From assembly GCF_003334305.1 (NCBI RefSeq), contig NZ_QOWS01000008.1: DNA of 64,000 bases; one strand, written 5' to 3'. A program made the translations under genes and the position numbers. Positions 1-64,000 of this stretch are shown here, piece after piece; positions within the stretch are counted from its first letter, which is position 1; every line of letters starts with the position of its first letter. Origin of the DNA: Escherichia coli. Its GTDB lineage: Bacteria; Pseudomonadota; Gammaproteobacteria; Enterobacterales; Enterobacteriaceae. The notes under the pieces were generated by a model. That model did no database searches. It was not told where the DNA came from and saw only the letters and a list, made by a program, of their open reading frames with translations.

Positions 1-9819: not shown

Positions 9820-10570
9820 TTTTCGATTCCTGATTTTCGCTATGCGGAAGCCCTAATGCGGGCAGAAGGTCATTTATAGACTGATAAATTACATCAGGCT
9901 GGCTGAGATCGATAGCCTCGCCGTAGTTATATCCGTAGGTTAAGCCAACTGATGGGCAACCTGCCGCTTTTGCCGCCTGAATATCATTGCGTGAGTCGCC
10001 GACAAACAGCATCTCTTGTGGGGCAATTCCCATCCGCTCAGCCACCAGTAACAGCGGGTCCGGATGCGGTTTTTTGTTTTGCACATCATCGCCGCCGATA
10101 ACCACGCTAAAGTATTTGGCAATATCTAAGGCTTCGAGCAGCGGCGCGACGAACGGCGTCGGTTTGTTGGTGACCAGGCCTAGCGGCAGGCCTTTAGCCT
10201 GCAACGCGCCCAACGTATCGGCAACGTGCGGGAACAAAAACGTCCCCTCTTCGGCAACCTCGCTATAGTAGCGATCGAACAGTTTACGCAGAATACGTAC
10301 CTGTTCTTCTGCCGGAATGTCGTCATCAACGGGCGGTTTACCCATTGTTTTACGCAGAGTCGCACGTTCCTGACGCGCCCAGGCCAATGCACGCTCCATC
10401 AGAACATCTGCGCCGTTACCAATCCAGGTAATAACGCGTTCTTCACCTGCGACGGGTAACTCCAACGCATACAGCGCCATATCTACCGCAGCAGCAAGAC
10501 CGGGAGCACTGTCCACCAGCGTACCGTCGAGATCAAAAGCGACGCCGCGAATATCTTCAAACTTACTCAT
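9812..10570 (-). CDS. gph: phosphoglycolate phosphatase (HAD family)
   Basis: 252 aa ORF; HAD DxDGT motif ([10 protein letters not shown]); overlaps trpS start. Confidence 0.9.
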
Positions 10571-11240
10571 GACTTACCTTTGCCAGTTCACTGCGCATTT
10601 CATCAATGACTTTTTTATAGTCTGGCTGGTCGAAGATTGCCGAACCGGCGACGAACATATCCGCGCCCGCCGCAGCGATTTCGCCAATGTTGTTCACCTT
10701 CACGCCACCGTCCACTTCCAGACGAATGTCAAAGCCAGACTCGTCGATACGGCGACGTACTTCGCGCAGTTTATCCAGTGTTTGAGGAATGAAAGACTGA
10801 CCGCCGAAACCAGGATTGACGGACATCAGCAGGATCACATCCAGCTTATCCATCACGTAATCCAGATAGCTCAGAGGTGTCGCCGGGTTAAATACCAGAC
10901 CCGCTTTACAGCCATTTTCTTTAATCAGTTGCAGCGTGCGGTCAACATGCTCGGAGGCTTCTGGATGAAAGGTAATGATGCTGGCACCAGCGGCAGCGAA
11001 ATCAGGCACAATGCGATCGACGGGTTTCACCATCAGATGTACGTCGATAGGGGCGGTAATGCCATAGTTACGCAAGGATTTCAGCACCATTGGCCCAATC
11101 GTCAGATTGGGAACATAGTGGTTATCCATGACGTCAAAATGCACGACATCAGCGCCAGCTGCCAGGGCTTTTGCGGTATCTTCACCCAGGCGGGCAAAAT
11201 CAGCCGACAGAATTGAGGGGGCAATCAAATACTGTTTCAT
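10563..11240 (-). CDS. rpe: ribulose-phosphate 3-epimerase
   Basis: 225 aa ORF; synteny in the dam operon. Confidence 0.95.
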
Positions 11241-11257
11241 CCGCTTCTCCTTGAGAA

Positions 11258-12094
11258 TTATTTTTTCGCGGGTGAAACGACTCCTGGTTTGTACAAAGCC
11301 AGCAGTTCGTCCACCTTTTTACGTGTGCCGCCGTTGCTGCTTATACTGCGTCGAACTTTGACGACATGCAATTTTGCGCGCTGATACCACTCACGCGTTA
11401 ACATCGTATCGTGATTGGAGATCAGCACTGGAATATGGCGCTCAACCAGACCTTCGGCGATCTCCGCCAGATGCGCTTGTTGTTCAAGCGTAAAACTGTT
11501 TGTGTGATACGCCGTAAAGTTGGCGGTCGCAGACAGCGGTGCATAAGGCGGATCGCAATAGACGACGGATGCATCATCTGCGCGCGCCATGCTATCGGCG
11601 TAAGACTCACAATAGAAAAAGGCATTCTGCGCTTTTTCAGCGAAGTGATACAACTCTGCTTCCGGGAAATAGGGTTTTTTGTAGCGGCCAAACGGCACAT
11701 TAAACTCACCGCGCAGATTGTAACGACACAGGCCGTTGTAACCGTAGCGGTTCAAATATAAAAACAGTACCGCCCGACGGAACGGATCCTGGCTTTTGTT
11801 GAACTCTTCGCGGAACTGATAGTAAACCTCGGCGCAATTTGTTTCGGGAACAAACAGCTCGCGTGCGGCCTGTACGTACTCATCAGTACGCATCTTCACA
11901 ATGTTATAGAGACTGATCAGGTCGCTATTGATATCGGCAAGGATATAACGAGAAAAGTCGGTGTTGAGAAACACCGACCCGGCACCTACAAAAGGCTCAA
12001 CCAGACATTCGCCCTTGGGCAAATGCCGTTTAATATCATCAAGCAGGGGATACTTGCCCCCTGCCCACTTCAAAAAAGCGCGATTTTTCTTCAT
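11258..12094 (-). CDS. dam: DNA adenine methyltransferase
   Basis: 278 aa ORF; DPPY catalytic motif present ([12 protein letters not shown]). Confidence 0.95.
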
Positions 12095-12200
12095 GCTGAC
12101 TAACTAATTACACCTTCTCCGGCTGTGGAGAAAGCTCCGACAGCATCCAGCGCTTCAGGCAACTCCCGCAACGATAAACCATTGCGGGAGATAACCTTGA

Positions 12201-13487
12201 TTACTTCAGATCGGCCTGTACCTGACGCAGCGGTTTCGCCCACGGGTTTTTGGCCTGGACATCTGCTGGCAATGTAGATACCGCTTTTTTCGCCTCTTCT
12301 TTCGAAGCGTACACGCCAGAAACCAGGACATACCACGGCTGACCATTACGCGTCGTTTCATAGACAACGTAGTTTTTCAGATTCTCTTTCTTCGCCCAAC
12401 CGTTCAGGTTGTCGTAGTTAGAGGAACTGCTCAGCTGCAGAGTGTAATGGCTGGACGGTGCCGATTTCAACGAACCAACATTACCTGCGGTCTTCCCTCC
12501 AGCGGCTGGTGTTGCCGTGGTTTGCGCCGGGGATGCCGTCTGTACTGGAGCCGTAGTCGCCGTCTCTTTTGGTGCTGGCGTAGAAGTCGCAGCCGGTGCC
12601 TTCGTGCTCGCCACAGGGGCAGCTGGTTCAGTACGCTTCGGCGTCTGTGCTACCGGCTTCGGCTCCGTTTTCACGGTTGCTTGCGGTTTTTTCGGTTCAA
12701 TCACTGCCTGCTGGCGAGCTGGACGCGTAGTGGCCGGACGTTCAGCGGTTTGCGTTTTCGCCGTGTCACGCGATGCATTGCCATTGCGAACAGGCGCGAC
12801 AGTCGCGGGTTCGGTCGGCAATGTGGAATTGACCGCCACATTGTTCAACTGTTGCTGATTTTGTGGCTGGGTCAGCGCATTGTTCAGGTCACCCTGCACT
12901 TCAACACGTTGTTGACCATCCGTTGCCGCCGGGGTTTGCCCTTGAGTCGGCGTAGAAGAGATCGGTGGCAGAGAAACATCCTGCTGAGTATTTTCCGCAG
13001 ACGTGGTTCCCGGCGCTGGCTGCACGCCATTCGCCTGATCGGTCGCATTGCCTGCAAGATCAATACTCTTCTCGCCAGACGCGGTTTGATCGCTGGAAGA
13101 GGTCGAGGGGGCTTTTAGCGCAGAACCGATACCGATGATCAACAGCAGTAGAACCAGAATGCCGACACCCATCATCATATACTGACGAGAAGCGGGTTTA
13201 CTGGCTGCTTTTTTGCGCTTACGCGGACGACGCTCTACGCGCTCTTCATCCACGGTTTCATCTTCGGATTCGTCAATTTCTGCTTCGATTTCCGGTTCCT
13301 CATTACGCTCTTTTTGCGCACGAGTCGGACGGCGATCGTCAGTGTCATCAAGTTCAATATCATCAAAATTGATCTGCGGTTCGCCACGTTCAGTACGCTC
13401 AGAACGTTCAGAAGATTGACGAGAACGACCAGTACGACGATCGCTGGGATCGGGTTTCAGCTCGTCTTCTGGTTTGAATTCATCCAT
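12201..13487 (-). CDS. damX: cell-division protein DamX (SPOR domain)
   Basis: 428 aa ORF; low-complexity Q/P/T/A-rich middle, C-terminal SPOR-like region. Confidence 0.9.
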
Positions 13488-13578
13488 TTAACACCCCACT
13501 AAAAGGTTAATGCTTACCACGTTGCAATTAACCTGAAGCTAATAGACCGCTTGATAAGCGGCCTGACCTTTCTTGTTG

Positions 13579-14667
13579 TTACGCTGATTGACAATCGGCA
13601 ATGGCGTTAAGAACAAGCTCGTGCGAAACGCCGCTGCGAACTTCACTCTTACCAATTGCCAACGGAAGAATTAAGCGTATCTCTCCCGCAAGGACTTTCT
13701 TGTCACGCAGCATATGCGGTAAATACGCCTGCGCGGACATTTCGCGCGGCCCATTGACCGGTAACCCAGCCCGCTTGAGCAGGGTTATAATACGCTGCGT
13801 TTCGGCAGAACTAAACTGCCCGAGACGTTCCGACGTCCGCGCCGCCATCACCATACCCGCAGCGACCGCTTCACCATGTAACCAATTGCCATACCCCATT
13901 TCAGCTTCAATGGCATGACCAAAGGTGTGTCCCAGATTCAGTAAAGCACGTAACCCGGTTTCGCGCTCGTCGGCGGCGACAACTTCTGCCTTCAGTTCAC
14001 AACAACGGCGAATACAGTACGCCATTGCCGGACCGTCCAGACGCAACAACGCATCCAGATTCTCTTCCAGCCAGTTAAAAAACGCACCGTCAAGAATAAT
14101 GCCGTATTTGATGACTTCTGCCAGCCCCGACGCTAACTCACGCGGGGGAAGCGTTTTCAGACAGTCGAGATCCACCACCACTGAAGCAGGCTGGTAGAAT
14201 GCGCCAATCATGTTTTTACCGAGGGGATGGTTGACCGCAGTTTTGCCGCCAACGGAGGAATCGACCTGCGACAGTAACGTCGTCGGGACTTGAATGAAAC
14301 GAACACCGCGCTGATAACTCGCCGCCGCGAAGCCGGTCAGATCGCCCACTACGCCGCCGCCAAGCGCCACCAGCGTAGTATCGCGACCATGCGGCTTTTG
14401 TAACAACGCCGTAAAGACGGTATCGAGTACAGCCAGGCTTTTATACTGCTCGCCATCAGGGAGGATAACGCTATCGACGTTAACACCCGCCTGTTCAAGT
14501 ACGCCGCGGACCTTATCGAGATACAGAGGAGCCAGGGTTTCGTTGGTGACCAACATGACCTGCTCGCCCGATTTCAGCGGTAAGAATGAAGCTGGTTCAT
14601 TAAACAAACCAGATGCGATGGTAATTGGGTAACTACGTTCCCCGAGAGTAACGACAATCCTCTCCAT
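13579..14667 (-). CDS. aroB: 3-dehydroquinate synthase
   Basis: 362 aa ORF; synteny with aroK. Confidence 0.95.
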
Positions 14668-14723
14668 AACGCGACATCCACCTTAATTACTGTACCCGCA
14701 GACGAGTGTATATAAAGCCAGAA

Positions 14724-15245
14724 TTAGTTGCTTTCCAGCATGTGAATAATCTGGTTTGCAACCACTTTAGCGCTTTGATCATCAGTACGAATGGTCACGT
14801 CGGCAATCTCTTCATACAGCGGATTGCGTTCATTGGCCAACGCTTCCAGAACTTCACGCGGCGGTGTTTCAACGTGCAGCAACGGGCGTTTTTTATCACG
14901 CTGCGTGCGTGCAAGTTGCTTTTCGATGGTCGTTTCAAGATAAACGACAACGCCACGAGCGGAAAGACGGTTACGCGTTTCACGGGATTTCACAGAGCCG
15001 CCGCCAGTAGCCAGCACAATACCCTGTTTCTCGGTCAACTCATTGATGACCTTTTCTTCGCGATCGCGGAAGCCTTCTTCGCCTTCTAAATCGAAAACCC
15101 AGCCCACATCAGCTCCGGTTCGTTTCTCAATCTCTTGATCGGAATCGTAAAATTCCATATTGAGTTGTTGAGCTAACTGGCGCCCAATAGTGCTTTTTCC
15201 GGCACCCATAGGCCCAACCAGAAAGATATTGCGTTTCTCTGCCAT
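14724..15245 (-). CDS. aroK: shikimate kinase I
   Basis: 173 aa from [19 protein letters not shown] (P-loop); the ORF track form is extended by an upstream in-frame ATG. Confidence 0.9.
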
Positions 15246-15645
15246 TTTTTCGGTACTACTAAGACTATTCGTTAATGATAAACCCGCTTCGCTCAGAGAG
15301 CGCCGCAGGACATGAACTGAAACCTCATAAGATATTGCGAGAGTCAGACTGAAAATTATCTCAATACTCCAGCGGGTTTGGCAACTGAATAAATCACCCA
15401 TCCCTCTGCATATCTGGTCGCTGCAAGCGCGCTGCCTTGCTACCACCGCTCTGGCGATAAATCACCGGGTAAGATTAGCGTAAAAAAGACAGCAAAATGC
15501 CGCCTGAATGATAAATCATCATCATGGAACGCAGGCAGCGAAGAGCACCAACTCTCAAATCGGTACTCCTTGTATGCTAAATACCTGCGCGCGTCAAATA
15601 GATGAAACACGTTCAGCGTAAAAACATTACCGCTTTTACGGCTGT

Positions 15646-16884
15646 TTACTCACTGGAAACCAGTCGTGGCGTGATAAACACCACTAACTCGCGTCGTTCA
15701 TCTTCTTTTCCGTCATGACGAAATAATTGCCCGAACCAGGGAATGTCGCCAAGCAACGGCACGCTATCCTGACCCGATTTATTTTTACGGGTAAAAATGC
15801 CGCCCAGCGCCAACGTTTCTCCGCTTTTGACCTCGACCTGCGTTTCGATCTCCTGCTTATCAATCGCCAGCACTTCGCCATCGGCCTGCTGTAGCACCTG
15901 CCCCGGAACGTTCTGGCTGATGTGTAATTTCAGCCGGATGCGACCTTTTTGTAACACCGTGGGCGTGACCTCCATCCCCAGGACGGCCTCTTTAAATTCC
16001 ACCGACGTCGCGCCACTTTCCCCGCTGGAAACCTGATATGGAATTTCGCTCCCCTGTTTAATACTGGCAGGCTGAAGATGTGAGGCCAGCAGACGCGGAC
16101 TGGCGATAATATCCAGTTGCTGTTTTTGTTCGAGCGCGGAAAGCTCAAGATCCAGCAAACGTCCGTTGATGCGCCCAATGTTAAAACCGACATGCGTTGT
16201 CGCCGTCGCTACGGAGAGGTCGCTACCAAGCGTGGTGACTTGCCCAACACCACCAGCGTGTTGCGCATCGGCCAGCGTCCATTTCACGCCTAACTCACGC
16301 AAACTTTTTTCATTAATGGTGACAATATGCGCCGACAGCTCAACCTGCCCGACCGGAAGATCCATTTGCGCTACCCACTGTTCAAGCGCGCTTAACGCCG
16401 TTTTGTTATCTCGTAGCAAAAGGCGATTGGTGCGTTTATCGACGGTCATACTCCCTTTGGCACTCAGTAGCTTCTCCCCCGCTTTCGCCAGTTCTCCCGC
16501 GTCGGCGTATTGCAGGGTTATACTGCGATTTTCCAGCGGCAGATTTGCCTGCGCCCGCGCCTGCTCCGCCTCCTGGCGGGCGATATTGTCATTCTGCCAG
16601 GCAATAGAATGCACTGAGAGAATGTTGCCCTCCTGGCGCGTTATCAGCCCGGCGCTTTTCACTACAGTTTGTAGTGCCTGCTTCCAGGGAACATCTGTTA
16701 GATGTAACGACACCGTACCGCTGACGTCTGGCGACACGACCAGGTTCAACTTCTCCTGTTCAGCCAGCGCCTGCAACACCTGAGCCACCGGAACGTCATC
16801 CACCATCAGCGTCACTTTTTGCGGCTTTGCCGCCTGTACGCCGGGTATCAGCATCAACAGTAGTGCGGCTATCCATTGCTTCAT
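15646..16884 (-). CDS. hofQ: secretin-family outer-membrane protein of the cryptic DNA-uptake/type IV pilus operon
   Basis: 412 aa ORF with signal peptide and secretin-like C-terminus. Confidence 0.85.
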   Translation of the reverse strand: MKQWIAALLLMLIPGVQAAKPQKVTLMVDDVPVAQVLQALAEQEKLNLVVSPDVSGTVSLHLTDVPWKQALQTVVKSAGLITRQEGNILSVHSIAWQNDNIARQEAEQARAQANLPLENRSITLQYADAGELAKAGEKLLSAKGSMTVDKRTNRLLLRDNKTALSALEQWVAQMDLPVGQVELSAHIVTINEKSLRELGVKWTLADAQHAGGVGQVTTLGSDLSVATATTHVGFNIGRINGRLLDLELSALEQKQQLDIIASPRLLASHLQPASIKQGSEIPYQVSSGESGATSVEFKEAVLGMEVTPTVLQKGRIRLKLHISQNVPGQVLQQADGEVLAIDKQEIETQVEVKSGETLALGGIFTRKNKSGQDSVPLLGDIPWFGQLFRHDGKEDERRELVVFITPRLVSSE

Positions 16885-17200
16885 TTGTATCTCCTTGCCG
16901 TTGCCACAACCATTGTGGCGGTTCGCAGTTTGTCCCGGTACCCAGCGTTAGTACGTCTGGCGTCAGCTGTAAAATTGTCCAGCCGTTTTCCAGCACATCG
17001 TTTTGCTGCACCCGTCGCCATTTCTTTTGCCCGTCTTTTATTACACCGATGATGCGCTCGCCTCGCCCTACCATCCCCTGATAGCGCCACTGGCTAAGTT
17101 CGCTAATCCGGCATAGATCTTCCGGCGGTTTAAAAGGGTCACGCATACCGGTTAAAAGGCACAATGCAATACCTGCCAACAACCAGCGTTTAACCCTCAT
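16796..17200 (-). CDS. hofP: DNA-utilization/pilus assembly protein HofP
   Basis: 134 aa from MRVKRWLLAG...; start choice uncertain; overlaps hofQ start in the ORF track. Confidence 0.65.
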   Translation of the reverse strand: MRVKRWLLAGIALCLLTGMRDPFKPPEDLCRISELSQWRYQGMVGRGERIIGVIKDGQKKWRRVQQNDVLENGWTILQLTPDVLTLGTGTNCEPPQWLWQRQGDTNEAMDSRTTVDADTRRTGGKAAKSDADGG

Positions 17201-17630
17201 GCGGCGTCTCCAGTTGTAGCGTGAACAAAAGATCATCACCTTCCACGCTTAACGAAAAACGGCTCACGCTGACGTTGCGCTCTGCCAGCCGTGTAAATGC
17301 CGACGGCACTGCTTCCCACAGCGTTTTCAACGCCAACTCGCCTCCCTGCGCGGATGGATGCCAGGAAACCAGTTGCGCGCCGGATAACTGAAAATCCAGT
17401 GGCGAAAAGGGCAGCGTTTTTTCCTCGCTGAAGGGAGTGGTGTCTACCAGGCGATACAGTGCGGCCCACTGCTGGTGATGACTTGCCCGTAGTCGAATTA
17501 ATGCGTCGCGCTCTTCATGGTGTGTCGATGATAGAAAAATGAGCGTAACTAACATCAGCAACCAGAATGCCCAGCAAAGCTGGCGGAGGCGGGGTGATGT
17601 GGCGAACCACCAGTCAAAGAACATGTTCAT
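17190..17630 (-). CDS. hofO: DNA-utilization protein HofO (PilO-like)
   Basis: 146 aa ORF with N-terminal TM helix. Confidence 0.75.
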   Translation of the reverse strand: MNMFFDWWFATSPRLRQLCWAFWLLMLVTLIFLSSTHHEERDALIRLRASHHQQWAALYRLVDTTPFSEEKTLPFSPLDFQLSGAQLVSWHPSAQGGELALKTLWEAVPSAFTRLAERNVSVSRFSLSVEGDDLLFTLQLETPHEG

Positions 17631-18153
17631 CGCTAACCTTCCTTGTTAACTGATACTCAAATTGCCAGCGTCCCTGCGCATCCTGCTGCGTGGCTCCCCG
17701 CTGATTGAGATGAAAAGACGCATCCTGGCGGAGTGACGTTTCTAGTGCGTTTAACGCGGTAATGCTTGTTGTCAGCCCCTTGATCTCCAGCGTTCCCTGC
17801 TGCCAGCTTATCGTTGTCAGCCAGGCGTGCTCGGGTAAAAGCGCCGCCAGTGCTTCCAGCGCAGATTGCCAGTCGCGGGTAAATTGTCGCTGGCGCTGCC
17901 GTTGCGAACGCTGTTCGCGTAACTGCTGTTGCTCCAGCAAACGTGGCTTCGTTATCTGTAAGCTGCGGGCGAGTTGTTGTTCCGCCTGAAGCAAAACTGC
18001 GTCTATGCGCGCTTCGGCGCTGCCTGTCAGACGCAGTATTAGCGTTATCCCGACGGCCAGCAGCAGAGGCGCAACGAACATCAGCAACCAGAAACGCAGA
18101 AAAGCGGTCCGGCGTTGCTGTCGCCAGGGCAAAAAATTAATTGGCGGGTTCAT
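17614..18153 (-). CDS. hofN: DNA-utilization protein HofN (PilN-like)
   Basis: 179 aa ORF with N-terminal TM helix and coiled-coil-like region. Confidence 0.75.
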   Translation of the reverse strand: MNPPINFLPWRQQRRTAFLRFWLLMFVAPLLLAVGITLILRLTGSAEARIDAVLLQAEQQLARSLQITKPRLLEQQQLREQRSQRQRQRQFTRDWQSALEALAALLPEHAWLTTISWQQGTLEIKGLTTSITALNALETSLRQDASFHLNQRGATQQDAQGRWQFEYQLTRKVSDEHVL

Positions 18154-18932
18154 CAGTACGCCTTCCCAAGCGCCAGCCCCAGCGCGATGGCAAAGTCTCC
18201 ACCTGGCGGCGGTAGCGGCGGCTGACGAACAGAAACGGCCTCCCAGGGATCAAATCCCCCTTCGCCACATATCGCGACGCTTTCGGGATCAACGGATAAC
18301 GCTGCCGCCAGCTCCTTCGCGCTAGTCATCCCCACCGCCAGTTTGCGCCCCCAGCGACAGCGTGTCGCCCACAGCCACTGTTCGTTATCACGCCAGGCCA
18401 GACATTGCTGATGAGAAGGTAAAAAAGGCAGGAATTGCTGTAATGCACTGGCATCCGGGGTGATCGCGCTCACATGAACACGCAACCTTTCTGCCAGAGT
18501 AAGTAGCGTTGCCAGCTCTTTGCTTTGCGCGGCAGTCACGTTATAGGCGGGGCTGAGTGAGTCTTCGCTGTAATCGAAGCGCAGGGAGTCCGGATCCATA
18601 TCCAGCTCGCGGGCCATCGTCCCTGACAGCCAGGCCGTTTGCTCCCGCTCACCAAGGGACATCGACGGGCGCGGAAATGACCGCTGTAATGTGCGACTGG
18701 CGGGAAACGCCAACATAATGTGATGACGCTGCGGCAGTTCGCGACTCCACGGTAACAACGTTTTAGCCAGCTGCTGCGCATCAACAATCCGCCCATCTTT
18801 GATAATGTCGTTCTCCAGCGGCAACCGCCACCAGCGTTGCAAAAAGCATTCTTTTGCTCCCCGCACGATCGCAACCGCTACCGCTTCTTGCTGTTGTAAA
18901 TGCAAACCAATTTGCCAGATCTTAAATGCCAT
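18153..18932 (-). CDS. hofM: DNA-utilization protein HofM (PilM-like)
   Basis: 259 aa from MAFKIWQIG... Confidence 0.8.
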   Translation of the reverse strand: MAFKIWQIGLHLQQQEAVAVAIVRGAKECFLQRWWRLPLENDIIKDGRIVDAQQLAKTLLPWSRELPQRHHIMLAFPASRTLQRSFPRPSMSLGEREQTAWLSGTMARELDMDPDSLRFDYSEDSLSPAYNVTAAQSKELATLLTLAERLRVHVSAITPDASALQQFLPFLPSHQQCLAWRDNEQWLWATRCRWGRKLAVGMTSAKELAAALSVDPESVAICGEGGFDPWEAVSVRQPPLPPPGGDFAIALGLALGKAY

Positions 18933-19051
18933 TGTGATGATCTCCTTATCACCCGTCACTCTGACGGGTATATCAATGCGTCTGGCTTGCCTTTATACTA
19001 CCGCGCGTTTGTTTATAAACTGCCCAAATGAAACTAAATGGGAAATTTCCA

Positions 19052-21604
19052 GTGAAGTTCGTAAAGTATTTTTTGATCCTTGCAGTCTGTTGCATTCTGC
19101 TGGGAGCAGGCTCGATTTATGGCCTATACCGCTACATCGAGCCACAACTGCCGGATGTGGCGACATTAAAAGATGTTCGCCTGCAAATTCCGATGCAGAT
19201 TTACAGCGCCGATGGCGAGCTGATTGCTCAATACGGTGAGAAACGTCGTATTCCGGTTACGTTGGATCAAATCCCACCGGAGATGGTGAAAGCCTTTATC
19301 GCGACGGAAGACAGCCGCTTCTACGAGCATCACGGCGTTGACCCGGTGGGGATCTTCCGTGCGGCAAGTGTGGCGCTGTTCTCCGGCCACGCGTCACAAG
19401 GGGCGAGTACCATTACCCAGCAGCTGGCGAGAAATTTCTTCCTCAGTCCAGAACGCACGCTGATGCGTAAGATTAAGGAAGTCTTCCTCGCGATTCGCAT
19501 TGAACAGTTGCTGACGAAAGACGAGATCCTCGAGCTTTATCTGAACAAGATTTACCTCGGTTACCGCGCCTATGGTGTCGGTGCTGCGGCACAAGTCTAT
19601 TTCGGTAAAACGGTCGACCAACTGACGCTGAACGAAATGGCTGTGATCGCCGGGCTGCCGAAAGCGCCTTCCACCTTTAATCCGCTCTACTCAATGGATC
19701 GTGCCGTCGCGCGGCGTAACGTCGTACTGTCGCGGATGCTGGATGAAGGGTATATCACCCAACAACAGTTCGATCAGACACGCACTGAGGCGATTAACGC
19801 TAACTATCACGCGCCGGAGATTGCTTTCTCTGCGCCGTACCTGAGCGAAATGGTGCGCCAGGAGATGTATAACCGTTATGGCGAAAGTGCCTATGAAGAC
19901 GGTTATCGCATTTACACCACCATCACCCGCAAAGTGCAGCAGGCCGCACAGCAGGCGGTACGTAATAACGTGCTGGACTACGACATGCGCCACGGCTATC
20001 GCGGCCCGGCAAATGTGCTGTGGAAAGTGGGCGAGTCGGCGTGGGATAACAACAAGATTACCGATACGCTGAAGGCGCTGCCAACCTATGGTCCGCTGCT
20101 GCCTGCCGCAGTCACCAGCGCCAATCCTCAGCAAGCGACGGCGATGCTGGCGGACGGGTCGACCGTCGCATTGAGTATGGAAGGCGTTCGCTGGGCGCGT
20201 CCTTACCGTTCGGATACTCAGCAAGGACCGACGCCGCGTAAAGTGACCGATGTTCTGCAAACGGGTCAGCAAATCTGGGTTCGTCAGGTTGGCGATGCAT
20301 GGTGGCTGGCACAAGTGCCGGAAGTGAACTCGGCGCTGGTGTCGATCAATCCGCAAAACGGTGCCGTTATGGCGCTGGTCGGTGGCTTTGATTTCAATCA
20401 GAGCAAGTTTAACCGCGCCACCCAGGCACTGCGTCAGGTGGGTTCCAACATCAAACCGTTCCTCTACACCGCGGCGATGGATAAAGGTCTGACGCTGGCA
20501 AGTATGTTGAACGATGTGCCAATTTCTCGCTGGGATGCAGGTGCCGGTTCTGACTGGCAGCCGAAGAACTCACCACCGCAGTATGCTGGTCCAATTCGCT
20601 TACGTCAGGGGCTGGGTCAGTCGAAAAACGTGGTGATGGTACGCGCAATGCGGGCGATGGGCGTCGACTACGCTGCAGAATATCTGCAACGCTTCGGCTT
20701 CCCGGCGCAAAACATTGTCCACACCGAATCGCTGGCGCTGGGTTCAGCGTCCTTCACCCCAATGCAGGTGGCGCGCGGCTACGCGGTCATGGCGAACGGT
20801 GGCTTCCTGGTGGACCCGTGGTTTATCAGCAAAATTGAAAACGATCAGGGCGGCGTGATTTTCGAAGCGAAACCGAAAGTAGCCTGCCCGGAATGCGATA
20901 TTCCGGTGATTTACGGTGATACGCAGAAATCGAACGTGCTGGAAAATAACGATGTTGAAGATGTCGCTATCTCCCGCGAGCAGCAGAATGTTTCTGTACC
21001 AATGCCGCAGCTGGAGCAGGCAAATCAGGCGTTAGTGGCGAAGACTGGCGCGCAGGAGTACGCACCGCACGTCATCAACACTCCGCTGGCATTCCTGATT
21101 AAGAGTGCTTTGAACACCAATATCTTTGGTGAACCAGGCTGGCAGGGTACCGGCTGGCGTGCAGGTCGTGATTTGCAGCGTCGCGATATCGGCGGGAAAA
21201 CCGGTACCACTAACAGTTCGAAAGATGCGTGGTTCTCGGGTTACGGTCCGGGCGTTGTGACCTCGGTCTGGATTGGCTTTGATGATCACCGTCGTAATCT
21301 CGGTCATACAACGGCTTCCGGAGCGATTAAAGATCAGATCTCAGGTTACGAAGGCGGTGCCAAGAGTGCCCAGCCTGCATGGGACGCTTATATGAAAGCC
21401 GTTCTTGAAGGTGTGCCGGAGCAGCCGCTGACGCCGCCTCCGGGTATTGTGACGGTGAATATCGATCGCAGCACCGGGCAGTTAGCTAATGGTGGCAACA
21501 GCCGCGAAGAGTATTTCATCGAAGGTACGCAGCCGACACAACAGGCGGTGCACGAGGTGGGAACGACCATTATCGATAATGGTGAGGCACAGGAATTGTT
21601 CTGA
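19052..21604 (+). CDS. mrcA: penicillin-binding protein 1A (bifunctional transglycosylase/transpeptidase)
   Basis: 850 aa from GTG at 19052 (VKFVKYFLIL...); an in-frame ATG lies 24 nt upstream. Confidence 0.9.
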   Translation: MKFVKYFLILAVCCILLGAGSIYGLYRYIEPQLPDVATLKDVRLQIPMQIYSADGELIAQYGEKRRIPVTLDQIPPEMVKAFIATEDSRFYEHHGVDPVGIFRAASVALFSGHASQGASTITQQLARNFFLSPERTLMRKIKEVFLAIRIEQLLTKDEILELYLNKIYLGYRAYGVGAAAQVYFGKTVDQLTLNEMAVIAGLPKAPSTFNPLYSMDRAVARRNVVLSRMLDEGYITQQQFDQTRTEAINANYHAPEIAFSAPYLSEMVRQEMYNRYGESAYEDGYRIYTTITRKVQQAAQQAVRNNVLDYDMRHGYRGPANVLWKVGESAWDNNKITDTLKALPTYGPLLPAAVTSANPQQATAMLADGSTVALSMEGVRWARPYRSDTQQGPTPRKVTDVLQTGQQIWVRQVGDAWWLAQVPEVNSALVSINPQNGAVMALVGGFDFNQSKFNRATQALRQVGSNIKPFLYTAAMDKGLTLASMLNDVPISRWDAGAGSDWQPKNSPPQYAGPIRLRQGLGQSKNVVMVRAMRAMGVDYAAEYLQRFGFPAQNIVHTESLALGSASFTPMQVARGYAVMANGGFLVDPWFISKIENDQGGVIFEAKPKVACPECDIPVIYGDTQKSNVLENNDVEDVAISREQQNVSVPMPQLEQANQALVAKTGAQEYAPHVINTPLAFLIKSALNTNIFGEPGWQGTGWRAGRDLQRRDIGGKTGTTNSSKDAWFSGYGPGVVTSVWIGFDDHRRNLGHTTASGAIKDQISGYEGGAKSAQPAWDAYMKAVLEGVPEQPLTPPPGIVTVNIDRSTGQLANGGNSREEYFIEGTQPTQQAVHEVGTTIIDNGEAQELF

Positions 21605-21606
21605 TT

Positions 21607-21630
21607 AAAAAGGCGCTTCGGCGCCTTTTC
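21607..21630 (+). terminator. intrinsic terminator of mrcA
   Basis: aggcgc-ttcg-gcgcct hairpin followed by tttt. Confidence 0.6.
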
Positions 21631-21658
21631 AGTTGGCTGACAAAGTGCATTTGTTTAT

Positions 21659-21687
21659 GCCGGATGCGGGTGAACGCGTTATCCGGC
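21659..21687. repeat. REP element
   Basis: gccggatgcgggtgaacgcgttatccggc. Confidence 0.55.
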
Positions 21688-21730
21688 TAACAAAATCGTG
21701 AAAAATCAATATATTGCAGGAAACCCATAA

Positions 21731-21755
21731 GCCTGATAAGCGTTGTGCATCAGGC
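21731..21755. repeat. REP-like palindrome
   Basis: gcctgataagcgttgtgcatcaggc. Confidence 0.45.
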
Positions 21756-21768
21756 AAACTTCACGCAT

Positions 21769-22329
21769 TTACACTCGCCCCTGCCCTTTCAACCATTCGC
21801 GCACGAGGAACAGCGCGCTGACATTACGCGCTTCGTTGAAGTCAGGGTCTTCCAGCAAATCCATCATATGCGCCAGCGGCCAGCGCACCTGTGGTAGCGG
21901 CTCTGGCTCATCGCCTTCCAGCGATTCCGGGTAGAGATCTTGCGCGACCACGATATTCATTTTGCTGGAAAAGTAAGACGGTGCCATGCTGAGCTTCTTC
22001 AAAAAAGTCAGATCGTTCGCACCAAATCCAACCTCTTCTTTTAGCTCGCGGTTAGCGGCTTCGTAGACGCTTTCACCCGGATCAATTAATCCTTTCGAAA
22101 AACCTAATTCGTAGGATTCAGTTCCCACTGCGTATTCGCGGATCAGGATCAGGTGATCGTCCACAATCGGCACAATCATCACTGCTTCCCGGTTGGTTGG
22201 ACGCATTCGTTCATAAACACGCCGCACGCCATTGCTGAACTCCAGATCCACGCTCTCGACGGTAAACAGTCGGGAACGGGCTACAGTTTCAACATTCAGA
22301 ATGGTGGGTTTTTGTAATGATTTGCTCAT
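21769..22329 (-). CDS. nudE: ADP-compounds hydrolase (Nudix)
   Basis: 186 aa ORF; Nudix box (GLIDPGESVYEAANRELKEEVGF). Confidence 0.9.
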   Translation of the reverse strand: MSKSLQKPTILNVETVARSRLFTVESVDLEFSNGVRRVYERMRPTNREAVMIVPIVDDHLILIREYAVGTESYELGFSKGLIDPGESVYEAANRELKEEVGFGANDLTFLKKLSMAPSYFSSKMNIVVAQDLYPESLEGDEPEPLPQVRWPLAHMMDLLEDPDFNEARNVSALFLVREWLKGQGRV

Positions 22330-22648
22330 CGTGGGATCTATGCTGTGAAATCAGCGGTTATTGTGCGATATCGGACACGCTTTCGGCAATGTGAATTGCA
22401 TGTTATTTACATTTATGTAACTTAATAAATAATCGTCCTCAAATCAAATTAAAAGTCAATAGGTTGAAATAACTCCAGGAATTTGCTGATATTCCGCCTT
22501 CAGAGGGTTTGCTATGATCAGCGGTTACTGTGATGTGCTTAATGATGCTCAAGTTAAACTCCACGCTTGCCGATAGCCAACCGCAGAATCATGTATTGTG
22601 TCTGGTGCGACTGACCACGCCTGACAGACTAAGTAAGATGGGGAAAGC

Positions 22649-24784
22649 ATGAGCACCATTGTGATTTTTTTAGCTGCTTTGCTGGCCTGCTCACTACTTG
22701 CGGGATGGCTGATAAAAGTGCGATCCAGACGGCGTCAGCTGCCCTGGACCAACGCCTTCGCGGATGCGCAAACGCGTAAACTCACACCTGAAGAACGTAG
22801 CGCCGTTGAAAATTATCTTGAGAGCCTGACGCAGGTATTACAGGTGCCTGGCCCAACGGGAGCTAGCGCGGCACCGATCTCTCTGGCGCTGAATGCCGAA
22901 AGCAACAACGTCATGATGCTGACACACGCTATCACGCGTTACGGCATCTCTACCGACGATCCGAATAAATGGCGTTACTACCTCGATTCGGTAGAAGTCC
23001 ACCTGCCCCCTTTCTGGGAACAATACATCAACGATGAGAATACCGTTGAACTGATTTATACCGATTCGCTGCCGCTGGTTATTTCACTCAACGGTCATAC
23101 GCTGCAGGAGTACATGCAGGAAACGCGCGGCTATGCCTTGCAACCTGTTCCGTCCACGCAGGCGTCGATTCGCGGGGAAGAGAGTGAGCAAATCGAGCTA
23201 CTCAATATTCGCAAAGAAACGCATGAAGAATATGCGCTGAGTCGTCCGCGCGGGCTGCGTGAAGCGTTGCTGATCGTCGCCTCCTTCCTGATGTTCTTTT
23301 TCTGCCTGATTACCCCGGATGTATTTGTTCCGTGGCTGGCAGGCGGCGCATTACTGCTGCTGGGCGCAGGTCTGTGGGGGCTATTCGCGCCCCCGGCAAA
23401 ATCCTCCCTGCGAGAAATTCATTGTCTGCGCGGTACACCCCGTCGTTGGGGATTGTTTGGCGAAAACGATCAGGAACAGATCAACAATATTTCACTCGGT
23501 ATTATCGACCTGGTCTATCCCGCACACTGGCAGCCATACATTGCTCAGGATCTCGGTCAACAAACCGATATTGATATCTATCTCGACCGCCACGTAGTGC
23601 GTCAGGGGCGATATCTTTCGCTGCATGATGAAGTAAAAAACTTTCCGTTACAGCACTGGCTGCGCAGTACGATTATCGCTGCGGGCTCGCTGCTGGTGCT
23701 GTTTATGCTGTTATTCTGGATCCCGCTGGATATGCCGCTGAAATTCACTCTCTCATGGATGAAAGGCGCGCAGACCATTGAAGCCACCAGCGTAAAACAA
23801 CTGGCTGACGCTGGCGTGCGGGTAGGCGATACATTGCGTATTAGCGGTACGGGAATGTGTAATATTCGCACTTCCGGAACCTGGAGCGCGAAAACCAATT
23901 CACCTTTTTTACCGTTTGACTGCTCGCAGATCATCTGGAATGACGCCCGCTCATTACCATTACCAGAATCTGAACTGGTCAACAAAGCGACGGCATTGAC
24001 TGAAGCAGTTAATCGCCAGCTGCACCCTAAACCGGAAGATGAATCTCGCGTCAGTGCCTCATTACGTTCAGCGATTCAAAAATCCGGCATGGTATTGCTT
24101 GATGATTTTGGCGACATTGTACTGAAGACAGCGGATTTATGTTCTGCCAAAGATGACTGTGTGCGACTGAAAAATGCGCTGGTCAATCTCGGCAACAGTA
24201 AAGACTGGGACGCGCTGGTAAAACGCGCCAACGCCGGGAAGCTCGATGGCGTGAATGTGTTATTACGCCCGGTGAGTGCAGAATCGCTGGATAACCTGGT
24301 GGCAACCTCCACCGCGCCGTTTATCACGCATGAAACGGCGCGAGCGGCACAATCACTAAACAGTCCGGCCCCCGGCGGATTCCTGATTGTCAGCGACGAA
24401 GGCAGCGATTTTGTTGATCAGCCCTGGCCTTCGGCATCACTTTACGACTACCCGCCGCAAGAACAGTGGAACGCTTTCCAGAAACTGGCACAAATGCTGA
24501 TGCATACGCCGTTTAACGCCGAAGGTATCGTCACAAAAATCTTCACTGACGCCAATGGTACGCAGCATATTGGCCTTCATCCGATCCCGGATCGTTCCGG
24601 CCTGTGGCGCTATCTCAGCACCACATTGCTGCTACTGACGATGCTGGGTAGCGCCATTTACAATGGCGTACAGGCCTGGCGTCGTTACCAGCGTCATCGC
24701 ACTCGCATGATGGAGATTCAGGCCTATTATGAAAGCTGCCTGAACCCGCAACTGATCACCCCTTCAGAAAGCCTTATCGAATAA
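22649..24784 (+). CDS. igaA: inner-membrane Rcs-phosphorelay attenuator IgaA (YrfF)
   Basis: 711 aa ORF with several TM segments. Confidence 0.9.
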   Translation: MSTIVIFLAALLACSLLAGWLIKVRSRRRQLPWTNAFADAQTRKLTPEERSAVENYLESLTQVLQVPGPTGASAAPISLALNAESNNVMMLTHAITRYGISTDDPNKWRYYLDSVEVHLPPFWEQYINDENTVELIYTDSLPLVISLNGHTLQEYMQETRGYALQPVPSTQASIRGEESEQIELLNIRKETHEEYALSRPRGLREALLIVASFLMFFFCLITPDVFVPWLAGGALLLLGAGLWGLFAPPAKSSLREIHCLRGTPRRWGLFGENDQEQINNISLGIIDLVYPAHWQPYIAQDLGQQTDIDIYLDRHVVRQGRYLSLHDEVKNFPLQHWLRSTIIAAGSLLVLFMLLFWIPLDMPLKFTLSWMKGAQTIEATSVKQLADAGVRVGDTLRISGTGMCNIRTSGTWSAKTNSPFLPFDCSQIIWNDARSLPLPESELVNKATALTEAVNRQLHPKPEDESRVSASLRSAIQKSGMVLLDDFGDIVLKTADLCSAKDDCVRLKNALVNLGNSKDWDALVKRANAGKLDGVNVLLRPVSAESLDNLVATSTAPFITHETARAAQSLNSPAPGGFLIVSDEGSDFVDQPWPSASLYDYPPQEQWNAFQKLAQMLMHTPFNAEGIVTKIFTDANGTQHIGLHPIPDRSGLWRYLSTTLLLLTMLGSAIYNGVQAWRRYQRHRTRMMEIQAYYESCLNPQLITPSESLIE

Positions 24785-24848
24785 CACGTTTGCGCGGCAG
24801 GTTATGCTACCCTGTCGCGCAAATTGCTTCACTCTGGAGATTTCCCTC

Positions 24849-25517
24849 ATGCATATCAACATTGCCTGGCAGGACGTAGATACCGTTCTGCTGGATATGG
24901 ACGGCACGTTGCTCGACCTCGCCTTCGATAACTATTTCTGGCAAAAGCTGGTGCCTGAAACATGGGGCGCCAAAAACGGGGTTACGCCACAGGAAGCGAT
25001 GGAATATATGCGCCAGCAATATCACGACGTACAGCATACGCTAAACTGGTACTGTCTTGATTACTGGAGTGAGCAACTGGGTCTGGATATCTGTGCGATG
25101 ACCACCGAGATGGGACCGCGTGCCGTACTGCGTGAAGATACCATTCCGTTTCTTGAGGCACTGAAAGCCAGCGGTAAGCAGCGAATTTTGCTCACCAATG
25201 CGCATCCGCACAACCTGGCGGTAAAACTTGAGCATACCGGTCTGGACGCACACCTTGATTTATTACTTTCCACCCACACATTTGGTTATCCGAAAGAGGA
25301 TCAGCGGTTATGGCATGCGGTGGCCGAAGCTACGGGTCTGAAAGCTGAAAGAACGCTGTTTATTGATGACAGCGAAGCGATTCTCGATGCTGCCGCGCAA
25401 TTTGGTATTCGTTACTGCCTCGGCGTGACTAATCCTGATTCCGGGATTGCCGAGAAACAGTATCAACGCCATCCGTCACTGAATGACTACCGCCGCCTGA
25501 TCCCCTCGCTAATGTGA
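24849..25517 (+). CDS. yrfG: HAD-family GMP/IMP nucleotidase
   Basis: 222 aa from MHINIAWQDVDTVLLDMDGTL (HAD motif I). Confidence 0.85.
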   Translation: MHINIAWQDVDTVLLDMDGTLLDLAFDNYFWQKLVPETWGAKNGVTPQEAMEYMRQQYHDVQHTLNWYCLDYWSEQLGLDICAMTTEMGPRAVLREDTIPFLEALKASGKQRILLTNAHPHNLAVKLEHTGLDAHLDLLLSTHTFGYPKEDQRLWHAVAEATGLKAERTLFIDDSEAILDAAAQFGIRYCLGVTNPDSGIAEKQYQRHPSLNDYRRLIPSLM

Positions 25518-25527
25518 AGGAGACGCC

Positions 25528-25929
25528 ATGAAAGAGAAACCTGCTGTTGAGGTTCGACTGGATAAATGGCTATGGGCTGCCCGTTTTTATAAAACCCGCG
25601 CGCTGGCCCGTGAAATGATTGAAGGCGGTAAGGTGCATTACAACGGGCAGCGCAGCAAGCCGAGCAAAATCGTCGAGCTGAATGCCACGCTCACTCTGCG
25701 CCAGGGAAATGACGAACGCACGGTGATTGTAAAGGCGATTACTGAACAGCGTCGCCCCGCCAGCGAGGCAGCCTTGCTGTATGAAGAGACTGCGGAAAGT
25801 GTAGAGAAACGCGAAAAAATGGCGATGGCACGTAAACTTAATGCCTTAACCATGCCGCACCCGGACCGACGCCCGGACAAAAAAGAGCGCCGCGACCTGT
25901 TACGATTTAAACACGGCGACAGTGAATAA
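25528..25929 (+). CDS. hslR: heat-shock protein Hsp15 (S4-domain ribosome-associated)
   Basis: 133 aa ORF. Confidence 0.9.
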   Translation: MKEKPAVEVRLDKWLWAARFYKTRALAREMIEGGKVHYNGQRSKPSKIVELNATLTLRQGNDERTVIVKAITEQRRPASEAALLYEETAESVEKREKMAMARKLNALTMPHPDRRPDKKERRDLLRFKHGDSE

Positions 25930-25953
25930 CTGTCACCTGCAAGAGAGATGATT

Positions 25954-26832
25954 ATGCCGCAACATGACCAATTACATCGCTATCTGTTTGAAAATTTTGC
26001 CGTTCGCGGCGAACTGGTAACCGTTTCGGAAACCCTGCAACAGATCCTTGAGAACCACGATTATCCGCAGCCCGTTAAAAACGTGCTGGCAGAACTGCTG
26101 GTTGCGACCAGCCTGTTAACCGCTACGCTGAAGTTTGATGGTGATATCACCGTACAGCTGCAAGGCGACGGTCCGATGAATCTGGCGGTTATTAACGGTA
26201 ACAATAACCAGCAAATGCGCGGTGTGGCGCGCGTGCAGGGCGAAATTCCAGAAAATGCCGACCTGAAAACGCTGGTCGGCAATGGTTACGTGGTGATCAC
26301 CATTACCCCGAGCGAAGGCGAACGCTATCAGGGCGTGGTTGGTCTGGAAGGTGATACCCTGGCGGCCTGCCTGGAAGATTACTTTATGCGTTCTGAACAG
26401 CTGCCGACGCGCCTGTTTATTCGCACCGGCGACGTAGACGGCAAACCGGCTGCAGGCGGTATGTTGTTGCAGGTAATGCCTGCGCAAAATGCCCAGCAGG
26501 ACGACTTTGACCACCTGGCGACGCTAACCGAAACCATCAAAACCGAAGAACTGCTGACCTTACCGGCAAACGAAGTGTTGTGGCGTTTGTATCACGAAGA
26601 AGAGGTGACGGTTTACGATCCGCAGGATGTGGAGTTCAAATGCACCTGCTCGCGTGAACGTTGCGCCGATGCGCTGAAAACGCTGCCTGATGAAGAAGTT
26701 GATAGCATCCTGACGGAAGATGGCGAAATTGACATGCATTGTGATTACTGCGGTAACCACTATCTGTTCAATGCGATGGATATTGCTGAAATCCGCAACA
26801 ACGCGTCTCCGGCAGATCCGCAAGTTCATTAA
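25954..26832 (+). CDS. hslO: redox-regulated chaperone Hsp33
   Basis: 292 aa; C-terminal CxC...CxxC zinc centre (CTCSRERC...CDYCGNHY). Confidence 0.9.
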
Positions 26833-26840
26833 TGAGTATG

Positions 26841-26868
26841 TCCGGCAGAGAGGGCTCTGCCGGATTTT
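26841..26868 (+). terminator. intrinsic terminator after hslO
   Basis: tccggcagag-aggg-ctctgccgga hairpin followed by tttt. Confidence 0.55.
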
Positions 26869-26966
26869 ACGACGTAATGGCCTGATGTGCTGCGCTTACC
26901 AGGCCTGTGAAATAAATCGCAAATTATTGTTGGTCAGATACAGCGTCGTATCCGTTAAAAGAGTTG

Positions 26967-28691
26967 TCACTTACTTAAGTTTATTTCCAGCGTTTCACCA
27001 TCTACCGTCAGATCGCGCCACGCTTTCGGCCTCGTCCCCAGTTTTCCATCCTTCGCAGCTGTGAGTAATTTTTCTTTCGTTATTTCGTTCGGAAGTAAAC
27101 TCATATCAAGCGCGTCCCATTCTTTTCTGTCTGAGTCAAAGCCATAGACAATGACTCTGTCATCATTAAAAGCAAACAGGATCCGCTCCGCCTGACCATC
27201 ACTATTCAGATCTTGCTCGGCCAGGACGCAGGCGTCTTTTTCAATACAGGTCATCACGTTATAGCGATCCTGGATTAAGGCCGACCAGAATGTCGCATCC
27301 GGTTTAACAGAACCAGGGGCAATTAACACATTTTCGGCTAATACTTTTTCCGATACCTGTTCCTGAAGATGTTGCTCTCCATCTAACGCCATCAGCAGAT
27401 CCCGCGCGCGTTTCGGGTCTTTCATAAACCCGGCATCGCTTTTCAGCGACTCAAGCGCCGCACGTCCATAGCGACCGCTCTGTTCGAGCATGTAGATAGT
27501 TACCTGGTCTGGCGTGTTTTTGCCGCTCTGATAACGCGCCATATGACTGTTCACGCTAATACGCATACTATCCAGCACCGGCGAATTAAGAAGCACCAGT
27601 ATCACCAACACCAATAACGAAACCGCAAGGTTCACTTTGCCCTGAAGAACAACGGGATTTTGCCCTTTACGCCAGACGATGCTGACAAAATACCCCAGCG
27701 ACCACACCAGTAACACCAGCACCGCCAGCACGCCCTGCAAGCGGTCGACAGTCCAGCCGTACTGAGCGACCCGCAGCCATAACGCCCAGGCGGCGACGAA
27801 CACATACAGCGGAGCAACCAGCAAAGCGGTTTTAATCAGGCAACGCAACGGCCCTGTCCAGGGAAGTGACGCTTTTTGCGGATCGCGGACAATAGCCATT
27901 AAGATCAATTGCAAAAAGGCCAGCGTTAACAGCAACCCGGCGGCGGAGATGTGGCGAGAAATCGCGCTCAGGCCCGTAAACGGCAGAGTGATGATAAACA
28001 TCAGGGTTAGCAATGATACTAACGGCAGCAACCCCGTGGCGATTAACGTGAACAACTTTTGAATAGAGTCGATTAAACGTGACTGTGTTCGCGCAAGGAT
28101 CACCGCAAGCGCGGTAACCAGACCTAACGTGAGATAAATAAACCAGTCGGTTGCAAAAAAGAGCGTATTGAAAAACGTGATGCCAACAAGTTTAAACAAC
28201 TCACTCCACAGTAAAAGCACCAGCCACGTCAAGCCATTGGCGAGAAAAATCACCAGTAATATAAGTACGTTATGCCATACTGACTGGTAAAAATAGCGAT
28301 AGCGGCTACTGTCATTGCGGATGCGAAGGCTTTGTTGTATCCACGGTAGCAACAACATTGCCATCAACAGCAGATAGCAGCCAAAATCCCAAATCGCCTT
28401 TTCAGCTCTCCAGGGGTTCATGCCATCAGTTTGCCACTTCAACCAGCCGCTCATCCCCAGCGTGGCAATAAACACCAGCGCCAGCCATCCCCAAAGGCGC
28501 TTCTGTTTAAAAGAGATCACGGAGAAGAGTAAAACGGATGAAAACGCAACGGTCGCAGGCACGCCATAAACAATCCAACTGTGATTTTTTCCGGCAAGCC
28601 AGGCGATCAACAGGTAGCAAACCAGCCCCTGAAGTAATCCGGTAGCAATCATCCCCCAGCGTGTTGCCGGTGAAAGTTCAACGTTATCCAT
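26967..28691 (-). CDS. yhgE: large inner-membrane protein YhgE
   Basis: 574 aa ORF, N-terminal ~300 aa strongly hydrophobic. Confidence 0.85.
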
Positions 28692-28936
28692 GTTGGTTAT
28701 CCAGAATCAAAAGGTGGGTTAATTATCGCATCCGGGCAGTAGTATTTTGCTTTTTTCAGAAAATAATCAAAAAAAGTTAGCGTGGTGAATCGATACTTTA
28801 CCGATTGAATTTGCATCAATTTCATTAAGGAATGCGATTCCACTCACAATATTCCCGCCATATAAACCAAGATTTAACCTTTTGAGAACATTTTCCACAC
28901 CTAAAATGCTATTTCTGCGATAATAGCAACCGTTTC

Positions 28937-28950
28937 GTGACAGGAATCAC
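28937..28950. promoter_or_regulatory. CRP-like palindrome upstream of pckA
   Basis: gtgacaggaatcac (GTGA-N6-TCAC), about 120 nt upstream of the pckA start. Confidence 0.3.
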
Positions 28951-29069
28951 GGAGTTTTTTGTCAAATATGAATTTCTCCAGATACGTAAATCTATGAGCC
29001 TTGTCGCGGTTAACACCCCCAAAAAGACTTTACTATTCAGGCAATACATATTGGCTAAGGAGCAGTGAA

Positions 29070-30692
29070 ATGCGCGTTAACAATGGTTTGACCCCGCAAG
29101 AACTCGAGGCTTATGGTATCAGTGACGTACATGATATCGTTTACAACCCAAGCTACGACCTGCTGTATCAGGAAGAGCTCGATCCGAGCCTGACAGGTTA
29201 TGAGCGCGGGGTGTTAACTAATCTGGGTGCCGTTGCCGTCGATACCGGGATCTTCACCGGTCGTTCACCAAAAGATAAGTATATCGTCCGTGACGATACC
29301 ACTCGCGATACTTTCTGGTGGGCAGACAAAGGCAAAGGTAAGAACGACAACAAACCTCTCTCTCCGGAAACCTGGCAGCATCTGAAAGGCCTGGTGACCA
29401 GGCAGCTTTCCGGCAAACGTCTGTTCGTTGTCGACGCTTTCTGTGGTGCGAACCCGGATACTCGTCTTTCCGTCCGTTTCATCACCGAAGTGGCCTGGCA
29501 GGCGCATTTTGTCAAAAACATGTTTATTCGCCCGAGCGATGAAGAGCTGGCAGGTTTCAAACCAGACTTTATCGTTATGAACGGCGCGAAGTGCACTAAC
29601 CCGCAGTGGAAAGAACAGGGTCTGAACTCCGAAAACTTCGTGGCGTTTAACCTGACCGAGCGCATGCAGCTGATTGGCGGCACCTGGTACGGCGGCGAAA
29701 TGAAGAAAGGGATGTTCTCGATGATGAACTACCTGCTGCCGCTGAAAGGTATCGCTTCTATGCACTGCTCCGCCAACGTTGGTGAGAAAGGCGATGTTGC
29801 GGTGTTCTTCGGCCTTTCCGGCACCGGTAAAACCACCCTTTCCACCGACCCGAAACGTCGCCTGATTGGCGATGACGAACACGGCTGGGACGATGACGGC
29901 GTGTTTAACTTCGAAGGCGGCTGCTACGCAAAAACTATCAAGCTGTCGAAAGAAGCGGAACCTGAAATCTACAACGCTATCCGTCGTGATGCGTTGCTGG
30001 AAAACGTCACCGTGCGTGAAGATGGCACTATCGACTTTGATGATGGTTCAAAAACCGAGAACACCCGCGTTTCTTATCCGATCTATCACATCGATAACAT
30101 CGTTAAGCCGGTTTCCAAAGCGGGTCACGCAACGAAAGTTATCTTCCTGACCGCAGACGCCTTTGGTGTGCTGCCGCCGGTTTCTCGTCTGACTGCCGAT
30201 CAAACCCAGTACCACTTCCTCTCTGGCTTCACCGCCAAACTGGCCGGTACTGAGCGTGGCATCACCGAACCGACACCAACCTTCTCCGCTTGCTTCGGCG
30301 CGGCGTTCCTGTCGCTGCACCCAACTCAGTACGCAGAAGTGCTGGTAAAACGTATGCAAGCGGCAGGTGCGCAGGCGTATCTGGTTAACACCGGCTGGAA
30401 CGGCACTGGAAAACGTATCTCGATTAAAGATACCCGCGCTATTATCGACGCCATCCTCAACGGTTCGCTGGATAACGCAGAAACTTTCACTCTGCCGATG
30501 TTTAACCTGGCGATCCCAACCGAACTGCCGGGCGTAGACACGAAGATTCTCGATCCGCGTAACACCTACGCTTCCCCGGAACAGTGGCAGGAAAAAGCCG
30601 AAACCCTGGCGAAACTGTTTATCGACAACTTTGATAAATACACCGACACCCCTGCGGGTGCTGCGCTGGTAGCGGCAGGTCCGAAGCTGTAA
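29070..30692 (+). CDS. pckA: phosphoenolpyruvate carboxykinase (ATP)
   Basis: 540 aa from [12 protein letters not shown]; kinase-1a motif GLSGTGKTT. Confidence 0.95.
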
Positions 30693-30711
30693 TCAGCTGA
30701 TATCTCATTGA

Positions 30712-30742
30712 CCCCTTATCCAAACGGATAAGGGGTTTTTTT
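30712..30742 (+). terminator. intrinsic terminator of pckA
   Basis: ccccttatcc-aaac-ggataagggg hairpin followed by ttttttt. Confidence 0.7.
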
Positions 30743-30763
30743 ATATCTGATTAGCTATCAATA

Positions 30764-30784
30764 TGTACACGGTACACTTATAAT
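30764..30784 (+). promoter_or_regulatory. candidate promoter/operator of the toxin-antitoxin pair
   Basis: tgtac-acg-gtaca inverted repeat (also reads as GTACAC-g-GTACAC) abutting a TATAAT hexamer at 30779..30784; aggatg RBS 4 nt before the ATG. Confidence 0.35.
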
Positions 30785-30808
30785 AATCAATAGACCGCAG
30801 GATGCATT

Positions 30809-31126
30809 ATGTTCACCTTTATTGAACTACAAGGATTTAGCAAACGCCGCCAGTTATTGTTACCTGATGATGAGTTCCGGGCTTTTCAGGAACTACTCAT
30901 TCAAGATCCCACTGCCGGTGACATTATCGCAGGCACAGGCAGTTTTAGAAAAATTCGCTGGAACCGTTCTGGAATGGGGAAACGGGGTGGCATTCGGATA
31001 ATTTATTACAACGTAACACGCAATGGCCGAATTTATCTGGCGTTGATTTATCCTAAAAATGAACAGGATGATTTAACAGAAGAACAAAGAAAGGCATTGA
31101 AACTATTGTCAGAGAAGCTGCTTTAA
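30809..31126 (+). CDS. RelE/ParE-superfamily toxin, HigB-2-like
   Basis: 105 aa; ...GTGSFRKIRWNRSGMGKRGGIRIIYY...LALIYPKNEQDDL... resembles Vibrio HigB-2 as I recall it. Confidence 0.7.
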   Translation: MFTFIELQGFSKRRQLLLPDDEFRAFQELLIQDPTAGDIIAGTGSFRKIRWNRSGMGKRGGIRIIYYNVTRNGRIYLALIYPKNEQDDLTEEQRKALKLLSEKLL

Positions 31127-31184
31127 TGTTGAAGCTCCACAAATTCCACCATGGTCGAAATGCCAACGGAGACATTGAAAACAG

Positions 31185-31481
31185 ATGAAAGATGAATTAT
31201 TTGCTGATCTTCTTGCCAGCGCAGAAGAAATGGTACGCATCGAAAAGGGTGAAGAAACGCCTGAACCAGAGCACGTCCATACTTTTAGCGAGATCGATGT
31301 AAAAGCGATCCGTGAAGCAACGGGTTTACGTCAGCAAGATTTTGCTGTCGCCGTAGGGGTAAGTTATGACCTGGTCAAAAGCTGGGAAACCAAACGCCGT
31401 CAGCCTACCGGAGCACCTCGAAAATTGCTCCTGCTTTTGCAAGCGAATCCTTTCATTATCAATCAATTGAAAACAATCTAA
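31185..31481 (+). CDS. HTH (XRE-like) antitoxin, HigA-2-like
   Basis: 98 aa; acidic N-terminus and C-terminal helix-turn-helix (LRQQDFAVAVGVSYDLVKSWE); directly downstream of the toxin. Confidence 0.65.
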   Translation: MKDELFADLLASAEEMVRIEKGEETPEPEHVHTFSEIDVKAIREATGLRQQDFAVAVGVSYDLVKSWETKRRQPTGAPRKLLLLLQANPFIINQLKTI

Positions 31482-31510
31482 AAACGGGAGACACCTTCGC
31501 CTCCCGTTTT
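31481..31510. terminator. bidirectional hairpin between the antitoxin and the envZ 3' end
   Basis: aaaa-cgggag-N10-ctcccg-tttt; A-tract and T-tract on either side. Confidence 0.5.
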
Positions 31511-31512
31511 AT

Positions 31513-33581
<2,069 letters not shown>

Positions 33582-33808
33582 TGTTTGTACTCCCAAAGGT
33601 TCGCAACAATTTGTAAGCGTGTATTCTTAAAAAAGCTCACGTTCGTCACCAGCTAAATCTGGTATGAATTTCAGCCTAAATTGTTACAAAGCATATTAAA
33701 CAGCAGCTTAAGTATACAATTTATTCGGCGAAACATTATTGATTCTGTTGATATGATCACGTTATACCCAATGTGCGCATTATCAAACAGACAAAGGGAA
33801 TCAACGAG

Positions 33809-34285
33809 ATGAAAACGCCCCTGGTTACCCGGGAAGGGTATGAAAAACTCAAACAAGAGCTTAATTATCTCTGGCGTGAAGAACGCCCGGAGGTCACAAA
33901 AAAGGTGACCTGGGCCGCAAGTCTGGGCGACCGCAGCGAAAATGCTGACTATCAGTATAATAAAAAGCGTCTGCGTGAAATCGACCGTCGCGTGCGCTAT
34001 CTCACTAAATGCCTGGAAAATCTCAAAATCGTCGATTACTCCCCTCAGCAGGAAGGCAAAGTCTTTTTTGGCGCGTGGGTGGAGATTGAAAACGACGATG
34101 GCGTGACTCACCGTTTCCGTATTGTCGGCTACGATGAAATTTTTGGCCGTAAAGATTACATCTCTATCGATTCCCCGATGGCCCGCGCATTGCTGAAAAA
34201 AGAAGTCGGCGATCTGGCGGTGGTGAATACCCCTGCCGGGGAAGCGAGCTGGTATGTTAATGCTATCGAGTACGTGAAACCGTAA
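33809..34285 (+). CDS. greB: transcript cleavage factor GreB
   Basis: 158 aa from MKTPLVTREGYEKL. Confidence 0.9.
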   Translation: MKTPLVTREGYEKLKQELNYLWREERPEVTKKVTWAASLGDRSENADYQYNKKRLREIDRRVRYLTKCLENLKIVDYSPQQEGKVFFGAWVEIENDDGVTHRFRIVGYDEIFGRKDYISIDSPMARALLKKEVGDLAVVNTPAGEASWYVNAIEYVKP

Positions 34286-34381
34286 GGAAGAGTCTTAACC
34301 TCCTGCCGATGGCTGGCATTTTTGCCAGCCAGTCCGTATAACTATCCCCTGATTTTTGATCCGAAAAGATGAACTCAAACC

Positions 34382-36703
34382 ATGATGAATGATTCGTTCT
34401 GCCGCATTATTGCGGGTGAAATTCAGGCGCGCCCGGAACAGGTTGACGCTGCCGTTCGCCTGCTTGACGAAGGGAATACCGTGCCGTTTATCGCACGTTA
34501 TCGTAAGGAAATCACCGGCGGTCTGGATGACACGCAGCTGCGTAATCTGGAAACGCGTCTGAGCTATCTGCGCGAGCTGGAAGAGAGACGTCAGGCGATC
34601 CTCAAATCCATTTCCGAGCAAGGCAAACTCACCGATGATCTGGCGAAGGCCATCAACGCCACCCTAAGCAAAACCGAACTCGAAGACCTCTACCTGCCCT
34701 ACAAACCTAAACGCCGCACCCGCGGGCAAATCGCCATTGAAGCAGGGCTTGAGCCGTTGGCTGACCTGCTGTGGAGCGATCCGTCACACACGCCAGAAGT
34801 CGCCGCTGCACAATATGTTGATGCCGATAAAGGCGTGGCAGATACCAAAGCCGCGCTGGATGGCGCGCGCTATATCCTGATGGAACGGTTTGCCGAAGAT
34901 GCCGCGCTGCTGGCGAAAGTGCGTGATTATCTGTGGAAGAACGCGCATCTGGTCTCAACCGTGGTGAGCGGTAAAGAAGAGGAAGGGGCGAAATTCCGCG
35001 ACTATTTCGATCATCACGAACCGTTGTCCACGGTGCCTTCTCACCGCGCGCTGGCGATGTTCCGTGGGCGTAACGAAGGCGTACTCCAGCTTTCGCTGAA
35101 TGCCGATCCGCAGTTCGATGAGCCGCCCAAAGAGAGCTATTGCGAGCAAATCATCATGGATCACCTTGGCCTGCGCCTGAACAATGCCCCGGCGGATAGC
35201 TGGCGCAAAGGCGTAGTGAGCTGGACCTGGCGCATCAAGGTGCTGATGCATCTGGAAACCGAACTGATGGGTACCGTGCGCGAACGCGCGGAAGATGAAG
35301 CAATCAACGTCTTTGCCCGTAACCTGCACGATCTGCTGATGGCGGCCCCTGCCGGACTGCGTGCAACGATGGGCCTCGATCCGGGTCTGCGTACCGGGGT
35401 AAAAGTGGCGGTGGTCGATGCCACTGGCAAACTGGTGGCGACCGATACCATTTACCCGCACACCGGACAAGCCGCAAAAGCAGCGATGACCGTTGCTGCC
35501 TTGTGTGAAAAACATAACGTTGAACTGGTGGCGATCGGCAACGGTACAGCTTCCCGCGAAACTGAACGTTTCTATCTCGACGTGCAGAAGCAGTTCCCGA
35601 AAGTGACCGCACAGAAAGTGATCGTCAGCGAAGCTGGCGCGTCGGTTTACTCAGCTTCCGAGCTGGCAGCGCAGGAGTTCCCGGATCTCGACGTTTCGCT
35701 GCGTGGTGCGGTATCTATCGCCCGCCGTTTGCAGGATCCGCTGGCGGAGCTGGTGAAAATCGATCCGAAATCTATCGGCGTAGGTCAGTATCAGCATGAC
35801 GTCAGCCAGACGCAACTGGCCCGCAAACTGGATGCAGTAGTAGAAGACTGCGTAAACGCCGTTGGCGTCGATCTCAACACCGCTTCTGTTCCGCTATTAA
35901 CCCGCGTGGCGGGCCTGACGCGCATGATGGCGCAAAACATCGTGGCCTGGCGCGATGAGAACGGCCAGTTCAAGAACCGTCAGCAACTGCTGAAAGTCAG
36001 CCGTCTGGGGCCGAAAGCCTTCGAGCAGTGCGCGGGCTTCCTGCGCATTAACCACGGTGATAACCCGCTGGACGCCTCTACCGTTCACCCGGAAGCCTAT
36101 CCGGTGGTGGAACGCATTCTGGCAGCAACACAGCAGGCACTGAAAGATCTGATGGGTAACAGCAGCGAACTGCGTAACCTGAAAGCGTCTGACTTTACTG
36201 ATGAAAAATTCGGTGTGCCGACAGTAACTGACATCATCAAAGAGCTGGAAAAACCGGGTCGCGATCCGCGTCCGGAATTTAAAACCGCTCAGTTTGCCGA
36301 TGGCGTCGAGACAATGAACGACCTGCAACCGGGTATGATCCTCGAAGGCGCTGTCACCAACGTCACCAACTTTGGCGCGTTTGTCGATATTGGCGTGCAT
36401 CAGGACGGCCTGGTTCACATCTCTTCATTGTCGAACAAGTTTGTGGAAGATCCGCATACCGTGGTGAAAGCGGGCGACATTGTGAAGGTGAAAGTGCTGG
36501 AAGTGGATCTTCAGCGTAAACGTATCGCCCTGACCATGCGTCTGGACGAGCAGCCTGGCGAAACCAACGCCCGTCGCGGCGGCGGTAATGAACGCCCGCA
36601 AAACAACCGCCCGGCAGCCAAACCACGCGGTCGTGAAGCGCAGCCTGCCGGTAATAGCGCGATGATGGATGCGCTGGCGGCGGCAATGGGCAAAAAACGT
36701 TAA
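34382..36703 (+). CDS. tex: Tex-family transcription accessory protein (YhgF), C-terminal S1 domain
   Basis: 773 aa ORF. Confidence 0.9.
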
Positions 36704-36784
36704 ACGCCCTGATTGACCCCTAAACCTGCGCGATAAGGTGTCCACGCCGCATCTGGCAACGAACGCCTTGTCTGACATAAAAGT

Positions 36785-36809
36785 GCCGGAGAATATCTCC
36801 GGCCTTTTT
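36785..36809 (+). terminator. intrinsic terminator after tex
   Basis: gccggag-aatat-ctccggc hairpin followed by cttttt. Confidence 0.6.
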
Positions 36810-37004
36810 ATTCCACAACCAAACTCATAATATATTCCGGCAATATTTATCACTTCATTAACAACTGAAACCTTAATTAAACATTAGCCAGTCCGGGTAA
36901 TTCACTATTCGAATTATATTTTCGCTGCGATATAACCTTGAGCCACATCAACATTGAGTCAGATTATTATTCAAACCAACATTCGCACACATTTTAAGTA
37001 TTGC

Positions 37005-37050
37005 TGATAGAAACCATTCTCATTATCATTGTGTTGTTGATTATTTAATC
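37005..37050 (+). promoter_or_regulatory. feoABC control region with Fur-box-like and FNR-like motifs
   Basis: AT-rich; ctcattatcatt resembles part of the Fur consensus; ttgattatttaatc is a weak FNR-like site. Confidence 0.3.
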
Positions 37051-37140
37051 TCTCCTTTGTTGGCAAATCATCTGGTCTCATGTCGCTGTCAAACGCCCCA
37101 TGAGGTAGTTATCCAGTTAATGAGAAACAAGTAGGCACCT

Positions 37141-37368
37141 ATGCAATACACTCCAGATACTGCGTGGAAAATCACTGGCTTTTCCCGTGAAATCAGCCCG
37201 GCATATCGCCAAAAACTGCTTTCTCTTGGCATGTTACCTGGCTCCTCTTTTAATGTGGTGCGCGTCGCTCCACTCGGCGACCCCATTCATATCGAAACCC
37301 GTCGTGTGAGCCTGGTATTACGCAAAAAAGATCTGGCCTTATTAGAAGTGGAAGCGGTTTCCTGTTAA
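37141..37368 (+). CDS. feoA: ferrous iron transport protein A
   Basis: 75 aa ORF. Confidence 0.9.
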
Positions 37369-37384
37369 TACGGTGATAACAACA

Positions 37385-39706
37385 ATGAAAAAATTAACCA
37401 TAGGCTTAATTGGTAATCCAAATTCTGGCAAGACAACCTTATTTAACCAGCTCACTGGCGCACGTCAGCGTGTAGGTAACTGGGCTGGCGTTACCGTCGA
37501 ACGTAAAGAAGGGCAATTCTCCACCACCGATCATCAGGTCACGCTGGTGGACCTGCCCGGCACCTATTCTCTGACCACCATCTCATCGCAGACCTCGCTC
37601 GATGAGCAAATCGCCTGTCACTACATTTTGAGTGGCGACGCCGACCTGCTGATTAACGTGGTGGATGCGTCTAACCTTGAGCGTAACCTGTACCTGACGC
37701 TACAACTGCTGGAACTCGGCATTCCCTGCATCGTGGCACTGAACATGCTCGACATTGCCGAGAAGCAAAATATTCGTATTGAAATTGATACTCTGTCGGC
37801 GCGTCTTGGCTGCCCAGTGATCCCGCTGGTTTCAACCCGTGGTCGCGGTATTGAAGCGCTCAAGCTGGCGATTGATCGCTATAAAGCTAACGAGAATGTG
37901 GAACTGGTGCATTACGCACAGCCGCTACTCAACGAAGCAGATTCACTGGCAAAAGTGATGCCTTCCGACATCCCGCTGAAACAACGTCGCTGGCTGGGCC
38001 TGCAAATGCTGGAAGGCGATATCTACAGCCGCGCCTACGCCGGTGAAGCGTCGCAGCATCTGGATGCCGCCCTCGCCCGTCTGCGTAATGAGATGGACGA
38101 TCCGGCGCTGCACATTGCCGATGCGCGTTACCAGTGCATTGCTGCCATCTGTGATGTGGTAAGCAACACCCTGACGGCAGAACCCAGCCGTTTCACCACT
38201 GCGGTAGATAAAATCGTGCTCAACCGTTTCCTCGGTCTGCCGATTTTCCTCTTTGTGATGTACCTGATGTTCCTGCTGGCTATCAACATCGGCGGGGCGT
38301 TACAGCCGCTGTTTGACGTCGGCTCCGTGGCGCTATTTGTGCATGGTATTCAATGGATTGGCTACACGCTCCACTTCCCGGACTGGCTGACTATCTTCCT
38401 CGCCCAGGGCCTGGGTGGCGGCATTAACACCGTGCTGCCACTGGTGCCGCAGATTGGCATGATGTACCTGTTCCTCTCCTTCCTTGAGGACTCCGGGTAT
38501 ATGGCGCGTGCGGCGTTTGTGATGGACCGTCTGATGCAGGCGCTGGGCTTGCCGGGGAAATCCTTTGTGCCGCTGATCGTCGGTTTCGGTTGTAACGTAC
38601 CGTCGGTAATGGGTGCACGTACGCTTGATGCACCGCGTGAACGTCTGATGACCATCATGATGGCACCGTTTATGTCCTGCGGCGCGCGTCTGGCTATCTT
38701 CGCAGTATTCGCGGCTGCCTTCTTCGGGCAGAACGGTGCGCTGGCGGTCTTCTCGCTGTATATGCTGGGTATTGTGATGGCGGTGCTGACTGGCCTGATG
38801 CTCAAGTACACCATCATGCGCGGTGAAGCGACGCCGTTTGTCATGGAGTTGCCGGTCTATCATGTACCACACGTTAAAAGCCTGATTATCCAGACCTGGC
38901 AGCGTCTGAAAGGCTTCGTTCTGCGTGCTGGTAAAGTGATCATCATCGTCAGCATTTTCCTGAGCGCTTTCAACAGCTTCTCGCTGAGCGGGAAAATCGT
39001 CGATAACATCAACGACTCGGCGCTGGCGTCCGTCAGCCGGGTGATCACCCCGGTCTTCAAGCCAATTGGCGTGCATGAAGATAACTGGCAGGCAACGGTT
39101 GGCCTGTTTACAGGTGCCATGGCGAAAGAAGTGGTAGTGGGTACGCTCAACACCCTCTACACCGCAGAAAATATTCAGGACGAAGAGTTCAATCCGGCAG
39201 AATTTAACCTCGGTGAAGAGCTGTTCAGTGCGATAGATGAAACCTGGCAGAGCCTGAAAGACACCTTCAGCCTTAGCGTACTGATGAACCCCATTGAAGC
39301 CAGCAAAGGCGACGGCGAAATGGGTACCGGGGCGATGGGCGTGATGGATCAGAAATTCGGTAGCGCAGCAGCAGCTTACAGCTACCTGATTTTCGTCCTG
39401 CTGTATGTACCATGTATCTCGGTGATGGGAGCCATCGCCCGTGAATCAAGCCGTGGCTGGATGGGCTTCTCCATCCTGTGGGGGCTGAATATCGCTTACT
39501 CGCTGGCAACATTGTTCTATCAGGTCGCCAGCTACAGTCAGCACCCAACTTACAGCCTGGTGTGCATTCTGGCGGTTATCCTGTTTAACATCGTGGTTAT
39601 CGGTCTGCTGCGCCGCGCGCGTAGCCGGGTGGATATCGAACTGCTGGCAACCCGCAAGTCGGTAAGCAGTTGCTGCGCAGCCAGCACCACCGGTGATTGC
39701 CATTAA
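37385..39706 (+). CDS. feoB: ferrous iron transporter B (GTPase plus permease)
   Basis: 773 aa from [21 protein letters not shown] (G1 motif). Confidence 0.95.
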
Positions 39707-39942
39707 TGGCTTCACTTATTCAGGTGCGCGATTTGCTGGCGTTACGGGGCCGTATGGAAGCGGCCCAGATAAGCCAGACATTGAACACTCCACAGCCAAT
39801 GATTAACGCCATGCTGCAACAACTGGAAAGTATGGGCAAAGCCGTGCGGATTCAGGAAGAACCTGACGGCTGCCTCTCTGGCAGTTGTAAAAGCTGCCCG
39901 GAAGGAAAAGCCTGTCTGCGCGAGTGGTGGGCGCTGCGTTAA
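39706..39942 (+). CDS. feoC: FeoC (winged-helix, Cys-rich)
   Basis: 78 aa from MASLIQVRD; start overlaps the feoB stop (TAATG). Confidence 0.85.
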
Positions 39943-39968
39943 CCTTACTCCATCGCCTGTTTTGGAAA

Positions 39969-39999
39969 GCCCGGTATGCGTCTGCATCCGGGCTTTTTT
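39969..39999 (+). terminator. intrinsic terminator after feoC
   Basis: gcccggtatgc-gtct-gcatccgggc hairpin followed by tttttt. Confidence 0.6.
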
Positions 40000-40144
40000 G
40001 CGTGCGGCTTTCCATAAAAATGCAACTCTTGCAGCACGGCGTAAGTTCCTTTGAAAGCATCTCGCAGGGATGAAAACTCGCTAATGCACAGATGTGGAGT
40101 GGCGCGTAGAGTCGCGGCATTCAAACAACAGGTGAAGGAACGCC

Positions 40145-41023
40145 ATGAGTAAAAAGCAGAGTTCCACCCCACATGATGCGCTGTTCAAACTCTTTTTACG
40201 CCAACCGGACACGGCTCGCGATTTTCTTGCGTTCCATTTACCGGCCCCCATTCACGCGCTCTGTGATATGAAAACCCTCAAGCTGGAGTCGAGCAGCTTT
40301 ATTGATGACGATCTGCGTGAAAGCTATTCCGATGTGCTGTGGTCGGTGAAAACGGAACAAGGACCAGGATACATCTATTGTCTGATTGAACATCAAAGCA
40401 CCTCAAACAAACTGATCGCATTTCGCATGATGCGTTAAGCTATTGCCGCAATGCAAAATCACCTTGATGCTGGATACAAAACGTTGCCGATGGTGGTGCT
40501 ATTGTTGTTTTACCACGGTATTGAAAGCCCCTATCCCTATTCGCTGTGTTGGCTGGATTGTTTCGCCGATCCCAAACTGGCAAGGCAGCTTTATGCCTCC
40601 GCATTTCCGCTGATTGATGTCACCGTCATGCCTGATGATGAAATCATGCAGCACCGACGTATGGCGCTGCTGGAGTTAATTCAAAAACATATTCGTCAAC
40701 GCGACCTGATGGGGCTGGTAGAGCAAATGGCCTGCTTATTAAGTAGTGGATACGCTAATGACAGACAAATCAAAGGGCTGTTTAATTACATACTGCAAAC
40801 CGGCGACGCGGTACGTTTTAACGATTTTATCGACGGCGTTGCCGAACGTTCACCGAAACACAAGGAGAGTTTAATGACAATTGCGGAAAGATTGCGGCAG
40901 GAGGGGGAACAATCCAAAGCCCTGCATATAGCCAAAATAATGCTTGAATCCGGAGTCCCTCTTACAGACATCATGCGCTTTACCGGGGTGTCAGAAGAAG
41001 AGTTGGCTGCGGCGAGCCAGTAA
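40145..41023 (+). pseudogene. rpnA: rpnA (yhgA) recombination-promoting nuclease, interrupted by one in-frame TAA at 40436..40438
   Basis: 97 aa ORF + stop + 4 codons + 190 aa ORF, all in one frame, sum to the expected 292 codons. Confidence 0.65.
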
Positions 41024-41051
41024 ATTTCTGTCTCGCCATTTCAAAAGTTGC

Positions 41052-42543
<1,492 letters not shown>

Positions 42544-42601
42544 AGCCTCGATGATGGGCGTATTATAACCAACTAAAATAGTCAACTATTAGGCCATTAC
42601 T

Positions 42602-43177
42602 ATGATCCGTATTTCCGATGCTGCACAAGCGCACTTTGCCAAACTGCTGGCAAATCAGGAAGAAGGGACACAAATCCGCGTATTTGTGATTAACCCTGGC
42701 ACGCCTAACGCTGAATGTGGTGTTTCTTATTGTCCGCCGGATGCCGTGGAAGCCACCGACACTGCCCTGAAATTTGACCTGCTGACCGCGTATGTTGATG
42801 AGTTAAGCGCACCATACCTGGAAGATGCAGAGATCGACTTTGTTACCGACCAGTTGGGTTCTCAGTTAACGCTGAAAGCCCCGAACGCCAAAATGCGTAA
42901 AGTGGCAGACGATGCACCGCTGATGGAGCGCGTGGAGTATATGCTGCAGTCGCAGATCAACCCACAGCTTGCTGGTCACGGTGGTCGCGTTTCGCTGATG
43001 GAAATCACCGAAGACGGTTACGCCATTCTGCAATTTGGCGGCGGCTGTAACGGTTGTTCCATGGTCGATGTGACGCTGAAAGAAGGGATCGAGAAGCAGC
43101 TGCTGAACGAATTCCCGGAGCTGAAAGGTGTGCGCGATCTCACCGAACACCAGCGCGGCGAACACTCCTACTACTAA
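42602..43177 (+). CDS. nfuA: Fe-S cluster carrier NfuA
   Basis: 191 aa ORF; C-terminal CxxC (GGGCNGCS). Confidence 0.9.
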
Positions 43178-43237
<60 letters not shown>

Positions 43238-43361
43238 TGAACATGTGCCAGACGTTGGCACAGCATTGCTTTGGCAAATCCCTCCCTTCGTTTCCCCGCG
43301 ATAATATGACCAACCTCTCATAATTTAAATTTACCCCGCTCTGGTGATTCTCAAACGCCAG

Positions 43362-43377
43362 ATGTTACCCGTATCAT
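43362..43377. promoter_or_regulatory. GntR operator-like site 1 upstream of gntT
   Basis: atgttacccgtatcat; a related copy lies at 43503..43518. Confidence 0.45.
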
Positions 43378-43502
43378 TCACATGGGTACCAAACATACTC
43401 CTGACATCTGACTACAATAATTAGTTTTAGTGGGTATCAGTCGTGGTGCCGCAATATCTCTGTTCCCGATTGGGATAATTAGAGTTTGTCGTCAGAAAAC
43501 TG

Positions 43503-43518
43503 ACGTTACCCATAACAA
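43503..43518. promoter_or_regulatory. GntR operator-like site 2 upstream of gntT
   Basis: acgttacccataacaa; shares the GTTACCC core with site 1. Confidence 0.45.
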
Positions 43519-43537
43519 ATGAAAGGCCAGGTAAATC

Positions 43538-44854
43538 ATGCCATTAGTCATTGTTGCTATCGGTGTAATCTTGTTGTTGCTCCTGATGATCCGCTTCAAA
43601 ATGAACGGCTTCATCGCTCTCGTCCTCGTGGCGCTTGCTGTTGGATTAATGCAAGGAATGCCGCTGGATAAAGTTATTGGCTCCATCAAAGCCGGTGTCG
43701 GCGGGACGCTCGGTAGCCTTGCCCTGATCATGGGTTTTGGCGCAATGCTGGGCAAAATGCTGGCAGACTGCGGTGGCGCACAACGTATCGCCACCACGCT
43801 GATTGCCAAATTTGGTAAAAAACACATCCAGTGGGCGGTGGTACTGACCGGTTTTACCGTTGGTTTTGCCCTGTTCTATGAAGTGGGCTTTGTGCTGATG
43901 CTGCCGCTGGTGTTTACCATCGCGGCTTCTGCGAATATTCCACTGTTGTATGTTGGTGTACCAATGGCAGCTGCACTGTCTGTGACCCACGGCTTCCTGC
44001 CACCGCATCCGGGTCCGACTGCGATTGCCACCATTTTCAATGCCGATATGGGTAAAACCCTGCTGTACGGTACTATTCTGGCAATCCCGACCGTGATTCT
44101 CGCCGGTCCGGTTTACGCTCGCGTGTTGAAAGGTATCGATAAGCCAATTCCGGAAGGTCTCTACAGCGCGAAAACCTTCAGCGAAGAAGAGATGCCGAGC
44201 TTTGGCGTCAGCGTCTGGACTTCTCTGGTGCCGGTTGTGCTGATGGCGATGCGTGCGATTGCCGAAATGATCCTGCCGAAAGGTCACGCTTTCCTGCCGG
44301 TAGCGGAGTTCCTCGGTGACCCGGTAATGGCAACGCTGATTGCCGTGCTGATTGCGATGTTCACCTTTGGTCTGAACCGTGGTCGTTCAATGGATCAGAT
44401 TAACGACACGCTGGTTTCTTCCATCAAAATCATTGCGATGATGCTGTTGATCATCGGTGGTGGCGGTGCGTTCAAGCAGGTGCTGGTAGACAGCGGCGTG
44501 GACAAATACATTGCTTCCATGATGCACGAAACCAACATTTCTCCGCTGCTGATGGCCTGGTCGATTGCTGCCGTACTGCGTATCGCGCTGGGTTCCGCAA
44601 CCGTTGCGGCAATCACTGCGGGTGGTATCGCGGCACCGCTGATTGCAACGACGGGTGTTAGCCCAGAGCTGATGGTTATTGCGGTGGGTTCCGGTAGTGT
44701 GATTTTCTCTCATGTGAACGATCCGGGCTTCTGGCTGTTCAAAGAGTACTTTAACCTGACTATCGGCGAGACCATCAAATCCTGGTCGATGCTGGAAACC
44801 ATTATCTCGGTGTGCGGTCTGGTAGGCTGTCTGCTGCTGAATATGGTGATTTGA
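43538..44854 (+). CDS. gntT: high-affinity gluconate transporter
   Basis: 438 aa ORF, polytopic membrane protein. Confidence 0.9.
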   Translation: MPLVIVAIGVILLLLLMIRFKMNGFIALVLVALAVGLMQGMPLDKVIGSIKAGVGGTLGSLALIMGFGAMLGKMLADCGGAQRIATTLIAKFGKKHIQWAVVLTGFTVGFALFYEVGFVLMLPLVFTIAASANIPLLYVGVPMAAALSVTHGFLPPHPGPTAIATIFNADMGKTLLYGTILAIPTVILAGPVYARVLKGIDKPIPEGLYSAKTFSEEEMPSFGVSVWTSLVPVVLMAMRAIAEMILPKGHAFLPVAEFLGDPVMATLIAVLIAMFTFGLNRGRSMDQINDTLVSSIKIIAMMLLIIGGGGAFKQVLVDSGVDKYIASMMHETNISPLLMAWSIAAVLRIALGSATVAAITAGGIAAPLIATTGVSPELMVIAVGSGSVIFSHVNDPGFWLFKEYFNLTIGETIKSWSMLETIISVCGLVGCLLLNMVI

Positions 44855-44864
44855 TAACACTGAC

Positions 44865-44886
44865 TGCCGGATGCATCGCATCCGGC
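44865..44886. repeat. REP-like hairpin between convergent gntT and malQ
   Basis: gccggatgcatcgcatccggc perfect stem; no T-tract. Confidence 0.4.
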
Positions 44887-44898
44887 ATCAACCGCACT

Positions 44899-46983
44899 CT
44901 ACTTCTTCTTCGCTGCAGCTCTGCGCCGTCTGTCCAAATCCTTCAGCAACTTGTTCACGCCATCATCGGCAAACATCGTCTCAAGCGTTGCGGAAAGCTT
45001 GCGTCGCCAGTTTTTATACTGGTAACTGGTGCCAGGAATATTCACCGGTTCGGCCATATCCAGCCAGTCTTCCGGCTGTAGTCCTAACAGAGCACTGTTA
45101 CTGTCGGCAATGTAGCGCTGCAAACCACGGTTCAGCGTCGGCGTCATCGACATCAACGATGCCTTATGCCCGGCACGTTTTGGCAGACAACCATATTTAT
45201 GCAGTGCATCCAGCAGCCCTTGCTTCGCCAGTTCGCGATCCTGATACAGACCGCGCAGTACCACTTCATCCGGATACAGCCCCAGGGTTTTGCCCAGCGT
45301 TAGATCCCCGCTCTCCCAGTAACCGCGTAGCGTAGGCAGGTCATGTGTCGCCGCAACCGCCATCGACTGCTCCGGATACGCTTTCGGTGCACGGAACGTC
45401 TTCTCGTGGTCGTTTTCGAAATAGAGCACTTTGTAGGAGTACACACCGCTGCTGCGCAGCTTACCGACAATCTCTACCGGTACGGTACCGAGATCTTCAC
45501 CAATCACCATACAGCGATGACGTTTACTTTCGAGTGCCAGAATCGAGAGCAGATCATCCACCGGATAGTGAACATACGCGCCCTGATCTGCCGTCTCGCC
45601 ATACGGTATCCACCACAAACGCAGCATCGACATCACATGGTCAATTCGTAATGCGCCGCAGTTTTGCATATTGGCACGCAACAGCTCGATAAACGGTTCA
45701 TAGGCACGCGCGGTGATGATATGCGGGTCCATTGGCGGTAATCCCCAGTTCTGCCCCAACGGGCCGAGGATATCCGGCGGCGCGCCAACCGACGCTTTCA
45801 GGCAATATAGTTCACGGTCACACCAGGTTTCCGCCCCACCTTCCGCTACGCCAACCGCCAGATCACGATACAAGCCAATCGGCATTTCATAGCCCTGGCT
45901 TATCTCCCAGCAGGCGGCAAACTGGCTGTAAGCCAGCCACTGCAACCAGAGATAAAAATCGACGTCATTACGATGTTCTTCGCAGAACTGACGCACTTCT
46001 GGTGAATCCACGTTCTGATACATCTCTGGCCATGCAGGCCAGCCCCAGCGCATTTCGTCCTCTTTCACTTGCTGGGCATGTAGCGCATCAAAGGCTGCCT
46101 GCCAGAACAGGCTGTCGCCCTGCTCTGCAACAAACTGGCGAAACGCGGTCATCTGCTCATCATCACGTTGCGCGAAACCTTTCCACGCCATTCGTAATGC
46201 TGTCATTTTTAGGGCGGTAACCGTGGAGTAATCGACCCAGTCGGCATCGCGCGCCTGTTGCAGCGTCTGTTGCGTGGTCGGCAACTGCCACCAGGCCTGA
46301 GCCTCTTCGCTAAGATGGAAATCTTCAACGGCGTTAACGTCGATATAAATCACATTCAGCCAACGGCGAGAAGACGGGCTGTATGGGCTGGCACTCTCCG
46401 GATTTGCCGGATAGAGCGCATGAATCGGGTTCAGGCCGATGAACGACCCGCCACGTTTTGCCACATCCACCAGCATCGCTTTGAGATCGCCAAAATCCCC
46501 AATACCCCAGTTTTTTTCCGATCGCAGCGTATAAAGCTGAACGCAGGCACCCCACAGCTTTTGTTTATTCAGCAACGCCTGCGGTTCGTAACAGCGTTTC
46601 GGGGCGACAATCACCCGGCAATGCGCGCGCTGGTCGTCCTGGGTGAGTGTCAGCGTGTGATAACCTTCCGGCAGCTTCGTCGGTAGATTGAACGCTTTGC
46701 CCCCCGTTACATGGCCTTTGTACTGTGTTCCTTCTTCGGTGGTCAGCAGCCAGCTATATTCGCCGCTGCCCTCCACCACCATCGGCATTTTTTTGCCGCT
46801 GGTATAAACCATGACATTCGGGACTGGCGTTACCGCCACTTTCGTGGCGGTACGTTGATGCATCGCGTCAAGCAAACGCCGTTTGGTTTCGGCGCTAATC
46901 GACTGCGGTTTACCGTGGGCATTGATGTAATTGGGGCTAATCCCCGCCGCCAGCGCGGCATTATCCAGACGTTTGCTTTCCAT
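44899..46983 (-). CDS. malQ: 4-alpha-glucanotransferase (amylomaltase)
   Basis: 694 aa ORF. Confidence 0.95.
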   Translation of the reverse strand: MESKRLDNAALAAGISPNYINAHGKPQSISAETKRRLLDAMHQRTATKVAVTPVPNVMVYTSGKKMPMVVEGSGEYSWLLTTEEGTQYKGHVTGGKAFNLPTKLPEGYHTLTLTQDDQRAHCRVIVAPKRCYEPQALLNKQKLWGACVQLYTLRSEKNWGIGDFGDLKAMLVDVAKRGGSFIGLNPIHALYPANPESASPYSPSSRRWLNVIYIDVNAVEDFHLSEEAQAWWQLPTTQQTLQQARDADWVDYSTVTALKMTALRMAWKGFAQRDDEQMTAFRQFVAEQGDSLFWQAAFDALHAQQVKEDEMRWGWPAWPEMYQNVDSPEVRQFCEEHRNDVDFYLWLQWLAYSQFAACWEISQGYEMPIGLYRDLAVGVAEGGAETWCDRELYCLKASVGAPPDILGPLGQNWGLPPMDPHIITARAYEPFIELLRANMQNCGALRIDHVMSMLRLWWIPYGETADQGAYVHYPVDDLLSILALESKRHRCMVIGEDLGTVPVEIVGKLRSSGVYSYKVLYFENDHEKTFRAPKAYPEQSMAVAATHDLPTLRGYWESGDLTLGKTLGLYPDEVVLRGLYQDRELAKQGLLDALHKYGCLPKRAGHKASLMSMTPTLNRGLQRYIADSNSALLGLQPEDWLDMAEPVNIPGTSYQYKNWRRKLSATLETMFADDGVNKLLKDLDRRRRAAAKKK

Positions 46984-46992
46984 CGAGCTTCC

Positions 46993-49410
<2,418 letters not shown>

Positions 49411-49454
49411 TCAACACAACGTTATCGCTAGTTTGCCAGGCTCGATGTTGACCT

Positions 49455-49500
49455 TCCTCATCCTGCGGGGGATTAGGCAGGGAGGAGTTGCGGGGATGAG
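49455..49500. promoter_or_regulatory. MalT-box cluster of the malPQ promoter
   Basis: GGATGA hexamers on both strands (tcctcatcc at 49455..49463; ggggatgag at 49492..49500) upstream of malP. Confidence 0.45.
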
Positions 49501-49856
49501 CAAGGAAATGTGATCTCAACCACTTAAAGCTAGTGCAAACCACAGGATTAGCAGCAAATCAATGCAATACAGCGCAGAAAATCTGTATCTAAGTGCAAAA
49601 AATGGCCGTTGCGTATTTTCAAAAAGCGGAAGGTAACTCTATAAATTAAGTAAAGGAGTGAAACAGTTTCATAAGTAAAATATCCAGTGTGCTCCATCTC
49701 ATTCTTAATAGATTTATTAAGATCATCTTTTTAGATGGCACTTTCATCAGGAATGAAGAAGAAACCCTTGCTTAAATGAATCTGATGAACATAAGGGAAA
49801 CCAGTATTCACGCTGGATCAGCGTCGTTTTAGGTGAGTTGTTAATAAAGATTTGGA

Positions 49857-49878
49857 ATTGTGACACAGTGCAAATTCA
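49857..49878. promoter_or_regulatory. CRP-site-like sequence upstream of malT
   Basis: attgtgacacagtgcaaattca; TGTGA half-site. Confidence 0.35.
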
Positions 49879-49991
49879 GACACATAAAAAAACGTCATCG
49901 CTTGCATTAGAAAGGTTTCTGGCCGACCTTATAACCATTAATTACGAAGCGCAAAAAAAATAATATTTCCTCATTTTCCACAGTGAAGTGA

Positions 49992-52703
<2,712 letters not shown>

Positions 52704-52745
52704 GTTTAGCCGGATAATGCATTGGATCCGGTTTACATCTTTACA

Positions 52746-53765
<1,020 letters not shown>

Positions 53766-64000: not shown

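Follow-up and report, generated by a model that had tools for sequence, protein, structure and literature searches.

The hofMNOPQ operon of Escherichia coli: an ordinary, intact type IV pilus and DNA-uptake locus with conserved gene overlaps

The stretch of DNA analysed here, a window of 64,000 nucleotides of which 64,000 are identical to E. coli strain A7, harbors on its minus strand between positions 15646 and 18932 (hofQ stop to hofM start) the standard hofMNOPQ operon of E. coli (formerly yrfDCBA-hofQ), which existing annotation already covers. Its genes specify those parts of a type IV pilus or DNA-uptake machine that span the cell envelope, an assignment that is already known and to which nothing new is added. 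Its products very probably form the alignment subcomplex and the outer-membrane channel of a chromosomal type IVa pilus/DNA-uptake machine under CRP-S/Sxy control. As a textbook 'cryptic' competence or type IV pilus locus it is of little importance beyond correct annotation. By-products of the analysis are a fold-level check that places HofM with PilM/GspL and HofP with PilP/GspC despite sequences too diverged to be matched directly in databases, the documentation of the overlap architecture, including an 89-nt hofP/hofQ stretch, as conserved across enterobacterial genera, and the confirmation of intact partner genes in the matching A7 genome.

The five minus-strand open reading frames hofQ, hofP, hofO, hofN and hofM are free of internal stops and lie at the RefSeq coordinates, and all five protein lengths equal those of K-12; the gene identities, the strand and the intact frames given in the first-pass annotation were thus correct. 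As in PilMNOPQ operons, the genes are tightly linked on one strand in the order M-N-O-P-Q. The same arrangement is found in three other enterobacterial loci (Salmonella, Citrobacter and an E. fergusonii-type locus), which also keep the synteny mrcA<>hofMNOPQ-aroK-aroB. Among complete E. coli genomes, 5426 of 5426 carry the locus at an identity of at least 95%; for one complete chromosome record, H60, the best match covers 67% of the operon and ends inside hofQ. An intact hofMNOPQ operon is the norm for E. coli as a species and not peculiar to the present strain. The earlier remark that the machinery is preserved in this strain therefore stands insofar as the window equals A7 and the partners are annotated as intact there, but what it describes is the state of the species. 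The partner genes ppdD-hofB-hofC, ppdAB-ygdB-ppdC, ycaI (comEC), sxy and gntX are all annotated as intact in A7. One partner of the hof regulon, gntX (yhgH; ComF-family 'DNA utilization protein' in the A7 annotation), is intact within the same window as an open reading frame on the plus strand (41860-42543). An Rfam scan of the entire window returned no RNA family.

NCBIfam contains no model matching HofM, HofN, HofO or HofP, and these proteins were therefore named via Pfam, fold comparison and RefSeq annotation; sequence searches of the PDB with the same four proteins yielded only noise, HofO having no PDB sequence relative. HofM (yrfD, 259 aa; 18153-18932, minus strand; a RefSeq CDS in the identical A7, with the length of K-12 b3395) models as a cytoplasmic protein with a PilM-like actin fold, short enough to be about the size of the GspL cytoplasmic domain. 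Its own Pfam matches are sub-threshold (PilM_2 0.047, T2SSL 0.0086), and PilM_2 is matched at E<=0.001 by 26 of 49 HofM homologs. With the AF2 model (pLDDT 95.5) as query, the eight top Foldseek matches are all P. aeruginosa PilM (2.1e-13 to 3.1e-12, best 5eoy), with the GspL cytoplasmic domain 4pht at 1.7e-11 and T. thermophilus PilM 2ych at a TMq of 0.70. At 259 vs 351-357 aa, HofM falls short of the solved PilM chains by about 95 residues and is equally GspL-cyto-like; in size it is closer to the GspL cytoplasmic domain, which is not known to bind nucleotide.

HofN (yrfC, 179 aa; 17614-18153, minus strand) is identical in protein sequence to K-12 and matches Pfam PilN (PF05137, 3.1e-9) over residues 99-166. 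As read from the sequence, it is a bitopic inner-membrane PilN homolog with an N-terminal INFLPW (residues 5-10), one predicted transmembrane helix (hydrophobic stretch 17-42) and the C-terminal PilN domain. Its N-terminus is MNPPINFLPWRQQRR, and we take INFLPW to be a counterpart of the PilM-binding PilN motif INLLP or (I/V)NLLP seen in the PilM:PilN structures 2ych and 5eou. HofO (yrfB, 146 aa; 17190-17630, minus strand) matched in the Pfam search only the HofO (EspM-like) domain PF25319 (2.2e-25, residues 75-142) and not PilO (PF04350), while its place in the operon and its predicted topology, that of a bitopic inner-membrane protein, fit PilO.

HofP (yrfA, 134 aa; 16796-17200, minus strand) models as a periplasmic PilP/GspC-HR-like β-sandwich (residues ~30-105) followed by a disordered C-terminal tail (~110-134). 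The fold comparison recovers the HR-type C-terminal β-sandwich of PilP proteins, the model matching the PilP structures 2y4x, 4av2_M and 2ivw; the tail is predicted to be disordered (pLDDT <40) and varies in sequence between genera. A conserved lipobox cysteine, as expected of PilP lipoproteins, is not present in HofP: Cys14 (IALC) is confined to E. coli-type sequences, is replaced by L, P, W, M, I, T or F in other genera and is absent from the invariant columns of the alignment, in which the LTGMR(D/N)PF segment directly after the Cys14 region is conserved.

HofQ (412 aa; 15646-16884, minus strand) is a PilQ-type outer-membrane secretin with a predicted Sec signal peptide. It scores 855.8 bits on the NCBIfam model PRK10560 HofQ (cut-off 598) and 448.9 bits on TIGR02515 PilQ (cut-off 284.35), and stays below the cut-offs of the GspD (194.2 vs 351.35) and SctC models. 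Its best PDB match is V. cholerae PilQ (6w6m, 7.7e-75), spanning residues 23-409. The cleavable signal peptide, read from the translation as MKQWIAALLLMLIPGVQA/AKPQ, is conserved in three other taxa. The designation 'PilMNOPQ-like' in the first-pass annotation accordingly holds for HofQ by model and PDB match, for HofN by Pfam, for HofM by fold and homologs and for HofP by fold, whereas for HofO the link consists solely of a Pfam family of its own and the position in the operon.

If the machine is put together like homologous PilMNOPQ systems, HofM would clamp the N-terminus of HofN in the cytoplasm, and the single-pass inner-membrane proteins HofN and HofO would pair in the periplasm, where the HofP β-sandwich would connect this pair with N0 of the secretin HofQ. 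A PpdD pilus powered by HofB/HofC may then extend through HofQ, with DNA drawn in through the same channel. According to the literature, the operon is near-silent in the laboratory, and its weak CRP-S promoter is activated only by cAMP-CRP together with the co-activator Sxy. For K-12, a 16-fold induction of yrfD by Sxy, dependent on CRP and cAMP, as well as a very low or undetectable expression in standard culture have been reported (PMC1635313). A hofQ::kan insertion abolishes Sxy-dependent DNA uptake in K-12 derivatives, and no tested condition, sxy induction included, has led to natural transformation in E. coli (PMC3330819).

The same machine might instead have as its main output a surface type IV pilus for host adhesion and persistence, such as the haemorrhagic coli pilus of EHEC or the structure used by UPEC in kidney colonisation, with DNA uptake or catabolism as a minor or laboratory-only activity. 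UTI89 delta-hofQ and CFT073 delta-hofQ delta-yheF are defective in day-7 kidney colonisation (PMC2649431), EHEC makes adhesive PpdD-based pili (PMC2920817), and attempts at chromosomal transformation have never succeeded under natural conditions (PMC3330819). On the other hand, Sxy control is shared with ppdD and the ycaI/comEC and gntX/comF homologs, which ties the operon to the DNA-uptake regulon (PMC1635313), Sxy-induced uptake requires hofQ, and among solved structures HofQ is closest to the V. cholerae secretin named above. A predominantly adhesive role is considered rather unlikely; surface-pilus and DNA-uptake roles are not mutually exclusive.

The upstream regulatory fragment of hofM (19083-19208, minus strand) falls within the 5' part of the mrcA coding sequence, which runs divergently. 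In electrophoretic mobility shift assays the hofM (yrfD) promoter fragment was bound weakly by CRP, and two CRP-S sites were assigned to it, the second at -246 according to the Figure 4 legend (PMC1635313). The primers of that study (Cameron & Redfield 2006) map to 19083-19104 and 19189-19208, and the fragment is unchanged in the window. Two candidate CRP-S 22-mers are found at 19179-19200 (ATCTGCATCGGAATTTGCAGGC), which fits the -246 position, and at 19098-19119. Each matches the CRP-S core at 7 of 10 positions, with 1.46 such matches expected by chance in 328 nt; since this is the chance rate, we infer the site positions from the published primers and the '-246' legend. Between 18900 and 19300, a core of the TGCGA-N6-TCGCA type with two or fewer mismatches is not found, and a sigma-70 scan gave nothing credible 5' of hofM. 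At the other end of the operon, 4 nt 3' of the hofQ stop and before the aroK promoter region, a weak terminator-like hairpin (15629-15642, minus strand) with a 5-pair stem followed by AATGTTTTTA was picked up by a consensus scan; it is merely suggestive, because the scan gave fewer sites than its shuffles.

Selection on hofMNOPQ is purifying. In comparison with Salmonella, Citrobacter and the E. fergusonii-type locus, dN/dS is 0.03-0.07 for hofQ and 0.10-0.26 for hofM-P. The last of these loci (L008), whose species label rests only on a HofP cluster name and is uncertain, has mrcA/aroB dS values of 0.9-1.2 from E. coli and is, in these flanking genes, as distant as Salmonella. HofM-P share 46-69% amino acid identity between genera, and their non-synonymous evolution is 5-15 times faster than that of the flanking mrcA, aroK and aroB, so that they are less constrained than housekeeping genes. 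Even though dS exceeds 1, the genera have kept the gene order, the overlaps of starts and stops and the Shine-Dalgarno (SD) sequences. These observations bear on the notion that the operon is an evolutionary relic, open by chance, drifting towards pseudogenes and devoid of a selected function in E. coli. Such decay could be read from the scarce expression in standard culture, the quick divergence of HofM-P, a Salmonella contig whose hofM carries a nonsense codon, the many truncated or fused HofP clusters and the partial H60 match. It is however opposed by five of five open frames in the window, the presence of the locus in every one of the genomes surveyed, dN/dS well below 1 for each gene, the cross-genus conservation of order, overlaps and SDs, and the published mutant phenotypes (PMC3330819, PMC2649431). 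The relic reading, already disfavoured, is thus regarded as highly improbable, and a retained envelope machine remains the preferred one.

Within the operon all junctions overlap. HofM and hofN share 1 nt (TGATG, the hofN ATG using the A of the hofM TGA stop), hofN and hofO 17 nt, and hofO and hofP 11 nt; the shared hofM/hofN boundary and the 17 and 11 nt given in the first-pass annotation are exact. The largest overlap, 89 nt between hofP and hofQ (16796-16884, minus strand), had been missed. In this dual-coding stretch, with frames one apart, hofP codons 105-134 plus stop are read against hofQ codons 1-30, i.e. the signal peptide and the start of N0. Four of the eight same-strand gene overlaps of the 64-kb window fall in hofMNOPQ. 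Neither the 17-nt nor the 11-nt overlap varies in length in the Salmonella, Citrobacter and E. fergusonii-type loci, and the hofP/hofQ overlap, at 86-98 nt across these loci, is retained in four of four taxa examined. The overlap pattern is not due to chance. Every hof start has its own SD placed within the preceding gene, and translation of the subunits is therefore, taking these SDs and the four overlaps together, probably coupled. The SD of hofM is AAGGAGA, 8 nt 5' of its ATG, and that of hofO is AAGGAAGG, 6 nt 5' of its ATG; the hofQ SD (AAGGAG) and ATG sit inside the invariant HofP stretch 'QG..NEAMDS'.

The hofP/hofQ dual-coding overlap is the sole mildly unusual feature of the operon. 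As a statistically unusual open frame it was rejected: the corresponding relative frame stays open for at least 29 codons in 12 of 54 window genes, which makes a frame of this length unremarkable. Accordingly, the overlaps, and the hofP/hofQ one in particular, may well be an incidental by-product of compaction and of stop positions, without coupling and with a functionless HofP tail, an account that we consider somewhat probable. Besides the frequency of such frames, it is in line with a hofP stop imposed by the codons for the conserved V-D-D motif of HofQ, with the disordered and variable tail and with the strong SD of hofQ itself. Against it speak the retention of 86-98 nt in all four taxa, the fixed lengths of the two shorter overlaps and the third-position divergence of hofQ, which inside the overlap reaches about half the downstream value (0.21-0.39 vs 0.54-0.64; Fisher p 0.002-0.03), although a constraint on 5' coding sequence or on the signal peptide could also cause the latter. 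The halved synonymous divergence is also compatible with a functional overlap, which nevertheless appears improbable. If it were functional, ribosomes ending hofP would traverse the hofQ ribosome-binding site and signal-peptide codons and could thereby set the HofP:HofQ ratio; alternatively, the charged, disordered HofP tail itself may contact the secretin.

In order to relate the operon to known systems, it was compared with K-12, with competence and pilus machines and with type II secretion. E. coli K-12 MG1655 (b3395-b3391) has the same gene order and strand relative to mrcA/aroK, and neither the protein lengths (259/179/146/134/412) nor the overlaps (1/17/11/89 nt) differ. The operons differ by 23 nucleotide and five amino acid substitutions, with zero to three residues per protein (HofM R166Q, Y192C and S193R, HofO A65T, HofQ N99D). 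With the competence operons PilMNOPQ/ComABCDE of V. cholerae and H. influenzae the M-N-O-P-Q order and the CRP-S/Sxy control are shared, while the enterobacterial promoter contains two weak CRP-S sites instead of the one in Pasteurellaceae (PMC1635313), and E. coli, unlike those organisms, is not naturally transformable in any tested condition (PMC3330819).

Compared to PilMNOP and PilQ of P. aeruginosa, Neisseria and Thermus, HofM-P are too diverged to match solved homologs by sequence; the HofM model is nevertheless closest to PilM (5eoy, 2ych) and the HofP model to PilP, and the PilN domain of HofN and the secretin domain of HofQ are common to both systems. Differences are found in HofM, shortened by about 95 residues, in HofP, which has no conserved lipobox cysteine, in HofO, which belongs to its own Pfam family, and in HofQ, whose 412 aa (vs 714-761 aa) align to the C-terminal part of the longer PilQ chains only, so that their N-terminal extra domains are absent. 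In contrast to the type II secretion system (GspL/GspM/GspC and GspD), HofM and HofN are not fused as in GspL but made as two proteins, the arrangement of pilus systems, and HofQ is far below the GspD cut-off, yet above that of PilQ.

The six-frame ORF list of window 13500-21500 contains five successive minus-strand reading frames, which constitute the hofMNOPQ operon and are flanked by the divergent mrcA on one side and by the co-directional aroK-aroB-damX-dam operon on the other. All 64,000 bases of the window match positions 4408634-4472633 of E. coli strain A7 (NZ_CP028767.1) with 0 mismatches, and therefore the A7 RefSeq annotation carries over one-to-one: hofQ (15646-16884, 412 aa), hofP (16796-17200, 134 aa), hofO (17190-17630, 146 aa), hofN (17614-18153, 179 aa) and hofM (18153-18932, 259 aa), all on the minus strand. 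The operon bounds 15646-18932 proposed in the first-pass annotation fall exactly on the stop codon of hofQ and the start codon of hofM, and its statement that all frames are intact holds: internal stops are found in none of the five genes, and all five have the lengths of K-12 b3391-b3395. The longest ORF of the neighboring mrcA begins with an ATG at 19028 (858 aa), the RefSeq and K-12 start being 19052 (850 aa).

The genes hofM and hofN overlap by 1 base (TGATG), hofN and hofO by 17 nt and hofO and hofP by 11 nt. These three overlaps had been described exactly beforehand, while the largest one in the operon, namely the 89 nt shared by hofP and hofQ (16796-16884), had been left out; it is the sole addition made here and is already within the K-12 annotation. 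Four of the eight same-strand overlaps of the whole window lie in hofMNOPQ, that of hofP/hofQ being the longest. Each downstream start possesses its own Shine-Dalgarno sequence within the preceding gene, i.e. GGAAGG for hofN, AAGGAAGG for hofO, GGAG for hofP and AAGGAG for hofQ.

Within the 89-nt overlap, the invariant RQG..NEAMDS of HofP corresponds, in the other reading frame, to the start codon of hofQ together with its Shine-Dalgarno sequence, and in every taxon compared the hofP stop TGA arises from the codons for V-D-D, a conserved motif of HofQ. A run of 29 open codons in the same relative position is unexceptional, being present in 12 of the 54 genes of the window. The third-position divergence of hofQ amounts to 0.21-0.39 within the overlap versus 0.54-0.64 downstream, thus about half (Fisher p 0.002-0.03). 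This reduction is compatible with a dual-coding constraint and also with the ordinary constraints on 5' coding regions; a functional role of the HofP tail is judged less likely than a tolerated read-through.

HofQ scores 855.8 bits with the HofQ NCBIfam model and lies above the PilQ subfamily cut-off (448.9 vs 284.35 bits) but below those of the GspD and SctC models. Among its solved relatives in the PDB, the PilQ-family secretin of V. cholerae ranks first (6w6m, 7.7e-75), ahead of PilQ from P. aeruginosa, Neisseria and Myxococcus; the N-terminus of HofQ is a typical signal peptide. HofN carries a Pfam PilN domain (3.1e-9) and, at its N-terminus, the sequence INFLPW, which resembles the PilM-binding motif of PilN. 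HofO and HofP match solely their own Pfam families, and HofM yields sub-threshold Pfam matches only (PilM_2 0.047, T2SSL 0.0086). For HofM, HofN, HofO and HofP, NCBIfam gave no match and PDB sequence searches returned noise only; the two weakest assignments were therefore examined by fold. Only 156 relatives of HofM were retrieved when 1.84 billion representatives were searched exhaustively with HMMER, the full-length ones being nearly all of about 240-290 aa, and 26 of the 49 sequences in the HofM-relative alignment match PilM_2 at E<=0.001. The confident AlphaFold model of HofM (pLDDT 95.5) has P. aeruginosa PilM as best Foldseek match (2.1e-13), with the GspL cytoplasmic domain (1.7e-11), T. 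thermophilus PilM (TMq 0.70) and FtsA also among the best matches. On account of these model matches and the PilM_2 matches of its relatives, HofM is predicted to be a short actin-fold protein of PilM/GspL type.

The order mrcA<>hofMNOPQ-aroK-aroB is retained in all three HofP-homolog contigs, from Salmonella, Citrobacter and an E. fergusonii-type locus. Across these loci the N/O and O/P overlaps measure 17 and 11 nt without exception, whereas M/N ranges from 1-4 nt and P/Q from 86-98 nt, the latter measured from the hofQ start that carries the signal peptide. Values of dN/dS versus E. coli, which are rough as dS is saturated, are 0.03-0.07 for hofQ and 0.10-0.26 for hofM-P. Non-synonymous divergence of HofM-P is 0.23-0.50 as compared to 0.01-0.05 in the flanking mrcA, aroK and aroB, hence 5-15x higher. 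Judged from these sequence comparisons, the constraint on the operon is purifying yet comparatively weak, and its purifying character argues against a decaying relic.

Disrupted alleles occur in other genomes, and many HofP clusters are truncated or fused. In the Salmonella contig (L006 2236-3017, Logan SRR28052519) hofM has a nonsense codon at position 60 (HVL*PWSREL) and is probably a pseudogene in this lineage because of that premature stop, hofN-Q being open. In the 4.28-Mb chromosome of E. coli strain CNR20180903 (NZ_OZ369161.1) the best match spans only 67% of the operon (query 1094-3287) and breaks off within hofQ, where it abuts a hypothetical protein; this points to an insertion or deletion in hofQ of that strain. 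The label E. fergusonii of the metagenome scaffold is doubtful, since in its flanking genes mrcA and aroB the distance from E. coli is as large as for Salmonella (dS 0.9-1.2).

The suggested survey of partner genes found ppdD, hofB (labelled gspE), hofC, ppdA, ppdB, ygdB, ppdC, ycaI/comEC, sxy and gntX (41860-42543, inside the window) annotated as intact CDS in A7. The observation is confirmed and the interpretation as preserved cryptic competence machinery supported. Outside the window, A7 has an ETT2-like type III secretion cluster (NZ_CP028767.1 3836970-3845084) that is heavily decayed, many of its genes being frameshifted or internally stopped; the hof, ppd and sxy genes, which are intact, contrast with it.

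Two CRP-S sites have been predicted at the promoter of yrfD (hofM), where CRP binding is weak and specific and Sxy causes a 16-fold induction dependent on CRP and cAMP (Cameron & Redfield 2006, PMC1635313). The EMSA primers of that study map to 19083-19208, within the mrcA coding region. The 22-mer 19179-19200 agrees with the published '-246' site, and a second candidate is found at 19098-19119; both have a core match of 7/10, which is chance level. A hofQ::kan mutation abolishes Sxy-induced DNA uptake, natural transformation was never achieved in the same study, and the authors cite Finkel's DNA-as-nutrient work (Sinha & Redfield 2012, PMC3330819). Uropathogenic (UPEC) hofQ mutants persist poorly in the kidney (PMC2649431).

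Elsewhere in the window, a phosphotriesterase-like gene remnant occupies the yhfV/php position between yhfU and yhfW (4568-4792, minus strand) and is a partial pseudogene without C-terminus according to the identical A7 record. In the pckA-envZ interval (30809-31481, plus strand), a RelE/ParE-family toxin of 105 aa is paired with a NadS/HTH protein of 98 aa, for which PADLOC gives only HTH_VI (1e-5); the pair looks like a small toxin-antitoxin insertion, which is not known from K-12. The recombination-promoting nuclease gene rpnA (40145-41023, plus strand) contains an internal stop and is labelled a pseudogene in the annotation, with no more than a 190-aa ORF (40451-41023) still open. Downstream of glpD (60484-64000, minus strand), three hypothetical proteins of 201, 255 and 236 aa have no significant NCBIfam or PADLOC match; of the long PstS-family protein alongside, only the C-terminal ~215 residues match the phosphate-binding model TIGR02136 (1.5e-35).

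A megablast of window 15000-19500 matched 5,426 of 5,426 complete E. coli genomes, all at >=95% identity and 5425 of them with coverage >=80%, A7 being a 100% match. The hofMNOPQ operon is not novel but already known and annotated, and it is species-wide; summed over the five genes, its differences from that of K-12 amount to 23 nucleotides and 5 amino acids.

Follow-up and report, generated by a model that had tools for sequence, protein, structure and literature searches.

The E. coli stretch analysed here (64 kb, referred to below as the window) carries two short open reading frames between pckA and envZ, and the locus raises the question of what this pair does and how it came to reside at this site. 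The initial annotation, made from the sequence, had described it as a HigB2/HigA2-like toxin-antitoxin (TA) pair that forms a strain-specific insertion of roughly 0.75 kb. We examined the pair by homology, residue conservation, predicted folds, purifying selection, an operator motif and distribution, and the best reading of these computed data is that it very probably constitutes a chromosomal type II TA operon of the Vibrio cholerae HigBA2 type.

The features of the locus are listed in Table 1. Both open reading frames were found on the plus strand with the lengths and the 58-nt gap expected from the initial annotation, and both genes look intact in the window. Their conservation across many genera, under purifying selection, shows that they are not chance reading frames. 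The two hairpins that were said to enclose the pair, one being the pckA terminator and the other lying at the 3' end of envZ, were also recovered. In RNA folding, the pckA terminator hairpin gave −20.4 kcal/mol (z −4.99); it is part of the occupied haplotype and does not occur in the empty site of K-12, and a homologous hairpin with compensatory changes was found at the occupied sites of Citrobacter and Kluyvera. The envZ-side hairpin, which touches the antitoxin stop codon and comes within 2 nt of the envZ stop (31513), folded strongly on both strands (z −5.0 and −4.5) and is also present in K-12. Of the direct repeat on both sides of the terminator, K-12 has ATATCT alone in common, at the left edge. 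The pckA-envZ spacer is 820 nt long here versus 75 nt in K-12 MG1655, as short as the initial annotation had it for K-12, where the pair is absent. Alignment of the two placed about 789 nt in the window against 44 nt in K-12, a net gain of 745 nt, so that the size given for the insertion was right; its description as strain-specific did not hold, as the pair was found in 1331 of 5426 E. coli genomes and in E. albertii, Citrobacter and Kluyvera. The module is AT-rich, as had been noted, with a GC content of 0.41–0.43 versus 0.52–0.61 in pckA and envZ. The 58-nt spacer between the two genes showed no significant RNA structure (z +0.66), and among orthologues its sequence is not conserved and its length ranges from −4 nt (a 4-nt overlap) to 85 nt; it was therefore rejected as a regulatory RNA element. 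An Rfam scan of positions 30600–31600 yielded no match near the gathering score. As a separate observation, a distance of 31 nt separates the module from the envZ end, and the module brings its own pckA terminator; thus strains differ in the insulation between the two core operons.

Table 1. Features between the ends of pckA and envZ, in window coordinates.
Feature	Position	Strand	Description	Basis
pckA stop codon	30690-30692	+	upstream edge of spacer	
pckA intrinsic terminator	30710..30743	+	hairpin 30710-30737 (12-bp stem, 4-nt loop), then T-run	terminator scan
10-nt direct repeat ATATCT(C/G)ATT	30700-30709 and 30743-30752	.	on both sides of terminator hairpin	
candidate operator TGTACACGGTACA	30764..30776	.	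perfect palindrome TGTAC-N3-GTACA	sequence and comparison across loci
-10 hexamer TATAAT	30779..30784	+	perfect match	by eye from sequence
higB2-like toxin gene	30809..31126	+	105 aa, ATG start, AGGA 6 nt upstream; WP_000493756.1	
toxin-antitoxin spacer	31127..31184	+	58 nt; GGAG at 31168-31171, 13 nt from antitoxin ATG	
higA2/nadS antitoxin gene	31185..31481	+	98 aa, ATG start; WP_000650976.1	
hairpin, bidirectional terminator	31481..31510	.	common to antitoxin gene 3' end and envZ 3' end	

The identity of the first gene product was supported by several independent comparisons. A phmmer search of the PDB matched residues 3–100 to V. cholerae HigB-2 (5ja9, 5ja8 and 8a0x) with an E-value of 1.3e-23 and about 45% identity, and the profile search that had been proposed as a check returned Pfam PF06296 "RelE" with a modest E-value of 1e-5, covering residues 44–104 only. 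These matches upheld the reading of the protein as a RelE/ParE-type toxin. No match was obtained with the NCBIfam models or with those of PADLOC-DB 2.0, and the classical HigB and HigA models, PF05015 and TIGR02607, were matched by neither protein of the pair in Pfam and NCBIfam. In VcHigB2, replacement of Arg51, Arg64, Tyr82 or Lys84 with alanine reduces the activity 170- to 3000-fold (Hadzi et al., PMC5416850), and strand beta3, 65-IIYY-68, slides upon antitoxin binding (PMC5416850). All four catalytic residues are kept in the toxin, where they align with R50, R63, Y81 and K83 and do not vary among 22 aligned orthologues, and the sliding-strand motif IIYY is kept at residues 64–67. An AlphaFold2 model built from this orthologue alignment reached a pLDDT of 87 and a pTM of 0.80; confidence was weak only in the beta2-beta3 loop, a region that is disordered in the HigB2 crystal as well. 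When this model was searched against the PDB, the best eleven matches were all HigB2 chains (TM 0.76–0.85; 0.81–0.85 for the best superpositions), followed by RelE.

The second gene product showed the features expected of the partner antitoxin. It matched the NCBIfam model NadS NF041265 with 75.1 bits (cut-off 60) over profile positions 3–92 of 94, the Pfam HTH-XRE models HTH_3 and HTH_31 at residues 39–76, and HigA-2 in the PDB in a full-length alignment (residues 4–91, E 5e-5, about 26% identity), in agreement with the HTH antitoxin first proposed. The predicted structure consisted of a helix (2–20), a lower-confidence linker and a five-helix domain (39–97) with a pLDDT of about 90. HigA2 gave the best PDB matches to it, for the whole protein and for the C-terminal domain alone (TMt 0.84, rmsd 1.7 Å). 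Assignment to the MqsA type (TIGR03830/PF15731) was rejected: the score was 31.1 bits against a cut-off of 61.8 and covered the HTH part only, the Pfam E-value was 0.11, and the 98 residues include no cysteine, whereas MqsA-type antitoxins have an N-terminal CxxC zinc-binding domain. Scores against the HipB-like and DicA models of NCBIfam fell far under the cut-offs, and PADLOC-DB 2.0 gave generic HTH matches only. RefSeq names WP_000650976.1 a "NadS family protein" (gene nadS) and WP_000493756.1 a "type II toxin-antitoxin system RelE/ParE family toxin"; for the name "NadS" we found neither origin nor meaning. With matches and folds both pointing to HigB-2 and HigA-2, the original HigB2/HigA2-like label proved accurate and describes the pair more precisely than RefSeq does with its product names. 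In the comparison of E. coli with Citrobacter, Ka/Ks was 0.10 for the toxin (Ka 0.129) and 0.014 for the antitoxin (Ka 0.027); amino acid identity between genera was 76–82% for the toxin and 94–96% for the antitoxin, and the Edwardsiella antitoxin was 95% identical.

Upstream of the toxin gene, the 13-bp palindrome TGTACACGGTACA ends 2 nt before the TATAAT hexamer, and the exact motif TGTAC-N3-GTACA has no second occurrence in the 64-kb window. For 29 related loci, we compared the 160 nt preceding the toxin gene. The exact motif was present in 28 of these, 24 of the 29 having an exact copy 43–56 nt before the toxin start, and a -10-like box follows the motif in orthologues as well. Its single occurrence in the window and its presence before the toxin gene at nearly all related loci make the palindrome a likely candidate for the operator. 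Most loci carry a second motif about 30 bp further upstream, and in most modules at other chromosomal sites the two motifs flank a TTGAnT -35 box. Copies at the pckA-envZ site, whether from E. coli, E. albertii, Citrobacter or Kluyvera, have the proximal motif only, with the pckA terminator standing where the distal one would be. The -35 element of the putative toxin promoter is weak (TATCAA or CTATCA), and a consensus promoter scan reported no plus-strand promoter because this element fell below the threshold; the promoter was thus called from the perfect -10 hexamer and its comparative position alone. V. cholerae HigA2 protects TGTACGC-N5-GCGTACA, from after the -35 element across the -10 element (PMC11006873). 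The outer bases TGTAC and GTACA are the same in both sites, whereas the gap between these cores is 3 nt here and 9 nt in the V. cholerae operator. Of the four residues with which VcHigA2 contacts bases, R77 is kept and three are changed here (R68D, E71K and N72S). Since both the spacing and the contact residues differ from V. cholerae and the support is comparative, we grade the palindrome as a candidate operator.

To describe how widely the pair occurs, we surveyed 5426 complete E. coli genomes. The pair was present at the pckA-envZ site in 1331 of them (24.5%) at 90–100% identity, annotated in RefSeq as a RelE/ParE toxin with nadS, and the E. coli copies were always chromosomal and never plasmid-borne. 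As had been suggested, the spacer was compared across E. coli genomes, and in a search with the K-12 flanks the site proved to be two-state: among 60 genomes spread down the ranking of all 5426 matching ones, 45 had a contiguous K-12-type spacer and 13 the annotated pair, the rest being one garbled copy (HS-02) and one disrupted locus. The garbled loci of HS-02 and BS-04, both 4.5-Mb assemblies, were treated as probable assembly errors and not as alleles. The pair is absent from K-12, O157:H7 and a genuine DH5alpha and present in O104:H4, several ETEC, CFT073, ABU 83972 and Nissle 1917. RelE/ParE similarity was found, and the two genes are not core genes of K-12 and of all E. coli, the two points on which the initial annotation could have failed. 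Within E. coli, the module is 97.4–100% identical across phylogroups. Among five sampled haplotypes other than that of CFT073, four (98.0–99.1% nucleotide identity to the window) encode the identical toxin protein WP_000493756.1, and the fifth a close variant, WP_000493758.1.

The 97.4% class, represented by CFT073 and A3, carries an internal stop at toxin codon 22 and a 7-bp deletion that takes out one operator half-site, with the antitoxin intact and, in CFT073, identical to that of the window. A 136-nt probe spanning both lesions, at an identity of at least 99%, detected this toxin-null allele in 106 of 1330 carriers (about 8%), including CFT073 and Nissle 1917, which indicates that the toxin is dispensable. 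Outside E. coli, a scan of one genome per species gave 27 loci with the antitoxin directly downstream of the toxin in every one, so that the toxin-first (Hig) order, as well as the pairing, was borne out. The toxin is disrupted in 6 of these 27 loci, 5 of which keep a full-length antitoxin. Loci with a null toxin and a full-length antitoxin were seen in E. coli of the CFT073/Nissle type, E. coli A3, Kluyvera sichuanensis, Phytobacter ursingii, Photorhabdus bodei, Enterobacteriaceae B14 and Photobacterium; the opposite case, a toxin kept after loss of the antitoxin, was observed at no locus examined. Loss of the toxin first, with the antitoxin kept, is the order expected from addiction logic. 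The roughly 92% of carriers with a seemingly intact toxin and the 8% with a null toxin and an operator deletion constitute natural controls, and the null alleles of Nissle 1917 and CFT073, together with the conserved operator motif, make the system easily testable.

Chromosomal homologues of the toxin with 73–83% identity were found in Klebsiella, Citrobacter, Leclercia, Yersinia, Shimwellia and others, one from Klebsiella variicola being already called "Toxin HigB-2" in its source annotation. More distant relatives (<60% identity) were detected by tblastn on 898 plasmids, 306 of them from Acinetobacter. Taken as a whole, the family is clearly mobile, both from site to site and across genera. 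The pckA-envZ spacer is occupied by the pair in E. albertii, Citrobacter gillenii, C. portucalensis, Citrobacter sp. Marseille-Q6884 and Kluyvera ascorbata, and also in Kluyvera sichuanensis, where the toxin is internally deleted; in Klebsiella, Pseudescherichia (P. vulneris) and the rest the sites are unrelated. Across the locus, the E. albertii sequence showed 94.1% identity over 2978 nt.

From these data we infer toxicity, neutralization, RNA cleavage and DNA binding for the pair by the following scheme. The first gene would encode a RelE-fold ribosome-dependent mRNA endonuclease, whose residues R50, R63, Y81 and K83 would cut codons in the ribosomal A site and so halt translation. The N-terminal segment of the antitoxin (about residues 1–22) may fold onto the toxin and neutralize it, and its C-terminal five-helix HTH-XRE domain (39–97) is predicted to dimerize and bind TGTACACGGTACA by the -10 box, which would repress the operon. 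If the labile antitoxin were lost or proteolysed, the toxin would be freed.

A quite different reading of the pair is that it is a decaying remnant, in which the toxin is no longer active in cells and the NadS-type protein persists because it does something else, for example regulating transcription on its own or neutralizing paralogous toxins. The antitoxin is conserved far above the toxin in both identity and Ka, toxin-null loci with a full-length antitoxin occur in several taxa, including the 106 E. coli genomes, and K-12 expresses its own nadS at another locus (PMC12350097). However, the toxin frame in the window is intact with all catalytic residues present, the toxin is itself under purifying selection and identical as a protein across diverged E. 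coli haplotypes, its loss before that of the antitoxin is anyway predicted by addiction logic, and the orphan antitoxins could be merely recent; we therefore regard decay as very unlikely. A less distant alternative retains the same molecular mechanism and differs in the biological role, which would be neither stress response nor selfish maintenance; it would be anti-phage abortive infection triggered by phage infection. Defence against phage is a role of many type II TA pairs, and both the patchy presence of the pair and the movement of its family among sites, genera and about 900 plasmids would suit such a role. Against it, the toxin has no PADLOC match and the antitoxin generic HTH matches only, and no defence genes adjoin the site between pckA and envZ, so that a defence role appears unlikely, though somewhat less so than decay. 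A similarly low probability attaches to the suggestion that the NadS-type antitoxin has a host role beyond toxin control and that the occupied and empty pckA-envZ alleles are a long-lived polymorphism predating E. coli. The strong constraint on the antitoxin and its full-length persistence after toxin loss are the features behind the extra role, and the strong conservation is the sole feature that might, weakly, point past the textbook TA picture. The reading as a HigBA2-type TA operon is thus the one that we retain.

The history of this operon at the site was the remaining point to be weighed. Recent, strain-specific horizontal insertion into an ancestrally empty spacer, as the initial annotation had it, would fit the low GC content of the module relative to its flanks, the short spacers in 75% of E. 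coli and in Salmonella-like and Enterobacter-like genomes, the occurrence of closely related modules elsewhere in the genomes of Klebsiella, P. vulneris and others, and a neighbour-joining tree (toxin plus antitoxin) without a clean grouping of the pckA-envZ copies; this tree was poorly resolved on their monophyly and was not used as evidence. Several observations argue against it. All copies between pckA and envZ, in E. albertii, three Citrobacter and two Kluyvera species as in E. coli, have in common the site, the pckA terminator hairpin with its compensatory changes and the layout with one operator motif. When E. coli was compared with Citrobacter, Ks was 1.25 for the toxin and 1.87 for the antitoxin versus 0.70–0.98 for pckA, envZ and ompR, and the module has diverged within E. 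coli across phylogroups. Neither target-site duplications nor mobility genes were found at the locus. The fillers of the empty sites differ genus by genus: those of Salmonella-like and Enterobacter-like genomes, within short spacers, are unrelated to each other and to that of K-12. Recent insertion was accordingly judged as improbable as decay. When the 44-nt filler of K-12 was searched by local alignment, no trace of the module was detected (best score 16, matched by 305 of 500 shuffles), and the polarity of the indel is thus not readable from the junction. Occupation of the same site in several genera, together with a module Ks no lower than that of the core genes on either side, makes it at least as likely that the module is an old resident since lost elsewhere as that it was inserted into this strain. 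The occupied allele is probably old at this site, and independent losses or replacements would plausibly account for the short spacers; an ancient transfer of the module by recombination through the conserved flanks is another possibility.

With respect to earlier work, a literature search returned nothing for either WP_000493756.1 or WP_000650976.1, and we found no paper that ties a TA system to pckA/envZ in E. coli or that studies or lists the pair at this locus; TA inventories of CFT073 and AIEC list other RelE/YiaG and Hig loci, and this pair is not among them. The family itself is already characterized structurally and biochemically in V. cholerae and Acinetobacter baumannii, and the pair is already annotated in RefSeq; it is an ordinary accessory module and not a new kind of system. 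The finding adds a well-supported, predicted HigBA2-type module to the list of E. coli TA systems, one that K-12-based TA inventories and multi-TA deletion strains miss because it is absent from K-12. It leaves the current view of TA biology unchanged and will not surprise a specialist.

The closest known system is HigB2/HigA2 of the V. cholerae superintegron (PDB 5JA8, 5JAA, 5J9I and 8A0X), which is likewise toxin first. The two toxins, about 45% identical, have in common the R/R/Y/K active site, the IIYY strand and a flexible Gly/Lys-rich beta2-beta3 loop. HigA2 has an N-terminal neutralizing segment, disordered when free, and a C-terminal HTH-XRE domain for dimerization and DNA binding; the same two parts are predicted here, although the antitoxins are only about 26% identical. 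The V. cholerae inverted repeat overlaps the promoter, and the candidate operator here, with the same TGTAC...GTACA outer bases, adjoins the putative -10 box. The V. cholerae pair resides in an integron cassette, whereas the E. coli module occupies a core-gene spacer. HigBA2 of the A. baumannii plasmid pAB120 belongs to the same HigB2-type family at an identity below 60%; it is an RNase system, autoregulated by the antitoxin and the complex, that stabilizes plasmids (PMC5906591). That system is plasmid-borne and serves plasmid maintenance, in contrast to the E. coli copy, which was on no plasmid among the 5426 genomes.

The classical HigBA systems (plasmid Rts1; ygjN-ygjM of K-12) are likewise toxin first, with a RelE-superfamily toxin and an HTH antitoxin, but belong to other families (toxin PF05015, antitoxin TIGR02607), neither of which was matched here. 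PvHigB, which lacks the C-terminal helix, is a distant relative of HigB2 (PMC5416850), and the HigBA structures of K-12 and Shigella ranked only 45–49 in the toxin fold search, with E-values above 0.1. RelE of E. coli was the nearest fold outside HigB2 (Foldseek E 2e-3, TM about 0.6) and has an equivalent active-site layout at a sequence identity of about 13–17%; unlike the pair described here, RelBE is antitoxin first and its antitoxin is of the RHH type. A parallel within the species is provided by higB-1/ybaQ of E. coli B2 and F strains, in which a clade-restricted toxin lies upstream of a conserved HTH antitoxin and, in CFT073, a stop codon truncates the toxin while the antitoxin is retained (bioRxiv 10.1101/2020.05.25.114553). 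The evolutionary pattern is the same as in the pair between pckA and envZ, at another locus and with a toxin of another family; the antitoxin of higB-1/ybaQ is core and its toxin accessory, whereas here both genes are present or absent together.

The toxin gene of the module has a null allele in E. coli, carried by CFT073, ABU 83972, Nissle 1917 and about 100 further genomes. The CFT073-type allele bears two lesions, a stop at codon 22 of the toxin gene and a 7-bp deletion that takes out one half of the candidate operator, and its antitoxin gene is unbroken, the CFT073 copy being identical to that of the window. In Kluyvera sichuanensis, an in-frame internal deletion has reduced the toxin to a remnant of 28 aa, made up of the start and roughly the final ten codons; the antitoxin is intact, and its start is still overlapped by the remnant.

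Coordinates of features in the window and in extracted loci of other genomes
Feature	Locus	Coordinates	Relation
Null-allele region	L003 (CFT073)	655-790	Homologous to window 30744-30890
Toxin remnant	L036 (Kluyvera sichuanensis)	3001-3090	pckA-envZ site
Direct repeat ATATCT(C/G)ATT, 10 nt	Window	30700-30709, 30743-30752	Flanks pckA terminator hairpin
envZ/pckA junction	L010 (E. albertii NBRC 107761, NZ_BBMY01000013.1)	3708-4044	

At the edge matching the direct repeat around the pckA terminator hairpin, K-12 has one ATATCT only. The empty spacers of other genera hold unrelated fillers: one group carries a REP-like hairpin, the other a different terminator hairpin (Salmonella-like loci L039, L040, L042 and L045 versus Enterobacter-like loci L037, L043 and L044). 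The pckA-envZ intergenic region is one of rapid turnover.

In the draft of the E. albertii type strain, envZ is broken at about codon 371 and fused to a 73-nt internal pckA fragment; the junction is either genuine, the product of a rearrangement, or an error of assembly. In HS-02 (L053) and BS-04 (L054), both 4.5-Mb assemblies from one study, fused or truncated "hypothetical protein" ORFs replace the pair, probably through mistakes in sequencing or assembly. Among the complete E. coli genomes, the module was present in two 4.83-Mb genomes labelled "DH5alpha" (NZ_CP026085.1 and NZ_CM135829.1), whose strains were probably mislabelled; it was absent from a 4.58-Mb DH5a and from K-12. The locus also occurred in NZ_OL790696.1, a 4.8-Mb E. 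coli record entered as a plasmid in PLSDB, which is evidently a misfiled chromosome.

K-12 possesses a nadS gene of its own elsewhere in the genome, annotated by PGAP in BW25113 (locus tag RS26030), for which expression has been reported and which is missing from EcoCyc (PMC12350097).

Follow-up and report, generated by a model that had tools for sequence, protein, structure and literature searches.

The feoABC control region in an Escherichia coli genome and the position of its FNR site

The 437 nt between tex and feoA in the window, i.e., the whole 64,000-nt stretch of E. coli DNA analyzed here, are very probably the known control region of E. coli feoABC, promoter included, behind a tex 3' flank in which the tex terminator follows a REP remnant. 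As a control region of feoABC it is ordinary and already known, and its regulation through Fur, FNR, and ArcA belongs to the textbook picture of E. coli. The use of this check lies in the FNR assignment, which is corrected to 36938-36951 (Table 1) from 37037-37050, where a preliminary description of the interval had placed an FNR-like element.

The tex-feoA interval and its core promoter

The gene context and the length of the gap had been described correctly: the stop codon of tex (yhgF) ends at 36703 and the feoA ATG stands at 37141. A 651-base query around the gap is 100% identical to E. coli strain CFSAN061769 and was matched in 5,426 of 5,426 complete E. coli genomes, four of them with less than 80% query coverage. 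In the urinary isolate E. coli EC488 (our locus L098; NZ_CP109874.1), an IS1 element lies just 3' of the tex terminator with its junction at about 36826 and rtcB next to it, while neither the feo promoter nor feoABC is present, which would fit an IS1-mediated deletion.

Alignment to a K-12-type allele revealed differences in the REP-like stretch that follows tex, which is 19 bases longer in K-12, and at four single bases, of which 36853 is the last. No difference occurs between 36854 and the feoA ATG. Published K-12 maps can therefore be transferred to this sequence, and occupancy and regulation at the sites discussed here are taken from published K-12 experiments on identical sequence, with site positions, matrix scores, and conservation determined in the present analysis. 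Window positions equal MG1655 version-2 coordinates minus 3,501,044, which we checked using feoA (3,540,163 in NC_000913.3) and the FNR 14-mer listed at 3,537,982, i.e., 36938. For conservation, we used orthologous loci from 80 Enterobacteriaceae species that had been fetched through FeoA.

Table 1. Features of the tex-feoA interval and its flanking genes, in window coordinates.
Feature	Position	Strand	Basis or remark
tex / yhgF coding sequence (Tex family protein)	34382-36703	+	ORF list; RefSeq, identical strain and K-12
Degenerate REP-like element gcgataaggtgtccacgccgcatctggca	36730-36758	.	Alignment to K-12-like allele; sub-threshold Rfam naRNA4
tex intrinsic terminator	36785-36811	+	Terminator scan; 8-bp stem with 6 G-C pairs, then T-run
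ArcA direct-repeat site (K-12: TTGTTAATGAAATGATAAATA)	36844-36864	-	-191 to -171 from start; Park 2013 Tables S3, S4, S6
Candidate OmpR/RstA site TTATCAnTTCATTAACA	36847-36863		Overlaps ArcA site
Predicted NagC site ggtaattcactattcgaattata	36896-36918	.	FITBAR table (PMC3098098)
Genuine FNR site TTGAGCCACATCAA	36938-36951	.	Myers 2013 Table S6; matrix rank 1; conservation
Distal weak Fur-like site, centre 36962	36953-36971	.	Matrix 7.6 bits, rank 4; Chen 2007 10.5 bits
-35 hexamer TTGCTG	37001-37006	+	17 bp before -10; inferred from sequence and start
Fur operator, two overlapping 19-bp 9-1-9 sites	37006-37030	.	Centres 37015 and 37021, 6 bp apart
-10 hexamer TATCAT	37024-37029	+	6 nt 5' of start; conservation
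Transcription start	37035 (+/-1 nt)	+	EcoCyc start via Park 2013 Table S6
5' untranslated leader, 106 nt	37035-37140	+	Shine-Dalgarno-like TAGG at 37132-37135
TTGATTATTTAATC, earlier "FNR-like" element	37037-37050	.	At +2 to +15; neither FNR nor Fur site
feoA coding sequence	37141-37368	+	ORF list; RefSeq annotation
feoB	starts 37385		After feoA

The AT-richness that had been claimed for the gap is real on average (40.0% GC compared to 52.4% for the window) though uneven. The first 97 nt (36704-36800), where REP remnant and terminator are located, have 54.6% GC, followed by 33.2% in 36801-37035 and 41.9% in 37036-37140. Rfam was searched at E<=1 in the window and at four orthologous loci. The REP-like element scores 19.1 bits for naRNA4 and thus falls short of the gathering score, which is 59.5. 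Among E. coli genomes, the gap varies mostly in the REP-like stretch at 36704-36770, and Salmonella arizonae carries a fuller REP pair in the same place (locus L009, 985-1052; 46 bits for naRNA4 with the same gathering score of 59.5). Across the terminator, whose hairpin occupies 36785-36803, the Salmonella sRNA STnc390 was matched on the minus strand (36771-36820) with 23.8 bits, where gathering requires 50; this match is absent at the four orthologous loci, two of them from Salmonella (L009, L017, L007, and L039), and we regard it as a chance hairpin match.

The core promoter was placed from the published transcription start and from conservation instead of a promoter scan, since a sigma-70 consensus scan of the gap found no promoter; its -35 hexamer matches TTGACA at only three of six positions, which accounts for the blank. 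The start itself follows from Park 2013, where the ArcA site at 3537888-3537908 is given as -191 to -171, which sets the start at 3538079 or window position 37035; as an independent source of start sites, the supplements of Kim 2012 contain no feoA entry. Within the gap, conservation is highest in 36999-37035. Across the 80 species, the -10 hexamer reads TATCAT in 67 species, TACCAT in eight, TATTAT in four, and TACGAT in one, so that only positions 3 and 4 change, and the -35 hexamer is TTGATG or TTGAAG in most other genera.

To call all 437 nt a leader, as the preliminary description did, is a misnomer, because only about 106 nt (37035-37140) lie downstream of the mapped start. This true leader is poorly conserved except for its first ca. 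15 nt and the Shine-Dalgarno region. In a clade of Enterobacter, Lelliottia, and Leclercia (loci L041-L043, L049, L057, L061, L064, L070, L073, L074, L077-L080, and L082), it is around 65 nt shorter, with the core promoter ca. 71 nt from the ATG compared to ca. 140 nt, and the spacing between FNR site and promoter is unchanged despite the short leader.

Fur, FNR, and ArcA sites

The preliminary description had quoted two strings, tcattatcatt and ttgat-N4-taatc, which are indeed found at 37020-37030 and 37037-37050, respectively. It had read the former as resembling part of a Fur box; matrix scan, ChIP-exo, and conservation all confirm the place, but the extent falls short because the string is only the right arm of an operator that spans 37006-37030. 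Counting matches to three Fur consensus strings (the 19-mer, the 7-1-7 form, and the ChIP-exo motif) located the best matches correctly at 37008-37033, though the 13/19 obtained there was equalled by 17% of dinucleotide shuffles and none of the counts was significant against such shuffles in DNA this AT-rich (p 0.17-0.39). In place of consensus counting, we used a matrix of 17 K-12 Fur sites, strong ones only, taken from the strong-cluster table (Table 4) of Chen 2007 (PMC2189734; bases taken from NC_000913.3). Fourteen of these sites are marked there as footprinted or gel-shifted, and all 17 show the 9-1-9 pattern aaTGAtAATnATTaTCAtt at their published centres.

With this matrix, the site centred at 37015 scores 11.7 bits and ranks first among 63,982 window positions (equalled in 3.6-5.1% of shuffles), while the overlapping site centred at 37021 scores 7.5 bits and ranks fifth. 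The scan, which had been proposed as a check of the Fur box, thus puts the feoA site at the top of 64 kb, though it is weak next to the reference sites with their 17.9-29.7 bits (leave-one-out). Taken as a pair phased by 6 bp, the two sites reach 19.2 bits, the maximum of the window, and 0.35% of shuffles equal this value (p~0.0035). Only three sites in the gap exceed 1 bit, with centres at 37015, 37021, and 36962, and the curated, footprint-based 24-site model of Chen 2007 (PMC2189734) agrees on all three, giving them 10.9, 13.4, and 10.5 bits, respectively, with a cut-off of 10.

Occupancy in vivo is documented by a Fur ChIP-exo peak of iron-replete MG1655 at 3,538,047-3,538,080 (PMC10164565), which corresponds to 37003-37036, covers the promoter from -35 through +1, and contains both Fur sites. 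A feoA-lacZ fusion is repressed by Fur under anaerobic conditions only, because the promoter needs activation by FNR/ArcA for this repression to become visible (PMC4676285). In the literature reviewed here, we found no Fur or FNR footprint on feoA promoter DNA, and none existed at the date of Chen 2007 (PMC2189734). No other block of the region is as conserved as the Fur operator. In 76 of the 80 species, the top Fur site within 500 nt 5' of feoA falls into the 37015 register, the median score being 18.8 bits. The operator overlaps the spacer and the -10 hexamer and abuts the -35 hexamer, from which repression by occlusion would follow naturally.

The distal Fur-like site is not conserved (orthologue median of -3.9 bits) and lies outside the ChIP-exo peak; we consider it specific to E. 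coli and of doubtful importance. Elsewhere in the window, the Fur ChIP-exo peaks of Gao et al. 2023 include one at 3,534,739-3,534,772 in the ompR-greB intergenic region (33695-33728). The Fur matrix yields 2.4 bits at best in this region, so the peak is not accounted for by a canonical box.

Joint control of feoABC by Fur and FNR had rightly been proposed in the preliminary description and is long established; both PMC2189734 and PMC3688515 trace it to Kammler, Schoen & Hantke 1993. What the preliminary description had overlooked is the genuine FNR site TTGAGCCACATCAA, ca. 100 bases upstream of the element named in it. We scored FNR sites with a symmetrised matrix derived from 62 sites at ChIP-seq peaks in Table S6 of Myers 2013, with feoA left out; these bound sites score 12.1-21.8 bits. 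At 15.6 bits, TTGAGCCACATCAA equals their median and ranks first of 63,987 window positions. It is also the sequence that Myers 2013 (Table S6; PMC3688515) lists as the feoA site at an FNR ChIP-seq peak, with a PatSer score of 14.6.

In nearly all 80 species, the best FNR match 5' of feoA is the homologous site. A TTG(A/C)N-N4-(A/G)TCAA motif stands at the equivalent position in almost all of them, with at least 15 different spacers, and it lies 77 bp from the -10 region in 55 species and 76 bp away in 22, whereas promoter and ATG are separated by anything from 53 to 255 nt across species. Such fixed spacing in 77 of 80 species supports what would be a position-dependent role of the FNR site. 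Relative to the EcoCyc-derived start, the site is centred at about -90.5 (+/-1), which is not a class II position and would be compatible with class I spacing. FNR activates from -41.5 in class II promoters and from -61.5 or further upstream, in helical phase, in class I promoters. Most FNR-activated promoters carry their site at -41.5 (19 of the 23 in Myers 2013, with one at -60.5), which makes -90.5 atypical, and the same study describes FNR-dependent expression of feoA as masked under its iron-replete conditions (PMC3688515). Together, position and fixed spacing suggest far-upstream activation of a class I-like kind.

Further upstream, the ArcA direct-repeat site corresponds to an ArcA ChIP-seq site at feoA for which Park 2013 (PMC3798270) reported 3.7-fold activation. 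The overlapping OmpR/RstA candidate lies inside a DNA fragment shifted by OmpR in the EMSA of Gerken 2020 (PMC7315122), and both are part of a block conserved in 78 species. Position 36853, inside both the ArcA site and the OmpR/RstA candidate, is C in the window and T in K-12; about half of the 78 species have C, so the difference looks neutral. Directly downstream of the ArcA site, there is another conserved block, ctgaaaccttaattaaacattag (36865-36887), which may hold more ArcA direct repeats (TGTTTA on the minus strand, ca. 21 bp from the first) or a site for another factor. The NagC site is a computational prediction and poorly conserved between genera; NagC is among the regulators listed in Table S9 of Myers 2013 (PMC3688515).

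Alternative readings and a model of regulation

In the preliminary description, the FNR site had been sought in TTGAT-N4-TAATC, the string ttgattatttaatc at 37037-37050, which offers a perfect left half-site (TTGAT) and lies in a moderately conserved stretch, its core GATTATTTA being kept in 34 of the 80 species (which span Escherichia, Salmonella, Citrobacter, and the Enterobacter clade). The matrix scan that had been suggested for checking it refutes this reading: the element scores -13.6 bits compared to a minimum of 12.1 bits among the 62 ChIP-bound sites and, at rank 7245 of 63,987, is at background level. There is no acceptable right half-site, nor does this half come near ATCAA in any species, and the homologous stretches reach 4.4 bits at best with a median of -3.8. 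From +2 to +15, downstream of the start, FNR would repress and not activate, and the ChIP-associated site in the literature has another sequence; we thus give 37037-37050 practically no chance of being the feoABC FNR operator. The element is no Fur site either (-6.5 bits or less with the Fur matrix). It is unlikely, if conceivable, that TTGATTATTTAATC is instead the operator of a further feoABC regulator or a functional mRNA element at the 5' end and, as a separate part of the same tentative suggestion, that FNR at -90.5 is a rare natural case of class I type. For the genuine FNR site, one could also imagine a second, unmapped promoter starting near 36986 that would bring it to -41.5, in line with nearly all FNR-activated promoters being class II, and Kammler's second Fur box (the weak one centred at 36962) would then fall within this promoter. 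However, 36972-36981 (caaaccaaca) offers no -10-like hexamer in a poorly conserved stretch, a promoter scan finds nothing near 36986, the distal Fur site is not conserved, and the fixed spacing of 76/77 bp to the mapped -10 hexamer in 77 of 80 species points to coupling with the mapped promoter, which leaves the second promoter distinctly improbable.

Two further readings start from base composition and leader length instead of the FNR site. With only ca. 33% GC in 36801-37035 and Fur consensus counts that are not significant in DNA this AT-rich, the interval could be a silencing region of H-NS, IHF, or Fis or foreign DNA in which motif matches are by-products of composition. We consider this extremely unlikely, given that the region is found in all 5,426 complete E. 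coli genomes and shows discrete conserved blocks across 80 Enterobacteriaceae species, that Table S6 of Myers lists no enrichment of H-NS, IHF, or Fis over the feoA FNR site, and that shuffles matched in composition fall below the observed matrix ranks and phased-pair statistic. The leader, fairly long with its 106 nt and moderately conserved over the first ca. 15 nt, could in turn hold control at the RNA level through a riboswitch, an attenuator, an sRNA target, or a leader peptide. This is very improbable as well: the leader folds no more stably than shuffled versions (z = +0.63), Rfam at E<=1 finds no family in 37035-37140 (its only matches, at REP and terminator, have 19.1-23.8 bits and are far below gathering), and conservation is poor in the middle of the leader, which is also cut by ca. 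65 nt in the Enterobacter clade. RyhB is predicted to pair with the leader no more strongly than with shuffled versions of it, the tiny leader ORFs lack Shine-Dalgarno sequences and conserved starts, and effects of CsrA on feo have been judged indirect (PMC5694010).

The reading that we prefer, a single mapped promoter with Fur over its core and FNR and ArcA upstream, would work as follows. One sigma-70 promoter (-35 TTGCTG, -10 TATCAT) would fire near 37035 and give a 106-nt leader. Fe(II)-Fur would bind both 19-bp sites over the spacer and the -10 hexamer and, when iron is plentiful, probably repress by excluding RNA polymerase, as the position of the operator suggests. Under anaerobiosis, FNR would bind TTGAGCCACATCAA at about -90.5 and raise transcription, judging from its position as a far-upstream class I-like activator that may act via the alpha subunit of RNA polymerase. 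ArcA-P would bind its direct-repeat site, perhaps shared with OmpR/RstA, and likewise raise transcription.

Comparison with known systems

The sites of feoABC have been mapped by ChIP (PMC3688515, PMC3798270, PMC10164565) and its regulation has been measured (PMC4676285, PMC7315122), so that the present results have little importance beyond correct annotation. The conserved 76/77-bp spacing between FNR site and -10 hexamer in 77 of 80 species does offer a clean natural example for studies of far-upstream activation by FNR.

The closest known system is feoABC of E. coli K-12 itself (feoAp in EcoCyc/RegulonDB), which is the same locus and shares the Fur, FNR, and ArcA sites, the promoter hexamers, and the leader; the tex-feoA interval analyzed here differs from it in the tex 3' flank, where the REP-like stretch is 19 bases shorter, and in four single bases. 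Yersinia pestis has the same operon, also controlled by Fur (PMC5519574). However, its feoABC has two promoters with Fur repression only under microaerobic conditions, and the region shows no significant DNA similarity to that of E. coli and no control by FNR or ArcA (PMC5519574).

Like fhuA, fepA-fes, entC, and ryhB, feoA carries 9-1-9 Fur sites 6 bp apart over the -35/-10 region that are occupied under iron-replete conditions. Unlike these classical Fur-repressed promoters, its Fur site scores only 11.7 bits compared to 17.9-29.7, and a reporter is repressed only anaerobically. Similarly, feoA resembles nirB, narG, and dmsA in its high-scoring site of the TTGAT-N4-ATCAA type that is occupied by FNR in vivo, but while these are class II promoters with FNR at -41.5, the feoA site lies near -90.5, a rare geometry that is fixed across genera.

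Follow-up and report, generated by a model that had tools for sequence, protein, structure and literature searches.

A natural nonsense allele of rpnA (yhgA) in Escherichia coli interrupts the nuclease reading frame upstream of an intact antitoxin cistron

Background

In a 64,000-nt stretch of Escherichia coli DNA (contig NZ_QOWS01000008.1 of assembly GCF_003334305.1, referred to here as the window), the rpnA (yhgA) gene is split by a single in-frame stop codon. The original prediction, made from the letters of the window, had left three readings of this stop side by side, namely a natural nonsense allele, a suppressible stop and a sequencing error. The locus thus raises the question of which of them holds, and of which rpnA products could still be made.

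RpnA belongs to the PD-(D/E)XK superfamily and cleaves DNA non-specifically, as an endonuclease that depends on Mg and is stimulated by Ca (Kingston 2017, PMC5350276). The substitutions D11A, D63A, E82A and Q84K all abolish its stimulation of recombination, its toxicity and its induction of the SOS response, and D165A, in the conserved PDDEI motif, renders it hyperactive (PMC5350276). Each rpn gene has been described as a gene-within-a-gene toxin-antitoxin system, in which RpnS, a small C-terminal protein with its own transcript and start codon inside the gene, binds and blocks the long nuclease RpnL (Zhong 2023, PMC10400941). [quoted passage not shown] RpnA-L in the absence of RpnA-S inhibits growth and cleaves DNA, immunoblots of K-12 detected RpnA-S with RpnA-L below detection, and, as reported there, RpnA-S is specific to its own cognate RpnA-L (PMC10400941).

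Results

Reading frame and lesion

The two ORFs share one frame and together amount to the length of one gene: 97 codons, the stop, four codons up to ATG 40451 (GCT ATT GCC GCA, read as AIAA) and a further 190 codons give 97 + 1 + 4 + 190 = 292 codons with the internal stop counted, the second ORF ending in TAA at 41021-41023 (Table 1). The positions and the arithmetic of this split, as first described, were exact. When compared with rpnA of K-12 MG1655 (b3411), the window gene was colinear over 879 of 879 nt, with 15 substitutions, no indel and an identity of 98.3% (864/879 nt). Ten of the changes are synonymous and four alter the amino acid sequence (Y98 to stop, P119L, A274T and L282V), the first being the only disruptive substitution. 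At codon 98, K-12 has TAC (Tyr) and the window TAA, owing to a C-to-A transversion at position 40438; the resulting allele is called TAA98 below.

Table 1 Features of the rpnA locus in the window
Feature	Coordinates	Strand	Remarks
Shine-Dalgarno sequence GAAGGA of rpnA-L	40134..40139	+	anti-SD duplex -5.7 kcal/mol within the 20 nt preceding ATG 40145
rpnA (yhgA) pseudogene	40145..41023	+	292 codons including one internal stop; from K-12 alignment, PGAP, NF007361 and PF04754
97-aa N-terminal ORF (residues 1-97)	40145..40438	+	keeps D11, D63, E82, Q84 and R94; first half of the nuclease domain only
Ochre TAA, codon 98	40436..40438	+	mutated base 40438; TAC in K-12 and in the intact sister allele
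190-aa downstream ORF (residues 103-292)	40451..41023	+	no Shine-Dalgarno sequence; without any PD-(D/E)XK catalytic residue
AAGGAG RBS of rpnA-S	40862..40867	+	codons K240-E241; anti-SD -8.5 kcal/mol
rpnA-S 49-aa ORF (M244-Q292) and stop	40874..41023	+	ATG 40874; open, intact

Orthology was assessed with the NCBIfam equivalog NF007361 (recombination-promoting nuclease RpnA), a 292-position profile with a curated cut-off of 583 bits. With Y98 restored, the protein scored 692 bits and aligned from 1 to 292 of 292, and the actual ORFs stayed under the cut-off (227 bits for the 97-aa and 436 bits for the 190-aa ORF). The Pfam match to PF04754 (Transposase_31) spans residues 8-209 of the Y98-restored protein; the stop at codon 98 halves this only domain, and an uninterrupted Transposase_31 domain of ~200 residues is not present. 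The signature residues D11, D63, E82 and Q84 (and R94) all lie in the 97-aa fragment. The gene order feoB-feoC-rpnA-bioH(-)-gntX is that of K-12, which places the gene in the orthologous position between feoC and bioH. The K-12 alignment, the profile score and this gene order together bear out the first naming of the gene as rpnA (yhgA), and the lesion is a specific hit in a clear-cut orthologue; the two ORFs do not lie side by side by chance.

K-12 RpnA (b3411, NP_417870) and the window gene have the same length, catalytic residues, internal RBS and internal translation initiation site at M244. Apart from P119L, A274T and L282V, the window gene differs from K-12 in its stop at Y98, with which no long nuclease/toxin is encoded and the antitoxin half alone is left. 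Descent and synteny make the locus an rpnA orthologue, yet it encodes no RpnA protein, and it has the features of a PGAP-type pseudogene, i.e., a single in-frame stop, a full-length alignment and recurrence in independent assemblies. As for the RpnL/RpnS organization, the TAA at codon 98 leaves no intact full-length RpnL ORF, and an in-frame internal RBS and start for the small RpnS are present; judged by its reading frames, the locus is not a complete RpnL/RpnS toxin-antitoxin system and has kept the RpnS half.

Spread of the stop among E. coli genomes

An exact 41-mer centred on the TAA was found in 290 of 5,426 complete E. coli genomes, or in 289 with a stricter E-value (~5%), always on the chromosome and always in single copy, and a 961-nt query (40100-41060) had matches of 100% identity on 40 or more complete RefSeq chromosomes of E. 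coli. The carriers include E. coli W (two assemblies) with its derivatives KO11FL and LY180, the commensal SE11, Shiga-toxin-producing strains of serotypes O91:H21, O178:H19 and O177:H21, and isolates from mouse, pig, cattle, echidna and orang-utan, among others. PGAP had flagged rpnA as "pseudo, internal stop" in nine of the nine carriers inspected, among them EC11, 2012C-4431, A28, ST2350, EC187792, SCEC020022, W and SE11. The pseudogenes of W (WFL_RS18770) and SE11 (ECSE_RS19110) have the codon-98 TAA, the 879-nt frame and the feoC-rpnA-bioH context just as in the window, and EC11, 2012C-4431 (O178:H19) and A28 are identical to it over 1118 nt. The exact 97-aa and 190-aa products each occurred on at least 1000 contigs of a collection of 15 billion proteins, and nine genomes matched the surrounding 24 kb at 100.0% (to one decimal), with strain A7 from an orang-utan as the top match.

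The comparison with other rpnA alleles that had been proposed as a check therefore returned an intact majority form and a TAA allele recurring across genomes. The suggestion of a natural nonsense allele is confirmed by the same TAA in all these complete genomes and on at least three haplotypes, and the two-ORF form is not the conserved arrangement, as the split is the minority allele (~5%). TAA98 already has its RefSeq annotation as an rpnA pseudogene allele, in W and SE11 as well as in hundreds of further strains; a literature search for yhgA as a pseudogene found no paper on it, which reflects its ordinariness and not its novelty.

The TAA allele was also present in NZ_CP026085.1, a 4.83-Mb RefSeq record labelled 'Escherichia coli strain DH5alpha'. 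K-12 is without this allele, and the record is probably no K-12 derivative and may be mislabelled.

Ancestry and haplotypes

The intact rpnA of strains S51, PSJ-22 and FCI54 (protein WP_000039057.1) differed from the window at one position in 1118 nt, namely 40438, and the exact 292-aa protein was present on at least 1000 contigs; since this common intact allele differs only at the mutated base, it represents the immediate ancestor. That a single base change would restore a sense codon, as had been foreseen, is borne out by K-12 and this sister allele, both of which read TAC. P119L, A274T and L282V are present in WP_000039057.1 too, and by this comparison they are ordinary polymorphisms of the intact allele and not decay that followed the stop. 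P119L (CCA to CTA, 40500), which predates the stop, falls inside the conserved VVPLLFYHG stretch of Transposase_31.

Eight carriers were compared and could be sorted into three haplotypes. The first is that of the window (EC11, 2012C-4431 and A28). The second (W and ST2350) has the K-12 variants at eight sites from 40086 to 40261, and the third (SE11, EC187792 and SCEC020022) has thirteen variants from 39945 to 40246 plus one synonymous SNP at 40984. Hence, W differs from the window by 8 substitutions and SE11 by 14, all of them upstream of 40262 save the synonymous SNP, and from 40262 to 41060 all carriers compared have a common 3' haplotype with the TAA, again with the exception of 40984. 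The SE11-type carriers have nine substitutions in the feoC-rpnA intergenic region.

Three 5' haplotypes joined to one 3' haplotype point to a single origin of the stop and homologous recombination with breakpoints 5' of it. A parsimony reading of the haplotypes (as opposed to a tree) thus indicates that TAA98 originated once and was then recombined, three recurrences of the same transversion being far less parsimonious. Downstream of the stop, the eight carriers had no non-synonymous and one synonymous difference, and no secondary disabling mutations were found in them; this absence of further decay would fit a fairly young pseudogene and continued constraint on the 3' part alike.

Predicted products of the interrupted gene

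The stop deletes two thirds of the PD-(D/E)XK nuclease/toxin RpnA-L. The 97-aa fragment is without residues 98-209, the PDDEI motif (D165) and the C-terminal oligomerisation domain, and it is presumably inactive.

Translation of the 190-aa ORF from ATG 40451, which had been raised as a possibility, was considered and set aside. Independent initiation there is unlikely because the predicted anti-SD pairing reaches only -0.6 kcal/mol, i.e., there is no Shine-Dalgarno sequence, and the value is weaker than that of ~71% of all ATGs in the window. Reinitiation 12 nt past a stop is possible in principle, at a low level. Any product from ATG 40451 would have no nuclease active site, and the product documented to be translated from within rpnA is the 49-aa RpnA-S from M244, not this ORF.

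The rpnA-S cistron stays intact 435 nt downstream of TAA98. Codons K240, E241 and M244 are those of K-12, and the AAGGAG at 40862-40867 is the only one between 40001 and 41100. The window RpnA-S was identical to the crystallised RpnA-S (chain A, 'RpnA', of PDB 7TH0) at 47 of 49 residues (E 2e-22), the differences being A274T and L282V. The internal promoter of rpnA-S is probably intact, as only three positions (40500, 40801 and 40810) differ from K-12 between the stop and the rpnA-S RBS (40439-40873). A consensus scan of 39900-41100 found 0 sigma-70-like sites, with 1.0 expected in shuffled sequences, a result that has no bearing on the rpnA-S promoter.

With regard to the surroundings, bioH is convergent to rpnA, and hence no downstream gene is open to polarity from the stop. 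Directly after feoC there is a GC-rich hairpin with a T-run behind it (gcccgg...ccgggctttttt, 39971-39999), which looks like a candidate feoABC terminator and would imply a separate promoter for rpnA-L in 40000-40130.

Other natural losses of rpnA-L

Among the 5,425 genomes matching the 961-nt query, 763 were covered over less than 80%, and two deletion alleles account for these. In the first (EcN/ATCC 25922-type), 254 bp are missing between the two copies of a 9-bp direct repeat, CATGATGCG, which occurs in the window rpnA at 40172-40180 and 40426-40434; the deletion shifts the frame after residue 12, and its junction was found in 194 complete genomes (EcN locus 1981-2029). The downstream copy of CATGATGCG ends 2 nt before the TAA of the window. 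In the second (ST131-type), ~437 bp are missing, roughly codons 27-171 (strain O25b:H4-ST131 4433, locus 640-1090), and the number of complete genomes affected was estimated at ~570, by subtraction and from the listing of its spread. PGAP treats both as pseudogenes ("missing N-terminus"). In both remnants the RBS and start (KHKESLM...) are preserved and the rpnA-S frame is open, with K-12-like sequence. These alleles were found in other strains and are deletions, not a point mutation as in TAA98, but all three do away with the N-terminal nuclease part and keep rpnA-S at the 3' end. Frameshifted rpnA genes were also seen in Shigella and other E. coli, with products of 89, 107, 242 and 261 aa. 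Counting TAA98 and the deletions, at least about 19% of complete genomes, a sample heavily biased to clinical clones, are without an intact rpnA-L; going by these alleles, rpnA-L is dispensable in nature.

A different arrangement was observed in O15:H18 ST69 (locus 1043-1467), where the C-terminal (RpnS) module of a 297-aa rpnA allele is a different one and the rpnA-bioH spacer measures 219 bp, as against 28 bp in the window. The spacer contains a small ORF, preceded by AAGGATGG, that runs into a stop-interrupted 3' remnant of K-12-type rpnA-S (92% identical). The form was seen in about 10 of 60 evenly spaced rows of the coverage listing, and it looks like the module replacement and the 'RpnSs' phenomenon of Zhong et al. 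(PMC10400941).

Discussion

We consider it highly probable (roughly 0.88) that the window carries an inherited loss-of-function allele of rpnA that goes back to one nonsense change, and no observation speaks against a nonsense allele. The C-to-A transversion (TAC to TAA at Tyr98) would have arisen once, on the common haplotype encoding WP_000039057.1, would have reached several 5' flanking haplotypes through descent and homologous recombination, and would by now be fixed in a group of strains, E. coli W and SE11 among them. To judge from the work on K-12, ribosomes that start at ATG 40145 would stop after 97 residues, and no active RpnA-L nuclease/toxin should be made, given that the fragment ends midway through the domain and has neither the PDDEI regulatory motif (D165) nor the oligomerisation domain. 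RpnA-S would probably still be produced, as its cistron lies intact 435 nt past the stop and could be served by the internal promoter known from K-12, the AAGGAG and ATG 40874. The 190-aa ORF would be translated at a low level at most, by termination-reinitiation 12 nt after the stop and without a Shine-Dalgarno sequence. The outcome would be an antitoxin-only remnant, and the loss of rpnA-L itself may well be neutral.

The main competitor to neutral loss, which we regard as improbable, is adaptive toxin loss: the stop and both deletions would have been favoured since RpnA-L is costly, and RpnA-S would be selected as an orphan antitoxin, so that the repeated discarding of RpnA-L in at least three lineage-wide events, with RpnA-S kept each time, would not be neutral decay. 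If true, the orphan could provide, e.g., immunity against incoming cognate Rpn toxins, or act as a regulator. Three independent lineage-wide lesions do wreck the N-terminal nuclease part and spare the rpnA-S ORF and its RBS, the eight TAA98 carriers had no further decay, the EcN-type and ST131-type remnants encode a K-12-like RpnA-S, and in K-12 RpnA-L is toxic once RpnA-S is absent (PMC10400941). However, codons 1-243 make up 83% of the gene, and the chance of three random hits all falling outside rpnA-S is ~0.57, which amounts to no signal; the sparing of rpnA-S by the three common lesions is thus suggestive, not significant. Moreover, C-terminal lesions occur too (the 261-aa and 242-aa frameshifted forms), and variation in the carrier lineage is too low for dN/dS. 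With RpnA-S specific for its cognate RpnA-L (PMC10400941), an obvious role would also be gone with the toxin.

It is very doubtful that the gene works as a functional split gene, in which the 97-aa protein and a 190-aa protein reinitiated at ATG 40451 would assemble into a two-piece nuclease. The spacing of 12 nt between the stop and this ATG is compatible with termination-reinitiation, both ORFs are unbroken in all carriers compared, and the catalytic residues all reside in the first piece. Against this, the second start has no Shine-Dalgarno sequence (-0.6 kcal/mol), the break lies inside a single Pfam domain (residues 8-209), and residues 98-102 would be absent from the assembled protein. 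In addition, the intact one-piece allele is both the majority form and the immediate ancestor, and other lineages delete the region outright.

Ochre suppression or programmed readthrough giving useful levels of RpnA-L, i.e., the suppressible stop of the original prediction, found no support and seems scarcely credible. A tyrosine-inserting ochre suppressor would, on paper, restore the exact wild-type protein. Yet a TAA followed by G, as found here, is an efficient terminator in E. coli, and natural isolates are not known to carry ochre suppressors. The stop is an ordinary ochre codon with no recoding motif or structure around it, the sister allele with TAC is intact, and PGAP calls the gene a pseudogene. 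No tRNA or tmRNA genes (ARAGORN) and no Rfam families at the gathering threshold were found in the whole 64-kb window. As intact RpnA-L is already below detection in K-12 (PMC10400941), a readthrough of 0.1% would be negligible.

A sequencing or assembly error at 40438, for which nothing speaks beyond the single-base nature of the change, is for practical purposes ruled out by the identical base in the 289-290 independent complete genomes, from many laboratories and platforms and on three haplotypes, and by the nine genomes matching the surrounding 24 kb at 100.0%.

Conclusions

TAA98 is a real pseudogene allele of rpnA and, as such, a correct but ordinary finding that carries little weight alone. 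Those who work with E. coli W, KO11FL, LY180 or SE11 should be aware that these strains are without RpnA-L. Together with the two deletion alleles, TAA98 provides natural 'toxin-minus, antitoxin-plus' variants in which the function of RpnA-S without its toxin could be studied, and the same variants could be used to ask if chromosomal RpnA aids phage defence or RecA-independent recombination. The only mildly interesting question that it poses is if the locus has come to work as an antitoxin alone.

Follow-up and report, generated by a model that had tools for sequence, protein, structure and literature searches.

We identified the two related sequences upstream of gntT in the window, the 64-kb stretch of Escherichia coli chromosome analyzed here, as the paired operators of the GntR repressor. 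The best explanation as a whole, to which we assign a probability of roughly 0.9, is that they belong to the gntT promoter-operator region, in which GntR would act at an upstream site (O1) and a downstream site (O2), gluconate would release the repressor, and CRP would activate transcription. GntR here denotes the E. coli LacI/GalR-family protein and not the "GntR family" named after Bacillus subtilis GntR. GntR binding and its release by gluconate come from the work of others, whereas the specificity, positions, and conservation come from the present analysis; the contribution of O2 is one that we infer. The identification of paired GntR operators at gntT is already known and is ordinary in itself. 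That GntR and CRP regulate gntT is textbook knowledge of E. coli, and the main value of this study is confirmation. The modest added value is comparative: the conservation of the operators, an inter-operator spacing without phase lock, and a covarying helix in the 5' leader.

Both sites lie in the nfuA-gntT intergenic region, within the annotated gene order bioH, gntX, nfuA, gntT, and malQ; the gntR gene is located approximately 31 kb outside the window. The 451 bp around both sites are 100% identical to E. coli strain A7, and this stretch is present in 5,425 of 5,426 complete E. coli genomes. Compared with K-12, the intergenic region of the window is approximately 98% identical, and O1 and O2 are both unchanged. 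The features of the region are as follows.

43305-43320, no strand: CRP-cAMP site with the core TATGA-N6-TCTCA, centered at approximately -71.5; differs at 2 positions from TGTGA-N6-TCACA, to which nothing else in the intergenic region is closer

43348-43353, + strand: weak -35 hexamer TTCTCA, from the promoter scan (TTCTCA-18-TATCAT); mean conservation 0.90

43362-43377, no strand: O1, ATGTTACCCGTATCAT, approximately -22 to -7; from the consensus, the weight matrix, the published operator, and conservation

43372-43377, + strand: -10 hexamer TATCAT, inside O1; from the promoter scan and bioRxiv 10.1101/2023.01.10.523462

43384-43537, + strand: inferred 5' untranslated leader of approximately 154 nt, with the start site placed 7 nt after the -10 hexamer

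43503-43518, no strand: O2, ACGTTACCCATAACAA, approximately +120 to +135; from the consensus, the weight matrix, conservation, and the motif TGTTACCCATAACA

43529-43532, + strand: probable Shine-Dalgarno sequence AGGT, read from the sequence; positions 43519-43537 are 87% conserved

43538-44854, + strand: gntT, high-affinity gluconate transporter of 438 aa; from the list of open reading frames, with the annotation of a 100% identical E. coli record

The strings read at the coordinates of O1 and O2 are atgttacccgtatcat and acgttacccataacaa, respectively. The sequence-only reading had reported two related sequences here, and both strings are found exactly where it placed them, with 12 of 16 positions identical. 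The two sites are 141 bp apart from start to start, leaving a gap of 125 bp. O1 begins 176 bp and O2 35 bp upstream of the gntT ATG at 43538, and 19 bp lie between O2 and the start codon. The same reading assigned both sites to the gntT leader, which holds for O2 but not for O1, since O1 overlaps the -10 promoter element in the promoter scan. The scan finds TTCTCA-18-TATCAT at 43348-43377, and O1 therefore contains the -10 hexamer. O1 departs from its palindrome only once (T at position 13), and this change would turn TAACAT into the better -10 hexamer TATCAT. The dual constraint as operator and -10 element plausibly explains the perfect conservation of O1 described below. With a CRP site centered at -71.5 from the inferred start site and the weak -35 hexamer TTCTCA, the region has the features of a class I CRP-activated promoter. 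The TGA(C) and TC.CA half-site cores of the CRP site are invariant in the 31 Enterobacteriaceae sequences aligned. All + and - positions depend on the start site at 43384, which was deduced from the spacing to the -10 hexamer. An abstract by Peekhaus and Conway reportedly places one operator over the -10 element, one at approximately +120, and CRP at -71; the "-10 overlap," "+120," and "-71" positions rest on this abstract and on their internal consistency with the inferred start site.

The assignment to GntR is supported by the specificity of the match. Both sites are 16-bp imperfect palindromes matching ATGTTACC(C/G)GTAACAT. The published GntR consensus, ATGTTACCCGTAACAT (quoted in PMC10450161), is matched with three or fewer mismatches only by O1 (1 mismatch) and O2 (3 mismatches) in the 64-kb window, where 0.34 matches were expected, and this count was reached in none of 100 shuffles. 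The alignment to known GntR sites that had been proposed as a check gave the same answer. A weight matrix was built from five GntR-type sites of E. coli K-12 outside gntT (two of gntKU, before gntK; two of edd; one of idnK-idnD), and it ranks O1 first and O2 second in the window, with 20.3 and 19.4 bits, respectively. A single site is not overwhelming by this measure, because 1 of 20 shuffled windows reached 20.7 bits. However, two such sites 141 bp apart and directly upstream of a gluconate transporter gene are far beyond chance. The third-best matrix match (TTTTTACGGGTAAAAA, 15782-15797, 17.4 bits) is an A/T-flanked palindrome within the coding sequence of hofQ, probably a chance match.

The GTTACCC core is not diagnostic alone. 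It occurs in 13 copies in the window compared with 4.2 expected from dinucleotide shuffles, an approximately threefold over-representation that is probably a codon-usage effect. Together with the comparable single-site score in one of the 20 shuffled windows, this abundance is what favors regarding O1 and O2 as unrelated sequences that resemble each other by chance through a common 7-mer. The other 11 copies, however, have 4-9 mismatches to the full operator, and the match continues over all 16 bp in the two gntT copies alone. Moreover, neither O1 nor O2 varies across genera, in contrast to their flanks, and both are backed by published work. Conservation and literature refute the chance reading, which we consider vanishingly improbable.

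The literature agrees with GntR as the cognate repressor. The exact 16-mer ATGTTACCCGTATCAT has been used as "a 16bp E. coli GntR operator" (bioRxiv 10.1101/2023.01.10.523462); in this preprint, ATGTTACCCGTATCAT is described as bringing TATCAT as the -10 hexamer, with a citation of Peekhaus & Conway 1998. The GntR motif TGTTACCCATAACA, derived from RegulonDB/PRODORIC (PMC2811016), nearly equals O2. According to PMC11661191, the gntT promoter (gntTp) carries a CRP site in addition to two sites bound by GntR, and, as summarized in PMC2230225, binding of GntR to this promoter is inhibited by gluconate and, at higher concentration, by 6-phosphogluconate. The suggestion of the sequence-only reading that paired GntR operators lie upstream of gntT is thus correct and was already in the literature in the form of the published 16-mer, the consensus, the motif, and the description of gntTp. 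GntR operators have also been reused in synthetic gluconate switches (PMC10450161; bioRxiv 10.1101/2023.01.10.523462).

For the comparative analysis, 80 loci encoding GntT relatives were fetched. NfuA or MalQ matches were present in the flanks of 30 loci (both in 24), all of which belong to Enterobacteriaceae or to unclassified MAGs; one of them (L014) is too short upstream, leaving 29. Every one of these 29 retains O1 without change. In 28 of them, O2 keeps its offset of -34/-35 relative to the ATG; in the remaining one, a Pseudocitrobacter MAG, its right half is decayed. In an alignment of 31 Enterobacteriaceae sequences, conservation relative to E. coli is 1.00 for O1 and 0.98 for O2, compared with 0.90 for the -35 hexamer, 0.52 for the leader between the operators, and 0.26 upstream of the CRP site. 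Few non-coding bases of the region are therefore as conserved across Enterobacteriaceae as those of O1 and O2.

Within E. coli, the nfuA-gntT intergenic region is bimodal. An allele approximately 85% identical to that of the window (43178-43540; loci L005, L007, and L008) is carried by 920 of the 5,426 genomes. This allele has the same two 16-mers at the same spacing, but the immediately flanking bases differ, and the NfuA and GntT protein accessions are the same in strains of both intergenic alleles. Inspection by eye shows that the divergent allele has several of its distinctive bases in common with the Escherichia albertii sequence, which points to an old polymorphism or to recombination. 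A third O1-like copy, TGTTACCCGTATCTTTTT, is present exactly 120 bp upstream of O1 in Phytobacter (L025, 1208-1225) and also in two related genomes (L030 and L051); it may reflect local duplication of an operator/promoter segment.

These positions fit the following mechanism of repression. Without gluconate, GntR, a dimeric LacI/GalR-family repressor, binds O1; because O1 covers the -10 hexamer, GntR at this site blocks RNA polymerase. GntR also binds O2, which is transcribed as part of the leader and directly precedes the ribosome-binding site, and would thereby add to repression. Gluconate and, less well, 6-phosphogluconate release GntR, and CRP-cAMP at approximately -71.5 then activates the weak promoter. 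Binding at both operators, exclusion of the polymerase at O1, release by gluconate, and activation by CRP-cAMP were shown by others, and all of the present results are consistent with them.

How O2 would contribute is less evident. The sequence-only reading added that the two operators could loop, and the inter-operator distance without phase lock bears on the unsettled question of GntR looping. Two operators for one repressor 141 bp apart fall within the range of tens to hundreds of base pairs over which such pairs occur, and the spacing is loop-compatible; that part of the suggestion stands, whereas neither helical phasing nor a LacI-type tetramerization extension was found. If repression were cooperative through a loop, GntR dimers on O1 and O2 would touch directly or via a bending protein, with approximately 125 bp looped, as for lac O1/O3 and gal OE/OI. 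Two conserved operators at a loop-compatible distance favor this arrangement, as does the edd promoter with its own pair of GntR-type sites at a spacing of 222 bp. GntR looping has reportedly been proposed in the literature or in EcoCyc, although neither documentation nor published evidence of it was found in the literature searched.

The spacings and the protein sequence provide further evidence on looping. Among 30 orthologous promoters (the window and the 29 loci), the O1-O2 distances are 65, 133, 136, 139, 140, 141, 143, 144, and 147 bp. In most Enterobacteriaceae the distance thus stays between 133 and 147 bp; the only large deletion, of 76 bp in Pseudescherichia, corresponds to approximately seven helical turns and is compatible with phasing. 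However, helical phase is not kept across genera, whose spacings differ by 2-8 bp. A Rayleigh test of the nine distinct spacings, a small sample from related genomes, showed no helical-phase clustering at periods from 10 to 11.3 bp (R 0.07-0.21, p at least 0.66), and the apparent clustering when all 30 promoters are counted is due to shared ancestry. GalR-type loops, which are flexible or assisted by HU, allow larger differences in spacing, and a flexible or protein-assisted loop would still be compatible with these observations. The alignment of E. coli GntR (331 aa) with LacI covers LacI residues 4-316, and GntR stops approximately 14 residues further on; therefore, it has no counterpart of the C-terminal tetramerization helix of LacI. 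In addition, a family survey lists no known homo-tetramerization for the GntR subfamily, although a surface contact of the GalR kind is still conceivable. Cooperative looping in general is therefore possible but rather doubtful, and a rigid phase-dependent loop is mildly disfavored. Compared with a rigid DNA loop as an obligatory step, it is somewhat more likely that O2 acts phase-independently, as an elongation roadblock and/or by raising the local repressor concentration. The constant placement of O2 relative to the ribosome-binding site agrees with such phase-independent action.

An RNA role could also account for a conserved O2. RNAalifold proposes a 5-bp pairing between UUACC (43506-43510) and GGUAA (43530-43534), the latter overlapping the Shine-Dalgarno sequence, so that O2 might be conserved mainly to tune translation, with GntR binding secondary. 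The conservation of the non-consensus positions of O2 themselves and its fixed distance to the ATG would fit this role. However, all paired columns are invariant and thus provide no covariation, the stem is short with a loop of approximately 19 nt, and the GntR motif is matched across both half-sites, which is unneeded for an anti-Shine-Dalgarno function. We therefore regard a predominantly RNA-based role as improbable and retain O2 as a GntR operator.

Comparison with related systems places the gntT arrangement among known operator layouts. The region in the window does not differ from the E. coli gntT promoter-operator region of Porco et al. 1997 and Peekhaus & Conway 1998: the locus, the sequences, O1 at the -10 element, O2 in the leader, and the upstream CRP site are the same. 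E. coli gntKU is controlled by the same repressor through the same 16-bp motif at CAGTTACCCGTAACAT and ATGTTACCGATAACAG (the second is quoted in PMC10450161). However, the gntKU sites overlap with a 13-bp offset, whereas the gntT sites are 141 bp apart. E. coli edd-eda resembles gntT in that its two GntR-type sites are separate, with ATTTTACCGGTAACAT preceding the promoter and TTGTTACGCGTAACAA following it, but these are 222 bp apart and the downstream one is inside the edd coding sequence. In K-12 (L003), the edd sites are at 5578-5593 and 5800-5815, and TTGTTACGCGTAACAA lies 12 nt after the edd start codon.

Among other LacI/GalR-family repressors, lac (O1/O2/O3) and gal (OE/OI) also combine a promoter operator with an auxiliary operator tens to hundreds of base pairs away. 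LacI has a C-terminal tetramerization helix, which GntR lacks, and GalR tetramerizes via a subfamily-specific surface that is unreported for GntR in the family survey; unlike lac and gal, the gntT operators show no phase conservation. Downstream operators of PurR are transcription roadblocks, for example at purB. PurR is likewise a dimeric LacI-family repressor bound well downstream of the start site, although a roadblock at gntT O2, unlike that of PurR, is one that we infer.

Outside Enterobacteriaceae, most loci of GntT relatives have two overlapping operators with a 14-bp offset, such as ATGTTACCGGTATCAT and ATGATACCGGTAACAA (L031-L082; for example L041 at approximately 1339-1368, L065, and L070). 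In Yersinia, Serratia, Dickeya, Rahnella, and others, the gene encoding the GntT relative adjoins gntK and/or gntR. The tandem 14-bp-offset layout was also seen in Pantoea and Erwinia loci, where the neighbors of the gene were not identified, and a few Erwinia-group loci have a single site only. Given these tandem pairs, the split O1/O2 layout appears to be specific to the nfuA-gntT-malQ locus. We tentatively combine the comparative results in a joint proposal, which as a whole is rather unlikely: the split layout would be an Enterobacteriaceae-specific derivative of an ancestral tandem pair, O2 would act without helical phasing and not by looping, serving as a roadblock or as a repressor sink beside the ribosome-binding site, and the previously undescribed, covarying leader helix presented below may stabilize gntT mRNA.

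The leader contains a 7-bp helix pairing 43386-43392 with 43443-43449, which joins the 5' end of the inferred leader to a segment approximately 57 nt downstream. In 20 Enterobacteriaceae leaders, this helix shows compensatory changes: 85% of the cells are paired compared with 73.6% in shuffles (0 of 500), and there are 25 double changes compared with 10.9 in shuffles (0 of 500). Its covariation score is 0.492, compared with at most 0.234 when the helix is slid. The evidence is moderate, since this same alignment had served to derive the structure. The helix may be an mRNA-stabilizing 5' stem. Two genomes, Pseudescherichia vulneris and Escherichia sp. ESNIH1 (L057 and L058), have lost it along with 76 bp of the leader. 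GGGTACC at 43384-43390 was considered as a third GntR half-site and rejected: its sequence conservation is 0.50, it is replaced by GGGCACC in the 85% allele, and it covaries as the 5' arm of the helix.

No Rfam family was found at the leader helix. A riboswitch or known leader RNA was likewise rejected, since Rfam gave only sub-threshold naRNA4/REP matches, which are located upstream of the promoter. These matches correspond to a REP-type palindromic element 3' of nfuA, for which the naRNA4 score of 27.5 bits is below the gathering score of 59.5. The element is followed by a terminator-like hairpin, TGTGCCAGACGTTGGCACA, with a T-rich tail. Together, the REP-type element and the hairpin (43192-43231 and 43244-43262) probably end the nfuA transcript ahead of the gntT promoter.

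A leader hairpin abutting O2 (43488-43505) was rejected because its 5' arm is not conserved. Another small leader hairpin, UUCCC-N4-GGGA(U) at 43463-43478, was seen by eye in the alignment and was not called by RNAalifold. Its pairing is kept with other sequences in Klebsiella (GUUCCG/CGGAAC), Kosakonia (UUUCA/UGAAA), and Enterobacter sp. Bisph1 (UCCCGCG/CGCGGGA).
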